From Candidatus Undinarchaeota archaeon (GTDB lineage: Archaea; Undinarchaeota; Undinarchaeia; Undinarchaeales; UBA543), in the NCBI GenBank assembly GCA_964636545.1, contig CAZWSR010000001.1:1-64000 (forward strand): a stretch of DNA of 64,000 nt, read 5' to 3'. Positions 1 through 64,000 of the stretch are shown here, piece by piece. The notes below the pieces were generated by a model. It saw only the letters and a list, made by a program, of their open reading frames with translations, ran no database searches and was not told where the DNA came from. Numbering within the stretch: position 1 is the first letter of the stretch; every line of letters begins with the position of its first letter. The position numbers were made by a program, and so were the translations under genes.

Positions 1-504
1 TGCTTGTGATAATGTAATGTCTCCATAAATTGAACCACGGGCTTTTGCTTCAATATGCAAACGTTCTCTGAGCAATCCAAGAGATGCTTCAATATCATTC
101 AAAGTTGTTCCAGATTCTGTATCATCATCAAAAGTATTTTCTTTAGAATGTGGCAATGAGTGTTTCAAGTTATAATACAACTCACGTTTTCCAACAGTGC
201 GGTCCATGCCAATATATTCCTTGCACGCTGCTGCAATCAACATTGACTGCATGAATTTGCGAGTGTGAGCAACATTCAAAAATCGCCTACTACCGCGCTT
301 GTCACCAAGACGGAGCACACTTGCTTTTTCATCAAATGAAATATTATTTTTTGCACGAATTGGTAGAGTAAATTCTGGAGGAGATTCTGTTTTAATTTCA
401 TTTGCAATTGTTTTTCCAAAATCTTCCAAAGTTTTTATGGATGACGCTGCCATTTTGTCTTCGCGTTTTTTTGCATCTTTTTTTACTTCTTTTTTAGGTG
501 CCAT
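1..504 (-). CDS. top6A: DNA topoisomerase VI subunit A (5' part, runs off window)
   Basis: Manual translation MAPKKEVKK...FTLPIRAKNNISFDEK..LRLGDKRGSRRFLNVAHTRKFMQ; ATG overlaps the top6B stop (TAATG). Confidence 0.9.
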   Translation of the reverse strand, partial: MAPKKEVKKDAKKREDKMAASSIKTLEDFGKTIANEIKTESPPEFTLPIRAKNNISFDEKASVLRLGDKRGSRRFLNVAHTRKFMQSMLIAAACKEYIGMDRTVGKRELYYNLKHSLPHSKENTFDDDTESGTTLNDIEASLGLLRERLHIEAKARGSIYGDITLSQA

Positions 505-2183
505 TATTCTTCACTCTCCTCTTCAGTAGCTTCCTCAGCTTCTGGTTTTGGTTCCTCACTAGCTGGTGGCTCAGTTTCTTCATCTTCTTCTTTAAATTCT
601 TCGCCAAAGCGCTCAAGCACGATTTTGTGAAGCTTTTTCTCAAGTTCTTCAACTTTTGCTCCACATAAATTGGAAATTGCTTTTGCTGTTTCAGGAACAT
701 ATCTCTCAAACATTTTCTTTTTTGCATCCCGCTCTGCAGCTCTTCGTTTTCCTGACAAGTATTTCTGCAGAATTCTGCCAATTTGCATTAGCGCGAATCT
801 GACTTCAGTTGTAATTTCTTCTTCAGATGCAACTGCTTGTTTTCCAGCTGAAGTGTAGGGAACGTGAGTTGAAACTAAATTAATGAAAATTGTAACTGAA
901 GAATTTTCAATATCAACAAACTTGTATCTGCGCCAGTCAATTGAATTCATTGATTTGCTAAGTGCACAAGAACCAGCATCAAATAAAAGTGGTGCGCGGT
1001 TTGCGAATCGCATAATTTCCAAGCGTTTGCCATCTGGAGTTTCTCGTCCTGCATTTCCACCATAAGCAATTGCGGCTTCAACAAGAAAAGGAATTCCACC
1101 TTTGTAAGTTGTTGGAGCACGAGTTAGTGATTCAAGTAATTCTGGATTAACAAGATTTTTCAAAGCTGCTTTGATTGTGTTTTCGCCAATTGGGATAAGA
1201 CCGCTACTTGGCGGAGCCATGAACTTGACTTTTTTAATTGCCTGACGAAGTTCTTCTGCTTCATTCCATTCCATTCTTTTTGGACTTTTGCGCATGTCAA
1301 ATTCTGGTTTGCCCTCTTTTGTTCGATCTTCATCAATTATTTTTTTAATTTCAAGAACTTTTTGTCCGCTTACACGAGACAAATCAGATGAAAGGAATGA
1401 AGAAAGTTGTCTTGCTTTTGACTTGTGCGCCATGTCAAGAATGTCATGAGATTCCAAACCTTCTGGGTGCGGTTTGATTTCAGTAGGACGTTTTGGAATT
1501 TCATTACTAACGCGTTCAAACAAAACCTTGCTCCCTTCAGGATCTTTGAAAAAGATTTGTGCGTGTGGATTAGATGCAGCTGTCCATCGTAGATATTCAA
1601 ATGGACCTTTCTGACCTTTTGTGTAATTTACACCTTTAAATTGTGATTCAACAATTGTTCCGCGCCAATTATCATCATAAACCTCTTTATCCATGATTTT
1701 CGGAGAATTTGTCTTAATATCCATCTCAACCTTGGCAGTTACGACTTTTCCCTTGCCAGTGCTTGATTTAACGCGTGTTGGCTGTCCTGTGGTGATTTGT
1801 GAGAACAAAACTGCTCCAGAAACACCAAGACCTTGCTGTCCACGCAGCTGAATGTTCCTGTGGAATTTCGTTCCTGTTAAAAGAGAACCAAATACGTGTT
1901 CCAAGTGTTTTTCAGGAATTCCAGGACCATTATCTTCAATTAGAACTTTGTAATGCTCATCACCGAGCTGGACAATTTCTACCTTAATATCTGGAAGAAT
2001 TCCAGATTCTTCGCAAGCATCAAGAGAATTGGAAACAAGTTCGTGAATTACTGTTGTCAATGATTTAATTTTTCCAACATATCCTAGATATTGACGATTC
2101 TTACTAAAGAACTCACTAAGCGGAACGCTTCTGAACTCTTTAAAGAGTGATTCTGCACTAACTGCTTTTTCTTTTGGAGCCAT
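504..2183 (-). CDS. top6B: DNA topoisomerase VI subunit B
   Basis: GHKL motifs HELVSNSLDA, EDNGPGI, RGQQGLG; RFANRAPLL; VPYTSAGKQ. Start placed at MAPKEK (2183). Confidence 0.96.
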   Translation of the reverse strand: MAPKEKAVSAESLFKEFRSVPLSEFFSKNRQYLGYVGKIKSLTTVIHELVSNSLDACEESGILPDIKVEIVQLGDEHYKVLIEDNGPGIPEKHLEHVFGSLLTGTKFHRNIQLRGQQGLGVSGAVLFSQITTGQPTRVKSSTGKGKVVTAKVEMDIKTNSPKIMDKEVYDDNWRGTIVESQFKGVNYTKGQKGPFEYLRWTAASNPHAQIFFKDPEGSKVLFERVSNEIPKRPTEIKPHPEGLESHDILDMAHKSKARQLSSFLSSDLSRVSGQKVLEIKKIIDEDRTKEGKPEFDMRKSPKRMEWNEAEELRQAIKKVKFMAPPSSGLIPIGENTIKAALKNLVNPELLESLTRAPTTYKGGIPFLVEAAIAYGGNAGRETPDGKRLEIMRFANRAPLLFDAGSCALSKSMNSIDWRRYKFVDIENSSVTIFINLVSTHVPYTSAGKQAVASEEEITTEVRFALMQIGRILQKYLSGKRRAAERDAKKKMFERYVPETAKAISNLCGAKVEELEKKLHKIVLERFGEEFKEEDEETEPPASEEPKPEAEEATEEESEE

Positions 2184-2187
2184 TTGA

Positions 2188-2730
2188 TTATGATTTAAGA
2201 GCTTTTTTATGAGCTTTTTCCAACATTGTAAATGCGGGACCATGTTTTGAACCGCTTGCAAGCATGTCAACTGCTCTTGCTGCAAGATGAACATTGTCAA
2301 TTGAACCAATTATGCACACGGTTTTTCCATAAACAACTATGTGAGTGTTTGTATTTTGTTCAATGCTCTGACGACTCTTTCCATGTTTTCCAATGATTCG
2401 TCCGCGAATGCGAATTAAGGCATTTTTTGTTTTGCCAATATAATCCTTCAGACTTATGATTTTGAGTTCTTTGTTGTGATCAAGGAGTTCCAATGCAATT
2501 TCAGGTTCAAAACCGCGACCAATTGCCTTAACTACATCTCTTGCACGCCATAAGGAAAGCGGGTCGTTGTTGTTTTCGCCTGCAGTTATAACAATTTCAC
2601 CAGTTTCATTATCAAATTCAATTTCCGTATGCGTAGAGTTTTCTATGAGTTTTTTGATTTTTTCCTGATCAGCTAATAAAAGGTCTAGCCTCTCCTCAGG
2701 AATTTTAACATATTCAGCCACTTTAATCAC
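2188..2730 (-). CDS. KH-domain rRNA-processing protein (Dim2/Pno1/Krr1 family)
   Basis: KAIGRGF, RGRIIGKHGK (GxxG), VYGKTV; sits in the aIF1A-Rio1-KH-Top6 neighbourhood. Confidence 0.92.
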   Translation of the reverse strand: MIKVAEYVKIPEERLDLLLADQEKIKKLIENSTHTEIEFDNETGEIVITAGENNNDPLSLWRARDVVKAIGRGFEPEIALELLDHNKELKIISLKDYIGKTKNALIRIRGRIIGKHGKSRQSIEQNTNTHIVVYGKTVCIIGSIDNVHLAARAVDMLASGSKHGPAFTMLEKAHKKALKS

Positions 2731-2826
2731 AAATTGTTAATTAAAGTTTTGACTTGGTGGTTTATATAGTTAACCCAGTTACAGGATAGCGGTTTTTGGT
2801 TTATTAGATAATTTAAAAATCATAAA

Positions 2827-3540
2827 TCATGCCTTAGTTATCGCATTCTTAATCTTCAAATCATCAATTTCAATGCCATGTTTTTTGAAAAATCGTGCTA
2901 AAACTTCGCAATCGCGATTTAATAATTCCTCACCACGGAAATGCTCCTTTAGCATTGATTGTCCAAAATCAATAAGCACTGGTTTTTCATCCTTAATCAG
3001 AATATTGAATTCACTCATATCACCGTGAACAAGTCCGGCACTTTTGTAAAGATTATGCAGAGCATCCACAACTCCGTTGTAAACAGTTTGCAAATCTTCA
3101 GGAATATAATCATGTAATTCAGAAGCAGGTTGTTCATTACCAATAAAACTCATTACAAGAACATTTTTCATTACTGCAATTGGTTTTGGACAAGGAACAC
3201 TAGCTTTGAAAGCGCGTTTCAAGTTCTGGAATTCTTTCTTAGCCCAAACTAGAATAAGATCGTACTTCGCCTGTCTCACATCAAAACGAGGATCGCCCTC
3301 AAGATACGGCATCATTTTCTTGAAGGAAGAAGTTTCAATTCTGTAAATCTTTACAGCAAGCTTCTCCTCACCCAGATAAGCTCGATAAACATTTGCTTCT
3401 TTTCCAACAGCGATTGGACCACCGATTTTGTCAAGATGCCCCTGGCGCATTAACTTGTGAAGAACATTCATTGTATTTACATCAAAAACGCCGTCCTCAA
3501 GCTTTCTTTCAATCTTTTTTGTTCGTTTGTCAATAGCCAT
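2827..3540 (-). CDS. rio1: RIO1 family serine kinase
   Basis: GKEANVY, AVKIYR, LVHGDMSEFNIL, IDFGQ. Confidence 0.95.
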   Translation of the reverse strand: MAIDKRTKKIERKLEDGVFDVNTMNVLHKLMRQGHLDKIGGPIAVGKEANVYRAYLGEEKLAVKIYRIETSSFKKMMPYLEGDPRFDVRQAKYDLILVWAKKEFQNLKRAFKASVPCPKPIAVMKNVLVMSFIGNEQPASELHDYIPEDLQTVYNGVVDALHNLYKSAGLVHGDMSEFNILIKDEKPVLIDFGQSMLKEHFRGEELLNRDCEVLARFFKKHGIEIDDLKIKNAITKA

Positions 3541-3566
3541 TAAACAAAAATAAGCAGAAGTAGTAT

Positions 3567-4067
3567 TTATACCATCAGGTCTTCTTGCTTCATCAGACCT
3601 TGTCGCAAAAGCTGAGCAACTTGATTTTTCTTATACCGATACAAATAATCGCCTTTTTCATTTTCCTGAACAGTCCATCTTTGCACTAACACAACATCAC
3701 CTAGTCTGACTCGCAATTTGTACCTAATTTTTCCAGGAATTCTACACATCCGAGTGTGTCCGTCAATGCATTTTACTAAAAGTTTAGAACCGTAATTTTC
3801 CTCAATAACGCCAAGAACCTCTCTCTTCCATTTTTTTGGCATCCGAACACGGACAACATATTCCTCACTCTGTGGATTTCCAGGTTGAAAACCAAATCTT
3901 GGTGCAGTTGCAGTATTTGTTTTCCCAGGAGAAGTAACTGGTTTTGGAGTTGTGTCTTTCTTATTTGAAACTTCTTTGCTAGCAATATGGTTAGAAGTTG
4001 GGTTAGAGGACGCCAGACCACGATCTTGTCCAACTTTTTTCTTTGCTCCAGGTATTGCTTCTTGCAT
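3567..4067 (-). CDS. eif1a: Translation initiation factor aIF-1A with long disordered N-terminal extension
   Basis: VKCIDGHTRMCRIPGKIR..RLGDVVLV..W..KGD..YRY. Confidence 0.9.
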   Translation of the reverse strand: MQEAIPGAKKKVGQDRGLASSNPTSNHIASKEVSNKKDTTPKPVTSPGKTNTATAPRFGFQPGNPQSEEYVVRVRMPKKWKREVLGVIEENYGSKLLVKCIDGHTRMCRIPGKIRYKLRVRLGDVVLVQRWTVQENEKGDYLYRYKKNQVAQLLRQGLMKQEDLMV

Positions 4068-4716
4068 AGCGTTTTAGTTCAATGAGCCGTATATTAAGCT
4101 TTTCCCTGGTCTTGCGTGCTGCAAACGAGTGTGGGTTTAGCAACAAGTAGTTCAAAACCGCACTGAAATTACGAGCAGTTCTTACAAATGAACCTTTTTC
4201 AAAGTCAATGAAATAAACGCGGGGGCACCGGGGCGCGGGGGCACCGGGGCGCTGTGTTAATTTTTCGGTGCTCCGGCCCTGCGGCGCCCCAGATACGCGC
4301 ACAATAATATGCTTATCAGCCATACTTAATTCTCCATGATCAATACCAGATTTATCCAAGGTTTCTGCTTGCTTTAATATTTTCAAAACAGCGGACTTAG
4401 CTTGTTTCTTTGTTGCATTTTCAATAAAAGCAGGATATCTTTTTCCATAAACAAATTGCATTGCAACACAATGTTTTGTAACTCCGTAAATCTTTGGTCC
4501 GATTTTGTGCTGGTTTGCCTTTTTGAGAACACTGCTTTCTTTTAGAATCCGATCTTCGGCACTGATTTTTAGAGCAGCGATTTTATTTCCAATTTTAACT
4601 TTGAAAACATGGCCGCGCCAGCCTTTTGCAACAAAACAAATAACTTTTGTAATTCCAAGTTGTTTCAGCTCTTTCTGAATTGGAAAATCCACTTTTTCCT
4701 TTATGATATCAATCAT
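4003..4716 (-). CDS. Predicted RIO-like Ser/Thr kinase carrying an in-frame repeat-derived insertion
   Basis: AKGWRGHVF, ALK, DHGELS...KHII, FIDFE; ATGA overlap with the transporter stop. Confidence 0.8.
   Translation of the reverse strand: MIDIIKEKVDFPIQKELKQLGITKVICFVAKGWRGHVFKVKIGNKIAALKISAEDRILKESSVLKKANQHKIGPKIYGVTKHCVAMQFVYGKRYPAFIENATKKQAKSAVLKILKQAETLDKSGIDHGELSMADKHIIVRVSGAPQGRSTEKLTQRPGAPAPRCPRVYFIDFEKGSFVRTARNFSAVLNYLLLNPHSFAARKTREKLNIRLIELKRYARSNTWSKEKSWTRSWSGVL
4219..4291. repeat. GC-rich 8-bp-period palindromic array inside the kinase CDS
   Basis: GGGGCACC GGGGCGCG GGGGCACC GGGGCGCT ... inverted arm TCGGTGCTCCGG...GGCGCCCC. Confidence 0.8.
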
Positions 4717-6038
4717 GTTACAATACCAACTATAAACACTAAGAACAGCACCAGTGGAATAAAGTATCGTATAATATAAATTATCCAATGCGGCATTTTC
4801 AATCTTGTGTGCTTGTTAACTGCATTAATGAATTTCTTTGAACTCCAGAACCATGAAACAGTTATTGTGAAAATTAATGCAACAATTGGAAGCGTGAGTG
4901 AGCCAATCACATAATCAATCCCATCCAAAAATGGTTTTCCAAGAACTGAAAAACCAACTGAACTATAGCTGAGAACAGATGGAATACCAACTGCAAGCGC
5001 AATTGCGTAAATAATCCCAGTAGCTTTTCTACGTTTCATTCCATACTCGTCAATAAGTGAAGAAACACAACCTTCCCCAATTGAAATTGCTGAAGTTAAT
5101 CCAGTTAAGAATAAGAGAAGGAAAAAGATTGCACCGAAAACGCGGCCAAATGGAATTAGTGAAAACACTTTTGGAAGAGCTATAAACGCTAGCTCTGGCC
5201 CTTGGGCTGGGTTTAGTCCAAGAGAAAACACAAGTGGGAAAATCACTAAACCAGCAATTATTGCAATAATAGTGTCGCTAATGCTGATTGTGATTGCAGT
5301 AAGTGGAATATCCAATTTGCGGTCAGCATAACTTGCATAAGTCATTAGAAGGCCGAAGCCAACGCCGATTGAAAAGAATGCCTGGCTGAAAGCAAAAATC
5401 CAGATTTTCGGATCAGCAAGCATTGAGAAATTCGGAGTTAGGAAAAACTTGACACCAGCCATTGCATTTGGAAGTGTTAATGCTCTGATAAGCAAAATTA
5501 TTAGAAAAATAAAAACAATTGGCATTGTATATTTGCACAATTTTTCAATGCCTTTTTTTATTCCAAGTGAGTCAACAACAAACAAGATTGCAATACACGC
5601 AAGGAAAAATAATATTGGAAGGAGCGAACTGCTAAAACTAGCAAATGTTCCGTATCCAGTAAATGAAAAAATGAAGTATGCAAGAATCCAGCCAACGATT
5701 ACAACATAATAGCTCAGGATTGCCAGAAGAATGACCATGAAAAACCAGCCAAGGAATTTTGTTCTTGCTCCAAGTTTTTTGAAAAAGTGGAGGATTGATG
5801 TTTGGAATTCCCACCCAGCTGCAAATTCAAGAAGAACAACTGGAAACGCAATTAAAACAACAGCAATCAAATAAGGAATTAAAAAGGCTCCGCCACCGTT
5901 TTTGCCTGCAAGATATGGAAAACGCCAAATGTTTCCAATTCCAACTGCAGATGCAATTACTGCGAATATGAAACCGAGTTTTGACCATTGCTCTCTTTTA
6001 ACAACTTTTTTCAAAATTGGTTTCTGTTCCTCAACCAT
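4713..6038 (-). CDS. Sodium-dependent transporter, NSS/SNF family
   Basis: REQWS..GF, AVGIGNIWRFPY, NGGGAFLIPY, QAFFS, GPELAF; multiple TM helices. Confidence 0.95.
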   Translation of the reverse strand: MVEEQKPILKKVVKREQWSKLGFIFAVIASAVGIGNIWRFPYLAGKNGGGAFLIPYLIAVVLIAFPVVLLEFAAGWEFQTSILHFFKKLGARTKFLGWFFMVILLAILSYYVVIVGWILAYFIFSFTGYGTFASFSSSLLPILFFLACIAILFVVDSLGIKKGIEKLCKYTMPIVFIFLIILLIRALTLPNAMAGVKFFLTPNFSMLADPKIWIFAFSQAFFSIGVGFGLLMTYASYADRKLDIPLTAITISISDTIIAIIAGLVIFPLVFSLGLNPAQGPELAFIALPKVFSLIPFGRVFGAIFFLLLFLTGLTSAISIGEGCVSSLIDEYGMKRRKATGIIYAIALAVGIPSVLSYSSVGFSVLGKPFLDGIDYVIGSLTLPIVALIFTITVSWFWSSKKFINAVNKHTRLKMPHWIIYIIRYFIPLVLFLVFIVGIVT

Positions 6039-6080
6039 GAGCTGAGCTAGGCAAGAAGGGTATTAATACTTTTTTAGAAT

Positions 6081-6320
6081 CTAGAACAACATCTCTTCCA
6101 AGTCAGTTTCACCAATATTAACTGTAATTGGTGCTTGTCCAGGAGCTCTTCGCACAACAGTCATTGGAACAATTCTCTTTTTAAATTCTGCAACTGCGAT
6201 TTCAGTTGGGTCAGTAATATCTGTCTTAATTAAAATAGGTGCGCCCATTGAAATTTGCAAAGCTCTAGCTCCAATAATTCTAGCTCGTTCAAAACGTGTA
6301 AGTTTGTTTACTGTGTACAT
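6081..6320 (-). CDS. rpoK: RNA polymerase subunit Rpo6 (K)
   Basis: [22 protein letters not shown]. Confidence 0.97.
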
Positions 6321-6416
6321 TTGAGTATTATAATGGATTATGAGGGGTTATATAAAGGTTCGGTAATTGCAGAAAGAGGATAGATTTTTAAAGATACAAT
6401 AACTACCCAAATTATT

Positions 6417-6767
6417 ATGAAAATCACTGGAAATATTGTAAAACACTTTATTTTTGAAATACTGATGATTTGTGGCGGACTAGCTGCAATATCAATTCTT
6501 CACACAAATACAATGGCATTGACACTTGCTATGATTTTGATTGGAGCACTAATGCTCAAATTTTGGCATAAAAAATTAGATATATTATTTTTTGTAACAG
6601 CAGCAATAATAGGGCCTATTGGCGAAATTGTGTCTATTCAATCAGGAGTTTGGAATTATAGTATTCAGCATATTTGGGGAATTCCACTTTGGCTGCCACT
6701 TGTTTGGGGATTCTCATTTTTAATGATAAAAAGAGTTTCTAATACGCTTTCAAGAATAGAATTATAA
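6417..6767 (+). CDS. Small membrane protein (DUF2878-like)
   Basis: Four TM segments, GPIGE...GVWNY...GIPLWLPLVWG. Confidence 0.65.
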   Translation: MKITGNIVKHFIFEILMICGGLAAISILHTNTMALTLAMILIGALMLKFWHKKLDILFFVTAAIIGPIGEIVSIQSGVWNYSIQHIWGIPLWLPLVWGFSFLMIKRVSNTLSRIEL

Positions 6768-7562
6768 ACTAATACACTGAGCATGTGGAGTTACTTTAAA
6801 TATTTCTTCATAATTTTTAGAAGCTTCACAAAATCTTTTTGAATCTCCTCAATAACTGCACAATTTTTTGGATTATCAAATAGAATATCTGCGGCAACAT
6901 CTAAAAGTTCTGACCATCGCTCTTTTTTCTCTTCTGCAGAAAGCTCTTCAATTTCACCATATTTTTCACGTATTTTTTTAGAGGCAGCCACATCATCTTT
7001 TTCGTCATAGAATATATTAAATTCAACTGGAAGAACTCTATTTTTAAAATCACCAATATAAAACGCTGGTGTAATAGAATTAAGATGAATTTCAAAAATC
7101 TTTTTGTTAGTTAAGGGGAGCCCATATCTTTTTAGTTGTTCACCCCACTTAGGAACTTCTTTAATAAACTTTTTTAATTTTGAAGGATATGATGTTTTTG
7201 AAAAAGACATAAGGAAAAAAGAAGCAGATTCAAAAAAAGTTGGAGTAGATTCCTTAAAGAATTGACTTGAGTCTGCAACATGAGTTTCATGGACATCAAT
7301 AATTGCATCTATATTTTCATTTAACCCATTACAATGATTTAGAATAGTTTCTCCAATTGATTTAGAATTATGATCCTCTATCAATGAAAGATCTAAAAAA
7401 TCAAAAAAAGGATCATCTGCAAAAACTGCTTCAAGATATTTACCAGTAAGATACGCAACACATTCTTTTTTGTGAACTCCATACATTATGAGAATCATAA
7501 TAATTAGAAGAAGAAACTAGCATTTAAACTTTTCACAAACTAATACACTGCGCGTGAGGAGT
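6762..7562. mobile_element. Putative integrated single-gene cassette bounded by a duplicated DUF424 3' end
   Basis: 6762-6791 and 7533-7562 are 25/30 identical and both encode TPHAQCISL* on the minus strand. Confidence 0.75.
6791..7498 (-). CDS. Hypothetical protein (very AT-rich orphan)
   Basis: 235-aa ORF; IDAIIDVHE weakly resembles the M14/desuccinylase Zn motif. Confidence 0.6.
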   Translation of the reverse strand: MILIMYGVHKKECVAYLTGKYLEAVFADDPFFDFLDLSLIEDHNSKSIGETILNHCNGLNENIDAIIDVHETHVADSSQFFKESTPTFFESASFFLMSFSKTSYPSKLKKFIKEVPKWGEQLKRYGLPLTNKKIFEIHLNSITPAFYIGDFKNRVLPVEFNIFYDEKDDVAASKKIREKYGEIEELSAEEKKERWSELLDVAADILFDNPKNCAVIEEIQKDFVKLLKIMKKYLK

Positions 7563-7829
7563 TCCTTGAATTCGAATAATATGCTCATCAGTAATCAATC
7601 CCATTTCTTTTGCTTTTCCAATAACTCTTTCCCCAACTAAATTAGCAATATTGCAATTTTTCAATTTCTCTTCAAGTTGTTCAAGCAAAATTGTTTCACC
7701 ACCATAATAAGTTGGATCAACATGAATTTGCAACTCACCTTCCTCAAAAGTCTGACCTAGCAATTCCTTGTCGCAGGCAGCTAATACAACTGTTCCTTCC
7801 ATTGATTTTTGAATTTTTATTGAGACCAT
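7533..7829 (-). CDS. DUF424 family protein
   Basis: VLAACDKELLG..F.EG, ANLVGERVI..A, I.GTPHAQ. Confidence 0.9.
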   Translation of the reverse strand: MVSIKIQKSMEGTVVLAACDKELLGQTFEEGELQIHVDPTYYGGETILLEQLEEKLKNCNIANLVGERVIGKAKEMGLITDEHIIRIQGTPHAQCISL

Positions 7830-7836
7830 TTTTACT

Positions 7837-7894
7837 TGTTATTCGTTATTGGTTGTTCGTTATTCGTTACGAAAAACGAATGACGAAAGACGAA
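7837..7894. repeat. Heptamer palindromic array (TTATTCG)n/(AACGAAT)n
   Basis: About 4 units of TTRTTSG followed by about 4 inverted RACGAAW units. Confidence 0.8.
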
Positions 7895-8224
7895 TTACTT
7901 TTTTCCACCCCCTTCCTCTATTAAATACTTTTCAATCTCCGCAACTTTCGGCATAAGAGTTGCGAAAGTATCATCATCTGATTTTGATTTGTAAGCAGAC
8001 CAGTCAGCAAGCAAAACAAACAAGTTTGCAGTTGAGCCAACCCCATTCAGCACAACAGCATATCCTTTTTGACGAACATCTTTGTATGCAGTAATTGGAA
8101 CTTTTGTTCTAGGATTTCCTTCAATTTGTGACCATAAAGAGTCTAATGCATCTTCCTCAACTTTAACAAAATACTTTTTGTACTTGCTTTCTGCGATGAT
8201 TGTTTCAAATTTTTTTGATTTCAT
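7895..8224 (-). CDS. Hypothetical protein
   Basis: 109-aa ORF bracketed by two heptamer palindromes. Confidence 0.65.
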   Translation of the reverse strand: MKSKKFETIIAESKYKKYFVKVEEDALDSLWSQIEGNPRTKVPITAYKDVRQKGYAVVLNGVGSTANLFVLLADWSAYKSKSDDDTFATLMPKVAEIEKYLIEEGGGKK

Positions 8225-8246
8225 TTTTATTGGTTAAATTTGTGAA

Positions 8247-8323
8247 GGTATCGGGGATCGGGTGTCGGGGATCGGGTGTCGGGGATCGGGCCTGAACCCA
8301 GATACCTGATGCCTGATCCCTGA
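8247..8323. repeat. Heptamer palindromic array (TCGGGGA/TCGGGTG)n / (CCTGATN)n
   Basis: TCGGGGA TCGGGTG x2.5, then CCTGAAC CCAGATA CCTGATG CCTGATC. Confidence 0.85.
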
Positions 8324-8332
8324 GTAGATTAT

Positions 8333-8755
8333 TCAAATTTTCCTTATTGGATATTTAGCAGAACACGCCCTGCACTTTATCCATGGAACGCCCTCAACCA
8401 TTCGCAATTCAGTATCTGGTTTTTTACATTCTTTGCAAATAACAAATTCATTAACATATGTTGCAAGTTTCTGATTCAAAAACGCATTGTTCTTAGCGGT
8501 TTTTAATCGAAGACGATGAGCTTCAAGTTCTCCTCTTGACCCAGTTTCCAGAGCCAAATACTTTTGCAAATGTGCTGTGTCCCTCTCCAGAGTTCTGGCA
8601 ACCTCAGTAAAATTCTTAATTAAAGTCTGATTACCTTCAATAAATGACTCAAACTTAGGCATTTCAAAACGAACTACTTCAACCTCAGTTGTGTCAGGCA
8701 AGCCCTCGCGTGCCCTATTCAATAATTTTTTGTATTCATCTTCAGTTGTCATCAT
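8333..8755 (-). CDS. eif2b: Translation initiation factor aIF-2 beta
   Basis: YKKLLNRA, RFEMP, EGNQTLIKNF, CKEC..PDT...CRAC Zn ribbon. Confidence 0.96.
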   Translation of the reverse strand: MMTTEDEYKKLLNRAREGLPDTTEVEVVRFEMPKFESFIEGNQTLIKNFTEVARTLERDTAHLQKYLALETGSRGELEAHRLRLKTAKNNAFLNQKLATYVNEFVICKECKKPDTELRMVEGVPWIKCRACSAKYPIRKI

Positions 8756-9378
8756 ACTAATTTCAATACTCCTTTTTTTGGCTCAAACATATCTCCCTTG
8801 TGCATCAGATTCTGGACTGCTGTAATCACCAAATTCTCATCTACATCCTTTAAATCTTTTATTAAAGTCTCCATTTTCATTCCTTTGCCACTTCCGAGCT
8901 CTTCAAATTTTTTAAGAATAATTTCCTCCAGTTTTTCAGTCTGAGCTTCGCCGCTTCGCCCCTGCGCCCCTGCGCCCCCGCGCCCCTTAACCTTATTCAA
9001 CTCTATCCTCCTCAACATTTCCCAATTAATATCGACCTTGTTCAAAGCTCTTGGAAGAACATAAACTTCGCCTTGATACTCGTTAATATCGCCAAGAACA
9101 TCAATAATATCGCCAAGCTCAAGTTTCTCAATTTCAGAAACACGATCCTTGAATAATTTGACATTTATTGTTTCAGAAGAATCATCGATTGTGGCACTTG
9201 CAAACGATTTTGTATCAGAAACGAACTTGTCAACAACAGTTCCTAAAACACGGACTTTTGAAATTTTACTACCATCTTTCAAAGCAATTGAACCACCATA
9301 ACCATTTTCATTTGGCTCAAACGTGCCTTCAACAATATCACGTACCCATAATTTCAATGCAGCGCCCTCTGCAGCCAT
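8752..9378 (-). CDS. RPA32-like OB-fold ssDNA-binding protein with C-terminal winged helix
   Basis: KVRVLGTVVDKF, IDDSSETI, DVLGDINEY; C-terminal GDMFEPKKG; octamer-derived GRGGAGAQGR linker. Confidence 0.85.
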   Translation of the reverse strand: MAAEGAALKLWVRDIVEGTFEPNENGYGGSIALKDGSKISKVRVLGTVVDKFVSDTKSFASATIDDSSETINVKLFKDRVSEIEKLELGDIIDVLGDINEYQGEVYVLPRALNKVDINWEMLRRIELNKVKGRGGAGAQGRSGEAQTEKLEEIILKKFEELGSGKGMKMETLIKDLKDVDENLVITAVQNLMHKGDMFEPKKGVLKLV

Positions 9379-9381
9379 TGC

Positions 9382-10281
9382 CTACAACACCCCCGGAAGC
9401 CACACAATAAGTTTTGAAAGGAAATACGCAGCAATAGTGCATATTGCAATTGGAGGTAATGCTGGAATAGCGCCTTTCTTGCATTTCAAAAGAATGAAAT
9501 AAACAGCAACGATTCCAAAGAACGATCCAAATAAAACAGAAATTCCTGAAAATAGTGATTGTCTAACTGCAGAAACTGCAAAAATTATTGGGAAGGCAAT
9601 GTCACCAGTTCCAAGCATCATGTATTTTCGAACTTTTCCTTTTCCAGGACCAATAAATGCATCATTCACATTTGCCTTGAAGTCCTTAAGATTACCAGGA
9701 ACCACTAAGGAAAGGGGAACGTGCCTTGAAAAAAGATTTTTGAAAAGCTTAACCATGTGCTTTGTTTTGAAAACTGCAATATAATCATAAACTGATAGCA
9801 AAACTAGTATTACAATAACTGCTTCAACTGGCAAAAGCAAACCAATACTTGCACCAATTCCAGCAACTGCCAAGGTCATTGAAAAATTCTGAAGAACAAT
9901 TGTGGGCCACAAAAATCTCAAGCCAACAAGAATAAGTGCAAGCGCGATTCCAAGCCACGCTGGCAAGAAAGTGCTGAACACCATTTCACTGCCTAGGAAA
10001 ATAAGTGCTGCCAACATAATCCTGAAAAGCCAACTACCTTTAACGAATTTTATAAGAACAATCAGAACAGTAGTTGCAATAAGAAACGCTATCAAGAAAC
10101 CAAAGATTGATTCCGAAACTGGAGCTGTAACAGCGAACTCAGGAAGCTTTAGATTAAGAAAACCAACAAGAATGCCAATCACTTGCGCAACCATAAACAT
10201 TCCAGAACCTAATGCGAACATACCTAAATTGAATTCTGTTCGCGGATTAAGACTTTTGGAGGAAACCTTGCTTTGGCTCAT
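9382..10281 (-). CDS. Presenilin-family GxGD intramembrane aspartyl protease
   Basis: SVYDYIAV, LGTGDIAFP, PALP motifs. Confidence 0.92.
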   Translation of the reverse strand: MSQSKVSSKSLNPRTEFNLGMFALGSGMFMVAQVIGILVGFLNLKLPEFAVTAPVSESIFGFLIAFLIATTVLIVLIKFVKGSWLFRIMLAALIFLGSEMVFSTFLPAWLGIALALILVGLRFLWPTIVLQNFSMTLAVAGIGASIGLLLPVEAVIVILVLLSVYDYIAVFKTKHMVKLFKNLFSRHVPLSLVVPGNLKDFKANVNDAFIGPGKGKVRKYMMLGTGDIAFPIIFAVSAVRQSLFSGISVLFGSFFGIVAVYFILLKCKKGAIPALPPIAICTIAAYFLSKLIVWLPGVL

Positions 10282-12277
10282 ATAAGTCACCTTTTTCTTT
10301 TAGTTTCTTTATAAGTTCTGCTGCCGCCCTCTCATCAATACCTCTTTCCTTTGCATTAATTAAAATGTCCTCAATTGGCACTGCTTTGCCAACATCTTCC
10401 ATAAGGTCATCAATAATCGATATCACTGTGTGGATTCGGCTCCTTTGAATAGAACTTGTTTCAGACGAAATTCTGTCAATATCAATTTTTCCAGTTTCTG
10501 GCTCTGTGCTAATTTCCCTAAGTGAATATTCAAGTAAGCGAATTGCGCGCTGTGCATCTTCTTCCCGAACTTTATCATCAAGACGTACTTTTGCACTAGC
10601 CTCTGCAATTCTAACAAGTGCTTCAAGCTGTCTTGGAGTCAAAGGCACGGTTGTGTCTCCAGTATCGCCAACATATTTTGATCGCCAGCTGACATAGAAA
10701 TTCTTGATAATTGACACAGCCTCTTTTGTAAGTTTTGGATTGACTTTTGTTTTTGCATAAGCAATGTATTTTTTCATAGTTTTCTCATCAACATCTGGCT
10801 TGATTCCTTTTGGATTACGAATTGTACCAAGCACGTGGTCAGATAACCGTTCGTCGCGCTCCTTTGAAGGAATATCTTGAATTGGAAACATTAAATCAAA
10901 ACGACTTAGGATAACTGGAGATAAATTGATCTGCTCAGCCAAAAGTTTGTACCGGTCAAATCTTCCGAATTTTGGATTTGCTGCAGCAAGAACAGAAGTA
11001 CTTGCCCGCAAAGTTGTTACAATTCCAGCTTTTGCAATTGAGATTGTACCTTGTTCCATTGCCTCAAGCATTGCACTTCTGTCATCAGAATCCATTTTGT
11101 CAAACTCATCAACAGATGCAATTCCATTATTTGCAAGAATTAAAGCTCCAGCCTCAAGCATCCATCCGCCAGAGAACTCGTCACGAACAACAGCCGCAGT
11201 CAAACCAACACCAGACGCCTTCTTTCCTGAAACAAATCGCCCTTTTGGTGCGATTCTAGAAACATACCAAAGTAACTGAGATTTTGCAACACCAGGATCT
11301 CCAACAAGGAATACGTGAATATTTCCTCTGAGTTTTGTACCATCCTCGTGGGTTTTATTAACACCACCAAATAACTGAAGCAAAATCGCTTCTTTAATCA
11401 TGTCATAACCAAAAATTGATGGTGCAATTGAAGATGTAAGTTTTGTAAAAATGTTCTTCTCCTTTGACAGTTTCTTGACTAACTTGACATCATCATCGGA
11501 AAGTTTAATTTCCTCATACTCTTTTTCAATTGTTTCAATATAATTAGCATCCATATACAAATCAAAACGATTTGTCTGGGTTCCCTGCCTGGTGATTATT
11601 GGAGATTTTCGCAAGGTCCCGTAAACCTTAACACGATTGCCAGGAGTTGCTTTTTTTCTTTCCAAAGGTGTAACAAGATCTTCAGTTAGATGAATATACA
11701 AGGAGGATGGTTGTTCTCCTCCAGTAATTTCTTCGGGTGGTTCTTGAATTCCAATTCTCTGAGCATTTACTAAATCAACGCGTTTGAGTGAGAATTTACC
11801 ACGCCTTCCACAAGTTGGATTATCGCAAGCATACGGCAACTGCATTGTTTTCCCATACTGCGGAACAATAATTTCTTTCTGGCAATCTGGACACTGAAAA
11901 ATCGCTCTTGTTGCTTCAGGTCTTACATCAGAAGCACTCTTTACAATACCATCAATTGAAATTAATTTGTCAATTTCTTCAGAACGTAGGTTTCTGATTG
12001 AAACTGCGCGTGATTTAGGTGTGTTAAAAACACGAACATTAATGTCGTATTCTCCTTCAACACCAAGATCTAAATCAGAAATAGCATCCTTTGCAATCTT
12101 TAGAGTTTCAGAAGGATCATTCAAAAGTGCATCTGCAAGTTCAGTATCAAACTTGTCAAGAATGGCATAATCAACAAGAACAGATTTTTTATCAGGATAT
12201 TCACGAGCTACGCTCAATAAATCATTATAATATGTTTTCCTGAAAAACTGGACGAATTTTTCAATTGAATCTTCCAT
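10247..12277 (-). CDS. mcm: Replicative helicase MCM
   Basis: Zn finger CPDC..C..C, GDPGVAKSQ, VDEFDKM, SRFD arginine finger, TPRQLE; no intein. Confidence 0.98.
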   Translation of the reverse strand: MEDSIEKFVQFFRKTYYNDLLSVAREYPDKKSVLVDYAILDKFDTELADALLNDPSETLKIAKDAISDLDLGVEGEYDINVRVFNTPKSRAVSIRNLRSEEIDKLISIDGIVKSASDVRPEATRAIFQCPDCQKEIIVPQYGKTMQLPYACDNPTCGRRGKFSLKRVDLVNAQRIGIQEPPEEITGGEQPSSLYIHLTEDLVTPLERKKATPGNRVKVYGTLRKSPIITRQGTQTNRFDLYMDANYIETIEKEYEEIKLSDDDVKLVKKLSKEKNIFTKLTSSIAPSIFGYDMIKEAILLQLFGGVNKTHEDGTKLRGNIHVFLVGDPGVAKSQLLWYVSRIAPKGRFVSGKKASGVGLTAAVVRDEFSGGWMLEAGALILANNGIASVDEFDKMDSDDRSAMLEAMEQGTISIAKAGIVTTLRASTSVLAAANPKFGRFDRYKLLAEQINLSPVILSRFDLMFPIQDIPSKERDERLSDHVLGTIRNPKGIKPDVDEKTMKKYIAYAKTKVNPKLTKEAVSIIKNFYVSWRSKYVGDTGDTTVPLTPRQLEALVRIAEASAKVRLDDKVREEDAQRAIRLLEYSLREISTEPETGKIDIDRISSETSSIQRSRIHTVISIIDDLMEDVGKAVPIEDILINAKERGIDERAAAELIKKLKEKGDLYEPKQGFLQKS

Positions 12278-12346
12278 AGTGTCACTCCATTGGTATTAAA
12301 CCACGTGATAGTTGGGGCTTATAATATTTCCCCAACTAGCGTAAGT

Positions 12347-13015
12347 TTATACTACTTTAATGCGCCTCAATTCAGCAATCATCTTCTGTACGCCGCGGTC
12401 AAGGTCAACCCGTTTCTTTGCTCCAGTGCACACGATCTTTCCAGATCTGAACAATAGGAATACAACTTTTGGATTTTCCACGCGGAATACAAGTCCAGGA
12501 AACTGCTCTGGCTCAAACTCAGCATTCTGTAATGCAAATGCAATTTTGTCAAGGTTTAGCTCAACACAAAGATCAGAACTTGCTACAATGTTCTGAATAG
12601 TTATGATTGGCGGACCTTGGATCTTGATTCCAGTACTGCGAATAAGTTTTATTGTCTTGTTAATTGCAATTTTGATGAACTTTGGTGCTTTTGCACCAGT
12701 ACATACCATTTTACCTGAACTGAATACAAGAATTGCAGATTTTGGATCTTCAAGTCTTAGTACAAGACCTGGAAATTGCTCTGGCTCATATTCTGCGCTT
12801 GGTAATGAAGCTGCCAGCCTGTCAAGATCTATTTCAGCATTTACAGAAATAGAAGCTACCACATTTTCTATTCGAATACGTGGCTTAAAACCTTGTACCA
12901 TTTTCTTAGCCTTTGGTTTTGCCGCAGACTTTGCCTTTGGTTTTGCCGCAGACTTTGCCTTTGGCTTGCTCACAGATTTTGCTTTAGTTTTAGTTGTTTT
13001 CTTTTTTAGTGCCAT
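12347..13015 (-). CDS. tbp: TATA-binding protein with Lys/Ala-rich N-terminal tail
   Basis: Two repeats of NVVAS..EYEPEQFPGLV.R..FSSGK.VCTGAK; SD-like GAGGTGG 5 nt before ATG 13015. Confidence 0.96.
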   Translation of the reverse strand: MALKKKTTKTKAKSVSKPKAKSAAKPKAKSAAKPKAKKMVQGFKPRIRIENVVASISVNAEIDLDRLAASLPSAEYEPEQFPGLVLRLEDPKSAILVFSSGKMVCTGAKAPKFIKIAINKTIKLIRSTGIKIQGPPIITIQNIVASSDLCVELNLDKIAFALQNAEFEPEQFPGLVFRVENPKVVFLLFRSGKIVCTGAKKRVDLDRGVQKMIAELRRIKVV

Positions 13016-13041
13016 TCTATCCCACCTCGATAATTATAAAA

Positions 13042-13055
13042 CCCTTTATAAAGGG
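13042..13055. promoter_or_regulatory. Palindromic TATA box upstream of tbp
   Basis: Perfect palindrome CCCTTTATAAAGGG about 30 nt from the tbp start; AAAACCCTTTATAAA recurs at 13071-13085. Confidence 0.65.
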
Positions 13056-13071
13056 ACTATTTACTTCAATA

Positions 13072-13325
13072 AAACCCTTTATAAACCCTCCGCAGACCCT
13101 GTTTTTCCGATGGAACAACTAATCAAGCGAGCGCACACTTGTCATTCTGGACAAAAATGTGCGCGAGCCAGCTCAAATAAACCGAACCAATTTCAAAACA
13201 GGGCTTCAACACGAAGTGTTGAACGCCCTCATACTATCCTCTCGAACCGAAGGTTTGAGACTTGTGCAGTAACCAACTTCAATGCCTGCACATTGTCCGC
13301 AGCAAGGCGGAGTTATAAAGGCTTT
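13072..13325. mobile_element. Composite hairpin-rich non-coding (MITE/REP-like) element
   Basis: Shares modules with 47351-47394 and 52846-52911; several C-GAA-G hairpins; imperfect inverted ends. Confidence 0.6.
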
Positions 13326-13349
13326 GGAAAGGGTTGGTTTCGGGTGGAA

Positions 13350-14603
13350 CTATGTTCCTGCACTATAATCAGTTGCATATTTCTTCTGCTCTTCAGAAAG
13401 CTCGTCAATAATAAAGCCCATTGTACTTAATTTCAGATCAGCGATTTCTTGGTCCTGCTCCTTTGCAATATCGTAAACCTTATTCTCCAAATCCTTACCT
13501 TTCTCAGCAATGAAGATCATTGTCTTGAATTGGTTAGCAAAACTCATATCCATAACCTCACTAGGGTGACCCTCAGCAGCAGCCAAATTGACTAACCGTC
13601 CTTTAGCAAGTACATAAATTCGTCTTCCATTTGGCATCTTGTACTCTTCATTATTTGGACGAATATCCCTTTTACTTTCTGAAAGTTCTTCTAATTCAGG
13701 AATATTTATTTCACAATCGTAATGTCCAGTATTACACACAATTGCTCCGTCTTTCATACCTTCAAAATGTCTTTTAACAATTATGTCCTTCATTCCAGTT
13801 GCAGTAATGAAAATATCACCAATCTTTGCAGCTTCATCCATTTTCATGACCCTGAAACCTTCAAGAGTTGCTTTCAGAGCTTGGATTGGATCAACTTCAG
13901 TTACAATAACATTAGCACCAAGACCTTTTGCGCGCATTGCACAGCCCTTTCCACAATGACCGTAACCAGCTACAACAAAGTTTTTTCCAGCAATTAGGAC
14001 AGAAGTTGCTCTGATAATACCATCAATAGAGCTCTGACCAGTTCCGTAAACATTGTCAAAATCCCATTTTGTTTCAGCATCATTCACTGCAATAACCGGG
14101 TAAAGCATTTTTCCATCATCAGCCATTGCTCTAAGTCTGTGAACACCAGTTGTGGTTTCTTCAGAACCACCAAGAATTTCTTTGGCTTGCTCTTGATGTT
14201 TGTTATGAACTGTAAAAATAAGGTCAGCTCCGTCATCAAGAGTAATTGTTGGTTTTGCAGCAATACACTGCTCAATACTCCAGTAAAAATCTTCAGTGTT
14301 CTGTCCATACCAAGCAAATACATCAACATTTTCTTCTTCAGCAAGAGCTGCAGCAACATCGTCCTGTGTACTCAAAGGATTGCACCCACTCCACACAATT
14401 TTAGCGCCAGCATCACGCAAGGTTTTTACAAGAACAGCAGTCTCCTTAGTAACATGAAGACAACCTGCAATTGTTTGCCCTGCTAGCGGTTTTGTCTCAG
14501 AATACTTTTTTCTGAGAGCCATCATGACAGGCATTCTTGATTCTGCCCAGTCAATTTTTAATTTTCCTTGCTCTGCAAGTTTTGGATCTGCTATTTTTGA
14601 CAT
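13350..14603 (-). CDS. ahcY: Adenosylhomocysteinase
   Basis: GCLHVT.ETAVL, CNPLSTQD, EETTTGV, FDNVYGTGQS, GRLVNL.AAEGHP. Confidence 0.97.
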   Translation of the reverse strand: MSKIADPKLAEQGKLKIDWAESRMPVMMALRKKYSETKPLAGQTIAGCLHVTKETAVLVKTLRDAGAKIVWSGCNPLSTQDDVAAALAEEENVDVFAWYGQNTEDFYWSIEQCIAAKPTITLDDGADLIFTVHNKHQEQAKEILGGSEETTTGVHRLRAMADDGKMLYPVIAVNDAETKWDFDNVYGTGQSSIDGIIRATSVLIAGKNFVVAGYGHCGKGCAMRAKGLGANVIVTEVDPIQALKATLEGFRVMKMDEAAKIGDIFITATGMKDIIVKRHFEGMKDGAIVCNTGHYDCEINIPELEELSESKRDIRPNNEEYKMPNGRRIYVLAKGRLVNLAAAEGHPSEVMDMSFANQFKTMIFIAEKGKDLENKVYDIAKEQDQEIADLKLSTMGFIIDELSEEQKKYATDYSAGT

Positions 14604-14693
14604 TCAAATCACTTAGGTTTAGGAACTTAAAGCAATATAAGTAGTTTATGATATCGGAAAGTGTTAAATATAAAGGAATGTACTATATTTATT

Positions 14694-15131
14694 ATGTTCT
14701 TTAAAAAAGCAAGAATAAGAAGCATGCAGAGAAAAAGAATGAAAGGAGCACTTCAAGACAGAGTTGATGATTTAAGTGGCGCAATAGACAAAGCAAGCAG
14801 TCATGCCAGAAGCATAGGAGATGCTTATGATATTTTTGGAAGTTTAACTATTGAGGGTAAGAACCCAGAATTTGATGAAGATGGCACAGAAGTGACACTT
14901 GAGAAGAATGACAGCTCTGTAGAGATGGAGATTGAAAGAGGAGACATAAAAGATCTGAAAATGGATGGAGATGATGTTAGATCAGTTGCAAAAGAAATAT
15001 TCACATTCCTGAATAATAGAATAAAACAAGAAGGTGAGGACCCTTATGCAGACATGAAAAAAACAGGAATATCGCCTCAGATGCCAATACCACGTGAATT
15101 AAGAGTTATTTTTGACAAAGGTAATAAATAA
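14694..15131 (+). CDS. Hypothetical protein
   Basis: Purine-rich ORF with upstream TATA; no recognisable motif. Confidence 0.6.
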   Translation: MFFKKARIRSMQRKRMKGALQDRVDDLSGAIDKASSHARSIGDAYDIFGSLTIEGKNPEFDEDGTEVTLEKNDSSVEMEIERGDIKDLKMDGDDVRSVAKEIFTFLNNRIKQEGEDPYADMKKTGISPQMPIPRELRVIFDKGNK

Positions 15132-15141
15132 ATAAATTAGT

Positions 15142-15672
15142 TTATTTCACATCCTCATTATCATAATGTTGCAGTGAAAGCAAATCATATTTTCCTAATT
15201 TCTCTCTACCTTTTAGGAAATCAAGTTCTACAATAAAACACATTCCAGCAACAATGCCGCCAACTTTTTCAACTAAATTCGCTGTTGCTTGAATTGTTCC
15301 ACCAGTTGCAAGAAGATCATCAACAAGTAAAACTTTCTGACCAGGTTTAATTGTATCCTTGTGCATTTCAATTTTGTCAGTACCGTATTCTAATTCATAT
15401 TCTTCAAAAACAATTTTGCTTGGCAGTTTGCCTGGTTTTCGAACAAGTGAGAGTGGTTTGTTAAGTGCAATAGCAAGAGCTCCGCCGAAAATGAAACCGC
15501 GTGACTCAACACCAACAATAACATCAATTTCCTTGTCCTTGTAATGATTAGCAAATGTGTCAATACAGTGCTTGAAAGCTTCTGGACTTTCAAGAATAGT
15601 TGTTATGTCATAGAACAAAATCCCTTCTTTTGGGAAATTTGGTATTTTTCTAATATGTGAGTCAATATCCAT
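15142..15672 (-). CDS. apt: Adenine phosphoribosyltransferase
   Basis: PNFPKEGILFYDIT, ESRGF, RKPGKLP, LEYG, VDDLLATGGT. Confidence 0.97.
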   Translation of the reverse strand: MDIDSHIRKIPNFPKEGILFYDITTILESPEAFKHCIDTFANHYKDKEIDVIVGVESRGFIFGGALAIALNKPLSLVRKPGKLPSKIVFEEYELEYGTDKIEMHKDTIKPGQKVLLVDDLLATGGTIQATANLVEKVGGIVAGMCFIVELDFLKGREKLGKYDLLSLQHYDNEDVK

Positions 15673-15718
15673 AAACTCTTTAAGGAGTGGATGTATTTAA
15701 TTTTAACTGGAGACTAGA

Positions 15719-16510
15719 ATGGCAAATGCAGAAATTGGAATTATAGGAGGCACTGGTGTCTATGATCCAGAGCTTTTGGAAAATGCTGAAGAAGTCAGTA
15801 TTGAAACCCCTTACGGCAAGCCGTCTGAGGTTGCTACTGTTGGAACTTATGCTGGTGTGAATGTTGCATTTATGCCTCGACATGGTGCAAAACACACAAT
15901 TCCACCACATAAAATAAATTTTAGAGCAAATATTCACGCCTTCAAGGAATTAGGTGTAAAATGGATTTTAGCACCACAAGCAGTTGGTTCTCTTCAAGAA
16001 GAATACAAACCAGGTGAGCTTGCTTTTCCAGATCAATTTATTGACAGAACTTGGGGACGACCTCAAACTTTTTATGAAGGTCCACAGGTTTGTCATATTT
16101 CAGTTGCTGAACCATTTTGCAAAGATTTGCGAACTCTTCTTGCTGAAAAAACCAAGGCACTTGGCTACGGAATGCATGAAAAAGGAACTTATGTTTGTAT
16201 TCAAGGACCACGATTTTCAACAAAAGCAGAATCTCAAATGTTTAGACAGTGGAATGGACATATTATTGGAATGACAGCTGTTCCAGAATGTGTTTTAGCT
16301 CGGGAAGCAGAAATTTGCTATTCTTCAGTTGCAATGATTACTGATTATGATGTTTGGAAAGATCATACTGTTACAAATGAAGAAGTTGTTAAATGCATGA
16401 AAGAAAATAACGGGAAAGTGAAAGCACTTTTGAAAGAAGCAATACCTGAAATTCCAAAACTTGCTCGCGAATGCGGGTGCGGGACAGCACTGAAAGGTGC
16501 GATGATGTAG
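15719..16510 (+). CDS. mtnP: 5'-methylthioadenosine phosphorylase
   Basis: IGIIGGTG, TPYGKPS, RHG..H.IPPH.INFRANI, GPRFST.AES, TDYD. Confidence 0.96.
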   Translation: MANAEIGIIGGTGVYDPELLENAEEVSIETPYGKPSEVATVGTYAGVNVAFMPRHGAKHTIPPHKINFRANIHAFKELGVKWILAPQAVGSLQEEYKPGELAFPDQFIDRTWGRPQTFYEGPQVCHISVAEPFCKDLRTLLAEKTKALGYGMHEKGTYVCIQGPRFSTKAESQMFRQWNGHIIGMTAVPECVLAREAEICYSSVAMITDYDVWKDHTVTNEEVVKCMKENNGKVKALLKEAIPEIPKLARECGCGTALKGAMM

Positions 16511-16711
16511 TTAGGCTCGTGTTGAGATTACTTCATCAGGCAAATACTTTTTAGCATTTAGAATTTCAATACCAAGAAGTTGGTTATTAGCTGAAAAATC
16601 AAGATTAATTTCCTGATTCATAGAAATTGTTCTTTTAACTTCTCCTGCGCCGATACTTTCTTTTAGATAAATATATGCAGCATTTGCTTCTTTGTCGTAG
16701 TTTAATTTCAT
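16511..16711 (-). CDS. DUF2283 family small protein
   Basis: YDKEANAAYIYL...INLDF....LLGIEILNA. Confidence 0.85.
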   Translation of the reverse strand: MKLNYDKEANAAYIYLKESIGAGEVKRTISMNQEINLDFSANNQLLGIEILNAKKYLPDEVISTRA

Positions 16712-16757
16712 AAAAATAAGATAGAAACAAGAGTTTATAATGTTTTAGTGGTCTTTT

Positions 16758-16848
16758 GCGCGGGGGCCGGGATTTGAACCCGGGAAAGTCTGTGAAAGAC
16801 TAACACAGTCTTCAGCTGTGCTTGTTAACCAAGCTCCAACACCCCCGC
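16758..16848 (-). tRNA. Atypical type II (long variable arm) tRNA with GAA anticodon
   Basis: GCGGGGG/CCCCCGC acceptor; TTG/CAA D stem; CACAG-CTGAAGA-CTGTG anticodon arm; AGTCT-TTCAC-AGACT V arm; CCGGG-TTCAAAT-CCCGG T arm; G73; no CCA. Confidence 0.85.
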
Positions 16849-16865
16849 AATTTTTATATACTACT

Positions 16866-16940
16866 CAGGCGTATGGTATACACCTGTGAAAGACCTACAC
16901 AGTTCTATACTGTGCTTGTGCCCAAGCTTCGGCACACCCA
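16866..16940 (-). ncRNA. tRNA-derived structured leader (partial paralogue of the adjacent tRNA)
   Basis: Shares AGCTTGG, ACAAGCACAG, ACTGTGT and GTCTTTCACAG with the tRNA; lacks T arm; three hairpins. Confidence 0.55.
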
Positions 16941-16964
16941 TTTTTATTTTGTGCCAGCGGAGAC

Positions 16965-16972
16965 TATATAAA
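16965..16972. promoter_or_regulatory. Bidirectional TATA box (mtaB and the tRNA transcript)
   Basis: TATATAAA on + lies about 30 nt before the mtaB ATG; TTTATATA on - lies about 25 nt before 16940. Confidence 0.5.
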
Positions 16973-17002
16973 TATTAATTAACTGGAGTGAGTTTATTGA
17001 GT

Positions 17003-18184
17003 ATGAAATTCTACATTGAAACTTACGGTTGTTCTAGGAATCAAGCAGATTCAGAAGCAATAGCTGGAGCACTTGCTGAAGAACATGAACAGGTTTTGAA
17101 TGCTAATGACGCCGATATTGTTGTTGTAAACACCTGTATTGTGAAAACTCCAACTGAAAATAAGATTTTGAAAGCTTTGAAGAAATATTCTAATAAAAAA
17201 CTGATTGTTGCTGGTTGTATGTCAGTGGCGCAGGTGGAGTTAATTAAAGAAACAGTGCCAAATGCAGAAATTTGGGGAGTTAAGCATGAGGATGTTCTGG
17301 AAGGACCGCGGATTAGAACAAATAAAATTGTTAGTATAATTCCGATTTCATCTGGATGTCTTGGAGATTGTACTTATTGTATTGTTAAAAAAGCTCGTGG
17401 AAAATTAAAAAGTTATTCTCAAGAGAAAATAATTTCTGCAATTGAGAAATCAGTTGCTGATGGTTGTAAGGAAATTTGGATAACTGCTCAGGACACTGGA
17501 GCTTATGGAATTGACACTGGAACAAGCTTGCCAGCGCTTTTAGAGGAAATTTGCAAAGTTTCTGGAGATTTCAGGGTTCGGGTTGGTATGATGAACCCAA
17601 ATCATGCAATGAAAATGCTTCCAGCACTTGTGAAAGCACTTCAGCACGAGAAAATGTTCAAGTTTTTGCATTTGCCAGTTCAGTCAGGAAATGACAAAGT
17701 TTTGAAAGAAATGAATCGATTTTACACTGTTGCTGATTATAAGAAAATAATTGAGTTTGTTAAGAAAGAAATTCCACAAATTACAATTTCCACTGATGTT
17801 ATTGTTGGTTTTCCTGGAGAAACTAATGAGCAATTTGAAGAAAGTTTGAAATTAGTTGAGCAGACAGAGCCAGATATTGTGAATATTTCAAGATATGGAG
17901 CACGGCCGGGCACTCCTGCAGCTGAACTTGAACAACACCAAGAAATTACTAAAAAAGAAAGGAGCAGAGCAATGACAATACTTGTTAGGCAAATTGGGCA
18001 AAAGCAGAATAATGAGTGGTTAGATTGGGAAGGAGAAGTTCTGATTGATGAAATTGGCAAAGAAAATGATTTTATTGGAAGAAATTTTGCGTATAAGCCA
18101 ATTGTTGTGAAAGGAAAACGAGAACTTGGTGAGTTTGTTAAAATTAAGGTTGGGAAAGCAACTGAGAATTATTTAGTTTCTTAA
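17003..18184 (+). CDS. MiaB-like tRNA methylthiotransferase (archaeal MtaB/e-MtaB type)
   Basis: ETYGCSRN..DSE, NTC.VK, CLGDCTYC radical SAM motif, TDVIVGFPGET, C-terminal TRAM. Confidence 0.92.
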   Translation: MKFYIETYGCSRNQADSEAIAGALAEEHEQVLNANDADIVVVNTCIVKTPTENKILKALKKYSNKKLIVAGCMSVAQVELIKETVPNAEIWGVKHEDVLEGPRIRTNKIVSIIPISSGCLGDCTYCIVKKARGKLKSYSQEKIISAIEKSVADGCKEIWITAQDTGAYGIDTGTSLPALLEEICKVSGDFRVRVGMMNPNHAMKMLPALVKALQHEKMFKFLHLPVQSGNDKVLKEMNRFYTVADYKKIIEFVKKEIPQITISTDVIVGFPGETNEQFEESLKLVEQTEPDIVNISRYGARPGTPAAELEQHQEITKKERSRAMTILVRQIGQKQNNEWLDWEGEVLIDEIGKENDFIGRNFAYKPIVVKGKRELGEFVKIKVGKATENYLVS

Positions 18185-19020
18185 GAGAATAGTAATTCTT
18201 AAAAACAATGAAAACCAATAGGACTTAATGAGAGACCCAACAAAAAATTTAAAACATGCTCTTGAAAAAGTAATAGAGCTATATCCAGAATATGCTAATG
18301 AAAAAACTATTGATGTTTTTTCAGAAAAAATAGAAGGAAATATACCATACAAAGGCGTGACACTTGCGATGTATCTCAGAATCCTCTCAAACGCCTATAG
18401 AAACAATCAAGAGAAATTGACAGAAGGATACATAAAAGATGCAGTAGGCAATAAAAATCGAAAAAAACAATGTATACTGATACTAAAACAGGAACAAGAA
18501 TTAACAAAAAAAGTAGCAGAGATATCACACAATATAATTAATAAAAGTAGAATATCATCATTTGAAAAAGTAGTGGAATTGTATCCAAAATACTTTGACG
18601 AAAAAAATATGCGAGATTTTTCAAAAAAAATAAGAGGAGAAATAGAATACTCAGCTGCAACACTGGCTCAGCAACTTGGTATTCTCGCAGATGCCTACAA
18701 AAATAACACAGGAGATCTCACAGAAAAGAGTATACAACGAATAAGGTGTACGCATAGAAATAGAAAAAACCAACTCATAAGCCTATTAAAACACGAACCA
18801 GAATTAATGAAAACAGTAGCAAAAATTGGTTGTTTCTTCAAAAACAAAAAAAGATTCAGAGGAAAAGAGTATCTTAAAGAAAAATACTATGGAAGCGGAA
18901 TATTGTTAGAAAAACTTGCACACTTTCTAGAAATAATGTTTGGATGGAAACCTACAATCCTTAATCAAGCAGCACATAATCCAAGGGCAAGAAGAGCCTG
19001 AGAATTATTTAGTTTCTTAA
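18162..19020. mobile_element. Putative integrated single-gene cassette with perfect 23-bp direct repeats
   Basis: CTGAGAATTATTTAGTTTCTTAA at 18162-18184 (methylthiotransferase 3' end) and 18998-19020. Confidence 0.8.
18228..19001 (+). CDS. Hypothetical protein made of two tandem ~100-aa repeats
   Basis: EKVIELYPEY..SEKIEG.I.Y...TLA..L.IL..AY.NN...LTE...NRK.Q.I..LK.E.EL.K.VA.I occurs twice. Confidence 0.75.
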   Translation: MRDPTKNLKHALEKVIELYPEYANEKTIDVFSEKIEGNIPYKGVTLAMYLRILSNAYRNNQEKLTEGYIKDAVGNKNRKKQCILILKQEQELTKKVAEISHNIINKSRISSFEKVVELYPKYFDEKNMRDFSKKIRGEIEYSAATLAQQLGILADAYKNNTGDLTEKSIQRIRCTHRNRKNQLISLLKHEPELMKTVAKIGCFFKNKKRFRGKEYLKEKYYGSGILLEKLAHFLEIMFGWKPTILNQAAHNPRARRA

Positions 19021-19329
19021 TCACCAATCTGGCAAAGACTCAGACGCAGGTGAATAATCTCCCATACTTGTTAAGGAATAAATACCATCTGTGCCAATTC
19101 GTTCATGAATATATTTGTCTTCTAAAAGTTCATCAAATGCTGCTTCTGCTTGTTCTTTTGGAATTTTCTCAAGAACTGCTTTGTCAATAACTTCATCTCG
19201 CCTAAACTCCAGTAAATTGAGCTCAATAATAACATTCTTTACTGCTGTCTTGTAATCCACGTGCCCAGCAAATGTGTCTTTCTTTGTTTCTTTTTTTTCT
19301 GCATCAATTCCAGGAAGGTCGTCAATCAT
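19021..19329 (-). CDS. Small winged-helix-like protein
   Basis: EVIDKA...IPKEQAEAAFDELLEDKYIHE resembles MCM/RPA C-terminal wH. Confidence 0.55.
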   Translation of the reverse strand: MIDDLPGIDAEKKETKKDTFAGHVDYKTAVKNVIIELNLLEFRRDEVIDKAVLEKIPKEQAEAAFDELLEDKYIHERIGTDGIYSLTSMGDYSPASESLPDW

Positions 19330-19363
19330 AAACTATAAATGTTCGGCATAGGATTTAAGTGTT

Positions 19364-20425
19364 ATGCAGAGGAGGGATTGTACTATCATAGGCGCTGGAC
19401 CAGTTGGGTTGTATCTGGCTAGACAGCTTAAGGATTTTGATGTTAGAATTATTGAAGAGCATAAAGAAGTTGGTAAACCAGTTCAGTGTACTGGATTAAT
19501 TAGCACAAATGTTGACAAAGTACATAAGGTGCCTCTTGATTGCGTTTTGAACAAGGTAAAAGGTGCACGAATACATTCTCCTTCTGGAAAAAAGCTTGAA
19601 ATCAGGGCAGAAACAGAGCAAGCATATGTAATTGATCGTGGACTTTTTGATAAATCACTTGCTGAAGGACTGGAAGTTGAGCATGGAAAGCGAGCAAATC
19701 ACTTGAAATTCAATTCAAAATACATTATTGGAGCAGATGGACCAAATTCCGCAGTTGCACAACTTGCTGGATTTGGAGAAATTGCTGAAAAAGCTCCAGC
19801 AGTACAGTATGAAATTCCAATTGGCAATTACGATACTGAATTTGTTGAAATGTATTTTGGGAACAATATTGCACCTGGTTTTTTTGCATGGATTGTGCCA
19901 ACTGACAGTCGGTTGAGAGTTGGATTAGCTGCTCGCGATAATATAAAATATTATTTAGATAAATTTTTGAATTCAAAAATCCCAGGAGCAAGAATTCTGG
20001 ATACTCAAGCAGGAGTTGTTCCACTTGCACCTCGTCAAAATTTTGTAAAAGGAAATGTTGCACTTGTTGGAGATGCAGCTGGGCAAGTAAAATCAACAAC
20101 AGGTGGCGGAGTTTATACTGGGATGGTTTCAGCAAAATGTTTAGCAGATGCAATTAAACAAGGCGATTTGCAGAAATACCAGAATTTGTGGAAAAAAGAA
20201 CTTGGTAGAGATTTCAGTTTTAATAACAGGATTAGAAGAGCAATTGGGAGTATTTCAGATGTTGAAATGGAAAAAGTTTGGGACATTTTGATAAGGGATG
20301 ATGTAAAGAAAATGATTACAAAATACGGAGGTATGGATCACCCAACAAAATTAGTAAAAGGTCTTTTGAGAAATCCGAAACTTTTAAGATATGTTCCGTA
20401 CTTTATGAGGTTGTGTAAACAGTAG
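19364..20425 (+). CDS. Geranylgeranyl reductase family FAD oxidoreductase
   Basis: IIGAGPVG, PVQCTG, IDR..FD, GADG, PG.FAWIVP, LVGDAAGQVK.TTGGG. Confidence 0.9.
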   Translation: MQRRDCTIIGAGPVGLYLARQLKDFDVRIIEEHKEVGKPVQCTGLISTNVDKVHKVPLDCVLNKVKGARIHSPSGKKLEIRAETEQAYVIDRGLFDKSLAEGLEVEHGKRANHLKFNSKYIIGADGPNSAVAQLAGFGEIAEKAPAVQYEIPIGNYDTEFVEMYFGNNIAPGFFAWIVPTDSRLRVGLAARDNIKYYLDKFLNSKIPGARILDTQAGVVPLAPRQNFVKGNVALVGDAAGQVKSTTGGGVYTGMVSAKCLADAIKQGDLQKYQNLWKKELGRDFSFNNRIRRAIGSISDVEMEKVWDILIRDDVKKMITKYGGMDHPTKLVKGLLRNPKLLRYVPYFMRLCKQ

Positions 20426-20428
20426 TAG

Positions 20429-20463
20429 CCCTACCTACTACCAACCACCGACTACCCACTACT
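20429..20463. repeat. Heptamer array, CCNACYA class
   Basis: CCTACTA CCAACCA CCGACTA CCCACTA between convergent genes. Confidence 0.7.
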
Positions 20464-21145
20464 TTCCGTATCTTCTCTGCCGCGCATCAAAATCATCCAT
20501 TGCTTTTGTAATATCTTCTTTTGTTAAATCAGGCCAATATTTGTCAAGGAAAAACAATTCAGTGTACGCACCTTGCCACAATAAGAAATTACTAATTCGT
20601 TGTTCTCCGGAACTTCGCAAAAGCATGTCTGGCTCAGGAATATCTGGTTTGTAAAGATTTTTTGAAATATTTTCCTCAGAAATTTCAGAACCTGCTTCAT
20701 TTAATTTTTTAACTGCATCGACAATTTCTAATCTTCCTGAATAAGCTAAAGCAATACTGAAAACATGCTTGTCATACTGCTTTGTTGCTTCCATTGCAGA
20801 ATTTGCAGCTTCCTGAATCTTTTTTGGAAGAAGGTCAACTCTGCCAAGTACCTGAACACGGACTTCGTTCTTGTGTGTTCGCTCATCCTCGGCAATTCTC
20901 TTAAAATGGTGTGCATACAATCGCGCCAGCGCATCTAACTGAAGTTTACTTCTATTAAAATTCTCAATTGACAAACCATAGCCAGTAATGTACTTGGTTG
21001 GATAAGTTTCAACAAACCACGGCATAATTTCTTCAATAACTTCAATTCCTTTTTTGTGACCATCCCACGGTTTTAATCCTTGCGCCTTTGCCCACCTACG
21101 ACAGCCATCTGGAATAATTGCTAAGTGATTTGGATAATTTGTCAT
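20459..21145 (-). CDS. uppS: cis-prenyltransferase (polyprenyl diphosphate synthase)
   Basis: HLAIIPDGCRRWA, SIENFNR, AYSGR.EI, PDMLLRSSGEQRISNFLLWQ, RRYG. Confidence 0.95.
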   Translation of the reverse strand: MTNYPNHLAIIPDGCRRWAKAQGLKPWDGHKKGIEVIEEIMPWFVETYPTKYITGYGLSIENFNRSKLQLDALARLYAHHFKRIAEDERTHKNEVRVQVLGRVDLLPKKIQEAANSAMEATKQYDKHVFSIALAYSGRLEIVDAVKKLNEAGSEISEENISKNLYKPDIPEPDMLLRSSGEQRISNFLLWQGAYTELFFLDKYWPDLTKEDITKAMDDFDARQRRYGK

Positions 21146-21164
21146 TTCTTGTTTTTCCTTTTGG

Positions 21165-21236
21165 TTCGGTGTATCAGTGTATCCGGGGCTCAGCGGGTCC
21201 GTACTGAGCCCCTGCGCCCCCGAGCCCCTGCGCCCC
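21165..21236. repeat. GC-rich octamer array overlapping a surface-protein 3' end
   Basis: CCCCTGCG CCCCCGAG CCCCTGCG CCCC plus GGGGCTCAG..CTGAGCCCC hairpin. Confidence 0.75.
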
Positions 21237-23427
21237 TTCGTTTGAATATCTTATCGTGAATCCCTGTGTATTTAAGCACTGTGAAAATTAGGCCAACAGA
21301 AGCCATTGCAACAATCACGTAGATTGGATACATTACAAGATTATCATTCATTTCAACATCCAAGGCAGTTTCAGCATTTTTCAATTGGTAACCCGCTCGT
21401 TCAACAGAAACTTCAAGAGTATGCGCTCCACCGCTTTCATACCATGGGATTTGCAAAACCACATCAACGGATTTGATATTTCCAGGAGCAATTCCTGACA
21501 ATTCAGTAGGTTCTAATCTGAGTTTTGCGCGAACATCTGTTTTAGCAAAAACAAGTACATTGTCAATTGCTAATACACCATTATTTTTAACATAGAAAGT
21601 GATGTTTGTTGTGTTTCCTGCAGAAATTGTGAAATCTTCTTGTAGAATTATCTCAATATCTGATTCAACTGGTAGTTCCTCAGTCAAATAAGTAACTTCC
21701 TCTTCGCTTTTAGGCAATAATTCATCAATAGCACCGCCAAGGTCGTGGATGTGCGCTCCAATGTTTGGAAAACATACATCAACTGTTCCAAGTGCAGAAA
21801 TGCCGGCTTCCGCAATTTCAGACCAGCCAATTCCGTTTCCACAGGTTTCATTAACTCTTGTGAATGGGTCGCCATAGTTTGTGTCCACAACTTCGACTGA
21901 CGAGCTTTTCATAATGCATGGAGTACCATCAATTTTCACATAAGTGAATAATCCACCAAAATCAAGAACCTGATTAATTTCTTCTTGGATTGTTATTGCT
22001 TGAGCAAGATACCAAGTTTCCCCGTTTTTTGAAGTGAAAATATTTAGAACACCTTCACAAGTTGGATCTTCAAGAATTGCAGTAATTCTCAAATTTGTTA
22101 GGAACTGCGCATCTTGGTTATTTGGAGTAAATAATTCACCAGATAATAAATCATTTTCAGGATTTGCATCTTCTAAACCAAGACAGTTTGGATGCGAAAA
22201 TGCCCCGGGTCTACCGTCAAGTTCAACAAAATCTCCAGGCACTAATTTGTCAATTTCAATTCGCATAGGAACACTGCAAACACTACTCTCGCTTGTTGAA
22301 TCACCAAATGTACAGAACTGTTTGGTTTCAAAACCATCAATTAGCGAATATTCTCCACCCATTATTTTGAGGTATTCATTAAGATTTTCGCGGTTCAAGA
22401 TATTGTCAGAAATTTGTTCATACACTTCTTGTCTGACTTCTTCAGTATCTTCATAATCGGGATAAAAGTCAGTGAAAATTGTAGATTGTGTGTAAGCTGT
22501 TTTCACAACATCTCCATCAAACCATTCTGTGTTATTTTCAACGACAATGTCAACAACACCGAGTAAAAGTGAGTAGCTTGCTGCTTGTTCTCGTGTGGTT
22601 TCTCCAAATGCTGGTTTGTATGGGGAAATAGAGCCAGTGTTGGTTACAAGTCTCTTGCATAATGCAGGTGCTTTTCCGCGATTGTAAATCCAATCAGGAG
22701 TAATAAAATGAAGGTCTGGAAGGAATGGCTCAACAGAAATTTTCAACTCAGCAACATTATTATCCTTAAAATCTTCTGGAAGTGCGTTTTCAGGATCAAC
22801 CAGCACTTGGACACTATGCATTCCACTGAATTGAATTGTATAATCGTCCATTTCAGTTGATAAAATAACAGCATTTCCAGGTTCAAGGTTGTTTTTGAGA
22901 GTGAATTCTTTCAATACAGTTGAACCACGCCCTGAAACTGAGTCCAGAACCTTGACTTTGCAGAATGAGTAATCTTTTCCAGCAACTGCTTTCTTGTATG
23001 AAAGTGGAGAGGTTTCAATTAAAAATCGTTTATCTTTCAAGAGAGTGACGCCTTTGAGCAATGCAGTGTCAGTTGGATATAGACCAACTTCGTGCATTTT
23101 TTCCATTAATTCATCAAAATGTGTGCTTCGTCTAAGCAAATGGGTGTGCGCAAACGTTGCCCAATATTCGTCATTTGATATTTTGCCATCGCCATCATCT
23201 AAGTTTTTTAATAAATAACAGAGAACAGGCGAAGTACCTTTGTTTCTGATTTGGATTGAGTTAATTACAAATTGTTCTCCTTCAAATGGGTGCTGATTTG
23301 AAACTGAAATATCTATTGGCTCAACAACTAAGTCAATTGCTTCGGGGATTGTTGGAGCTTGTTCTGCGTGAATTGCGGGAATAAGGATAAGAAAGATTAG
23401 GATTGCGAATAAGTGCTTGTAATTCAT
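21190..23427 (-). CDS. Membrane-anchored surface protein (CARDB/NEW3-like Ig domains)
   Basis: N-terminal signal peptide, VDPENALPE...NN (CARDB), C-terminal TM helix. Confidence 0.75.
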   Translation of the reverse strand: MNYKHLFAILIFLILIPAIHAEQAPTIPEAIDLVVEPIDISVSNQHPFEGEQFVINSIQIRNKGTSPVLCYLLKNLDDGDGKISNDEYWATFAHTHLLRRSTHFDELMEKMHEVGLYPTDTALLKGVTLLKDKRFLIETSPLSYKKAVAGKDYSFCKVKVLDSVSGRGSTVLKEFTLKNNLEPGNAVILSTEMDDYTIQFSGMHSVQVLVDPENALPEDFKDNNVAELKISVEPFLPDLHFITPDWIYNRGKAPALCKRLVTNTGSISPYKPAFGETTREQAASYSLLLGVVDIVVENNTEWFDGDVVKTAYTQSTIFTDFYPDYEDTEEVRQEVYEQISDNILNRENLNEYLKIMGGEYSLIDGFETKQFCTFGDSTSESSVCSVPMRIEIDKLVPGDFVELDGRPGAFSHPNCLGLEDANPENDLLSGELFTPNNQDAQFLTNLRITAILEDPTCEGVLNIFTSKNGETWYLAQAITIQEEINQVLDFGGLFTYVKIDGTPCIMKSSSVEVVDTNYGDPFTRVNETCGNGIGWSEIAEAGISALGTVDVCFPNIGAHIHDLGGAIDELLPKSEEEVTYLTEELPVESDIEIILQEDFTISAGNTTNITFYVKNNGVLAIDNVLVFAKTDVRAKLRLEPTELSGIAPGNIKSVDVVLQIPWYESGGAHTLEVSVERAGYQLKNAETALDVEMNDNLVMYPIYVIVAMASVGLIFTVLKYTGIHDKIFKRRGAGARGRRGSVRTR

Positions 23428-23465
23428 GATTTGGTATAATTGGTGGGGGTATATAAATTATAAGG

Positions 23466-23532
23466 GGCAGTAGATAGTGGGCAGAAGGCAGTGGGAACAG
23501 ACCTACTACCTACTGCCCAGGGCCTACTACCT
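23466..23532. repeat. Heptamer palindromic array (GGCAGTR)n / (CCTACTR)n
   Basis: GGCAGTA GATAGTG GGCAGAA GGCAGTG GG-AACAGA-CCTACTA CCTACTG CCCAGGG CCTACTA. Confidence 0.85.
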
Positions 23533-23601
23533 GAAAACATATCAACAAAGCCACCAAAACTATAAAAAGAACAAACAACTCAGATAGAGAAGGGGAGAAT
23601 A

Positions 23602-24573
23602 ATGGCTGAGAAATTATTTGAAGAAGTTTGGACTGAGAAGTACCGACCGCAGGGTTTGGATGATGTTGTTGGACAAAAGGAAATTGTGAGCAGATTACAG
23701 TCATTTGTTAAGAATAAAACCCTCCAGAATTTGTTGTTTGCAGGTCAAGCAGGAACTGGAAAAACAACATGCTCCATGGCAATTGCACGAGAATTATTTG
23801 GAGATAATTGGAAAGGGAATTTTTTGGAATTAAATGCTTCTGATGAGAGAGGAATTGACGTTGTTCGTGTTAAAGTTAAGGATTTTGCAAGAACTAGGCC
23901 ACTTGGTGAAGTTCCATACAAGATAATTTATTTAGATGAAAGTGATGCATTGACTCGTGAAGCGCAACAGGCGCTTAGACGGACAATGGAAGATTATACT
24001 GGAACTTGTCGTTTTATTCTGGCTTGTAATTATAATTCAAAGATTATTGACCCGATTAAGAGTAGATGCGCATTTTTCAGGTTCTTGCCTATTTCAAATG
24101 ATGATTTGAAAGTTCGCTTGGACATGATTGCTGGAAAAGAGAATCTGCAAATTAGTGATGATGGAATGGAGTCAATACTTGAAATTGCTGGTGGTGATTT
24201 GAGGCACGCAATTAACTTACTTCAAGCAACTGCTGCAACTGTTAAGAAAATCAATTCAGATGCAGTTTACAAAGTTGCTGCACGGGCTCAGCCGCAGGAG
24301 ATTGAAGATTGTGTTAAACTTGCACTTGATGGGAATTTTAATGATGCAAGAAGTCAGTTAGATGGCGTGATGATTAAGCAAGGACTTTCTGGTGAGGATG
24401 TTGTTAGGCAGATTCACTCAACTGTTTTGAAAATGGAATTGCCAGAGGATAAGCTGGTTCCGTTAATTGACAAAATTGGCGAGTATAGTTTCAGGATTAT
24501 TGAAGGTGCTGATGCACGGATTCAGGTTTGTGCATTGTTAGCGCAGATTTATGCTATTGGGAAGAAAAAATGA
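23602..24573 (+). CDS. rfcS: Replication factor C small subunit
   Basis: WTEKYRP, GQAGTGKTT, ELNASDERGIDVVR, LDESDALT, SRC. Confidence 0.97.
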   Translation: MAEKLFEEVWTEKYRPQGLDDVVGQKEIVSRLQSFVKNKTLQNLLFAGQAGTGKTTCSMAIARELFGDNWKGNFLELNASDERGIDVVRVKVKDFARTRPLGEVPYKIIYLDESDALTREAQQALRRTMEDYTGTCRFILACNYNSKIIDPIKSRCAFFRFLPISNDDLKVRLDMIAGKENLQISDDGMESILEIAGGDLRHAINLLQATAATVKKINSDAVYKVAARAQPQEIEDCVKLALDGNFNDARSQLDGVMIKQGLSGEDVVRQIHSTVLKMELPEDKLVPLIDKIGEYSFRIIEGADARIQVCALLAQIYAIGKKK

Positions 24574-25793
24574 GTTTACCATGGCCTGAAAAATATAGGC
24601 CGAAAACAACTAGTGAAATTGTAGGTCAAACGAGTTCAGTTACTGAAGTTAAAAATTGGATTGCGAATTTTAAAACTGCAAAGGAGAAAGCACTTTTATT
24701 AACTGGTCCAGTTGGTTCAGGAAAAACTTCACTTGTTAAAGCAATTGCAAATGAACTTGAATTTGACTTAATTGAAATGAATGCATCGGATGTTCGAAAA
24801 AAAGATCAGATTGAATCATTATTAGGAAGTGCAACAACTCAGCAAAGTTTGCTGGCAGTGAAAGGTAAACTTGTTCTAGTTGATGAGGTTGACGGAATTT
24901 CAGGAAATTCTGACCGCGGTGGAATGGCTGCTCTTGGCAGAATTATTTCAAAAACCAGTTTTCCGATTATATTGACTGCAACTGACAAGTGGAATAGGAA
25001 ATTGTCAAATCTTAGGAAAAAGTGTATTGCAGTTAATTTAAAGAAAGTTGATATTCGTTCAATGGCAAAACGGCTTGAGGAAATTGTTAAAGAAGAGCAT
25101 TTGAAAGTTGGTGAAGGTGTGCTAACTGAAATTTCTCGCAGATCTGAAGGTGATTTGCGGGCAGCGATTAATGATCTGGAATCGCTTGCATGCGGTAATA
25201 AAATAACAATGAGTGATTTGGAGAAACTTGGCGCTCGCGAGAATATTAAAAGTATTTTTGATACACTTTTTGCAATTTACAAAACAAAAGATCCTGAATT
25301 TATTATGGATTCGTTTTGGAAATGCGACAAAAGCCCTGGGGAAATTATGTTGTGGTTAATTGAGACAATTCCAAAGGAGTATGAGAAACCAGATGAAATT
25401 GCTGAAGCATTTGATAATATTTCGCGAGCTGATATTTTTAATGGGCGGATCCCACATAGTCAGGCATGGAGCTTGATGTCATATTCAGCTGAACTAACTG
25501 CTCTTGGAACTGCAATGGCAAAGCAGGAGAAGTATAAGAAATTTACAAAGTATATGCCACCAACTTATTTGATGCGGATGGGAAGGACGCGGATGAGTCG
25601 GGCAATGCGGAAGAAAGTTTCTGGATCAATTGGTGAGAAATTACATTGTTCTAGGAAAGTGGTTGGGGAACATTATGGGTATTATAGAATGATGGCGAAA
25701 AAATATAATAAGGCAGTAGGTAGTGGGCAGGAGGTAGTGGGAAACAATTGGCTTGGATTGGAAGAAGATGAATTAGTGTTTTTGAAGAAGTAA
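24570..25793 (+). CDS. rfcL: Replication factor C large subunit
   Basis: WPEKYRP, GPVGSGKTS, EMNASD, DEVDG, GDLRAAINDL; heptamer-derived KAVGSGQEVVG near the C-terminus. Confidence 0.95.
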   Translation: MSLPWPEKYRPKTTSEIVGQTSSVTEVKNWIANFKTAKEKALLLTGPVGSGKTSLVKAIANELEFDLIEMNASDVRKKDQIESLLGSATTQQSLLAVKGKLVLVDEVDGISGNSDRGGMAALGRIISKTSFPIILTATDKWNRKLSNLRKKCIAVNLKKVDIRSMAKRLEEIVKEEHLKVGEGVLTEISRRSEGDLRAAINDLESLACGNKITMSDLEKLGARENIKSIFDTLFAIYKTKDPEFIMDSFWKCDKSPGEIMLWLIETIPKEYEKPDEIAEAFDNISRADIFNGRIPHSQAWSLMSYSAELTALGTAMAKQEKYKKFTKYMPPTYLMRMGRTRMSRAMRKKVSGSIGEKLHCSRKVVGEHYGYYRMMAKKYNKAVGSGQEVVGNNWLGLEEDELVFLKK

Positions 25794-25829
25794 ATTGTTA
25801 TAAAGTATTGAAAATAATGAGATATTGGA

Positions 25830-26438
25830 ATGACTAAAGAAATTACAAAAGATGATGTAATGCTGGCAACAGAAACAGAGAGAGAATGGGAATTGTTTAT
25901 AGGTAAAAAGGTAAGGAGTGTTAGGTTAAAGGTTCTTGTTAAAAGTGAAAAAATAAGTAATCTTTTGAAAGGAAAAGAGGATAAATTCAATAAATTAAAA
26001 GAGCTAGATCGGAAACGTGAGGAATTCCCACACAAAATAACTGGCAGGATTACAATTCAGAGATTGAGGTATAAGGATATAAGAGATGGAATGACTGGTA
26101 TATTTTTAAGATTATTAAAAGAAGATGCAGAAAAAAAAGAAAATAGTGATCTTGCAGAAATTTTGAAAAGGGATGGAGAAGATGAAGAAGAGTTACAAAT
26201 ACTTTCAATTAATTTCTTGAATCCACGACATAACTTGATAAAAGAGGGGATAGATAAAATAACACAAAAAAAAGGGATAGGAACAGCATCAGTTGAAAAC
26301 CTAATAGAACTTGTGGAAGATATGAAGAATCCGAAGATGAAGTACATCATTGTAGCAACAACAAAAGAGTATGCTGGAAACACATTGAAGAAATTTGAGT
26401 TTGACTGTATTGGAGATTCAGAAGATGGTAGTTATTAG
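25830..26438 (+). CDS. Hypothetical protein, possible divergent GNAT fold at the C-terminus
   Basis: QKKGIGT motif-A-like and A...LKKFEF end; purine-rich orphan. Confidence 0.5.
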   Translation: MTKEITKDDVMLATETEREWELFIGKKVRSVRLKVLVKSEKISNLLKGKEDKFNKLKELDRKREEFPHKITGRITIQRLRYKDIRDGMTGIFLRLLKEDAEKKENSDLAEILKRDGEDEEELQILSINFLNPRHNLIKEGIDKITQKKGIGTASVENLIELVEDMKNPKMKYIIVATTKEYAGNTLKKFEFDCIGDSEDGSY

Positions 26439-26459
26439 TATAGGAAGTTGTGAGTTAAA

Positions 26460-26600
26460 ATGAAAAATCCAAAACGTTTTTGTTCAAACTGTAAAAAAGA
26501 GCTTTCTAAAGATAGTAAATTAGAGGTTTGCTCTAGTTGTTTTGAAGAAGTTGCAAAAGGATTTACTGCTAGTACTTGGAAAATAAATAAGAAGAAATGA
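26460..26600 (+). CDS. Small zinc-finger protein (46 aa, not in the ORF track)
   Basis: MKNPKRFCSNCKKELSKDSKLEVCSSCFEE..., CxxC-x12-CxxC. Confidence 0.65.
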   Translation: MKNPKRFCSNCKKELSKDSKLEVCSSCFEEVAKGFTASTWKINKKK

Positions 26601-26637
26601 GGAAATTGTTATAAAGAAGTAGATACAAGTGAATGTT

Positions 26638-27336
26638 ATGAAAGTAAACTTTGTGTTTTCAGAAATTTATGAAATGATGATTAGAGCAGCTGAGAAAGGA
26701 GTTTATTTGAAAGATCCAAAAGAGAATCCAATATTATTAAAATCTGTTTTGAAAGATAAAGAATTGATGGAAGAGTTCAAAACAAAGATTGAACAGCGGT
26801 GGAGAGTATACACAAAGCTGATGATGAAAAGTGTTGAGAAAGTAACTGGTTGGAAATGGTGGGATAACCAAGATTGCTATGTTGTGAAGGAAATGAATAC
26901 TGTTGCTGGTTTTTCAGACCCATTGACAATACGCTATATGAAGGATCTTGATAATGCTGTTGGATTATTATTTCACGAGATGCTTCATTTGCTGATTGCT
27001 AAGAATGTTCCAGAGGATAGTGAGGTTGTTAAATTACTGGAGGAGAAATTTGAAAGCAAGACACCAATAGTACAATTTCACATATTACCAGCACTAATAT
27101 TTAGAGCAGTTAAGAACGATATGAAATTTAGTGAGTATTTTGAGAATATTTATGAGGACAATAGAAAATACATGGGAAGACATAGAGAAAGAACTCGCTG
27201 GGATGATGTTTTCCGAAGAGAACGGGGGACTGGTGAATGGGTTGATGGAGCTATGGAAGTTGTTGAAAAAGAAATTTGGAAGAACATTGGAGAAGGAGAT
27301 GTTGCTGAAAGATTGAAATGGTGGTTGGGGGAGTGA
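26638..27336 (+). CDS. HExxH zincin-like putative metallopeptidase
   Basis: GFSDPLTI...LLFHEMLHLLI. Confidence 0.6.
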   Translation: MKVNFVFSEIYEMMIRAAEKGVYLKDPKENPILLKSVLKDKELMEEFKTKIEQRWRVYTKLMMKSVEKVTGWKWWDNQDCYVVKEMNTVAGFSDPLTIRYMKDLDNAVGLLFHEMLHLLIAKNVPEDSEVVKLLEEKFESKTPIVQFHILPALIFRAVKNDMKFSEYFENIYEDNRKYMGRHRERTRWDDVFRRERGTGEWVDGAMEVVEKEIWKNIGEGDVAERLKWWLGE

Positions 27337-27391
27337 AAGTTTAAAAATCCACCGCTAAACATTTATACAAAGCGATTTAATCAAAGTAAAA

Positions 27392-28819
27392 ATGCCTTTA
27401 CTAACAAAATCTAAATATCTTACTGGATTTCAATGCCTGCGCTACTTGTGGGTTAAAGAGCATGAAAAAGAAAAAATACCAAAACCAGATATTGCAACCC
27501 AGTTTAAGTTTGATGAAGGAAACCAAGTTGGAGATCTGGCAAAAAACCTATACCCAGACGGTATTGATATTAAGATTTGGCCTATTAAGAATAACATTAC
27601 ACGAACTGGACAACTATTAGGCGAACAAAGACCATTATTTGAACCTGGCTTCCAGCACGAGAACTGCTACTCTCGTTCAGATATTCTAGTACCGAACCAA
27701 GATGGTTGGGACATTATCGAGGTCAAGAGCGGGACTAAAGTCAAGGAAATTAATCTACAAGATGTTTCTTTTCAAAAATACTGTTTGGAAGGAGCTGGTC
27801 TTCAAATAAAAAACTGCTATCTAATGCATGTTAATAATGAATATGTGCGAAAAGGTGTGATTGACTGCGAGAAACTTTTCAAAAAAGAAAATATTACTGA
27901 AGAAGTTGCAAAAATAATAGAAGAAATACCAGAGAATGCAAAAAGGATGTTGGAAGTTCTATCAGCAGATGAATTTACACCAGTTAAAATTGGAAAACAG
28001 TGTAAAGACCCATACGAATGCCCAGTTGCAGAGTGTTGGGACTTTTTACCAGACAATCACATTTTCCATTTGTACAGAGGAGGAAAGAAGTGCTATGACT
28101 TATTTGAAGAAGGAATCCACACTATTAGTGAAATACCAGAAGAATACAAACTAAATGACAAGCAAGGTATCCAGAAAAAGTGCGAGAAGGCGGGTGAGAC
28201 ACATATTGACAAGGATGGAATTAAAGAATTCCTTGAATTACGGGAATATCCAATACACTATCTTGATTTTGAGACATTTGCAACCGCAGTGCCCTATTTT
28301 GACAACACCAGACCTTATGAAAAGATACCGTTCCAATTTTCACTACATATTGAACAGGAGAATGGAGAAGTTGAGCACAAGTCATTCCTTTACGATGGAG
28401 ATGACGATCCTAGAGAAGAGTTTACAACTGCATTGAGAAACGCGCTTGAGAAAAAAGGAACCATTGTTGCATTTAATGAATCATTTGAAAAAGGAGTTAT
28501 GAAAAAATTAGGTTGGGATGATAGCATTGATGCGCGGTTTGTTGATTTAATTACGCCATTTAGAGCATTCCACTTTTACAATCCAGAGCAAAAAGGGAGT
28601 GCGTCACTTAAAAAAGTTCTGCCAGCAGTTACTGGAAAAAATTATGATGGAATGGGAATCGCAGACGGCGTTACTGCAAGTGTTGAGTTTGTGAATGTGA
28701 CTTACAAAAAAGTTAGTGATGAAAAGAAAGCGCAAGTTCGGAGTGATTTAGAAAAATATTGTGGGTTGGATACTGAAGGCATGTTATGGATTATTCAGAA
28801 ACTAAGAGAAATGATTTGA
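27392..28819 (+). CDS. DUF2779 protein (PD-(D/E)XK nuclease plus RNase H-like domain)
   Basis: LTKSKY..G.QC, DIL..DIIEVKS, YLDFET, PFQFSLH, SLKKVLP, YC.LDT. Confidence 0.85.
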   Translation: MPLLTKSKYLTGFQCLRYLWVKEHEKEKIPKPDIATQFKFDEGNQVGDLAKNLYPDGIDIKIWPIKNNITRTGQLLGEQRPLFEPGFQHENCYSRSDILVPNQDGWDIIEVKSGTKVKEINLQDVSFQKYCLEGAGLQIKNCYLMHVNNEYVRKGVIDCEKLFKKENITEEVAKIIEEIPENAKRMLEVLSADEFTPVKIGKQCKDPYECPVAECWDFLPDNHIFHLYRGGKKCYDLFEEGIHTISEIPEEYKLNDKQGIQKKCEKAGETHIDKDGIKEFLELREYPIHYLDFETFATAVPYFDNTRPYEKIPFQFSLHIEQENGEVEHKSFLYDGDDDPREEFTTALRNALEKKGTIVAFNESFEKGVMKKLGWDDSIDARFVDLITPFRAFHFYNPEQKGSASLKKVLPAVTGKNYDGMGIADGVTASVEFVNVTYKKVSDEKKAQVRSDLEKYCGLDTEGMLWIIQKLREMI

Positions 28820-28823
28820 AAAT

Positions 28824-29561
28824 CTAAGGCATACTAATCGTAGTTGTCCCAGCAATCATTCTTTTTCCAGTTGAATTCACTTTCAAAGGATCACCAGTTG
28901 AACAAGCTGTACTGCTTTCAAATAAATAAATTCCAGCACCTTCTTCAGTAAAACTTGGAGTAATATCACTGCCATCATATTCTATATTGAAATCACCAAG
29001 AACTAGTCCAACAACTGGCTCGTCATATTCTTTCAGCACCCTAGCACGGAAATTCAAGACATTTGGGCCTGCAGTGCAAGTAACAATTTGTGTAATTGCA
29101 ACCTGGATATCGCGGACTGCGAAAAATCTTGAAGTGATTTGCGAATTAACGCCCTTGAGAGTAATATTAACTGTTGCATTCATGTGTGTAGCATTTCCAC
29201 GAACTCTTGCTGACGCAATATTAGCGGAAATATGTCGTTCAGCAGTTAAATTAGCAACAAAGCCGTCAAAATACGTGAGATTCGCATCTAATGCATCATT
29301 CGCATTTGCCCCAGAGGTTCTGGAAACATTTGAAAGTGTGACTTCAACAATATTATTATACTCATCCTGAATATTTTGAATTAAATAAGTGAAATCAGCA
29401 ACTTCAACACTGGCGTAATCTGGTTCATTTGTTTTGATTACATTGAAATAAATGAAATAGACAGCGAGAATTATAATTACTGCGCTAGCTATGAAAAATT
29501 GCGCCTTCTTGTGCCTGAGGGCTGATGGCTGATACCTGATACCTTTCACTTTACTTGCCAT
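28824..29561 (-). CDS. Pilin-like protein (class III signal peptide)
   Basis: KKAQ|FFIASAVIIILAVYF; leader derived from a heptamer array. Confidence 0.75.
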   Translation of the reverse strand: MASKVKGIRYQPSALRHKKAQFFIASAVIIILAVYFIYFNVIKTNEPDYASVEVADFTYLIQNIQDEYNNIVEVTLSNVSRTSGANANDALDANLTYFDGFVANLTAERHISANIASARVRGNATHMNATVNITLKGVNSQITSRFFAVRDIQVAITQIVTCTAGPNVLNFRARVLKEYDEPVVGLVLGDFNIEYDGSDITPSFTEEGAGIYLFESSTACSTGDPLKVNSTGKRMIAGTTTISMP

Positions 29562-30055
29562 AATTCTAATTTCAAAGCGCACGCACTTGAATCACTGCAA
29601 TAGATGCCTCCGTCACCTGCTATAATATAATAGACAGAAACAATATCGCGGTTTAGTGGCTGAACAATTGCACCTGTTTTGAATTTCGGATCCCCAGCTG
29701 GATAAGTATCATTTGCATTATAGAAATACAAAGAATACCCAACCCCAGAACCAAGAGTGCTGTTCAAGTATGCTCCAACACTTGCCCAGTTGCTTGTGTT
29801 AACGGCAGTTCGCAAATCAGTGAAATCATCTGAATCTGAATCAACTAAATCATATGAACGCAATGCATCTTCACCAATTTGCTGAAGTAGATATTTGTCT
29901 GTTTCTGGACGAGATGATTTTGAACGATTCTCGAAATTGTTTATGAAAAGGAAAAATGAAAACACAAGTGTGGCAGCAAGAGCAATTTCAATGATCCTTA
30001 ACCATCCTTTATTGTTCCTGAGGGCTGAGGACTGAGGGCTGACACCTGTTCTCAT
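29546..30055 (-). CDS. Pilin-like protein (class III signal peptide)
   Basis: NKG|WLRIIEIALAATLVFSFF; ATGA coupling; heptamer-derived leader. Confidence 0.75.
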   Translation of the reverse strand: MRTGVSPQSSALRNNKGWLRIIEIALAATLVFSFFLFINNFENRSKSSRPETDKYLLQQIGEDALRSYDLVDSDSDDFTDLRTAVNTSNWASVGAYLNSTLGSGVGYSLYFYNANDTYPAGDPKFKTGAIVQPLNRDIVSVYYIIAGDGGIYCSDSSACALKLELWQVK

Positions 30056-30591
30056 TTCCAAACCTCCAAAGTTACATTAGCGAATCCAGTGTTGTCAACT
30101 GAAAGCACGCGCTTCAAAACATAAACACTTGAACTTGAGCCAGGTAGTGTGTTGTTAATATCTAAGAATACAGTTCCGTTGTCTGCTCTTAGTCTAAAAC
30201 TAGTATCATTTCCTAAACCAAGCTGATGCGCGATTGTACTGTAAGAAATTGAATTAACATAATCAATTTTTGTTGAATTCAGTTGCCCAAGAATAGATTT
30301 ATTTGAATAAGAATTATGGTGCAAAAGACCAACGCGCTCAACATTTGATGAAGTCCAATCAGATGGCCAGCCAGTATCCTCAATCAAAAGACGACTTATT
30401 ACAGCAGCCTGTGGTTCAAGTGAATTCATTTCAGCATCGTGTTTTATTGTTGGTAATAAATCCAAAACCCAAGTTGTTGCACTAATGATAAGAACAATCA
30501 GCAGTAGAACCGCGATTATGAAGCCGAGATTAAGTTGTCCCTTTTTGTTAGGAATTTGGAATTTGGAATTTGGAATTTGGAATCTTAGCAT
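30052..30591 (-). CDS. Pilin-like protein (class III signal peptide)
   Basis: KKG|QLNLGFIIAVLLLIVLII; G.P.DW motif; GGAGG SD; leader FQIPNSKFQIPN. Confidence 0.8.
   Translation of the reverse strand: MLRFQIPNSKFQIPNKKGQLNLGFIIAVLLLIVLIISATTWVLDLLPTIKHDAEMNSLEPQAAVISRLLIEDTGWPSDWTSSNVERVGLLHHNSYSNKSILGQLNSTKIDYVNSISYSTIAHQLGLGNDTSFRLRADNGTVFLDINNTLPGSSSSVYVLKRVLSVDNTGFANVTLEVWK
30551..30585. repeat. Tandem heptamer (GGAATTT)4 plus one variant, in the prepilin leader
   Basis: Four perfect GGAATTT units then GGAATCT. Confidence 0.9.
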
Positions 30592-30637
30592 ATTAGTATC
30601 CCTCCACACTGCCTACTACCCACTGCCCACCGCCTTT

Positions 30638-31522
30638 CTAAAATATGAACAACCATGATACAAACACTCCCACAATTACGAAAAGCGCACTGTGCTTCAA
30701 GCCCATGACTGGAGAGCCCTCAGCAATTTGCCCTGCAATCATTCCATTAAAGAATCCCTGTATCAAAATCATTGAAAAGAACAGGTTCCTGTAATAATTC
30801 ACAATAATTGTCGGGTCTTCTGTAGCAAGTGCGAATCCTTTTGAGTAAATGAGTGGCATCATAAGCTTCTGCAAGGCAACAACAATTGCCATAAACAAGA
30901 AGAAAATTGCGTAAATTATCACTGCCTGTTGTTTTAATTTGGATTTCCTTTCTTCTTCAGCCTCTTTTATCATTCGAGCATCATTTGCAACAGCATCCAG
31001 TGTTTCAATAAGGGCTCCTCCGCTCTCCTGTGCCTCAATTATGATAGCAATTGACCGCTGAATAAACGGACTGTTGGAACGTTTTGAGAACCGTGCAAGA
31101 ACTTCGTGGAATGGAACTCCCCAAGAAATCTGGTTTGCCATTTTCTTAAGCTCTTTTGAAAGCTTTCCATAATCAATTTGCGCACTTTTGTACAAGGCCT
31201 GAGGCAAAGTCATTCCAGTTTTACGAGATTCTGCAATATCACGAAGAAAAGATGGCAGATTTTTCTCCATATCAACAATTGCTTTTTTCTGGAAATAGGA
31301 AAAGAAGGAATATGGAACAAATGCAACTGTCAGCGCTATTCCAATACCAAAACCCATCATGTCAGCTGGCCCGAACAGTATAATCATCAAAAATACAAGT
31401 GCAGAACTGCACCCAGAAAGCATTAAAACCGCGTACTTTTTCTCCATGCCTAACAATAACTCTCCTTTATCAATTGGGCCTTCCCCAGGCTTCTTTTTTC
31501 CAAACGGCATTTTCATTTTCAT
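30638..31522 (-). CDS. Type IV pilus platform protein (TadC/FlaJ-like, T2SS-F)
   Basis: LPSFLRDIAES.KTGMTL..AL, YG.LS.E, SWG, ESGG. Confidence 0.9.
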   Translation of the reverse strand: MKMKMPFGKKKPGEGPIDKGELLLGMEKKYAVLMLSGCSSALVFLMIILFGPADMMGFGIGIALTVAFVPYSFFSYFQKKAIVDMEKNLPSFLRDIAESRKTGMTLPQALYKSAQIDYGKLSKELKKMANQISWGVPFHEVLARFSKRSNSPFIQRSIAIIIEAQESGGALIETLDAVANDARMIKEAEEERKSKLKQQAVIIYAIFFLFMAIVVALQKLMMPLIYSKGFALATEDPTIIVNYYRNLFFSMILIQGFFNGMIAGQIAEGSPVMGLKHSALFVIVGVFVSWLFIF

Positions 31523-32394
31523 TTTGATAGTGGCGACATCACTCGTAAGAGTACAATGAATACAATAGATGCAACTGGAAGCAGAACATACACAACAAGA
31601 GTTTGTGTGTTTTTCAGAGTCCCGAAACCAGAAATAGCACCCATGATAGTCATCATGACAATCGTGAATATCGAGCCGACAATTATGACTGTAATATAGA
31701 TTTCAACATACATGCTGACATCAGCAGTGAAATCATCAAGTTTTCTACGGTAAGAATTCATTAACTGACTTGCTTTTGTCTCAAGTAATGCTTTCAGATT
31801 ACCACCTTGGACAATTGCAGTTATCATTCCCCACAAAAGATCCTTAAAATTCTCAGATGGAGTATCGCGCGCAGCTCGTCTGAGCGCTTTTTCAATGTCT
31901 TCGCCCATCACTTCAATTTCTTCATTAATCTTTCCAGCTTCAACAGAGACTTCTCCATATTCTTTGAATTCACTAAGGAATTTGAAAATCATGTAAGGTG
32001 GCGCGCCAGTTCCAGCAATTGTGTTCATGTAAAGGCACGCGAATGGTAAATTATTATCAATATTTCGTTCTCGCTCTTTTGCTTTAGTTGCAGGGAATTC
32101 AATTGCAACAACAAAAGTTCCAGCAGTTAGTAAAATTGAAGCAAATACTGCGGAAATTATTGGTGCAGGAACACCAAGAATTATGAAAAAGAAAGTCAAA
32201 ATCAATAGCCAGGCAGGCAGTGCTAATGCTGTGCTCAAAAGACAAACACTAAGATACTCGCGGAGCATCATTTTGATTCCAGCTTTCTTCAAATCCTGTT
32301 TAACCCAAGTGAATTTCTCAAGATGCTTGTCCACAAGCGAATTGAAAAGACGCGCAGAAAGCTGCGAGTACTCTTTTTTTATTTCCATTTTCAA
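31519..32394 (-). CDS. Type IV pilus platform protein (TadC/FlaJ-like, T2SS-F)
   Basis: LKKAGI, IDNNLPFA, YGEVS.E, TPS..F..LL.G..GG.L. Confidence 0.9.
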   Translation of the reverse strand: MKMEIKKEYSQLSARLFNSLVDKHLEKFTWVKQDLKKAGIKMMLREYLSVCLLSTALALPAWLLILTFFFIILGVPAPIISAVFASILLTAGTFVVAIEFPATKAKERERNIDNNLPFACLYMNTIAGTGAPPYMIFKFLSEFKEYGEVSVEAGKINEEIEVMGEDIEKALRRAARDTPSENFKDLLWGMITAIVQGGNLKALLETKASQLMNSYRRKLDDFTADVSMYVEIYITVIIVGSIFTIVMMTIMGAISGFGTLKNTQTLVVYVLLPVASIVFIVLLRVMSPLSK

Positions 32395-34469
32395 GTTATG
32401 CGGTCAAGTACCGCGTCTGGACTCTGGTAATATTCGCTCACCACTTTCCCAACATTCTTGAAGTCGCGTATTCCAGAGTTCACGAGCCATTCTATGACTT
32501 TGACTCGGCGATTTATTTCACTGAAGATTCCCTCAGGATTTGTGCCAAGCTTTTCCATTATGTCCTTGAGCACGCCACTCTTTCCATTGTAACTGAACTT
32601 GTCATCAACAGGATCCCAGGAATATGCCTTGTTGACAAACGGTCTGTCTGCCTGAACATCAAAACCAGTAACTTCAACTGTGTCTTTAATTCGACGCACA
32701 TATTTTCCCTGTCTTCTCTGCCTTGTCATTACAAGCAAAATATTCAAGTGTTGGATCAAACTGGCAGGCAGTTCAATTGGGGGCGTTGTTAATCTGTTGA
32801 TAACAGCTTCCATAGATTCTGCGTGAATTGTACTGATACCAGGATGGCCTGTTGCAATCTGTTGGAACAAAACATACGCTTCCTTACCACGCACCTCTCC
32901 TACAATTATCTCATCAGGTCTTTGACGCAAGGATGCTTTAAGCAAGTCAAACAAGGAAATTTCTCCAAGCTTTTTGCCAGAAGCACCTTCTGGCCCGAAA
33001 CCAGTACGCGCAACCTGAGAAATCCAGTTCTCGTGAGGTAATCGCAACTCAGGCGTATCCTCAATTGAAACAATCTTGAGTTCTGGACGAATGAATAATG
33101 AAAGTGCATTAAGCAAAGTTGTTTTTCCAGAAGCTGTTGGACCTGCAATCAAGAAAGATTTATTGTGTTCTACAGCTAGCCAAATGTATGCAAGCATTTC
33201 AGCACTGATTGTGCCGTACTTGACAAGATCAACAAACGTAAGTGGATCCTTTGTAAATTTTCGGATTGTGAAATTGGAACCCTTCATTGAGATCCCAGTT
33301 CCGAATGTTGCTTGGATACGGGAACCGTCTGGAAGAGCGCCATCAAGCAGTGGGTCAGCAACTGAAATTGAACGACCGCACCTTTGCGCAAGCTTCATTA
33401 CAAATGAGTTAAGGTCTTCTTCTTTTGGGAAGTTCACAGTGCTTCTAATTGAACCAAGGCGAGGATCGCGGTGATAAACATAGATTGGAATTTCAGTACC
33501 GTCGCAGGAAATATCCTCAATATTTGGATCTTGGAACATTGGATTAACTGAAGCAAGACCAACAAAATCGCGTTGGATATAATAATCCATAACTTCGCGA
33601 GCGCGAGGAGTCATTTTCATTGCATAATATTCAATTACATTATTGACTTTGTCAGCCAAATATTTTTGAGCATTTGTTTTTTTCAATGCGGAAAAATCAA
33701 CTTCAAGTTCTTCAACAAGAGTGTTTTCTATTTTAGTGAGCTGTTTCTGTTCTTCTTCATTTAGTTCTGGCTCAATAACTCGATACAGCAAACCGTGCAT
33801 TGTTGGGTCGTATCGAATATTTGCATAAACATGGACACGACCGTGATCGTAAATTAATGGGTAAGTGATGTTTGTTTTAGTTAAATCCTCGCCAACTTCA
33901 AAACCCTTGATTTTGGAATGCTCTAATTTTCCTTTGACTTGAGCAGGCATTGGCATTGAAACATCTGGAGAACCGTCCTGTGTTTTTTCAGGCAAAGGAG
34001 CAGTAGGCGTTTTCTTGTGATAGTGCGCCTTGCTTGAATCTGTTTTGTTAAGCTCAGAAGCCAGAACCTCAAAAATAAGATCATGTAATTCATCAAGAGA
34101 AACCCCTTTTTCATGCTCTTCAATTGCTTCTTCAACAATCTTTGTCAAGGCCTCGGCGGTTATTTTTCCATTTTGTTTGTTCTCAATGGCGTTTCTGATA
34201 ATAGTTCCAAGAACATTTTTTGCAGCAGGGTCTGGATGCTCTTCAACAACTTGATTTAGTTTCTTGCTTAATTTTTCTGGAACTCCTTCTTTTGCTAAGT
34301 CTGGATGGATGTTAGTGGAAGAGTGTGGAGTTTGGAGTTTGGAGTTTGGAGTTTTAATTGATACTTCTTTCCCTGGGACAATGTGTGCTTTGCTCAAAAT
34401 TTCAGAATCTTCATTCTCCTTAGCAGCTTTGGCAGCGATTTTCATGAAGTTTTTGAATTTTCTATTCAT
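32391..34469 (-). CDS. Type IV pilus assembly ATPase (FlaI/TadA/VirB11 family)
   Basis: DPNIEDISCDG, GPTASGKTT, SIEDTPEL, LRQRPD.IIVGEVRG, TGH; (GGAGTTT)4 at 34327-34354 in the N-terminal extension. Confidence 0.95.
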   Translation of the reverse strand: MNRKFKNFMKIAAKAAKENEDSEILSKAHIVPGKEVSIKTPNSKLQTPHSSTNIHPDLAKEGVPEKLSKKLNQVVEEHPDPAAKNVLGTIIRNAIENKQNGKITAEALTKIVEEAIEEHEKGVSLDELHDLIFEVLASELNKTDSSKAHYHKKTPTAPLPEKTQDGSPDVSMPMPAQVKGKLEHSKIKGFEVGEDLTKTNITYPLIYDHGRVHVYANIRYDPTMHGLLYRVIEPELNEEEQKQLTKIENTLVEELEVDFSALKKTNAQKYLADKVNNVIEYYAMKMTPRAREVMDYYIQRDFVGLASVNPMFQDPNIEDISCDGTEIPIYVYHRDPRLGSIRSTVNFPKEEDLNSFVMKLAQRCGRSISVADPLLDGALPDGSRIQATFGTGISMKGSNFTIRKFTKDPLTFVDLVKYGTISAEMLAYIWLAVEHNKSFLIAGPTASGKTTLLNALSLFIRPELKIVSIEDTPELRLPHENWISQVARTGFGPEGASGKKLGEISLFDLLKASLRQRPDEIIVGEVRGKEAYVLFQQIATGHPGISTIHAESMEAVINRLTTPPIELPASLIQHLNILLVMTRQRRQGKYVRRIKDTVEVTGFDVQADRPFVNKAYSWDPVDDKFSYNGKSGVLKDIMEKLGTNPEGIFSEINRRVKVIEWLVNSGIRDFKNVGKVVSEYYQSPDAVLDRIT

Positions 34470-34906
34470 ATTGTTGTGAAGGTTACACTCCTATCTGTTG
34501 AATTGAAATAAGCTCGTGATTTTCCAGTAGATTGTGAGCTTATGTTACCGAGTACTGTGATGTTGCTCTGTGTGAGCATGACTGACTGGTTCAGATTGCC
34601 TGCAAAGTCCTCAACGCGGATGTGCGTTGTGTTGAATCGCACTACATAGTTTTCTCCAGCAATCTCATGTGGGATTGTGAAGGATATGTAGCCGAAATCA
34701 GCTGTACGCATATTCTCCTGTGCAGTTGCAATTACTGCATGGATTTGTTGAGCAACTGCTTCAAATTGCGGTGTAGCAGCATATTCAACTGTGTCTTGCC
34801 TTAACTGTGAGAATGTCACTACTACAGTTATCAATATAAGGACCCCGAAAACCATTATGAAGACTTGCTCCATCACAGTAGCCGAGCCCTTGCAGTTTCT
34901 CATCAA
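34466..34906 (-). CDS. Pilin-like protein
   Basis: KG|SATVMEQVFIMVFGVLILI; P..IAG..Y motif. Confidence 0.75.
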   Translation of the reverse strand: MMRNCKGSATVMEQVFIMVFGVLILITVVVTFSQLRQDTVEYAATPQFEAVAQQIHAVIATAQENMRTADFGYISFTIPHEIAGENYVVRFNTTHIRVEDFAGNLNQSVMLTQSNITVLGNISSQSTGKSRAYFNSTDRSVTFTTI

Positions 34907-34951
34907 ATTGGCATAATTCTCAGGAGTATAAAAGTATTCGTGTAGTGTGAT

Positions 34952-35629
34952 TTAAGGGTCAAAAATCAGTGCAATATCGTGTGTCCAGCGAGAATTTGTT
35001 GAATCATAACTGGAACCGTCATTTCTAATCATTAAATTATGAGTTCCTTCACCAATCCCAGTTGTATTTTGCTCAATTGTAGAGGAACCGAGCTTGATTA
35101 TGTGATGCTCACCAGTGTCCATGTCCTTGAGATTTCGGAAAGAAACAAGATATTGGGTTAAATACTTGCCTGTTTCACCAACACTTGCTGATTTTGCAAA
35201 CAAAATTCCAGGATAACTTACTCCAACACCGCCAACAGTACATAAATCACCTGTTTCATTTTCAAATGGATCATTAAGAGCCCAAGTAGTTGTGTCAACA
35301 ACTTCGGTTTTGGTTTCTATTTCGTAAATTAAACCATTATCGCGACGCTCCTGACCGCAGGAAACAGGTATGAAGCTGTTGTCCAAGTATAATTTTCCAG
35401 AATCAATGTTTATTGAAACAACACGAGTTGAATTTGGACCGTCTTGTGAAACAGAAACTATTGCATCGCGGAGTTCAAGCATTTTTGTTTTCATGCGCAC
35501 TGCAGAATATTCATCCCGCCGTTCTCCAAGAACTCTGTCGCCCCAGACATAAGCCCCAAGAACAAGAACAATAACTATGAATGCAACTAGAATGAATCCG
35601 ATGATTTCAGATTGTGCTTTCCTGTTCAT
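34952..35629 (-). CDS. Pilin-like protein
   Basis: RKA|QSEIIGFILVAFIVIVLV..AY.WG. Confidence 0.85.
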   Translation of the reverse strand: MNRKAQSEIIGFILVAFIVIVLVLGAYVWGDRVLGERRDEYSAVRMKTKMLELRDAIVSVSQDGPNSTRVVSINIDSGKLYLDNSFIPVSCGQERRDNGLIYEIETKTEVVDTTTWALNDPFENETGDLCTVGGVGVSYPGILFAKSASVGETGKYLTQYLVSFRNLKDMDTGEHHIIKLGSSTIEQNTTGIGEGTHNLMIRNDGSSYDSTNSRWTHDIALIFDP

Positions 35630-36276
35630 GATGTACTTACCAAAACTTGTGTGTATTCTGCAGTTCCAACAAGGACAGCGCCTTGTGATTCTACGCGTAA
35701 TTGGTGACTGCCTGCTGAAAGAATAAGAGGATCTTCAACTCCTCCTGTGCTGACATTTATTAGGAAGGTGCTTGAAGAGGCGCTTTGGTTCAATGTTCTG
35801 AACCACAACGCATATTGATTTTCGAATGTGTCAGTGCCTTCAGAATGTTTTATAATTATGATTCCAGAACTGCTATTTTCAGATGGAGCTGTGCAGAGCA
35901 TATTTTTGTTGTCAGTGTCAGATAAAGTCCATGAAGTTGGCTCAACAAATTCTTTTTCACTTGAAAATGAGTAAATAATCATATTTGAATCTGGGTCAGT
36001 GCCTGAGCATGGCTCGCCAGGAACTAGTTTGAGGGTTCCGTGTTTTAGTGAAATATCAACAAAACGAGCGCTTGTGTTTCCTGAATTCGCAACTTCAGTT
36101 ATTTTCTGTCGCAGTTCCAAAAGTTTTGAAGTCATTGTATCAGATTCTGTTCGCATACTCTGCGCATCAACTAAATTAGAGCCCCAAGTATAAGCAAACA
36201 TTGAAAGCGCAAGGAAAATGAGCAAAATGATTATTTTTGATAAAACTTCTGACTCAGCTTTTCGAGATATACCCAT
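35626..36276 (-). CDS. Pilin-like protein, paralogue of 34952-35629
   Basis: RKA|ESEVLSKIIILLIFL..AYTWG; shared K.LELR..I..V motif. Confidence 0.85.
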   Translation of the reverse strand: MGISRKAESEVLSKIIILLIFLALSMFAYTWGSNLVDAQSMRTESDTMTSKLLELRQKITEVANSGNTSARFVDISLKHGTLKLVPGEPCSGTDPDSNMIIYSFSSEKEFVEPTSWTLSDTDNKNMLCTAPSENSSSGIIIIKHSEGTDTFENQYALWFRTLNQSASSSTFLINVSTGGVEDPLILSAGSHQLRVESQGAVLVGTAEYTQVLVSTS

Positions 36277-36325
36277 GGTTGAGTGGTAAGATTGAGATAG
36301 TTATAAGGTTTTAGAAATCTAAAAA

Positions 36326-36390
36326 GGCACTGGGGAGTAGGCACTAGGCAGTGGGTAAGACCTACTGCCCACTACCTACTACCTACTGCC
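36326..36390. repeat. Heptamer palindromic array (GGCASTR)n / (CCTACTR)n
   Basis: GGCACTG GGGAGTA GGCACTA GGCAGTG GG-TAAGA-CCTACTG CCCACTA CCTACTA CCTACTG CC. Confidence 0.85.
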
Positions 36391-36411
36391 TTTCAAAAAT
36401 ATAACCAGAGA

Positions 36412-36918
36412 TTATCCACCAATACAATTACCAGTAGAACAAGTGAATGTAAATATTTTCTCAACACTTGCATCATCTGAAACAACCTTGACAGTTCTTG
36501 AGGTTTCGTTGAAGAAGTTGCATCCGTCTGTTGCATTTACAGCAAATGTGACCATTTCTCCAGCAGCAATTCGAGAGTATGTGGAGTTAGTACCTCCGGT
36601 ACTATTTACAAAGTATTGATCATCAACGAATATGCGCGCATTCGATGTGGCTTGCTGACCAGAGTTTCTAACATAGAAAGTTGTTAAGTTAGATGCTGTT
36701 GTACAATTCATGAAATAACCATCAACCTTGAGCTCGATGCTAAGGCCACCAAGGAGCTCGTCAGTTCGGTTTTCAGTAGAAGTTGTGATACTGCCTTGCA
36801 TTTTTTGAAGCCAAGAATAAGCAAGACCAGCAATTGCGATTGTCATCATAAGAAGTAGGATAACTGAAATGATAGGCGTTATGCCCTTTCTGTTGTTTAG
36901 CATTTTCTTAGACTTCAT
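36412..36918 (-). CDS. Archaeal type IV pilin (probable major pilin)
   Basis: RKG|ITPIISVILLLMMTIAIAGLAYSW; YVRNSG; many N-x-S/T sites. Confidence 0.92.
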   Translation of the reverse strand: MKSKKMLNNRKGITPIISVILLLMMTIAIAGLAYSWLQKMQGSITTSTENRTDELLGGLSIELKVDGYFMNCTTASNLTTFYVRNSGQQATSNARIFVDDQYFVNSTGGTNSTYSRIAAGEMVTFAVNATDGCNFFNETSRTVKVVSDDASVEKIFTFTCSTGNCIGG

Positions 36919-37121
36919 TTATGAGTCTCCATAAATTCAATAATGTGTTCAAGGACATAAAGTATTGCAAGCATGATTATTATTTGAATTGAGCCAACGA
37001 AAATAACACCCATTTGATAATTGCCTGTTTGTCTGGCGATTAGTGCAACTATTAATCCAAATATGAATGCAAGTATGATTACAGCTTGAATTACGAGTTT
37101 GTGTTTTTTTCTAGTTGTCAT
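36915..37121 (-). CDS. Small two-TM membrane protein
   Basis: Two hydrophobic helices; translationally coupled to the pilin. Confidence 0.7.
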   Translation of the reverse strand: MTTRKKHKLVIQAVIILAFIFGLIVALIARQTGNYQMGVIFVGSIQIIIMLAILYVLEHIIEFMETHK

Positions 37122-37122
37122 T

Positions 37123-37746
37123 TTATGGTGGGAATGGTGGAGGTGGCAGCTCAGCTGATCCCTGTTGTCGGTTTACTTGACCAGGTGCAGGTGGCGCAGG
37201 TGGAGCTCCTTGAGGAGCTGCTGGCGGACCTCGCGGAATTCCAGTTGGAGGCGGTAATTGTCTCATTGGCATTCGTCTTTGAACTGGCCTTCCAGCTGAT
37301 GAAAGTAATTTGGCGATTTTCGTATTATTTGCATTCATTGTGTCAATTGATGATTTCAGGTTGTTTATTGCATCGAGTGTATCGTCAGAAGATTCGTCTC
37401 CACCAAGTGATTCTGTTGCTTGTGCGAAAAATGTAACTACTTTAGATAGTTTGGCTGATAATTCCTCATTTGCGTGGTTCATGTGGTCAATTGCTTCTTG
37501 AATTTTGCTTGCAACTGCGTGGTTTGATTCTGCAACTTGCTCAACCATTTTCTGGGAAGACTCCATTAAACCAAGCATTTTTTGAATAAATCCATCTGCA
37601 TTTGTCTCAAGTTTTGAAAGTCCAACAGTGCCCCTGAGTGCGTTTTTGATTTCTTTAATGTCATCTTCAAGAGATAGATGCTTCTTCTGAAGCTTAGAAA
37701 CAGGATCCACCGGGACTATCTCGTACATTTGTGATTTCTCAGGCAT
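37123..37746 (-). CDS. Coiled-coil protein with Pro-rich tail (first gene of the pilus operon)
   Basis: YEIVPVDP..KL, heptad-rich middle, PPAAPQGAPPAPP tail. Confidence 0.7.
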   Translation of the reverse strand: MPEKSQMYEIVPVDPVSKLQKKHLSLEDDIKEIKNALRGTVGLSKLETNADGFIQKMLGLMESSQKMVEQVAESNHAVASKIQEAIDHMNHANEELSAKLSKVVTFFAQATESLGGDESSDDTLDAINNLKSSIDTMNANNTKIAKLLSSAGRPVQRRMPMRQLPPPTGIPRGPPAAPQGAPPAPPAPGQVNRQQGSAELPPPPFPP

Positions 37747-37832
37747 TTGGTATCAAAACCAAATAAGCGAACAGGGTATTTAAAGGTTTTTAGGAGTATT
37801 ATTCAAGATATTTCAAAAATAAAGAAATAGAA

Positions 37833-40409
37833 TCAACCAAGTGGTTTCTGTTTGTTTAGATCTTTGTATTTATTTTCAATGAATTCGCGCATGTGTTTGC
37901 TTTTAACGCCTGTAATATTAGTTCGAATAATACTCGTAAGCTTCCAATCACTATATGGGCGTAGGTTATTTGGAAGTCCCTTGCTTCCTTTTTTAAAAGA
38001 ATCCAAGAATTTTGGTTTATCCTCGTTGAAATGATAAACCATTCTGAAGACAATATCTAGTGCTTCCCTCCTATTTGGGCGGGCTTTTGCAACAGCTAGA
38101 AGCTTTTTAACAAGGTCCTTCTGTTTTTCAATATCTTCAATACTATCTATTGTAGTTTTTATGTCAATTCGAAGTTCAATAATTGATAATTTAGAATAAT
38201 CAAAATCTTTCAAATCAGCCTCTTGTCGGGCAATATTCAATAACTTTTCAAGAATTATTCTCTTGAAACTAGGAACCAATATAGGAAGTTTAACTTCTTC
38301 AGAAATTAAGGAGATGTTTTGATACATGCGAGTCCAGTAATCTTCGTGCCCCATTCGAGTCCCAAACCCATCCCAGAACCGTTCAGCAAATAAATTCTTT
38401 TGGAGAGTTTTTGCTTCTTTGATATTCTTTTTAATTATATGAGCTGTTCTTTTATGATATTCTTCTGCCATTTTCATGAAAAAAGTAGAAAGATACTCAT
38501 TATCTTCTGTGAGTTTTTTCTTAAATTGATTTTTTTCAAAATTAATACTTTCAATATGTAGAAGTACAAGATCATCAGAAGATAGCTTCTTTATTTTTTT
38601 GTCTGAAAAGTTACATTTAGAGTCATTAAGTTCTGACCTTAAATTAGACACTTTGTTTTGAGAATGTTTCTTTTCTCTGAGCTCTTCGATCTGATCTCGG
38701 AGGTTTTTTCGTTTTTTCCTTAACTTATCCTCTCGCAGAGACTCGAGTCTTTCTTCAGCATCGTTAAGAAATATTCTTCTTTCAGAAGAATCAGTACCTT
38801 TTTGAGAGAATAATTGATTGAGCTCATGAATAATTGAATCAAAACGCGCAATAAGTTTTTCTTTAATGTGTTTTATTAGAAAAACAGGGAGCTGTTCTTT
38901 TTTTAATTGTTTGATATAATCATCAATTTCGTCAATAGGGTAATCTTCATAATTATCAGGCTCCATTTTCTTCCAACTTTTAATTTTTTTAAGACGTTCA
39001 ATCCAAAATCCATAAAAATTACTTTCAAGAATACTTTTTGCCTCGTCATCCAAATCTTTCAGAAAAGAATTAACAATTTCTTTTTGGTACTTTTTTATTG
39101 CATGAGGAAAATATTTTTCCATTTCATCCATTCTCTGAGCCGCTAGATGTTCACCCGGTAAAGTATTGAGATAAAATGGCCATTTATAGCGAAGACAAAG
39201 AATAACACTAAAAGTATCAATCGGAATCTTACTCTCCCAATGTAATTTTTCCTTTGCAAGAGATAGGTAGTCAGATTTACAATCAATTGTCCGGAGCTTT
39301 AGAAGAACATTATCAAGACGTTTCCCATAATCAATAGTTTTCTCAACTGCAAGAACACCGATTGAATCAATGATGTCACCATCCTGTGCGATTTTTCCTT
39401 CGAGGGTGTCTGGCACAACAGCTTTTTCGTCATGTATCATAACAAATTGAACAATATCTTTAATCCATTCTGAAGGATATCCCATCATAAGGAAATACCA
39501 AAACATATCCCTTGGGCCAGTTTGATGCGATTTAGAACCAGATTGTAATTTTTTTCTAAATTTAATATGAGACTCTAACAAATATACGTGTTGTAGAATT
39601 TCGGCACGATACTCGTGCGGGAAACCCCTCATGAGAGTATGAACCTTTTTTAATTCCATTAATGATTTTTTTTCTAATTTGTCTTTATCCCGACGAGAAG
39701 TGTCTGGGTGACTTGCAGTTTTCATTGCTTCTTCAACCTCAAAAAGAGACTTCTGCAAAGTCCAGCGTTTTTCAGGAGAAGGAAGATAGAGATCTGTTGT
39801 ATATTCAAGAATAGAATGAGATCGCCTCATTTTAACATACCTTTTTTCATTGAGTTCAATGATTTTATGAATAAGCATACCTGCACCACGTCGTGGTTTC
39901 CCAATAACCCAATTCCAAAAATACATTTTCCCAGCATCATAAGGATTCATGAAAACATCAGTAATTCTCCAAAAGTCGTGAATTCCAGCCATAAGATAAG
40001 TGAGGTGTTGGTTAAGTGATTCTCCAGATTTATTTTCAATTAGAAGTCTTTTTTTCTTGTCAAAAGTGGTTGACAGTTCACCCATAATTTGTTGACAAAT
40101 CTCCAGAACGCGATGGGTGTGTTCAGCCCCATGTGTAAAATCAAAAAACTGTTTGTCAAAAAACTTCTCGTAAACAGTTCCTTTGGAATCTTTTTTGAGT
40201 TGTTCATATTTTTTATGAAGAAATTGATATTGCTTAAAATCCATTGGCCAGATATAATCATCAAGATTTGACCAAGGTTCGTTATGAGTTGGACCATAAA
40301 AACCAGAACAAAAACCTTTTTGTTTGGGTAAAGAATCTTCTAGGTTTGGATCAAATTTTGGATTAAGTTTATCCTTCAAAAACCCTTTTCCAGGAAATTC
40401 CTTTGACAT
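37833..40409 (-). CDS. Large HD-domain protein with insertion and C-terminal coiled coil
   Basis: HGAEHTHRV...AGIHDF...IHD...EGKIAQDGDIIDSIG. Confidence 0.75.
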   Translation of the reverse strand: MSKEFPGKGFLKDKLNPKFDPNLEDSLPKQKGFCSGFYGPTHNEPWSNLDDYIWPMDFKQYQFLHKKYEQLKKDSKGTVYEKFFDKQFFDFTHGAEHTHRVLEICQQIMGELSTTFDKKKRLLIENKSGESLNQHLTYLMAGIHDFWRITDVFMNPYDAGKMYFWNWVIGKPRRGAGMLIHKIIELNEKRYVKMRRSHSILEYTTDLYLPSPEKRWTLQKSLFEVEEAMKTASHPDTSRRDKDKLEKKSLMELKKVHTLMRGFPHEYRAEILQHVYLLESHIKFRKKLQSGSKSHQTGPRDMFWYFLMMGYPSEWIKDIVQFVMIHDEKAVVPDTLEGKIAQDGDIIDSIGVLAVEKTIDYGKRLDNVLLKLRTIDCKSDYLSLAKEKLHWESKIPIDTFSVILCLRYKWPFYLNTLPGEHLAAQRMDEMEKYFPHAIKKYQKEIVNSFLKDLDDEAKSILESNFYGFWIERLKKIKSWKKMEPDNYEDYPIDEIDDYIKQLKKEQLPVFLIKHIKEKLIARFDSIIHELNQLFSQKGTDSSERRIFLNDAEERLESLREDKLRKKRKNLRDQIEELREKKHSQNKVSNLRSELNDSKCNFSDKKIKKLSSDDLVLLHIESINFEKNQFKKKLTEDNEYLSTFFMKMAEEYHKRTAHIIKKNIKEAKTLQKNLFAERFWDGFGTRMGHEDYWTRMYQNISLISEEVKLPILVPSFKRIILEKLLNIARQEADLKDFDYSKLSIIELRIDIKTTIDSIEDIEKQKDLVKKLLAVAKARPNRREALDIVFRMVYHFNEDKPKFLDSFKKGSKGLPNNLRPYSDWKLTSIIRTNITGVKSKHMREFIENKYKDLNKQKPLG

Positions 40410-40503
40410 AAAAAATCTATGGTTTTATATGCTTTTATAATTTACTAGAGAGAAAATAAGCAGGCACCAGTTTTTACACTAGTACCCAAAGATTAGTTTT
40501 TTA

Positions 40504-42159
40504 TTACATCATTCCTGGCATGCCACCCATTCCTGGAGGCATTCCCGGAGGCATTGCTGGTGCTCCGCCACCTGAACTTCCTTTGGAACTGATAACATCA
40601 TCAATTCGCAAAATCATTTCAGCTGCTTCGGAAGCTGATTTAATTGCCTGTGTCTTGATTTTCAGAGGCTCAATAACGCCTTCTGCTTTCATATCTTTTG
40701 TAGTGTTTGCGAAAACATCAAGACCCATGTATTTACCATCTGCTTGTTCGTGACTTGAGCGCAATTCAACAAGCTTGTCAATTGAATCAAGTCCAGCATT
40801 CTCTGCAAGAGTTCGTGGAATTACTTCAATTGCTTCTGCAAATGCATTCATTGCAAGCTGTTCTCGGCCAGAGACCTTTTCTGCAGCTTCCTTGAGTGCT
40901 TTTGCAAGCTCGATTTCAATTGCTCCGCCACCAGCAACTACTTTGCCGGTTTCAAGAGATGCAGCTACTCCGCCAATTGCGTCTTGAAGAGCACGCTCGA
41001 CTTCGTCAACCACATGTTCAGTTCCGCCTCTTACAAGTACAGAAACTGCTTTTGGAGAAACACAATCAGTTATGAAGACCATTGAGTCTCCGCCGATTTT
41101 CTTCTCTTCAACAGTTCCAGCATTTCCAAGGTCGTCAGCTGAAAGGTCAGCAATGTTAGAAACAAGTTTTCCACTAGTTGCACGTGCAAGTTTCTCCATA
41201 TCGCTTTTCTTAACTCTGCGAGTTGCGAATATTCCTGCTTTTGACAAAAAGTGCTGTGCAAGATCATCAATACCTTTCTGGCAGAACAATACTGTTGCGC
41301 CTGAGGCCTTGATAGACTCTACCATTTTCTTCAACATTCCTTCTTCGTGGTCAAGGAATCCCTGAAGCTGAGTTGGGTCATTAATATTGTATTTTGCATC
41401 AGTTTCTGTCTTTTTGATTTCAAGAGCAGCATCAACAAGTGCGATTTTTGCAGCTGAAACCTTTTTTGGCATTCCAGAATGCACACGCTCTTTGTCAATA
41501 ATCAATCCTTTGATAAGTTCAGAATCGTCAATTGAGCCGCCTTCTTTTTTCTCTAATTTAATATTGTCTTGGTCAATTGAAAATTTTCCTTCAGTGTCAT
41601 CAGAAACCATAAGAACAGAGTCCACTGCAAGTTTTGCAAGTGATTCTCGTGCCCTTTCTGCTGATTTTCCAGTCATGGCAGTCATTGCGATTTTTTCAAG
41701 AGTTGATGTGTCATCTCTTGAAATTGTGTCTGCAGTTGATTCAAGGAATTTCTGAGCTTCAGTGTTTGCCATGCGGTATCCGCGAGCAACAACTGTTGGG
41801 TGAATATCCATATCCAAAAGATCCTCAGCTTTCTTTAAAAGTTCGCCAGCAATTACAACAGCAGTTGTAGTACCGTCGCCAACTTCATCTTCCTGAGCTT
41901 TGGAAACTTCAACTAGCATTTTTGCAGCTGGGTGTTGAATATCCATCTCTTTTAGAATAGTAGCACCGTCATTTGTGATGACAATGTCGCCCATAGAATC
42001 GACAAGCATCTTGTCCATTCCTTTTGGGCCTAGTGTTGAGCGAACTGCTTCACCGACAATTCTGCCAGCCATGATATTCATGCGCTGAGCATCTCGTCCG
42101 CGAGTCCTGTTCGCCTTGTCTGACATAATTACGATTGGTTGTCCTGTTAGTTGTGTCAT
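40504..42159 (-). CDS. ths: Thermosome (group II chaperonin) subunit
   Basis: [33 protein letters not shown]-terminal GGM repeats. Confidence 0.98.
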
Positions 42160-42287
42160 TTTAGTTTATCCTATTGGTGAAGGTGCTCCGTGTATCCGGG
42201 GCGCAGGGGCTCCGAAACTCAGAAAACCATTTAAATCCCACCAATTAGTGTGTTGGCTCTATTAGAACTGGTATTTAAGTGTTATGG

Positions 42288-43154
42288 TTAAGAAAGAGTG
42301 ACTTCATCCCTACCTTCAATAACTCTGCAAGCTTTTGTGAATAAGATTAAAATAGGAAAATTGAACTCTTCCATAACAGACATAATTCTGCGAAACTCAT
42401 CACTTTTTTTCAAAATTCTTTCCAAATCATCTATTTTTCTTTCTTCCAATCCCCCTACTTCTTTGAAATAATCTAATTTATCAAGCTCTACAACAAACCA
42501 AGCAAGATGTTCTAGACATTTCCTGCGGTTTTCTTTTCCCTTATTTTCTGGGAAAGTATGAGAATCGAGTTTTTTCTTTAATTTTAGGAAATCTTTACTG
42601 ATCTCTTTTACTTCTTCTTCACCGAAATTGAAAACAGCATTAAAGCAAAGTTTTGATGCTTTGAAAAAATTATCAAGTTGAATTTGTGGAGAGTTTTTCG
42701 GCCTTTCTAAATATTTTTTAGCAAGAACGAATTTTATAACATCCTCACCAATGCTTGAAAGTGCCTTAAGTCGCTCCTTGTCATGCCCCCATTTTTGTGG
42801 AATAACTAGTCTTTCCCTTAATTCAGTATCAATGAAATGTTTCCTAAGCCATTCTGGAAGGCAGAACTGATTCTTTTTACTGCCTGAAGAGAATTCAACC
42901 ACACAACCTAATTGAATAAGTTTTTCCATACACCGTCGCTTTTGCTTCTTGATTGCCAGTGACCTAGGATCACCAGAAATAGGTATGTCTCGGTTAGAGA
43001 TGACAGAAATATTATCAAACTTTTTAGAGATATATAAACTGAGTTGTTTTTCAATTAATGACTCAAATGCATAGCGAATGGAATATGAAAAACCTTCAGC
43101 TTCACTTATAGTAATTTTCTTTATTAATCTTTTGATTTCTTTATTTGATGTCAT
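42288..43154 (-). CDS. Hypothetical protein (AT-rich orphan)
   Basis: 288-aa ORF; TAATG coupling with the upstream gene. Confidence 0.6.
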   Translation of the reverse strand: MTSNKEIKRLIKKITISEAEGFSYSIRYAFESLIEKQLSLYISKKFDNISVISNRDIPISGDPRSLAIKKQKRRCMEKLIQLGCVVEFSSGSKKNQFCLPEWLRKHFIDTELRERLVIPQKWGHDKERLKALSSIGEDVIKFVLAKKYLERPKNSPQIQLDNFFKASKLCFNAVFNFGEEEVKEISKDFLKLKKKLDSHTFPENKGKENRRKCLEHLAWFVVELDKLDYFKEVGGLEERKIDDLERILKKSDEFRRIMSVMEEFNFPILILFTKACRVIEGRDEVTLS

Positions 43155-43711
43155 TACTTCTTCACAGTATCCTGTACTTTCTTCATTCCTATCCAAACAA
43201 CAATCACTAACTCAAGGCCGAGTAGGATAACCCTTGTCCACTTACCCAAATCCCCAAATACACGCATTGTTATCTGAATCATGGTTAGGATTCCAGCAAG
43301 CAAAGAACCGCCTGCCATTGCATCAAGGCGAGTTGGCAGGTAAAGACCGAGAATTATTAATAATAAACCAATAGGTGCAGTGATGAAGAACAGGTTCTTG
43401 TTATATTTTTCAAATACACTTCGGAAATCCTTCTGGCAATAATCACATATCTCTTCTGACACGCAACCGTTCTCGTCATACTCATATCTTATTGCCCCGC
43501 CAGCTTCAATACATTCCTTCTGCATTACAGGATCATAAGTAAAATCACATAAATCAGTGTTAGCAGTCATTGGTTTGACTGATTCAAATCTCCCGTATTT
43601 ACAATAATCATCATGTTCAGGACTTTCGTAGATAGCTTCTATTAGAAATCCGACAAATAGTGCGGCAAGCACACCAATGCCAATTGCAAGAAAGATTTTC
43701 TTTAGTTTCAT
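43154..43711 (-). CDS. Membrane protein with Cys-rich external loop
   Basis: TM, YESPEHDDYC...C...C..C loop, three C-terminal TMs. Confidence 0.7.
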   Translation of the reverse strand: MKLKKIFLAIGIGVLAALFVGFLIEAIYESPEHDDYCKYGRFESVKPMTANTDLCDFTYDPVMQKECIEAGGAIRYEYDENGCVSEEICDYCQKDFRSVFEKYNKNLFFITAPIGLLLIILGLYLPTRLDAMAGGSLLAGILTMIQITMRVFGDLGKWTRVILLGLELVIVVWIGMKKVQDTVKK

Positions 43712-43755
43712 AAATATTGTTAGGTTTTAGGAGTTTTTAAAATGTGCGAAAGAGG

Positions 43756-46119
43756 TTATTCTTCTCTAAACTCGCCTTTTTCAGAATCCCAAACTGGATC
43801 AGGAATAGATGTTTCTGCTAAGCAATATGGTTGAGCTTTTACAGATGTTGGTTTTTCAAACAAACCCTTTATTTTTTTCCTTCCAGCAAATAATGAAACA
43901 CATACAATTATCAAAAGAACAAGAATTGCAGAAACAGTTCTTATTTGACCGCCAAAGAAACTAACAAAACCAGTTGGACCAGTTGAAATATCACTACTAG
44001 TATCTTCTTCAATTAATTCTGGTTCAGGTGTTTCATCAATTAATTCAGGAACTTCAGGTTCTGGTGCAGGCTCTGGTTCAGGTTTTGACTCGGGTTCTTT
44101 TACTTTTTTAAGTGGTGAGCGTGGAACAGAGCCACCTCCGCCATAATATCTTCGCTCTTCTTCAACAACAACATAATCCATTTCAACAACTGCTGAATGT
44201 GTTAATCCACTAACAGTGTAATAAGTAGAGTGATCAGTACAGGTGTAATCTCCATCTTGGATACCGTCACACAGAACTTTTGTTTCAGCCTGGCCAGTAC
44301 ATGAAACATTGTCAACTTCGCTAATGTTTGCAACTTCTGCATCCTTTATGCACACATAATTCCAGCCGCCAATCTTGTCAAGGCGGATAGTTTTTTTCTG
44401 GCCTGAAGACATATTCAAATTTTTCACAATTACGAAACCACTGTTGCCATTGTCTTCCTGCTTCTCTATTTCAACACCACCAAGATATAAATTCTTTTCA
44501 GAGAAGTTGAAATCAAAAGAAAGAACACTGGTGTTGTTAGAAGTGAATTTGACATTATACACACCACTCACATTCTGACCATCGCCGATTTGGTCACCAT
44601 TAGAATCTGTAATGTTCATAGACACATTCTCAAGATTTGAAGACACATTTCCAACTACAGTGTGATTTCCAGGAGCTGAAAGAGTTCGGACAGTGCTAGT
44701 GGAACTGTAGCTGCTGTAGCCAGTTGAATTTGCAGATTTTATCACAATTGTATGGTAGGAATCATCAAGAAGATTAGTTGCATTGTAACTTAGGCCGCTT
44801 GTATTCTGTTGGAAAACATCATTTATCCAGATTTCAAAATGGTCAGGATTTCCAGAAGTTGAGTTAGCCCAATTCCAAATGACCCAGCTTGAATTAGTTT
44901 CGCCAGATGTGAGATTCTCAACTGGTGGAAGTGGCTCTTCGCCAATAAAGTATGTTGAGAATCCTGGAGCTGAGAATTTGAAATTATTAGAATCATCAAT
45001 TATAGTGCAGCCATCTACTTCTCTGCATGGTGAATTGTCCTTGAAAACTGATTTTAAGTGGAAATTGTACTGGCCTGTGTCCTTGATAGTGACTTCAGCT
45101 TGGTAATTAAGCTCAGGTAAGGAAGTTGTATTTACAAAAATACTATTTGCAGAAAATGTGAGATTTGTGCCAAGACCCATGTTTGAAAGTACAGATATTT
45201 CGTTGGATGAGTCATTCCACATAACAGTTCCGTGCTCGTTTTCATATATTAGAGCATTTGCTCTGTTCCCGCCGTTTGTCTCATTTACGCTTCCCCTTGG
45301 GTTGCTTTGGAAAAGATTGTTTGTGAGAGTATTGTAAACACTATAATCATTGAAAACAATTGCTGGACCTGTGCTGTTGCTAATATTATTATTTGATATG
45401 CGACCCTGACTAGAAGAAAGTATAGCATAAATACCCCAGTGGTTGTTGTCTAAATAATTATTTGATATTGTAGTATTGTTAGTGTGGCTGACTAGGTAGA
45501 TGCCAGAAGGTGCGAGATAAGTATTTCCTTCGTATGAGGCCCTATGCCCAGTTATAATATTATAAGTAACTATATTGTTTCTTGACTTGTAAACATTTAC
45601 ACCATCATTTCGATTGTCAAGTATGGTGTTGTTTGTTACAATATTGTTATTAGAGAGATAATCCAGAGAAATACCGTGTTGAGTGTTCTGCTTGACCACA
45701 TTCTTTTCAATTAAATTGCTGTCAGAAGTTTTAATAAAAATTCCACGATCAACATTATTCTGAACAGTGTTGTTTAAAATTGTATTTCCATAATTGCTTT
45801 TTGCAGTTATCCCATACCCGTATTTCTGCACAACACAATTCTGCACAATTACATTGTTCACATTAGGCTGGATATAGATTCCATATGATCCAGAGGAATT
45901 GCTACCGATTATTGTGCTTCGATTGCAATCAAGAGTTATTCCGCTTGTTACAATGTTTATAGCAACATAGCCTGAGCTAACATTCATCTCGTAAGTATCA
46001 AGACAAAGAGTAGTTGACTGATTAATACTGGTCTGATTCAGTCCAGACAGGTCTGTACATGCGTTAACAGGAACTGCCAGTGTTAAGAAGATTATCGCTA
46101 CTAATAGTAATTTTTTCAT
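43756..46119 (-). CDS. Surface protein: right-handed beta-helix (NosD/CASH) plus FN3-like domains and TM anchor
   Basis: Signal peptide, ITLDCN, repeated GI...SN.N.I..N strands, CIKDAE motif, PE-rich linker, TM. Confidence 0.85.
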   Translation of the reverse strand: MKKLLLVAIIFLTLAVPVNACTDLSGLNQTSINQSTTLCLDTYEMNVSSGYVAINIVTSGITLDCNRSTIIGSNSSGSYGIYIQPNVNNVIVQNCVVQKYGYGITAKSNYGNTILNNTVQNNVDRGIFIKTSDSNLIEKNVVKQNTQHGISLDYLSNNNIVTNNTILDNRNDGVNVYKSRNNIVTYNIITGHRASYEGNTYLAPSGIYLVSHTNNTTISNNYLDNNHWGIYAILSSSQGRISNNNISNSTGPAIVFNDYSVYNTLTNNLFQSNPRGSVNETNGGNRANALIYENEHGTVMWNDSSNEISVLSNMGLGTNLTFSANSIFVNTTSLPELNYQAEVTIKDTGQYNFHLKSVFKDNSPCREVDGCTIIDDSNNFKFSAPGFSTYFIGEEPLPPVENLTSGETNSSWVIWNWANSTSGNPDHFEIWINDVFQQNTSGLSYNATNLLDDSYHTIVIKSANSTGYSSYSSTSTVRTLSAPGNHTVVGNVSSNLENVSMNITDSNGDQIGDGQNVSGVYNVKFTSNNTSVLSFDFNFSEKNLYLGGVEIEKQEDNGNSGFVIVKNLNMSSGQKKTIRLDKIGGWNYVCIKDAEVANISEVDNVSCTGQAETKVLCDGIQDGDYTCTDHSTYYTVSGLTHSAVVEMDYVVVEEERRYYGGGGSVPRSPLKKVKEPESKPEPEPAPEPEVPELIDETPEPELIEEDTSSDISTGPTGFVSFFGGQIRTVSAILVLLIIVCVSLFAGRKKIKGLFEKPTSVKAQPYCLAETSIPDPVWDSEKGEFREE

Positions 46120-46172
46120 TTCCCCACCAAGGAGATATGGCGTATAATATGGTATTTAAACCTTAGCTTTCT

Positions 46173-47297
46173 TTAAACAAAACCAAATAGCATTGCTAAT
46201 CCAAGGAGAAGAATCACGATTCCAGCAACTAAGTGCAACCATTTGATGTTTTTGTCTTTCCAGCCAGTAACATCATCAACTTTCTTCATTCCGAAGTAAA
46301 CAAGAAGTGTTACAACTACCATTGGAAGAACGAATATTATATTGTATAAGATAAGCCATGGAAGAGATTTTACCCAAGCAAGTCCGGACAGAATGTTTCC
46401 AACAACTAAGTAAGGACCAATTGTGCATGGAAGAAGGAAGAGAGTGACGAAAATACCTATGATGAATGCGCCACCAGGACTTGTAATACTAGAGATTACT
46501 TTTTTCATCATTGGTCGGAATCTAACAGGCATTTCAATTGCAAAAGAACCAGATTTGTGCTTGAAAAAGTCTTTGAGGTTTAGAATTCCAATTAGAATAG
46601 CTAATGCAGCAAATAAGGTTCTGACATATGAGCCAATAAATGCAAATGAAGTTTGTATGAATTTAAAGAATTGGATTATTATTCCACCATAAATCATGTA
46701 TGTAATGAAAACAGCTGAAATGAAAGCAAAACCGCCAAGCAGAACCCTTTTCTTTTTTGTAGGATCATGAGCAAGAAGAGCAATTAGTGCAAGTGCTAAA
46801 ACTGCTAAAGCACATGGGTTAAGTGAATCTGCAAATGCCAGAATCATTACAGAAGCGAATGTTACTTTTTCTTTTTGGATATCCTTAGCTTTGCACAGTT
46901 TAACTGTTTCAAGAGGTGAATCGCAGCATTCTTCATTAATACACGAGTCGATTTTTTGAAGAATTGCAGGAGCAGTTGAGGATTCGCTGAAACCAATGAA
47001 CACTTGATCATCCACAAATATCATTGGAACGCCTTTGAAACTTTCACCATATTCTTTAGCCATTTGAATGGCTAGTTCGCGGTTTTCCTCATTTGAATAT
47101 ACTTCATAACCAACAGGATTTATTGAATAATCATCTTTGATTTCATCAAGCCATTCTTCAAAATTCTGGCAGTGAGGGCAGGAAGAACCATAGAAGTAGA
47201 CGATGTCGATTGGATCTTGCTGTGCAAATGCTGATGGAGCAATTATGCTGAATAATGCTAGGAATAAGAGTAATATTGAAACCTTTTTGAATGCCAT
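46173..47297 (-). CDS. Thioredoxin/glutaredoxin-like domain fused to a CcdA/DsbD-like membrane domain
   Basis: FYGSSCPHC, GVP; ADSLNPCA, LPCTIGPY, YNIIFVLP. Confidence 0.88.
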   Translation of the reverse strand: MAFKKVSILLLFLALFSIIAPSAFAQQDPIDIVYFYGSSCPHCQNFEEWLDEIKDDYSINPVGYEVYSNEENRELAIQMAKEYGESFKGVPMIFVDDQVFIGFSESSTAPAILQKIDSCINEECCDSPLETVKLCKAKDIQKEKVTFASVMILAFADSLNPCALAVLALALIALLAHDPTKKKRVLLGGFAFISAVFITYMIYGGIIIQFFKFIQTSFAFIGSYVRTLFAALAILIGILNLKDFFKHKSGSFAIEMPVRFRPMMKKVISSITSPGGAFIIGIFVTLFLLPCTIGPYLVVGNILSGLAWVKSLPWLILYNIIFVLPMVVVTLLVYFGMKKVDDVTGWKDKNIKWLHLVAGIVILLLGLAMLFGFV

Positions 47298-47321
47298 TAT
47301 CAATTGGAAGTGTTTGTTGTC

Positions 47322-47476
47322 TTTTAAAGGTTATGATAGGATGAATTCCGGCGAGCGCGCACTTATCCAACTAAGGATTAATGTGCGCAAGCCACACTGC
47401 TTCAGCTACAAAGCTGATAACCTGCTGAATGCAGTCAAGCGCGCCGCCTGAGCTTGCAGGCGTTTTAAAGGTTATG
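47322..47476. mobile_element. Hairpin-rich non-coding element flanked by 14-bp direct repeats
   Basis: TTTTAAAGGTTATG at 47322 and 47463; internal GCGAGCGCGCACTT..AATGTGCGCAAGCCA shared with 13127-13170. Confidence 0.65.
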
Positions 47477-47807
47477 GAGTTGCAAAATAGCGCTGACTTA
47501 TTCGCTCTTGCGGTTTTCGATACTCTCGTTCTCGACATTTTCCACCTTCAATGCGAATTCCACGGCCTGAAACAAGTGCATCTGTTATTTTTGAATGCGC
47601 TGTGCTGAGTATTCTATGGAAAGTTGATTGAGAAATACTCATTTTCTTGCATGCTTCACGTTGATCAAGTTTTTCAAAATGCTTGAGACGCATTGATTCA
47701 AACTCGTCAATAGTAATAGAAATTGGTTCATTCCAGTATGAGCCATGGGGACGAAAGTCTGTGTATTTGGGAGTTCGGGAAATCACACGCTTGCGTCTTG
47801 GCTTCAT
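47472..47807 (-). CDS. DUF134 (UPF0251) DNA-binding protein
   Basis: MKPRRKR, F.P.G, DEFESMRL...LDQ.EA..M.ISQSTF.RIL..A..KI.DALV.G..I.IEGG. Confidence 0.92.
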   Translation of the reverse strand: MKPRRKRVISRTPKYTDFRPHGSYWNEPISITIDEFESMRLKHFEKLDQREACKKMSISQSTFHRILSTAHSKITDALVSGRGIRIEGGKCREREYRKPQERISQRYFATP

Positions 47808-47815
47808 GTATGTTT

Positions 47816-47829
47816 TGAATATATATTCA
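47816..47829. promoter_or_regulatory. Putative operator palindrome
   Basis: TGAATATATATTCA between the TATA box and the DUF134 start. Confidence 0.55.
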
Positions 47830-47916
47830 TAGGATATTTAAAAGTATGTATTTGGAGGTTAATTAGTTGCCATATAGAAGAAAAAGGATAAAAAGGAAGA
47901 AACACTATTAAAAAAC

Positions 47917-48093
47917 ATGGGTAAAGTAAGATTTAAAAGAATAACAGACAGCGTTTACATAAAGTGTCCAGCATGTGAGAAGAATGTATTCGTATATAAG
48001 GAAAAAGGAAGAAATTATATTATAAAATGTGTGAACTGCAAACAAAAAGGACAGGTGGATAAAACTGTTGCGGATCCAGTAGGATTGGATTGA
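47917..48093 (+). CDS. Small zinc-ribbon protein (58 aa, not in the ORF track)
   Basis: MGKVRFKRITDSVYIKCPACEKNV...IKCVNCKQKG. Confidence 0.65.
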   Translation: MGKVRFKRITDSVYIKCPACEKNVFVYKEKGRNYIIKCVNCKQKGQVDKTVADPVGLD

Positions 48094-48098
48094 ATAAT

Positions 48099-48401
48099 TT
48101 ACTCACCGCGCATGAATTTCTTCACAATGTGCGGGAATAATTTTGCCTCAGCTTTTCGTAGATTCTCCTGAAATGCTCTTCGAGTTGTGTCAGAACGCTG
48201 AGCAAGTTCCTCAAGAGTTATTTTGCGAGGCCAAGAATAATATTTGTGTTTTAAAGCTGTATGCAGTGCTTCAAACTGCTTTTGGGTGATTTTTACATCT
48301 TTTGAAATAGCATCATAAGTAAAATTTTCAACAATAGCATTGCTAATTCCTTCATCTTTTCCAGTAGTATTAATTTCTAATTCTGCCATTTCAGTACCCA
48401 C
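48099..48401 (-). CDS. HTH_10 (Bat-like) transcription regulator, short form
   Basis: ITQKQFEAL..A...YYSWPRKITLEELA......F.E.LRKAE.KL. Confidence 0.85.
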   Translation of the reverse strand: MGTEMAELEINTTGKDEGISNAIVENFTYDAISKDVKITQKQFEALHTALKHKYYSWPRKITLEELAQRSDTTRRAFQENLRKAEAKLFPHIVKKFMRGE

Positions 48402-48453
48402 TATCGCTTTAAAACTCTATAATATACTATATAAATGTTACTGACATACGTCA

Positions 48454-48526
48454 GTGTGGAGTTTAGAGTTTGGAATTTGGATTTTAGAGTATACTCTAAA
48501 TTCTAAACTCAAAATTCTAAATTCTA
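48454..48526. repeat. Heptamer palindromic array (TTTRGAR)n / (TCTAAAY)n
   Basis: Inverted arms around GAGTATACTC; near-exact inverted copy at 50836-50906. Confidence 0.88.
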
Positions 48527-48527
48527 C

Positions 48528-48722
48528 TTATGCTTCAAATTGTGCAATATCATCAACAAGATCAACTTGTGACAATAACATCCTTCTGCAACAATATCTT
48601 TCAACGCCGAGTTCATTAAGCACTGTGCTTGGCTCTTCGCCGTCAGCAATGCGCCTCTTATAGTCCTCATACTCAGCGCCTAGGACTTTTCCACAACTGA
48701 AACATCGTACTGGAATAATCAT
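48528..48722 (-). CDS. rpoN: RNA polymerase subunit Rpo10 (N)
   Basis: [12 protein letters not shown]...RYCCRRMLL. Confidence 0.98.
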
Positions 48723-48728
48723 TGAATA

Positions 48729-49133
48729 TCACCTGTAACTCTTCTGCCGCTTAGACCTTGCAGAAGAATCATTTGGTTTGCATGGCTCTTTCTGCCTTGA
48801 ATCTCCTGAGAAGATTTTGTTATCGTAAGTTATAAGCTCTTTCTTGAGAGTTTTGTCGCCTGTAAACTCAATAACTCCTCGTGCTAATGCAACTCTGCTA
48901 GCAACTGCCTGACCAGAAGGACCGCCGCCATTGGTTTTAATACCAATATCTAGCTTGTCCATCTTGCTTCCGATTATTTGCATTGGCTCAAGTAGTAAGT
49001 TTCGCTCATAATAAGTTCCCCATTTTTCAACAGGAATTGAATTGATTGTGACTTTTCCAGCACCATTCTGTACTGTTGCGCGAGCTACTGCGCTTTTCTT
49101 TTTTCCAGTGGTTGTTATTGATTTCTTACTCAT
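48729..49133 (-). CDS. rps9: 30S ribosomal protein uS9
   Basis: GKKKSAVARA, GGG.SGQA, ARSKRQKSYR. Confidence 0.96.
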   Translation of the reverse strand: MSKKSITTTGKKKSAVARATVQNGAGKVTINSIPVEKWGTYYERNLLLEPMQIIGSKMDKLDIGIKTNGGGPSGQAVASRVALARGVIEFTGDKTLKKELITYDNKIFSGDSRQKEPCKPNDSSARSKRQKSYR

Positions 49134-49711
49134 TCTTTCTTTTCCTCTTTTGGCTTTGGTTCTTCTTTAGATTCTGATTTTTCTTCTTTCTTCTCTTCTT
49201 TTGGTTTCTCTTCTTTCTTTTCTGGTTCTTTTTCCTTTTTCTCAGGTTTTGATTCAGCTTTAGGAGTAGATTTGACTGCTTTTGATTCTTCCATAATCTT
49301 TGAACCTAATTCTTGTGACAAATCATTCAAAGTCATGTACAAACGATTTTCAATTTCACCAATGTGTGCAATTTCAACTGACACAGCTTTCTGTTTTGCA
49401 AGTTCTTCAGGAACTCCAAGATATGCTCGAACTCTGTCAAGTGCGTCCCTGCCTCGCTGTTTCTTGTATGGAAGCATTCCCCTTATTGCACGCTTCAAAA
49501 TTCGGTCAGCGCGTTTTGGGTAAAATGGACCTTGATATCGTGAACCAACAGTTCTCTTGAATTTGTATCTCTCAAGAATGTTGCTTTTTGTGCCTGTAAC
49601 AACTGCTTTGTCAGCATTTACAATTCGGATTGTCTCGCCTTTAAGTGCTTCTTTTGCAGTGTATGATGCTAATCTTCCAACTTTGAGATCTGTTGCATCA
49701 ATTATTTTCAT
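49130..49711 (-). CDS. rpl13: 50S ribosomal protein uL13 with Lys/Glu-rich tail
   Basis: IIDA....GRLAS, GPFYPKR.D.I.KR.IRGMLP. Confidence 0.96.
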   Translation of the reverse strand: MKIIDATDLKVGRLASYTAKEALKGETIRIVNADKAVVTGTKSNILERYKFKRTVGSRYQGPFYPKRADRILKRAIRGMLPYKKQRGRDALDRVRAYLGVPEELAKQKAVSVEIAHIGEIENRLYMTLNDLSQELGSKIMEESKAVKSTPKAESKPEKKEKEPEKKEEKPKEEKKEEKSESKEEPKPKEEKKE

Positions 49712-50061
49712 TTGAATATTCGCACTCCTTTTGCACTTTTTTCAAGCAAATCTTCGATTTTATTGTAAGATCCGCCAGCTTTAGAAACTCTCTCTGAAAC
49801 TGCTTTTGAAGCAGAGAATGAGTATAAATTAATAGAATGATCAAGACTTCCTGTTCCAAGGACTTTGCCAGGGACAAGTATAGTCTCACCCTTTGCAGTC
49901 AATCGGTTTAGCTTGGATAAATTAACTTCTGCCCAGTTCTTACCAGGGCTCTCTAGACGCTTAGCTACATCTTTCCATAATGCTTCTTTTGATTCCTCAG
50001 ACTTCTTGTACAACGATTTTATCAAACCAGAAACCCTCGGATTAGTCTTTTTTCGCTTCAT
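49708..50061 (-). CDS. rpl18e: 50S ribosomal protein eL18
   Basis: KTNP, W.DVA.RL, VNLSKL, VPGKVLG.G. Confidence 0.96.
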   Translation of the reverse strand: MKRKKTNPRVSGLIKSLYKKSEESKEALWKDVAKRLESPGKNWAEVNLSKLNRLTAKGETILVPGKVLGTGSLDHSINLYSFSASKAVSERVSKAGGSYNKIEDLLEKSAKGVRIFK

Positions 50062-50112
50062 ATAAGTGCAGTTTCTATAACGCAAGGGGTTTTTAAAGCT
50101 TTTGATGTCTCT

Positions 50113-50778
50113 CTACTTCTTGCCTTTCTTCCCAACTGGTGAAAATTCATAAATCACCAAAGCAATAGCAGCTAGAACAGCTACAATACTAATACCCCAC
50201 CAAGCATTTTTGCTCAAAAACACATCTAAAATACCTTTTGATTCAGAATCAATGTTTTCAATAATATCAGGACTGATGGTTTTTGCTGGTTTTGAAGGCA
50301 TTGCTTCAGTTCTTATTTCAAAATATTCACTCTTGAATAACATTCCATCGCCAGTAATTAACGCTTGAGTTGAATAAACTTTTCCAGCAAGTTCTTCTGG
50401 AATGTCAAAGCTCACAGTATAAACATATTCGCGTTTAGGATAAAGTGAATTATGAACAGCAGGAGAAACAGTGTACAACGACTCATCAATATCAGGAAGT
50501 GTTAAAACTGCATGATTAACTCCGCATCGAACATCAGAAACTTTGACCTCAACATCAGTAATGGTTGATGGATAAATAGTACTTGTTTCAGGAATTGAAA
50601 ATTGCATTGACGCCATGCAGTCAGGAAGCCCAACAATATCTCCAGTAACACGACTTACAAGTTCATTAAAAGAGATTAAACCAGTAGGAGCTACTCCGTT
50701 GCTCATAAAGGAAACACTACCTATCAGCATTACAACAAGTAGTATAGTCACACCAATCCAGCGAATTTTATCGGTCAT
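50113..50778 (-). CDS. Membrane-anchored exported protein
   Basis: N-terminal signal/TM with PTG motif, Ig-like middle, C-terminal TM. Confidence 0.65.
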   Translation of the reverse strand: MTDKIRWIGVTILLVVMLIGSVSFMSNGVAPTGLISFNELVSRVTGDIVGLPDCMASMQFSIPETSTIYPSTITDVEVKVSDVRCGVNHAVLTLPDIDESLYTVSPAVHNSLYPKREYVYTVSFDIPEELAGKVYSTQALITGDGMLFKSEYFEIRTEAMPSKPAKTISPDIIENIDSESKGILDVFLSKNAWWGISIVAVLAAIALVIYEFSPVGKKGKK

Positions 50779-50835
50779 TGTACTAAATCAATGAATTTTG
50801 GCTAATTTATAGTTTTCTGATTGGTTAAATTGAGA

Positions 50836-50906
50836 TAGAATTTAGAATTTTGAGTTTAGAATTTAGAGTTCACTCCAAATTCCAAAATCTAAACTCTAAA
50901 CTCTGA
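50836..50906. repeat. Heptamer palindromic array, inverted partner of 48454-48526
   Basis: 50836-50869 is the exact reverse complement of 48493-48526. Confidence 0.88.
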
Positions 50907-50954
50907 ACAGAACTAACCAAATATCTTTTTAAACACTAAATACTACTACTCCAC

Positions 50955-52697
50955 ATGAAGCGGTCACTGATCGCCCTTACAGTCCTATTCGTTATGTTAG
51001 CTTTAGCTGGTTCAGTTCATGCAATTCCTGGAATAAACAGCTCAACAACAATTGCAATTAACGATCCAGACACAAACGAACTTTTTACTTTGCCACGTAC
51101 TAATCAAAAACTTGAATCATGGGTAAATTTTTCATACACTGTACGAGGAGATAATAATGTGAGCTGGTGCAAACTGGTATCAAATAACACACAGATGGCA
51201 GTCAATATTAGTATTGAGCGAATAGGAAACGAGTATTTTAGAGACATTGCACTCACAAATGGAACTTGGTGGTATTATATTCAGTGCATGGATAATTATT
51301 CAAAACTCTATAATTCAACAAACGAAACATTGCGAATTATTCTTGATGATACTCCACCAACAGTTAGTCTGAATATACAAGACACAACTTACAACACAAC
51401 TGATGGCAGAACACTATTCCGATTCAATACAACAGAGATGGAAACTGGAATAGATAATTGTACATTGTTTGTTGAAGATGAAGAAAGAGGAAAGTTAGAA
51501 TCAGTTGGAAATAACAGTCGAGCTACTTTCCCTGAGCTTGTGTTTGGAGAAGGAGACTATATGTGGTATGTGGTTTGTCAGGATAATGCAGGAAATATTG
51601 GGAAATCAACGCATGGGTTGCTAATTGGAGAACTTATTGCGTCACAGACTATATTTCTTAACAGCCCCCCAGACCAAGCAGTTGATTTAGACACTTATGT
51701 AACTTTCAAATACACACCAGCGAGCCGTCTGCAAATAAACTGGTGCGGGCTATTGCTTAATGAAACTCATAATGTAACAGACAATGAAATAGAAAACGCA
51801 ACAGAGAATGTTTTTGAGAAAGTAAAACTGAACCACGGTCCATACAACTGGTCAATAAGCTGTGTGGACTCAGAAGGAAATAATGTAACTTCAGGAAAAA
51901 GAGAATTGTTTGTCAACAGAACAATACTTCTGAGCGAATATCTAAGAATAAATATTTCAGCTCCAGCAGACCTTCAAATAGTTGATTCGGGTGGAGTAAC
52001 AATTCATTATACCCCAACAGCAGTTCTTGGCCTGAACCGTTGCGAATTGTTAACAAACAGGAGTGTTCGAGGAGTTACTGAAGGAATTAGTAGTGGCGAA
52101 GAAGCACTGTTTTCAGGAGTTTCATTTTCCGAAGGTATATGGGAATGGAGACTTCGCTGTTTTGATAATTCAGGTAATGAAATAAATTCAGAACTGAGAA
52201 CATTGATAGTTAATGCACAAGATCCAGAACCAATAATAAATGAACCAGATAAGAAGATATCTGGAGAAATTGAAGATAAAGATATTACAGAAATTCTTTC
52301 AGATATTAAGGGAAGAGCTAAGGGCTTTTTGGGAATGAGTAATGCAGCTTGGCTTGCACTTGTGATAATAGTTGTTTTCTTGGGAGTTGGGGCAAGCGTG
52401 ATTGTAACTGATAAAAAGTTTGAATTAGAATTAATAAAAGATGTTCAGTTGGTTTTGTATAAATTAAAGATTAGAAAAGATCCACCTAATGCTAAAAAGA
52501 AAAACCCATTAACTGTGGAGCACAAGAAAGCTTTGAAAGATTATATCACATATCATATGAAGAATGGAGTTGCAAGAGTAAAGATTGAGGACCATTTGCG
52601 ATCTCATGAATGGAGAAATAATCATATTAAAGAAGTGTTTGATGAGCTTGAAGAAGAATGGGATGAGTGGCGGGATAGATTTGTTGAGAAAGAATAG
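50955..52697 (+). CDS. Surface protein with four Ig-like repeats and TM anchor
   Basis: Repeated C.L....G.Y.W.I.C.D..GN units; signal peptide; C-terminal TM. Confidence 0.8.
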   Translation: MKRSLIALTVLFVMLALAGSVHAIPGINSSTTIAINDPDTNELFTLPRTNQKLESWVNFSYTVRGDNNVSWCKLVSNNTQMAVNISIERIGNEYFRDIALTNGTWWYYIQCMDNYSKLYNSTNETLRIILDDTPPTVSLNIQDTTYNTTDGRTLFRFNTTEMETGIDNCTLFVEDEERGKLESVGNNSRATFPELVFGEGDYMWYVVCQDNAGNIGKSTHGLLIGELIASQTIFLNSPPDQAVDLDTYVTFKYTPASRLQINWCGLLLNETHNVTDNEIENATENVFEKVKLNHGPYNWSISCVDSEGNNVTSGKRELFVNRTILLSEYLRINISAPADLQIVDSGGVTIHYTPTAVLGLNRCELLTNRSVRGVTEGISSGEEALFSGVSFSEGIWEWRLRCFDNSGNEINSELRTLIVNAQDPEPIINEPDKKISGEIEDKDITEILSDIKGRAKGFLGMSNAAWLALVIIVVFLGVGASVIVTDKKFELELIKDVQLVLYKLKIRKDPPNAKKKNPLTVEHKKALKDYITYHMKNGVARVKIEDHLRSHEWRNNHIKEVFDELEEEWDEWRDRFVEKE

Positions 52698-52736
52698 ATT
52701 TTTATAATCGTTATTACAAGAAAAACACCCTACCTT

Positions 52737-52825
52737 GCGGGGGTAGCAAAGCCTGGTCAAATGTGCTAGGTTGAGGGCCTAGTTCCTTAGTGGATTCGAG
52801 GGTTCAAATCCCTTCCTCCGCACCA
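52737..52825 (+). tRNA. tRNA-Leu(GAG)
   Basis: GCGGGGG acceptor, CTAGG-TTGAGGG-CCTAG, long V arm, GGTTCAAATCC, A73 with encoded CCA. Confidence 0.95.
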
Positions 52826-52937
52826 ATTTCTTAAAACAGTAATTTGAACCAATTTCAAAACAGGGCTTCGCGAAGCGAACGCCCTTATGCCATCGTCCGC
52901 GGCAAGGCGGACTGTTCGAACCTCGTCCCCCGCATCA
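52826..52937. mobile_element. Mini hairpin element plus displaced tRNA-Leu 3' end (att-like)
   Basis: 52914-52937 matches the tRNA 3' end at 18/24; 24-bp identity to 13184-13207. Confidence 0.6.
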
Positions 52938-53003
52938 CACTTTTAATAATCTTTATTCGTGCTAGATAAAGTTAAATAATACAGATTAACAGTAAATTAT
53001 ACT

Positions 53004-54077
53004 ATGATTGATGAAGTCAGTTTTGTTGCAAAGGCCGGTGATGGAGGAGATGGACAGGTCAGCTTCAAACGAGATAAGAATGGCCCTAAAAGCGGCCCTG
53101 ATGGAGGGAATGGAGGCAACGGCGGTTCTATCTATATTGAAGCTGATTCTAACATAAATACCCTAAGTGACTTTGCTGGGAAAACGAGAATAACTGCAGA
53201 AAATGGAGAGAAAGGTAAACGAGGGCGTAACAATCCTAAAAAAACACAAGACATAACTCGTAAAGTTCCTGTTGGAACAATGATTTACAATGCAACCACT
53301 AATCGACTTATATTAGACCTTAACAAGTCCGGCATGAGCTATTGTATCGCGCATGGTGGTAAAGGCGGGTTGGGTAATTGGCGTTTCAAATCATCGAAGG
53401 ATGTAGCCCCAACTAAATTTACTTATGGAGAAAAAGTCAAACCAATCAATGTTCATCTAAAACTCAAAGTTTTGGCTCAAATTGGATTAGCTGGTTTACC
53501 AAATACTGGAAAAAGCACAATACTTTCTGTTCTAACCAAAGCTAAACCAAAAATTGCAAATTATCCTTTTACTACTTTATCTCCAAATTTAGGGGTTATG
53601 GAAACAATTGACAAAACAGGTGACTTGGTTATAGCAGATATCCCTGGTTTGATTGAGGGTGCGTCACTTGGTAAGGGTTTAGGAATTCGTTTTCTCAAAC
53701 ACCTTCAAAGATGTCAATTAATTGTATATGTTATATCTCCTGAAATTCATGAACTTGAATTAACTGGAGAACAAATAGCTCAGAGTTTATGGGAACAAAA
53801 AGAAAAAGTTGAGAATGAAATGACACAGTTCAGTGCTGAGCTTGTAAAAGTTTCAAGTATGATTGTTATTAACAAAAAAGATCTTTTAACACAAGAACAA
53901 CAAGATGCAATTTTATCTTTTTTCAAAACAAAGAACAAAAAAATTATGCTAATCTCTGCTGCTACAACTGACAATATACAGATATTTTCAAATGAGCTTC
54001 AGGAGAAATACAAAAAAGCTGTACTTACTAAAGTAGATGAAGAAAAAGATAACTCAGATTATACACCCAACCCGTAA
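53004..54077 (+). CDS. obgE: Bacterial-type Obg GTPase (ObgE/CgtA)
   Basis: Gly-rich Obg fold AGDGGDG.VSF.R....GPDGGNGGNGG; GLPNTGKST, YPFTTL.PNLG, DIPGLIEGA, NKKD, ISA. Confidence 0.93.
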   Translation: MIDEVSFVAKAGDGGDGQVSFKRDKNGPKSGPDGGNGGNGGSIYIEADSNINTLSDFAGKTRITAENGEKGKRGRNNPKKTQDITRKVPVGTMIYNATTNRLILDLNKSGMSYCIAHGGKGGLGNWRFKSSKDVAPTKFTYGEKVKPINVHLKLKVLAQIGLAGLPNTGKSTILSVLTKAKPKIANYPFTTLSPNLGVMETIDKTGDLVIADIPGLIEGASLGKGLGIRFLKHLQRCQLIVYVISPEIHELELTGEQIAQSLWEQKEKVENEMTQFSAELVKVSSMIVINKKDLLTQEQQDAILSFFKTKNKKIMLISAATTDNIQIFSNELQEKYKKAVLTKVDEEKDNSDYTPNP

Positions 54078-54110
54078 TTTTCAGCTATGAGTACGCGCCA
54101 CATCACAATT

Positions 54111-54557
54111 TTAAAACTCTTTCTTCATTGGCTGATAAACCATTCCCTGCTTCCTTGAAATTCCACGTGACTTTTTAAATCCATGTTTTGTGTAGAAACC
54201 AACAGCAGAGAGTGCGGACCAGACAAATATCTTTTTCACACCACAGCCCTTATAATAAGATTCAACTTTTTTGAGAAGTGCAGAGCCAATACCCTGTCCA
54301 TGGTATTTTTTATTAACAAACATTGCTCCAACTCGATTGTGTTTTTTAAAAGCACTTCCAACACCAACAATAGTATTGTTAATTTTTGCAACATAAAGTG
54401 GATCTTTATTCTTCAGAACTTCACTAACCGTTATATCTTTCTCAATTAATTCGCGACCCTCTTTTGTAAAGTCCTGAAAAACATGATTCCGGAAACCAGT
54501 AAGTATTACATTTACAACTTTGTCTTCATCACCTTTCTGGAATCTTTCTATTTTCAT
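54111..54557 (-). CDS. GNAT acetyltransferase
   Basis: MFV...YHGQGIGSALL...AVGFYTKHGF. Confidence 0.9.
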   Translation of the reverse strand: MKIERFQKGDEDKVVNVILTGFRNHVFQDFTKEGRELIEKDITVSEVLKNKDPLYVAKINNTIVGVGSAFKKHNRVGAMFVNKKYHGQGIGSALLKKVESYYKGCGVKKIFVWSALSAVGFYTKHGFKKSRGISRKQGMVYQPMKKEF

Positions 54558-54645
54558 TACAAGTATAAATCAGTAAAGTGAATATAAAAAGCTATGGCAC
54601 TCACGTTAACACTAAATACAATACCCTAAAAAGAACATGTCTTTT

Positions 54646-54966
54646 TTATTCTGCTTTTGGCTCTTCAGTTTTAGCTTCTTCGCCAGCTTTGACAATCTTA
54701 CCGTTTCGTCCTGCAGATATCTGTTTGTTACCCTGCCATTCTGAAACCCAGCCGTCAATTATGCTGATCTTATCGCCTTCATTAACAGTGTCAATGTCCT
54801 CATTCCACAAAGTTAGAGTCATTTCTCCACTGTCGTCTTTGAGAGTAGCATTGCAAACTCTTCCTTCTTTTCCAAATTTTTGGAATGTTCGTACATCCAT
54901 TTTTTCAACAACATCTACATTTTCAAGTGTAGCGGCCTGTTGTGCTAATACTTCTTTTATTTTCAT
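54646..54966 (-). CDS. Single OB-fold ssDNA-binding protein (SSB/RPA-like)
   Basis: G.VCNATLKDDSGEM.LTLW, GWV.EWQG..QIS.GR.G. Confidence 0.88.
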   Translation of the reverse strand: MKIKEVLAQQAATLENVDVVEKMDVRTFQKFGKEGRVCNATLKDDSGEMTLTLWNEDIDTVNEGDKISIIDGWVSEWQGNKQISAGRNGKIVKAGEEAKTEEPKAE

Positions 54967-55028
54967 TCTATTAAATTACCTCTCATTTAGTAGGACTAGA
55001 AGTAGTATATAAAATTTTGCCGGGAACA

Positions 55029-56003
55029 TCAAATTGTTACTTTTCCAATAACTCGTAAACTATCTCGCAAATCTGACCGGAAAATAACCGCAGTATCTGA
55101 ATATTTTGATAATGGTTTCTCAAGTTTCATTTTAAAATTAGTATCTTCAACCACGCCTTCAACAACCTGCGCACCAAGAGCAACGCGATACTTTTCTCCA
55201 ACACTAATATCGTTTTTGTAAAAAGGATTCTTTTCAAAAGTTCCAGAAAGTTCTTCAATACACACTAATTCTTCAGAAGAAAGCACAAAACCGCGTTTTA
55301 GCTCATCAACTTTAACACCTTTTACAGCAAGACCGGGCCGGATAGGAGCAGTTACTTCTTTTTGGTCAACATCCATAACTTGCATTGATTTAACAAGAAC
55401 TTCTTTCTTAAGAGGATAAATTGTAAACTTTTCATATGCTTTCATAACACCGGTTTTAAGTTCTCCAAGCAAAACAGTTCCAATACTTTTCACATCAAAA
55501 AAATGGTCCATAACAAACAAAGATTTATCAGATTTTTCAAACTCAACAGATTTTACCCACTCTTTTAATTCATTAATTTCAGAATCATTTTTCAAAGAAA
55601 CATCAAGAATTTTGGAATCTTTCAAACTTGTATTTGCAAGTAATGCTTCGAGTTTTGAATGCATATCAGAAATTTTAAAATCGCTTTCGCAAGTAGTTTT
55701 GTCAATAAGAAAACAAGTGGTTTTCTTTAGATAATCAAGAATTATTACAAGTTCTCCAAGACGATAATCAAGAGTATAATCAGCAGGAAGAACAACAATT
55801 GCACATTCAGAAACCTCTGCGCACTGGAAAACTGTTTCAATTTTTTCAGGATATGAAAACGCAGCTGCAATATTCAAAACACCATCTGCAAGATCGCCAT
55901 GATAGAGTGCAATATTACTTTCAGTTGCTTTTTTCCCAAGCTTCGCTGAAAATGAATTTACTGTTTCAAGATCAACACTGAAAAGTGAAACATTGTACTG
56001 CAT
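55029..56003 (-). CDS. SelB/EF-Tu-like protein with degenerate G domain
   Basis: LGKK.T.S.I, YPEKI, DHFFDVKSIGTV.LG, VKSMQ..D.D; no P-loop. Confidence 0.8.
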   Translation of the reverse strand: MQYNVSLFSVDLETVNSFSAKLGKKATESNIALYHGDLADGVLNIAAAFSYPEKIETVFQCAEVSECAIVVLPADYTLDYRLGELVIILDYLKKTTCFLIDKTTCESDFKISDMHSKLEALLANTSLKDSKILDVSLKNDSEINELKEWVKSVEFEKSDKSLFVMDHFFDVKSIGTVLLGELKTGVMKAYEKFTIYPLKKEVLVKSMQVMDVDQKEVTAPIRPGLAVKGVKVDELKRGFVLSSEELVCIEELSGTFEKNPFYKNDISVGEKYRVALGAQVVEGVVEDTNFKMKLEKPLSKYSDTAVIFRSDLRDSLRVIGKVTI

Positions 56004-56127
56004 GACTCGTTTTGATAATAAAGTTGTATTTAAACGCATTGAATAATGAGAACCGAGTTTGAACTCAATAAAGAGGGTATATATAACAGTGATTAGAAAT
56101 GAGACAACACAAAAAGGACGAAAAAAC

Positions 56128-57618
56128 ATGCAAAATATAAAATCAGTTAAAGAATTTGAAAGATCAAAAAGTCAACCACAGCATAGGCCAGCCAAAAAAA
56201 CACATAAACCAAGCAGAAGAGAACAAGAAAACCCAATAAAAAACCAATGGCCACCAAAAAAAGCACACGAAGGTTCAGAAAAACAGAGTTATAGTCTGGA
56301 CTCTGTAGCTCTATTTAAGAAACTAGGACTAAATGACACAATACTTAGATCACTTGCAGAACATGGATTTATAACCCCAACAGAAATACAAACCAAATCA
56401 ATACCAATTGTTATTGCAAGAAAGGACGTTATAGCACGAGCTGCAACTGGCTCTGGAAAAACACTTGCTTTTGGATCAGGAATTATACAAAATATTACCA
56501 GAGGAAAAGGTTTGCAAGCATTGATTCTTACACCAACTAGGGAACTGGCAGAACAGAATGCTGAAGAATTAAGGAAGTTTTCAAAATACAAACCACTTAG
56601 AATTGTAAAAATTTATGGCGGAGTGCCGATTAACCCACAAATACACAAAGTCAGAAGTGCCGACATTGTTGTTGGAACACCAGGACGACTCCTTGATCAT
56701 ATGGAAAGACGAACAATTTCATTAAGAAATATTGACACAGTTGTGCTTGATGAAGCAGACAGGATGCTTGACATGGGTTTCTTGCCAGATGTTCAAAAAA
56801 TAATTGGCGCTTGCCCATTAGAAAGGCAGACACTTTTGTTTTCAGCAACTGTTTCTGGTGGTGTATCTAGCTTAGCTAGAAAATACATGAAAAACCCACA
56901 AGAAGTGTTTGTGAAATCCTTTGTTGACCCATCAAAACTTGAGCAAATTTATTATGATATACCGCACAACATGAAATTTTCTTTACTTGTTCACTTACTG
57001 AAAAACGAGGACTCAAAACTTGTAATGATATTCTGTAACACAAGACACATTGTTGATTCTATAGCAGATAACCTGCAGCAACATGGAATAAACGCAATAC
57101 CAATCCACGGCGGTTTGGCTCAGTCAAAGCGAAAGAAAACATTAGGAAAATTCCATTCACAAGAATCGCAAGTACTTGTGTGCACTGATGTTGCAGCACG
57201 TGGACTGGATATTCCGCATGTTTCACATATTTACAATTACGATATTCCAAAAGAAAGCAGCCAGTATATCCACAGAATTGGAAGAACAGCGCGCGCAGGA
57301 AAAGATGGAAAAGTAATCAACATACTTTCTGATGCAGACCACATGAATTTTAGAAAAGTAATGAACGAAAATGTAGGTAAAATAACAAGAGTAGAGAAGC
57401 CATATGTTGAAAGGGTACGGCTTCAACATTCAGCAAGAAGTAGGCCTAGAACAGGTGGTTATGGTGGAAGAAGACAAGGTGGTGGAGGCAGAAGAACCGG
57501 CGGCGGACAACAGGGTTCTGGAAAAAGACAACACAATCATCCGCCTAAAAAACACAAACACCCACCAAAACAGCTTAGCCATTCACCTAAAAAACCGCAT
57601 GCAAAACCAGCAAATTAA
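56128..57618 (+). CDS. DEAD-box RNA helicase (CshA/DeaD-like)
   Basis: Q motif, ATGSGKT, PTRELA, TPGR, DEAD, SAT, ARGLD, HRIGRTAR; RG/H-rich tail. Confidence 0.96.
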   Translation: MQNIKSVKEFERSKSQPQHRPAKKTHKPSRREQENPIKNQWPPKKAHEGSEKQSYSLDSVALFKKLGLNDTILRSLAEHGFITPTEIQTKSIPIVIARKDVIARAATGSGKTLAFGSGIIQNITRGKGLQALILTPTRELAEQNAEELRKFSKYKPLRIVKIYGGVPINPQIHKVRSADIVVGTPGRLLDHMERRTISLRNIDTVVLDEADRMLDMGFLPDVQKIIGACPLERQTLLFSATVSGGVSSLARKYMKNPQEVFVKSFVDPSKLEQIYYDIPHNMKFSLLVHLLKNEDSKLVMIFCNTRHIVDSIADNLQQHGINAIPIHGGLAQSKRKKTLGKFHSQESQVLVCTDVAARGLDIPHVSHIYNYDIPKESSQYIHRIGRTARAGKDGKVINILSDADHMNFRKVMNENVGKITRVEKPYVERVRLQHSARSRPRTGGYGGRRQGGGGRRTGGGQQGSGKRQHNHPPKKHKHPPKQLSHSPKKPHAKPAN

Positions 57619-58454
57619 ATATTTTTCAATAATGTATTAACATAATCCATAGAACCGTCATTTAATACTAACGCATCATACACAGCAGAATACTGGTCAA
57701 TAAATTTATCAATATACTGATTTAAGAAACCAATATTAATACAACAATCGTGGCTTATGCCTTTGGCCATGTCAATATCTCCTAGCATATCACCCAAGAG
57801 TAAAACATTTCGCCTCTTTTCTATCTGACTCAAATAAGGAGCATAACTTATCTGCACTTCGTTTTTATTACAAGTATGAATAACTGGCGTTTTATAACCA
57901 GTTACTTCTCCTTGAGTATTAAATTCAAAAAAATTAGCAATAATATGAATATTATCTGTTAACTTGTTTTCTGACTCAAGATATTTCTGTATTAGAGTCC
58001 CGACACCTGCAGAAAAAATTAGCAAAGGCACATTGTTCTCAACAAGCATATCCAAAAACTCAAAAGCACCATCACGCAATTGAATTTTTTTCTATTTAAT
58101 AATATTTTCAAGCATCTCTAACTTCAATCCAGAATCAACTGTCAATTGCAAAAACTTATTCCACCACTCATTCATCAACTTTTTCTTTTGGTCCAGAGGA
58201 ATAAATGGTGAGATTTCTTGAGAATAATATTCATCGTGAAGTTTTTTGTATTCAATCTGATATTCAGAAGAAAAATGCAACTCATTCTTCACCAACTCAG
58301 AAGTACTAAAATGTTTTCCATCAATATGTCCCTTAGTTAAAGTACGATCAAAATCAGCAACAACATGAAAACCACTAAACCCATCTCTCTTAAATTCAGC
58401 TAACTTTTTTGTGAGTTCTTCTTGTTTTGGGATATGAATTTGATTATTGACCAT
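57615..58454 (-). pseudogene. Pyrimidine 5'-nucleotidase (cN-III/UMPH-1 HAD) interrupted by one in-frame TAG
   Basis: ADFDRTLT, M.EWW, LRDG..EF, FSAGVG, LLGD..GD..M, IGFLN all in one frame; TAG at 58092-58094. Confidence 0.8.
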
Positions 58455-58603
58455 TCTTGTTCAAGTTTCATAGAAAAAACTAGCTATATACTTTTGCCAA
58501 GCACCAATACACTTAAATACACCCCCAAACCCAGAAAGCTTAGCACAAAAAGAATTACATATGTAACTATTTTTGTGAAATAAATAAAAAAGGTAAAAAT
58601 AAA

Positions 58604-59176
58604 ATGTACGTAGATGACGAAACTCCTGAGGAAGCACCTCAGGAAGAAACAAAAGAACAGGAAGAAGTTGAAGCTCCAGAAGAAGCTACTTCCGAAGAAA
58701 ACACAGCAGAAGCTCCAGAAGAGGAAGCAGCTCCAGAAGAAACACCAGCAGAAGAGCCAGCTCCAACTGAAGATGCAGCTCCTGAAGAAGAAGCAGCAGC
58801 TCCAGAAGAAGCAGCTCCAGCAGAAGAACCAGCAAGCGGCGAAGTTAAAACAGATGATCGCGGACGTGAAATACACAGTGCAACCTGTGCAGATTGCGGA
58901 CAGACATGTGAAATTCCTTTTAAGCCAGACCCTGAAAAGCCAGTATACTGCAGAGATTGCTACCAGAAGCACAGACCACCAAGGCGCAGCTTTGGCGGCG
59001 GTGGCGGAGGCGGCTTTGGCGGTGGTGGACGCGGCGGAGGCGGTGGCGGCAGTTTTAGCCGTGGACCAAGAGAGATGCACGATGCAACTTGCGCAAAATG
59101 CGGAAAAGCATGCCAGGTTCCATTCAAGCCTTCCGGTGAGAGACCAGTTTACTGCAGAGATTGTTATCAGAAGTAG
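58604..59176 (+). CDS. Protein with two CxxC-x17-CxxC Zn domains, acidic N-terminus and Gly-rich linker
   Basis: C..CG..C..PFKP....PVYCRDCY twice. Confidence 0.9.
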   Translation: MYVDDETPEEAPQEETKEQEEVEAPEEATSEENTAEAPEEEAAPEETPAEEPAPTEDAAPEEEAAAPEEAAPAEEPASGEVKTDDRGREIHSATCADCGQTCEIPFKPDPEKPVYCRDCYQKHRPPRRSFGGGGGGGFGGGGRGGGGGGSFSRGPREMHDATCAKCGKACQVPFKPSGERPVYCRDCYQK

Positions 59177-59316
59177 TAAAACTGATTAAGCTGTAAAATA
59201 CTAGGCGTCGATAGGGTAAGATCTTTGGCGCATTATTTTTCTTTAAATTAAATAAAATAGTGTGAACTTTCTTAAAAAAAACTATAAATAGGAGAATAAC
59301 TACTTGTTTTATTACT

Positions 59317-59709
59317 ATGGGAATAGGAATTCTAAGTAAACGCGCAAAACTCAAAAGTGATTTTGACAACCCAGAAAATAAAGATTGGTTTGGGTTTGTA
59401 GAGAGACGAAGATGGCAATATCTTTACACTACTAATTGGGAACTTGTACATTATGAAGATGTTGAAAAGGAAATTGGAAAAGTGAGAAGGCATATGAAAA
59501 GAGTGTCTAAGGATGTAAAGGAAGCTGAAGAAGAAGCTTTAGAAAAGAAAAATAAAGGTGAAGAAGTTCCTGAAGGAGTTTGGAAGAAATTAAAGTTTTT
59601 GGAAGAAATGGAGAAAAAGATTACTGAGGTTCAAGCAGTATTAGATGAAAAATTAAGAGAAGGACCAGAACATAGTTCAGAAGAATCTCCTGTTGTTGCT
59701 GAAGCTTAA
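59317..59709 (+). CDS. Hypothetical protein
   Basis: 130-aa ORF with coiled-coil C-terminus. Confidence 0.6.
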   Translation: MGIGILSKRAKLKSDFDNPENKDWFGFVERRRWQYLYTTNWELVHYEDVEKEIGKVRRHMKRVSKDVKEAEEEALEKKNKGEEVPEGVWKKLKFLEEMEKKITEVQAVLDEKLREGPEHSSEESPVVAEA

Positions 59710-59764
59710 ATTTATTCCAAAATCTAAATAGATAAGAGTTTTAGAGTATTATCTTTATTACACT

Positions 59765-60409
59765 TTATTCTACTGAACAATAGCATCCACAAGATTCAGT
59801 TGATACGCAATTAGTGAACATTGTGTCAAGACAACCGCCCATGTAAATGTCAAGTCCAACAGCAGATTCCTTGCACTCACCATAATTATACCCATCAATC
59901 TTGCATGCTATATCACAATCAGATGCAGTAGTAAATGAGGAAGAGCTTGGTACACAGCACATGTTAAGTGAAAAGAAACCAATAACCTCGCCACTCACTT
60001 TTGATCCTTCTGGACATTTAATATCATCTCCAGCAAGATTAACAACTGTTCCACCTTGTGCTTCACAATCTTCTGGAAGGATTTCGGCTTCTTCTCCCTG
60101 ACAAAGTGTTTCCCATTTCCTAATACAAGTTTTAGATGACTCGCACCAAGTATATCCAGCAGAAGTAAGACAACCATTCTCATCGCGGTCTCCGCCAATT
60201 AATTTTTCTTCAGGAGTTACACAACTTCCAGAACCATCGCAATCACTTGTCATCATTTTTCCAGTATCTTCACTTGGAACACATTGTTTTTCGCAATTAT
60301 CTGGACAAGTACTATACGTGTTGCTTTCGCAACTAGTAGCAAGATCAATACAACCAGATACAAGGACTGCAACTAACACCAAAATTGAAATTAAAATGAC
60401 TTTTTTCAT
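59765..60409 (-). CDS. Cys-rich lipoprotein-like exported protein
   Basis: LVSGC lipobox-like; GGDRDENGC..SAGY.WCE...C.R.WE motif. Confidence 0.75.
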   Translation of the reverse strand: MKKVILISILVLVAVLVSGCIDLATSCESNTYSTCPDNCEKQCVPSEDTGKMMTSDCDGSGSCVTPEEKLIGGDRDENGCLTSAGYTWCESSKTCIRKWETLCQGEEAEILPEDCEAQGGTVVNLAGDDIKCPEGSKVSGEVIGFFSLNMCCVPSSSSFTTASDCDIACKIDGYNYGECKESAVGLDIYMGGCLDTMFTNCVSTESCGCYCSVE

Positions 60410-61032
60410 TGTACAGCCTCAGCTGTGATTATTTTAACTTCTTCAACTGGTTTGTCTCCAGCGCCTGTTTGAACTTTTCCAATTGCATCAACAACTTCCA
60501 TCCCAGTAACAACTTTTCCGAAAACAGGGTGCTTACTTGACAAAGGTTGTTTGTCCCAATCCAGCATAGTATTATCAACTAAATTTATGAAGAATTGACT
60601 TCCACCAGAATTTGGCCCAGAATTTGCCATTGAAATTGTTCCGCGAACATTTGTGCTTCCTGCAACAAACTCGTCTGCAATTTTGTAGCCAGGACCACCC
60701 ATACCAGTTCCAGTTGGGTCTCCGCCTTGAATCATGAAACCGTCAATAACGCGGTGGAAAATAACGCCGTTGTAGAATCCTTCTCCAACAAGCTTCTTGA
60801 AATTTCCAGCAGTGATCGGCATATTATCATAAAGCTCTATGACAATGTCTCCGAGATTTGTTTTTAGAACAACTTGTGTTCCAGTTGATTCTTCAACTGG
60901 TGGTTCAACAGGTTTTTCAATTTGTACTTCTTCTTCCATTTGAGTTTCCCCAGTAGTTTCAGCTGACTTGATGCAGCCAGCTAGTAAAACTGCTATTAGC
61001 AGTATTAGTATTAAACTTATTTGTTTTTTCAT
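60406..61032 (-). CDS. Cyclophilin-type PPIase with lipoprotein-like signal
   Basis: LLAGC; FHRVIDGFMIQGGDPTG.G.GGPGY, MANSGPNSGGSQFFI. Confidence 0.95.
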   Translation of the reverse strand: MKKQISLILILLIAVLLAGCIKSAETTGETQMEEEVQIEKPVEPPVEESTGTQVVLKTNLGDIVIELYDNMPITAGNFKKLVGEGFYNGVIFHRVIDGFMIQGGDPTGTGMGGPGYKIADEFVAGSTNVRGTISMANSGPNSGGSQFFINLVDNTMLDWDKQPLSSKHPVFGKVVTGMEVVDAIGKVQTGAGDKPVEEVKIITAEAVQ

Positions 61033-61158
61033 TTTTTTAAATTTAACCACAGCATGGTTTTTTTGGTCCCATTTTTTACTCCAAAAAAAATAGAAAGTTC
61101 TTACTTAAATACTTGACGCAGAAAAACTATTAATACAATATGAGTAGATAAATAGTGC

Positions 61159-61443
61159 ATGAACTCCAAATTGCATCGCATATTGATGCTTCTTTTGATA
61201 GTTGCAGTTATAGTAGGAGTTAGTTTTATGAAATTGGATACAACAGGTTTTGCAATTTTTCAGATGAATGACCAGAATTCTTTTGATCAAGGAAATTACA
61301 CCCAAACAGTATATGATGGATCAGGTTTTGTCCAGCTTGACACTGGACAAACAAGTGGCTCATACACAAGCAATGTTTTTGATGCCACCGTCAGCATCAG
61401 TGCAAACAACTTCACCACTTTGCACAACCACACGTCCATCTGA
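61159..61443 (+). pseudogene. Truncated N-terminus of a surface protein
   Basis: Signal/TM, TGFA, F.QG.Y..T..SG.YTS.VFD, then runs into the opposite-strand ORF. Confidence 0.5.
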
Positions 61444-61554
61444 CATATAATTATAGAAACCTCCGAATAATGCTATTACTATTAAAAGCGCTATTCCACC
61501 ATAGACCATATGCTTGCGGTTTATGTATTCAATTTCAAGTTTGTGTCTGTTCAT
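61360..61554 (-). pseudogene. Truncated exported protein
   Basis: TM followed by CTDADGG, ending at the overlap with the convergent fragment. Confidence 0.45.
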
Positions 61555-61957
61555 TTTTCTTCTTACCCCTTGGTTTTTTCTTATTTAATATTACGAATTT
61601 TGAAAATCGTTTCTTTTTTTGGTTTTTTGGCTTTTCACCACGTGAAATTGCCTCGTAAACAGGGAGCTTGCCCTTGATGTCAGATAGTTTCTCCCTATAC
61701 TTTTGCATGCGAATTCCATAGGTCAGAGCAGATAACTTTCCTGTTGAATAGCGGTCCAACTGTGCTTTTTTCATTAACTTGTCCAGAACTACTTCTTCAA
61801 TTTTGAAATGCTCAACTTTTCTCTTTGCCCTGATTTTTCTTGTAATCCTGAAGGCTATGAAAGTGAAAGAGGAAAGGAGAACTACGATTATTATAAATTT
61901 CCCCCAATGTTTTTGCAAAACAGGAAGTAAACGTTTGAGATATTCTTCTTCCAGCAC
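61535..61957 (-). pseudogene. Probable C-terminal fragment (TM plus cytoplasmic tail) of a larger membrane protein
   Basis: No good start; TM then L.KKAQ.DRY..G.LS...Y.IRM..Y.E.L tail. Confidence 0.5.
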
Positions 61958-62052
61958 TCAACTAACTCGCTAATTTACTAACTAGACAATACAACTAATC
62001 CAGGAAATTATAAAACAACAGACATATATACTAGATTTTGATAATTAAAATT

Positions 62053-62682
62053 ATGGATGCGAGAAATACATTAAGACAGCATTTGATTGTTGGTATTTTT
62101 TCATTAGGTTTAGTTTCTATTTTCAATTTTTTACTTGATGTTTCCTGGTCTGTATCGTTTGCTAGAGTTTCATTTATTTTATTATTTTTAATTTTAATTA
62201 TTGGTCCTTTAATGAGGATGAAAAAACCTACAACAAATTCATCACCTTTATTTGCTCCTTGGAGTTGGAGAGGAGAGCTTGGAATTTGGTTTACTCTAAT
62301 AGCTATAATTCATTTTATAATTGTAATTAGTGGGAGATCTTTTTCAAGCTTAATACACATAGGCGGTGAAGGATATGGACTTGCTAATTTACTTGGTTTA
62401 GTTTCTTTATTTTGGGCATTATTGCTTACAGCTACCTCTTTTGGTAAGGTAATTGAATTTTTAGGTATAGATTTGTGGAAATGGCTTCATAGTTTGACTC
62501 ATGCAATATTTTATTTGGTTTCTGGACATTTTATTTATTTCCAATTCTTTTCAACTTATGGCGGAGGAGGCCCAGATTGGTTTGGATACCTTGCTGTGGG
62601 AATGGCGATTACAGTAATAGTTCTACAATTAGTTGCGTTTGTATTAATGATTACAAAACATAGGGGAGAAAAAATAACGTAA
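62053..62682 (+). CDS. Ferric-reductase-like heme-binding membrane protein (MsrQ/YedZ-like)
   Basis: L.IGPL, WR.ELG.W, H, L..TS, W..LH...Y....H. Confidence 0.8.
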   Translation: MDARNTLRQHLIVGIFSLGLVSIFNFLLDVSWSVSFARVSFILLFLILIIGPLMRMKKPTTNSSPLFAPWSWRGELGIWFTLIAIIHFIIVISGRSFSSLIHIGGEGYGLANLLGLVSLFWALLLTATSFGKVIEFLGIDLWKWLHSLTHAIFYLVSGHFIYFQFFSTYGGGGPDWFGYLAVGMAITVIVLQLVAFVLMITKHRGEKIT

Positions 62683-62749
62683 TTACTTTTGTCACCAACT
62701 GGAAAGAGTTAATGAAATTTTATAAAGAGTAACTGTTCTGTTCCTTTTT

Positions 62750-63028
62750 ATGAATGAATTTAAGTATAGAGTTGCTAGGCAAACAATTCTTGAAACTTTA
62801 AGCAGGCGCAGGAAATGGGGCGGCTCGCATACTCATTACAAGTACGCTTTTGCAAGAATTCCAAGAGAGGAATGGGGTTCAAAAGAAGTTAAGCAGGCGT
62901 TTTCTGATTTGGTGAAGGAAGAAAAAATTTTACTCAAGAAAACAGTAGAGGAAGCTCATGTTTCTCTTAATACGAAACTGTCTGAAGAAATAAAAGCAGA
63001 AATCAATGCATCTATAAATATATATTAA
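62750..63028 (+). CDS. Small basic hypothetical protein
   Basis: RRRKWGGSHT...L.KE..IL.K.T....HVSLN; upstream TATA. Confidence 0.65.
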   Translation: MNEFKYRVARQTILETLSRRRKWGGSHTHYKYAFARIPREEWGSKEVKQAFSDLVKEEKILLKKTVEEAHVSLNTKLSEEIKAEINASINIY

Positions 63029-63066
63029 TATATGAATGAGAAAGGTTTAAATAGTGGTGAAAAAAC

Positions 63067-63414
63067 ATGAATAGTATGAACAAAGTGGAAACAACATTAT
63101 TCACAGAAGCAGTAGGGAACTCTCCAACAGCGAGAGTTCTTGACATTCTCACAACCGGGCGAGGATTCTCCTACTCTCTAAGCGACATGGTAAGAGCAGC
63201 GCAAGTAAGCTGGGCAACTGTACACGAAGTAATTCCAAGATTGGAAAAACAAGGAATAATCAAGCATACGCGCGATTTGGGCAGGGCAAAGCTGTATCAG
63301 ATAAATAATGATAATGAAATTGCACAAGCCCTAATAAATCTGTCACTCAAAGTTCAGAACGATTACATTGACAATGTAGTTGCAAAAAAGTACGGCGTTA
63401 AAGTAAAAGCTTGA
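63067..63414 (+). CDS. Winged-helix (ArsR/MarR-like) DNA-binding protein
   Basis: GNSP..RVLD.L....F.YS..D....A.VSW.T....L...GII..TR..G.AKLY. Confidence 0.8.
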   Translation: MNSMNKVETTLFTEAVGNSPTARVLDILTTGRGFSYSLSDMVRAAQVSWATVHEVIPRLEKQGIIKHTRDLGRAKLYQINNDNEIAQALINLSLKVQNDYIDNVVAKKYGVKVKA

Positions 63415-63457
63415 ACAAACAACAAACTAAATAAACCCCCACTAAGTATACGCACTC

Positions 63458-64000
63458 ATGGAAAAATTACCAACTGGAGTTACTGGAATTGACAAAGTTT
63501 TAGGCGGCGGAATACCTGCTGGTTATAATATTGTTCTTCTTGGAGATCCGGGAACAAAAAAGAGCTTGCTTGCAAAACATATTGCTTATGAGCATTTAAA
63601 AAACGGAGGAACTGTTCTATATACTGTTACTGACAAGAGCCCTGTAAATTTGGAAAGTGAGTTTAAGGAATGTGGTTTTGAAGGAATTGGCGGGTATTTT
63701 CAGGACGGTTCTATTGAAGTTATTGATGTTTACTCGTGGAAAACAGGCAAGGACTCTGTGAAAACCGGTGACTTGACAGCTGTTTCAATTGAAATTGGAA
63801 AACGTAGAGCCAAGCTTGAGCAAAAGCGAAATGTTATGGAGATTTTTGACACTGCTTCTGAATTCCTGCTTTATTCAGACCACACTGCTGTCCTGAAATT
63901 CTTTGAAAAAGCATGTGCAAGAGCACGAGAATCTGGAACACTTTTGATTTTCATTGTTGAAGACGGCATGCACACTAAAGAGGAACTGACAATTTTTGAA
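63458..64000 (+). CDS. KaiC/RecA-superfamily ATPase (runs off window)
   Basis: MEKLPTGVTGIDKVLGGGIPAG..IVLLGDPGTKKS; IDVYSW; VEDGMH. Confidence 0.85.
   Translation, partial: MEKLPTGVTGIDKVLGGGIPAGYNIVLLGDPGTKKSLLAKHIAYEHLKNGGTVLYTVTDKSPVNLESEFKECGFEGIGGYFQDGSIEVIDVYSWKTGKDSVKTGDLTAVSIEIGKRRAKLEQKRNVMEIFDTASEFLLYSDHTAVLKFFEKACARARESGTLLIFIVEDGMHTKEELTIFE

What the first reader, a model, noticed from the sequence alone, without database searches (positions are those of the whole stretch)
16849..16972. Refolded partial paralogue forms a structured leader to the odd tRNA
Seen: minus-strand 16940-16884 aligns to the 5' two-thirds of the tRNA (AGCTTGG, ACAAGCACAG-loop-CTGTGT, GTCTTTCACAG). Its loop is TATAGAA, with TAG (Leu) in the anticodon position but A33. 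It has a new 6-bp hairpin TGTGCC/GGCACA. In place of the T arm and acceptor it has a new hairpin, CAGGTGTA-TACCA-TACGCCTG. A TATA box about 25 nt upstream would start transcription at its 5' end, so leader and tRNA would be one transcript, divergent from a tRNA methylthiotransferase gene. Inference: a tRNA-derived regulatory or decoy RNA, a split-tRNA half, or a duplication relic that preserves the Leu ancestry of the pair.
Basis: partly seen in the sequence, partly recalled or inferred. Interest (0 to 1): 0.7.

Follow-up and report, generated by a model that had tools for sequence, protein, structure and literature searches.

The report
Self-copied leader of odd tRNA
The stretch just upstream of an unusual archaeal tRNA gene is a partial copy of that tRNA, and in several related genomes it stays matched both to its own tRNA and to the sequence right after it, so it looks like a working partner of the tRNA and not mere debris.

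Summary
Minus-strand 16884-16940 is a partial copy of the adjacent tRNA (45 of 58 aligned columns identical) and forms the three hairpins described. A properly spaced promoter lies upstream.

The genome is a marine Undinarchaeota MAG. The tRNA has a long variable (V) arm, discriminator G73, G37 and anticodon GAA. It is extra to a normal tRNA-Phe.

The same module occurs six times in five genomes of three families of the order: promoter, partial self-copy, a TATATAAA box 3-4 nt before G1, the odd tRNA, and a trailer. Anticodons are GAA, GAG, GAU and UAU (three units).

- Every leader resembles its own tRNA most (6 of 6), above all in the V arm, which differs completely between units.
- The trailer, starting 2-5 nt after G73, is complementary to that V-arm sequence in 6 of 6 units. 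No comparable match occurs in 34 normal Ser/Leu tRNAs.
- Unconstrained folds pair leader with trailer in 5 of 6 units.

Best reading: a co-evolving, tRNA-derived leader that clamps the precursor by pairing with the trailer.

Strong rival: the opposite strand encodes a small RNA complementary to the V arm, transcribed from the conserved TATA box.

A plain relic, a split-tRNA half and an integration scar are disfavoured. No RNA data exist.

The parts
16965..16997 (-). Sense promoter: ATAAACTCAC (16997-16988), AGTTAA (16984-16979), TATA box TTTATATA (16972-16965). The predicted transcription start is about 16943-16941, 1-3 nt before GGGTG.
   Evidence: The same composite motif lies 22-24 nt ahead of ATG codons at other loci of this genome. 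It is conserved upstream of the leaders in G001 and G010.
16917..16936 (-). Leader hairpin 1, TGTGCC-GAAGCTTG-GGCACA. It is a strengthened derivative of the tRNA D arm.
   Evidence: Present in the MFE fold. A 5'-proximal hairpin of 5-9 bp with a different sequence is found in 6 of 6 leaders. On the other strand it is followed by a T run of 5 or more.
16897..16915 (-). Leader hairpin 2, a copy of the anticodon arm (GCACAG-TATAGAA-CTGTGT).
   Evidence: It is kept in G000, G008 and partly G001, and deleted or degenerate in G010a, G010b and G011.
16884..16896 (-). V-arm copy. GTCTTTCACAG (16894-16884) is identical to the tRNA V arm. GGTCTTT (16895-16889) is complementary to the trailer.
   Evidence: This is the best-kept part of the leader in all 6 units.
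16866..16886 (-). Leader hairpin 3 (CAGGTGTA-TACCA-TACGCCTG). It lies in a spacer whose length is conserved (22-24 nt) but whose sequence is not.
   Evidence: There is no counterpart hairpin in the other units.
16849..16860 (.). TATA2 box: TATATAAA (16860-16853) plus AATT, abutting tRNA position 1. On the + strand it reads GCAA-TTTTTATATA.
   Evidence: The exact TATATAAA lies 3-4 nt before G1 in 4 units. In G010b it lies 4 nt before a first GCCGG that is followed by an intron-like insert. It is displaced in G011.
16759..16848 (-). Odd class-II tRNA: 7/5 cloverleaf, long V arm, anticodon GAA, G37, G73.
   Evidence: ARAGORN. Rfam tRNA model, 49.0 bits. The family's pairs co-vary.
16750..16756 (-). 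Trailer segment AAAGACC, complementary to the leader's GGTCTTT and to 6 nt of the tRNA's own V arm.
   Evidence: The MFE fold closes leader onto trailer.
16511..16711 (-). DUF2283 small ORF downstream. It is part of the roughly 490 nt that G000 has between the MTAP and MiaB-like genes and that G001 lacks.
   Evidence: Pfam PF10049, E = 4e-14. Comparison with G001.

Best explanation
The segment is a tRNA-derived 5' leader. It belongs to a conserved module built around a supernumerary, Ser-like class-II tRNA with a hydrophobic-codon anticodon.

Proposed sequence of events:
1. Transcription starts at the leader's GGGTG from a canonical promoter and runs through the tRNA.
2. The leader keeps a single-stranded copy of its own tRNA's V-arm 5' strand and loop.
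3. This copy pairs with the 3' trailer, which begins 2-5 nt after the discriminator base.
4. The 7-11 bp helix closes the precursor around the tRNA and keeps the trailer from invading the tRNA's own V arm.
5. A 5' hairpin derived from the D arm caps the transcript.
6. RNase P and tRNase Z then release the tRNA.

I infer that this clamp gates or chaperones the maturation of a tRNA that would mistranslate if it were freely active.

Shown: the sequence homology, the promoter geometry, the three-way co-variation and the predicted fold.

Inferred: transcription itself, the pairing in vivo, and the gating role.
For: - The module recurs 6 times in 5 genomes of 3 families of Undinarchaeales. A covariance model gave 72 hits in 17 genomes; 67 were inspected and 7 are of the odd type.
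- Each leader's best match among the 11 other leader and tRNA sequences is its own tRNA, 6 of 6.
- V-arm copies are 11-13 nt near-identical to the cognate tRNA, while V arms share nothing between units.
- The longest Watson-Crick helix between a trailer and its cognate leader is 7, 8, 8, 11, 6, 7 nt, against 3-7 for the 30 non-cognate pairs. In G010b the 7 is an off-site match; its V-copy match is 6 nt, read by eye.
- Between a trailer and its own tRNA the helix is 6, 7, 9, 9, 6, 7 nt, always at tRNA positions 45-49.
- In 34 normal Ser/Leu tRNAs of the phylum the same measure gives 3-6 nt (two reach 6), and none lies at the V-arm 5' side.
- Unconstrained MFE folds pair the leader with the trailer in 5 of 6 units.
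- The sense promoter is a type that recurs in this genome.
- Normal tRNAs carry their TATA box about 25-30 nt upstream. The odd tRNAs do not, except in G011.
- An RNase P RNA is present, 138.7 bits.
Against: - No RNA holder is listed for this locus, so there is no expression data of any kind.
- The helices are short. Those of G011 and G010b (6-7 nt) are weak: shuffled trailers reach them 260 and 91 times in 2000.
- The G010b fold does not form the clamp.
- In G011 an inserted hairpin, T runs and a separate promoter lie between leader and tRNA, so co-transcription is doubtful there.
- The clamp does not explain why the leader's identity to the V arm extends beyond the part paired with the trailer.
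- The clamp does not explain why TATATAAA next to G1 is conserved.
- Sense versus antisense folding energies do not pick a strand.
- The sample is only six units from related genomes.
Confidence: 0.4

Rival explanations
1. The functional product is on the opposite strand: a small RNA of about 60 nt. It would start from the conserved TATA2 box at the complement of the V-arm copy, giving a 5' seed complementary to the V arm. It would run through the complement of the leader and end at a hairpin plus T run. By masking the V arm, D arm and anticodon stem of its cognate tRNA, it would act as an antidote or regulator. This may operate together with the sense clamp.
For: - TATATAAA is the most conserved non-tRNA element of the module. 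Read on the other strand it gives a purine-rich stretch followed by TTTATATA.
- The distance from TATA2 to the end of the V identity block is 22-24 nt in 6 of 6 units. This equals the 22-24 nt TATA-to-ATG distance at other promoters here. The spacer sequence itself is not conserved.
- On that strand a hairpin of -7.2 to -11.8 kcal/mol is followed within 16 nt by a T run of 5-7 in 6 of 6 units.
- Transitions between a leader and its own tRNA are biased. 25 would still allow G-U pairing of an antisense RNA with the tRNA, and 8 would not (p = 0.0046).
- The G011 leader is cut off from its tRNA yet keeps 16 of 17 V-arm positions (counted by eye on the alignment; arrangement).
Against: - This reading does not explain the trailer complementarity.
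- 17 of the 25 favourable transitions are leader-A/tRNA-G, which AT-biased decay of a relic would also produce.
- The TATA box is nearly palindromic, so its direction is not shown.
- An A-rich run before a tRNA start is also seen at normal tRNA genes.
- Archaeal termination needs no hairpin (recalled).
- A correctly oriented sense promoter faces this putative gene.
Confidence: 0.25
2. The leader is a non-functional relic of a tandem tRNA duplication. It stays similar to its neighbour through gene conversion or recurrent unequal recombination.
For: - Leaders carry different large deletions: the anticodon arm is lost in G010a and the D arm in G008.
- The hairpin-3 region has no conserved sequence.
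- G010:C26 looks like a recombinant, with a leader-type 5' end fused to a complete 3' part. This shows that the repeats do recombine.
- Normal tRNA-Ser(CGA) genes of G008 and G005 also carry a 22-nt 5' partial copy upstream, so such duplications do happen in this phylum.
Against: - Gene conversion cannot create a complementary trailer that tracks the V arm in 6 of 6 units.
- It does not explain the strengthened first hairpin built from different sequences.
- It does not explain the exact TATATAAA box or the 22-24 nt spacer.
- It does not explain retention across three families in genomes of about 0.6-1 Mb.
Confidence: 0.2
3. The leader is an attachment-site scar of an integrated mobile element (a partial tRNA copy at attL or attR), or the 5' half of a split tRNA.
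For: - Partial tRNA copies commonly arise from integration of mobile elements (passages read in PMC9897764).
- The module sits at different places in congeners, with empty sites in relatives.
Against: - Only about 35 nt separate the copy from the full gene.
- No integrase or viral gene is nearby; the neighbours are housekeeping genes.
- The copy is of the 5' part and lacks positions 1-4.
- There is no 3' half and no complementary sequence in the assembly.
- The downstream tRNA is complete.
Confidence: 0.04

Closest known systems
Bacterial allo-tRNAs (Mukai et al. 2017, PMC5389517; passages read)
   Same: Long V arm plus G73 or U73, i.e. Ser-type identity elements. Non-serine anticodons, with UAU predominant. 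Patchy occurrence, often beside toxin-antitoxin or transposon genes. Possibly not used for ordinary translation.
   Different: Allo-tRNAs have 8/4 or 9/3 acceptor/T stems and are bacterial. Here the stems are 7/5 and the host is archaeal. In the passages I read, no self-derived leader or trailer pairing is described for allo-tRNAs.
Nematode nev-tRNAs (PMC3333845 and PMC4300185; abstracts seen)
   Same: Class-II tRNAs whose anticodon is neither Leu nor Ser, including Ile(UAU). They are supernumerary to the normal set.
   Different: They are eukaryotic and are charged with Leu in vitro. No leader copy is reported in the abstracts.
Partial tRNA gene copies left by integrating elements (PMC9897764; passages read)
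   Same: A partial and a complete copy of one tRNA gene occur in direct orientation.
   Different: Those copies flank 9-23 kb of foreign DNA. By recall, they duplicate the 3' part. Here the copies are about 35 nt apart, the 5' part is copied, and the copy co-varies with a trailer.
Split and permuted archaeal tRNA genes; leader-trailer processing stems of archaeal rRNA (recalled; a listing of PMC3978253 was seen)
   Same: Flanking sequences pair across the mature RNA.
   Different: Those helices carry a bulge-helix-bulge motif cut by the splicing endonuclease. The helix here is a continuous 6-11 bp and I saw no such motif. The tRNA is neither split nor permuted.
3'ETS-leuZ, a pre-tRNA spacer acting as an sRNA sponge in E. 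coli (recalled; not looked up)
   Same: A piece of a tRNA precursor outside the mature tRNA has a regulatory base-pairing role.
   Different: It is not derived from the tRNA itself, and it pairs with unrelated sRNAs rather than with its own precursor.

Membership tests
tRNA gene (for the leader itself) | Cloverleaf with acceptor stem and T arm, detectable by tRNA models | tested here: not met
   ARAGORN finds no gene at 16849-16972. Rfam at E up to 10 on both strands finds nothing there. Acceptor positions 1-4, the 3' strand of the T stem and the 3' acceptor strand are absent.
Split-tRNA 5' half | A separately encoded 3' half whose leader is complementary to the sequence following the 5' half | tested here: not met
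   blastn-short of the leader, and of its 3' part, against all 39 contigs gives only 10-15 nt chance matches. The assembly is 82.8% complete, so absence is not absolute.
Integration (att) fragment of a tRNA gene | Partial and full copies flank an integrated element that carries an integrase | tested here: not met
   The copies are about 35 nt apart. Neighbouring genes are MCM, TBP, SAHH, APRT, MTAP, MiaB-like, TFE, PurM, LipA and thioredoxin.
Decayed tandem duplicate (pseudogene) | No conservation of arrangement or of specific parts in relatives | tested here: not met
   The arrangement is kept in 6 units of 5 genomes. The V copy, first hairpin, TATA2 box and spacer length are all kept.
Archaeal bulge-helix-bulge intron or processing stem | Two 3-nt bulges separated by a 4-bp helix at the cut sites | tested here: inconclusive
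   ARAGORN in intron mode calls no intron in this tRNA. The leader-trailer helices are continuous. No dedicated bulge-helix-bulge search was run.
allo-tRNA (for the odd tRNA) | 12-bp acceptor branch arranged 8/4 or 9/3 | tested here: not met
   The stems are 7 bp acceptor plus 5 bp T, and they co-vary across the family.
Ser-type class-II tRNA (for the odd tRNA) | Long V arm of free sequence plus discriminator G73. The identity rules are recalled from the literature; the allo-tRNA passage states the same. | tested here: met
   All 7 odd genes have G73 and a 4-6 bp V stem. Normal Ser tRNAs here have G73. The normal Leu tRNAs whose sequences I read have A73, and most (not all) carry a CTTAGTG V loop. 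Charging itself is not testable here.
Cis-encoded antisense sRNA gene | Its own promoter, a defined 3' end, and a detectable transcript | tested here: inconclusive
   The promoter-like box and the hairpin plus T run are placed correctly in 6 of 6 units. The transcript is not testable with these tools.

The most novel reading that the evidence does not exclude
The module is a self-contained safety catch around a potentially toxic tRNA.

The tRNA is a Ser-accepting adaptor that reads Ile, Leu or Phe codons. Its hypervariable V arm, the element SerRS needs, is masked in two ways:
- in cis, by the trailer of the precursor;
- in trans, by an antisense RNA made from the leader DNA.

The sense leader acts as the matching decoy that releases the tRNA.

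Each copy carries a private V-arm 'address'. One genome, G010, holds three different ones. The module also turns up at new chromosomal sites between congeners. It would therefore behave like an RNA-only toxin-antitoxin or addiction cassette that allows regulated mistranslation in a DPANN archaeon.
Probability: 0.15. Interest if true: 0.9.

Novelty: new variant of a known kind. Interest (0 to 1): 0.72.

Why it matters
If real, this would be the first archaeal counterpart of the bacterial allo-tRNAs and the nematode nev-tRNAs, which are class-II tRNAs carrying 'wrong' anticodons.

It would also show how a cell could keep such an adaptor on a leash: a leader copied from the tRNA itself, a trailer complementary to the identity-bearing V arm, and possibly an antisense RNA.

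This makes two open questions directly testable. How are natural mistranslating tRNAs controlled? Can pre-tRNA flanks act as cognate-specific regulators?

The three-way co-variation gives ready-made compensatory-mutation experiments.

My searches turned up no description of such a leader. That covers only the open-access library held here.

Tried and rejected
- No RNA holder is listed for window 15500-18500; all 20 holders are DNA contigs.
- Model R1 was built with a mis-registered structure string and was never used. R2 replaced it.
- The pattern GGGGTGNTGGANNNTGGN{0,1}TAACA hit only G000 and G001 in the 17 genomes of the phylum.
- The pattern ATATAAAN{3,5}GCNGRGGTGNNNGARC gave little:
  - Metagenome contigs: 25 stretches, of which 1 is a true unit, identical to the G001 unit over the roughly 300 nt printed.
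  - Genome contigs: 45 stretches, of which 3 are true units (G001, G008, G010), plus ordinary tRNAs and chance hits. Only the 12 archaeal stretches were read.
  - Viral contigs: 1 stretch, a chance match inside what reads as a coding region.
- Comparing sense and antisense folding energies of the six leaders did not decide the strand.
- A diversity-generating retroelement (template/variable repeat pair) was rejected by eye, because the differences between leader and tRNA are not confined to adenines.
- C/D-box guide RNA: no RUGAUGA or CUGA boxes on either strand of the leader, read by eye.
- Extra SerRS or LeuRS paralogues: each of the 5 genomes checked has a single serS over the cut-off, and there is no second full-length leuS-like gene.
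- A 15-nt exact match of the leader at C5:7026-7040 looks like chance (E = 0.054).
- Terminal inverted repeats and target-site duplications at the G001 and G000 insertion borders gave only weak, ambiguous repeats, judged by eye.
- Five of the 72 R2 hits were not inspected: G006:C2:102393, G005:C20:47, G005:C13:12705, G001:C20:6120 and G014:C7:104156.

Full report
**1. The observation**

The window is contig C1 of an 840 kb, 39-contig, 37% G+C archaeal assembly with intron-bearing tRNAs. Record titles of three related contigs place it in the Undinarchaeota, a DPANN phylum.

ARAGORN calls a 91-nt tRNA at 16758-16848(-) with anticodon GAA. The Rfam tRNA model scores it 49.0 bits when the 501-nt region is searched. 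The whole-window gathering search had not listed it.

Upstream, 16940-16884(-) aligns to tRNA positions 5 to about 60, with 45 of 58 columns identical. The leader is not itself a tRNA.

A contig from a run of a different study spans 16450-17091 with no difference, so the arrangement is not an assembly artefact.

**2. The tRNA it precedes**

This tRNA has a 7/5 cloverleaf, a long V arm, G9, U33, G37 and discriminator G73.

The genome also has an ordinary tRNA-Phe(GAA) on C5 and Leu tRNAs with GAG, TAG, TAA and CAA. The odd tRNA is therefore supernumerary.

In this phylum, normal Ser tRNAs have G73. The normal Leu tRNAs whose sequences I read have A73, and most carry a CTTAGTG V loop. The odd tRNA has G73 and an unrelated V loop, so by the recalled identity rules it is Ser-like, not Leu-like.

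Each of the five genomes checked has one serS over the cut-off.

**3. The module recurs**

BLAST found one relative, in the congener G001, 70% identical over the tRNA. Its upstream region is again a partial copy of its own tRNA.

A covariance model of the two tRNAs (R2) gave 72 hits in 17 of 17 genomes of the phylum. I inspected 67. Sixty are ordinary tRNAs: Ser and Leu, many with introns, plus a few other isotypes among the weakest hits. Seven are of the odd type:

| Unit | Anticodon |
|---|---|
| G000 | GAA |
| G001 | GAG |
| G010:C30 | UAU |
| G010:C25 | UAU |
| G008 | UAU |
| G011 | GAU |
| G010:C26 | loop CTTAAGA |

G010:C26 is a leader-type 5' end joined to a complete 3' part.

All seven have A35, G37 and G73. 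An alignment of the six complete odd tRNAs plus one ordinary Ser tRNA was fitted to the model. In it, 99.4% of cells pair and 18 of 24 pairs change on both sides (0 of 500 shuffles).

The odd tRNA is 70% identical between G000 and G001, whereas the ordinary tRNA-Leu(GAG) is 85% identical.

**4. What is conserved in the leader**

The six complete units share one order of parts. First comes a promoter, then an A-rich run and a 5' hairpin. Next are the remains of the D and anticodon arms and a V-arm copy. After a 22-24 nt spacer comes TATATAAA, followed 3-4 nt later by G1 of the tRNA. The trailer follows the tRNA.

- Each leader's best match among the 11 other sequences is its own tRNA, 6 of 6.
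- The V-arm copy is 11-13 nt near-identical to the cognate tRNA, although V arms share nothing between units.
- Other parts carry unit-specific deletions.
- The first hairpin is always present but is built from different sequences. In G008 it comes from the anticodon arm.

**5. The trailer**

Starting 2-5 nt after G73, the trailer is complementary to the V-arm 5' strand and loop.

| Comparison | Longest Watson-Crick helix (nt) |
|---|---|
| Trailer with cognate leader | 7, 8, 8, 11, 6, 7 |
| Trailer with non-cognate leader (30 pairs) | 3-7 |
| Trailer with own tRNA | 6, 7, 9, 9, 6, 7, always at positions 45-49 |
| 34 ordinary class-II tRNAs, trailer with own tRNA | 3-6, none at the V-arm 5' side |

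The first three rows are and the last. In G010b the best leader helix lies outside the V copy; the V-copy match is 6 nt, read by eye.

Shuffled trailers reach the observed length in 42, 53, 10, 4, 260 and 91 of 2000 trials.

By eye on the and 46 sequences, the trailer fits as a complement better than as a decayed direct copy of the V-arm 3' strand. In G000, G001 and G008 it follows the leader's version of the sequence. In the two G010 units it follows the tRNA's version.

Unconstrained folds of leader + tRNA + 16 nt pair the leader with the trailer in 5 of 6 units. A linker of a few nucleotides cannot reach the V arm of a folded tRNA (inference from the L-shape), so the leader is the sterically possible partner.

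**6. Transcription signals**

The leader's promoter belongs to a composite type: ATAAACTCAC, then N3, AGTTRR, N5 and the TATA box. It recurs in this genome 22-24 nt ahead of ATG codons. It places the start 1-3 nt before GGGTG.

Ordinary tRNAs have their TATA box about 25-30 nt upstream. The odd tRNAs do not, except in G011. Co-transcription is therefore the simplest reading.

An RNase P RNA is present at 138.7 bits, so a long leader can be removed.

The TATATAAA box next to G1 is too close to serve the tRNA. Read on the other strand, it lies 22-24 nt from the end of the V identity block in 6 of 6 units. On that strand the leader also ends in a hairpin followed by a T run of 5-7 in 6 of 6 units. 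That is the layout of a small antisense gene whose 5' end is complementary to the V arm.

Transitions between leader and tRNA are biased 25 to 8 towards changes that would keep G-U pairing of such an RNA with the tRNA (p = 0.0046). However, 17 of the 25 are leader-A/tRNA-G, which AT-biased decay would also give. Folding energies do not choose a strand.

**7. Position in the genome**

G001 carries the unit between a UDP-GlcNAc 2-epimerase-like gene (named from reading its translation, not scanned) and an oxidoreductase gene. G002 has these two genes adjacent, about 100 nt apart, without the roughly 310-nt unit.

G000 carries the unit, together with a DUF2283 ORF, between the MTAP and MiaB-like genes. 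In G001 the stop codon of the first overlaps the start codon of the second.

The module therefore comes and goes at different sites. No integrase or viral gene is nearby, and I found no clear terminal repeats.

**8. Verdict**

A plain decaying duplicate does not explain the complementary trailer, the rebuilt first hairpin, the exact TATA box or the fixed spacer.

A split-tRNA half is excluded as far as an 82.8%-complete assembly allows. An integration scar does not fit the geometry.

I commit to a co-evolving tRNA-derived leader that clamps the precursor through the trailer (confidence 0.4). An antisense RNA complementary to the V arm is the main rival or complement (0.25), and a relic kept similar by gene conversion is the fallback (0.2).

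The closest known things are bacterial allo-tRNAs (passages read) and nematode nev-tRNAs (abstracts) for the tRNA. For the leader, I found no described counterpart in my searches.

All function is inferred, and no RNA data exist for this lineage.

Noticed in passing
window 16759-16848 (-): The tRNA itself is odd: class II, G73, G37, anticodon GAA, and extra to a normal tRNA-Phe. Its relatives carry GAG, GAU or UAU. It may be the first archaeal analogue of allo-tRNAs or nev-tRNAs.
   Followed up: partly
window 16965-16997 (-), window 62707 (+); G000 C2:68212, C3:68018, C4:29911, C10:804, C1:86115 and others: A composite promoter motif, ATAAACTCAC-N3-AGTT(AA/GG)-N5-TATA, recurs about ten times in the genome. 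Where I counted (3 loci), the TATA box lies 22-24 nt ahead of an ATG. It may be a transcription-factor site or an extended BRE.
   Followed up: partly
L161 (G008:C12) and L048 (G005:C3): The normal tRNA-Ser(CGA) of two congeners has a 22-nt copy of its own positions 1-22 about 70 nt upstream. The copy is followed by CCCGGC, which can pair with it, and by a T run. In G005 the upstream 43 nt are duplicated too.
   Followed up: partly
L040 (G010:C25, upstream of the odd tRNA) and L064 (G012:C10, tRNA-Ser UGA): Inserts of 39-54 nt lie in the 5' acceptor strand, flanked by 5-8 nt direct repeats. Both end in a shared CCCG(C)GGCTCG-Y-ATA-M-GCTC. They are probably related non-canonical introns.
   Followed up: no
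L028 (G011), L040 (G010:C25), L063 (G010:C26): Three of the odd tRNAs carry a 13-22 nt insert in the T loop. It is presumably an intron at an unusual position.
   Followed up: no
window 16511-16711 (-): A DUF2283 small ORF lies directly downstream of the odd tRNA and belongs to the segment that G001 lacks at this site. No counterpart was found next to the other units.
   Followed up: partly
L025 642-1283 (G010:C30) and L026 1304-1681 (G008:C36); L040 280-1086: A TFE (TFIIE-alpha) gene lies within about 1 kb of the unit in two different families. An RlaP RNA-repair nucleotidyltransferase lies about 0.4 kb downstream of the G010:C25 unit.
   Followed up: no
L025 1961-2076 (G010:C30): A tRNA-Ser(GCU) with an insert in the D loop lies about 370 nt downstream of the odd tRNA. 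An unannotated 66-aa ORF with no Pfam hit lies between them.
   Followed up: partly
window 16967-17002, reads of runs X4, X6, X7 and X10: A second contig in each of the four runs shares only these 36 nt, with 4 differences. It corresponds to the promoter motif at G000 C2:68212.
   Followed up: yes
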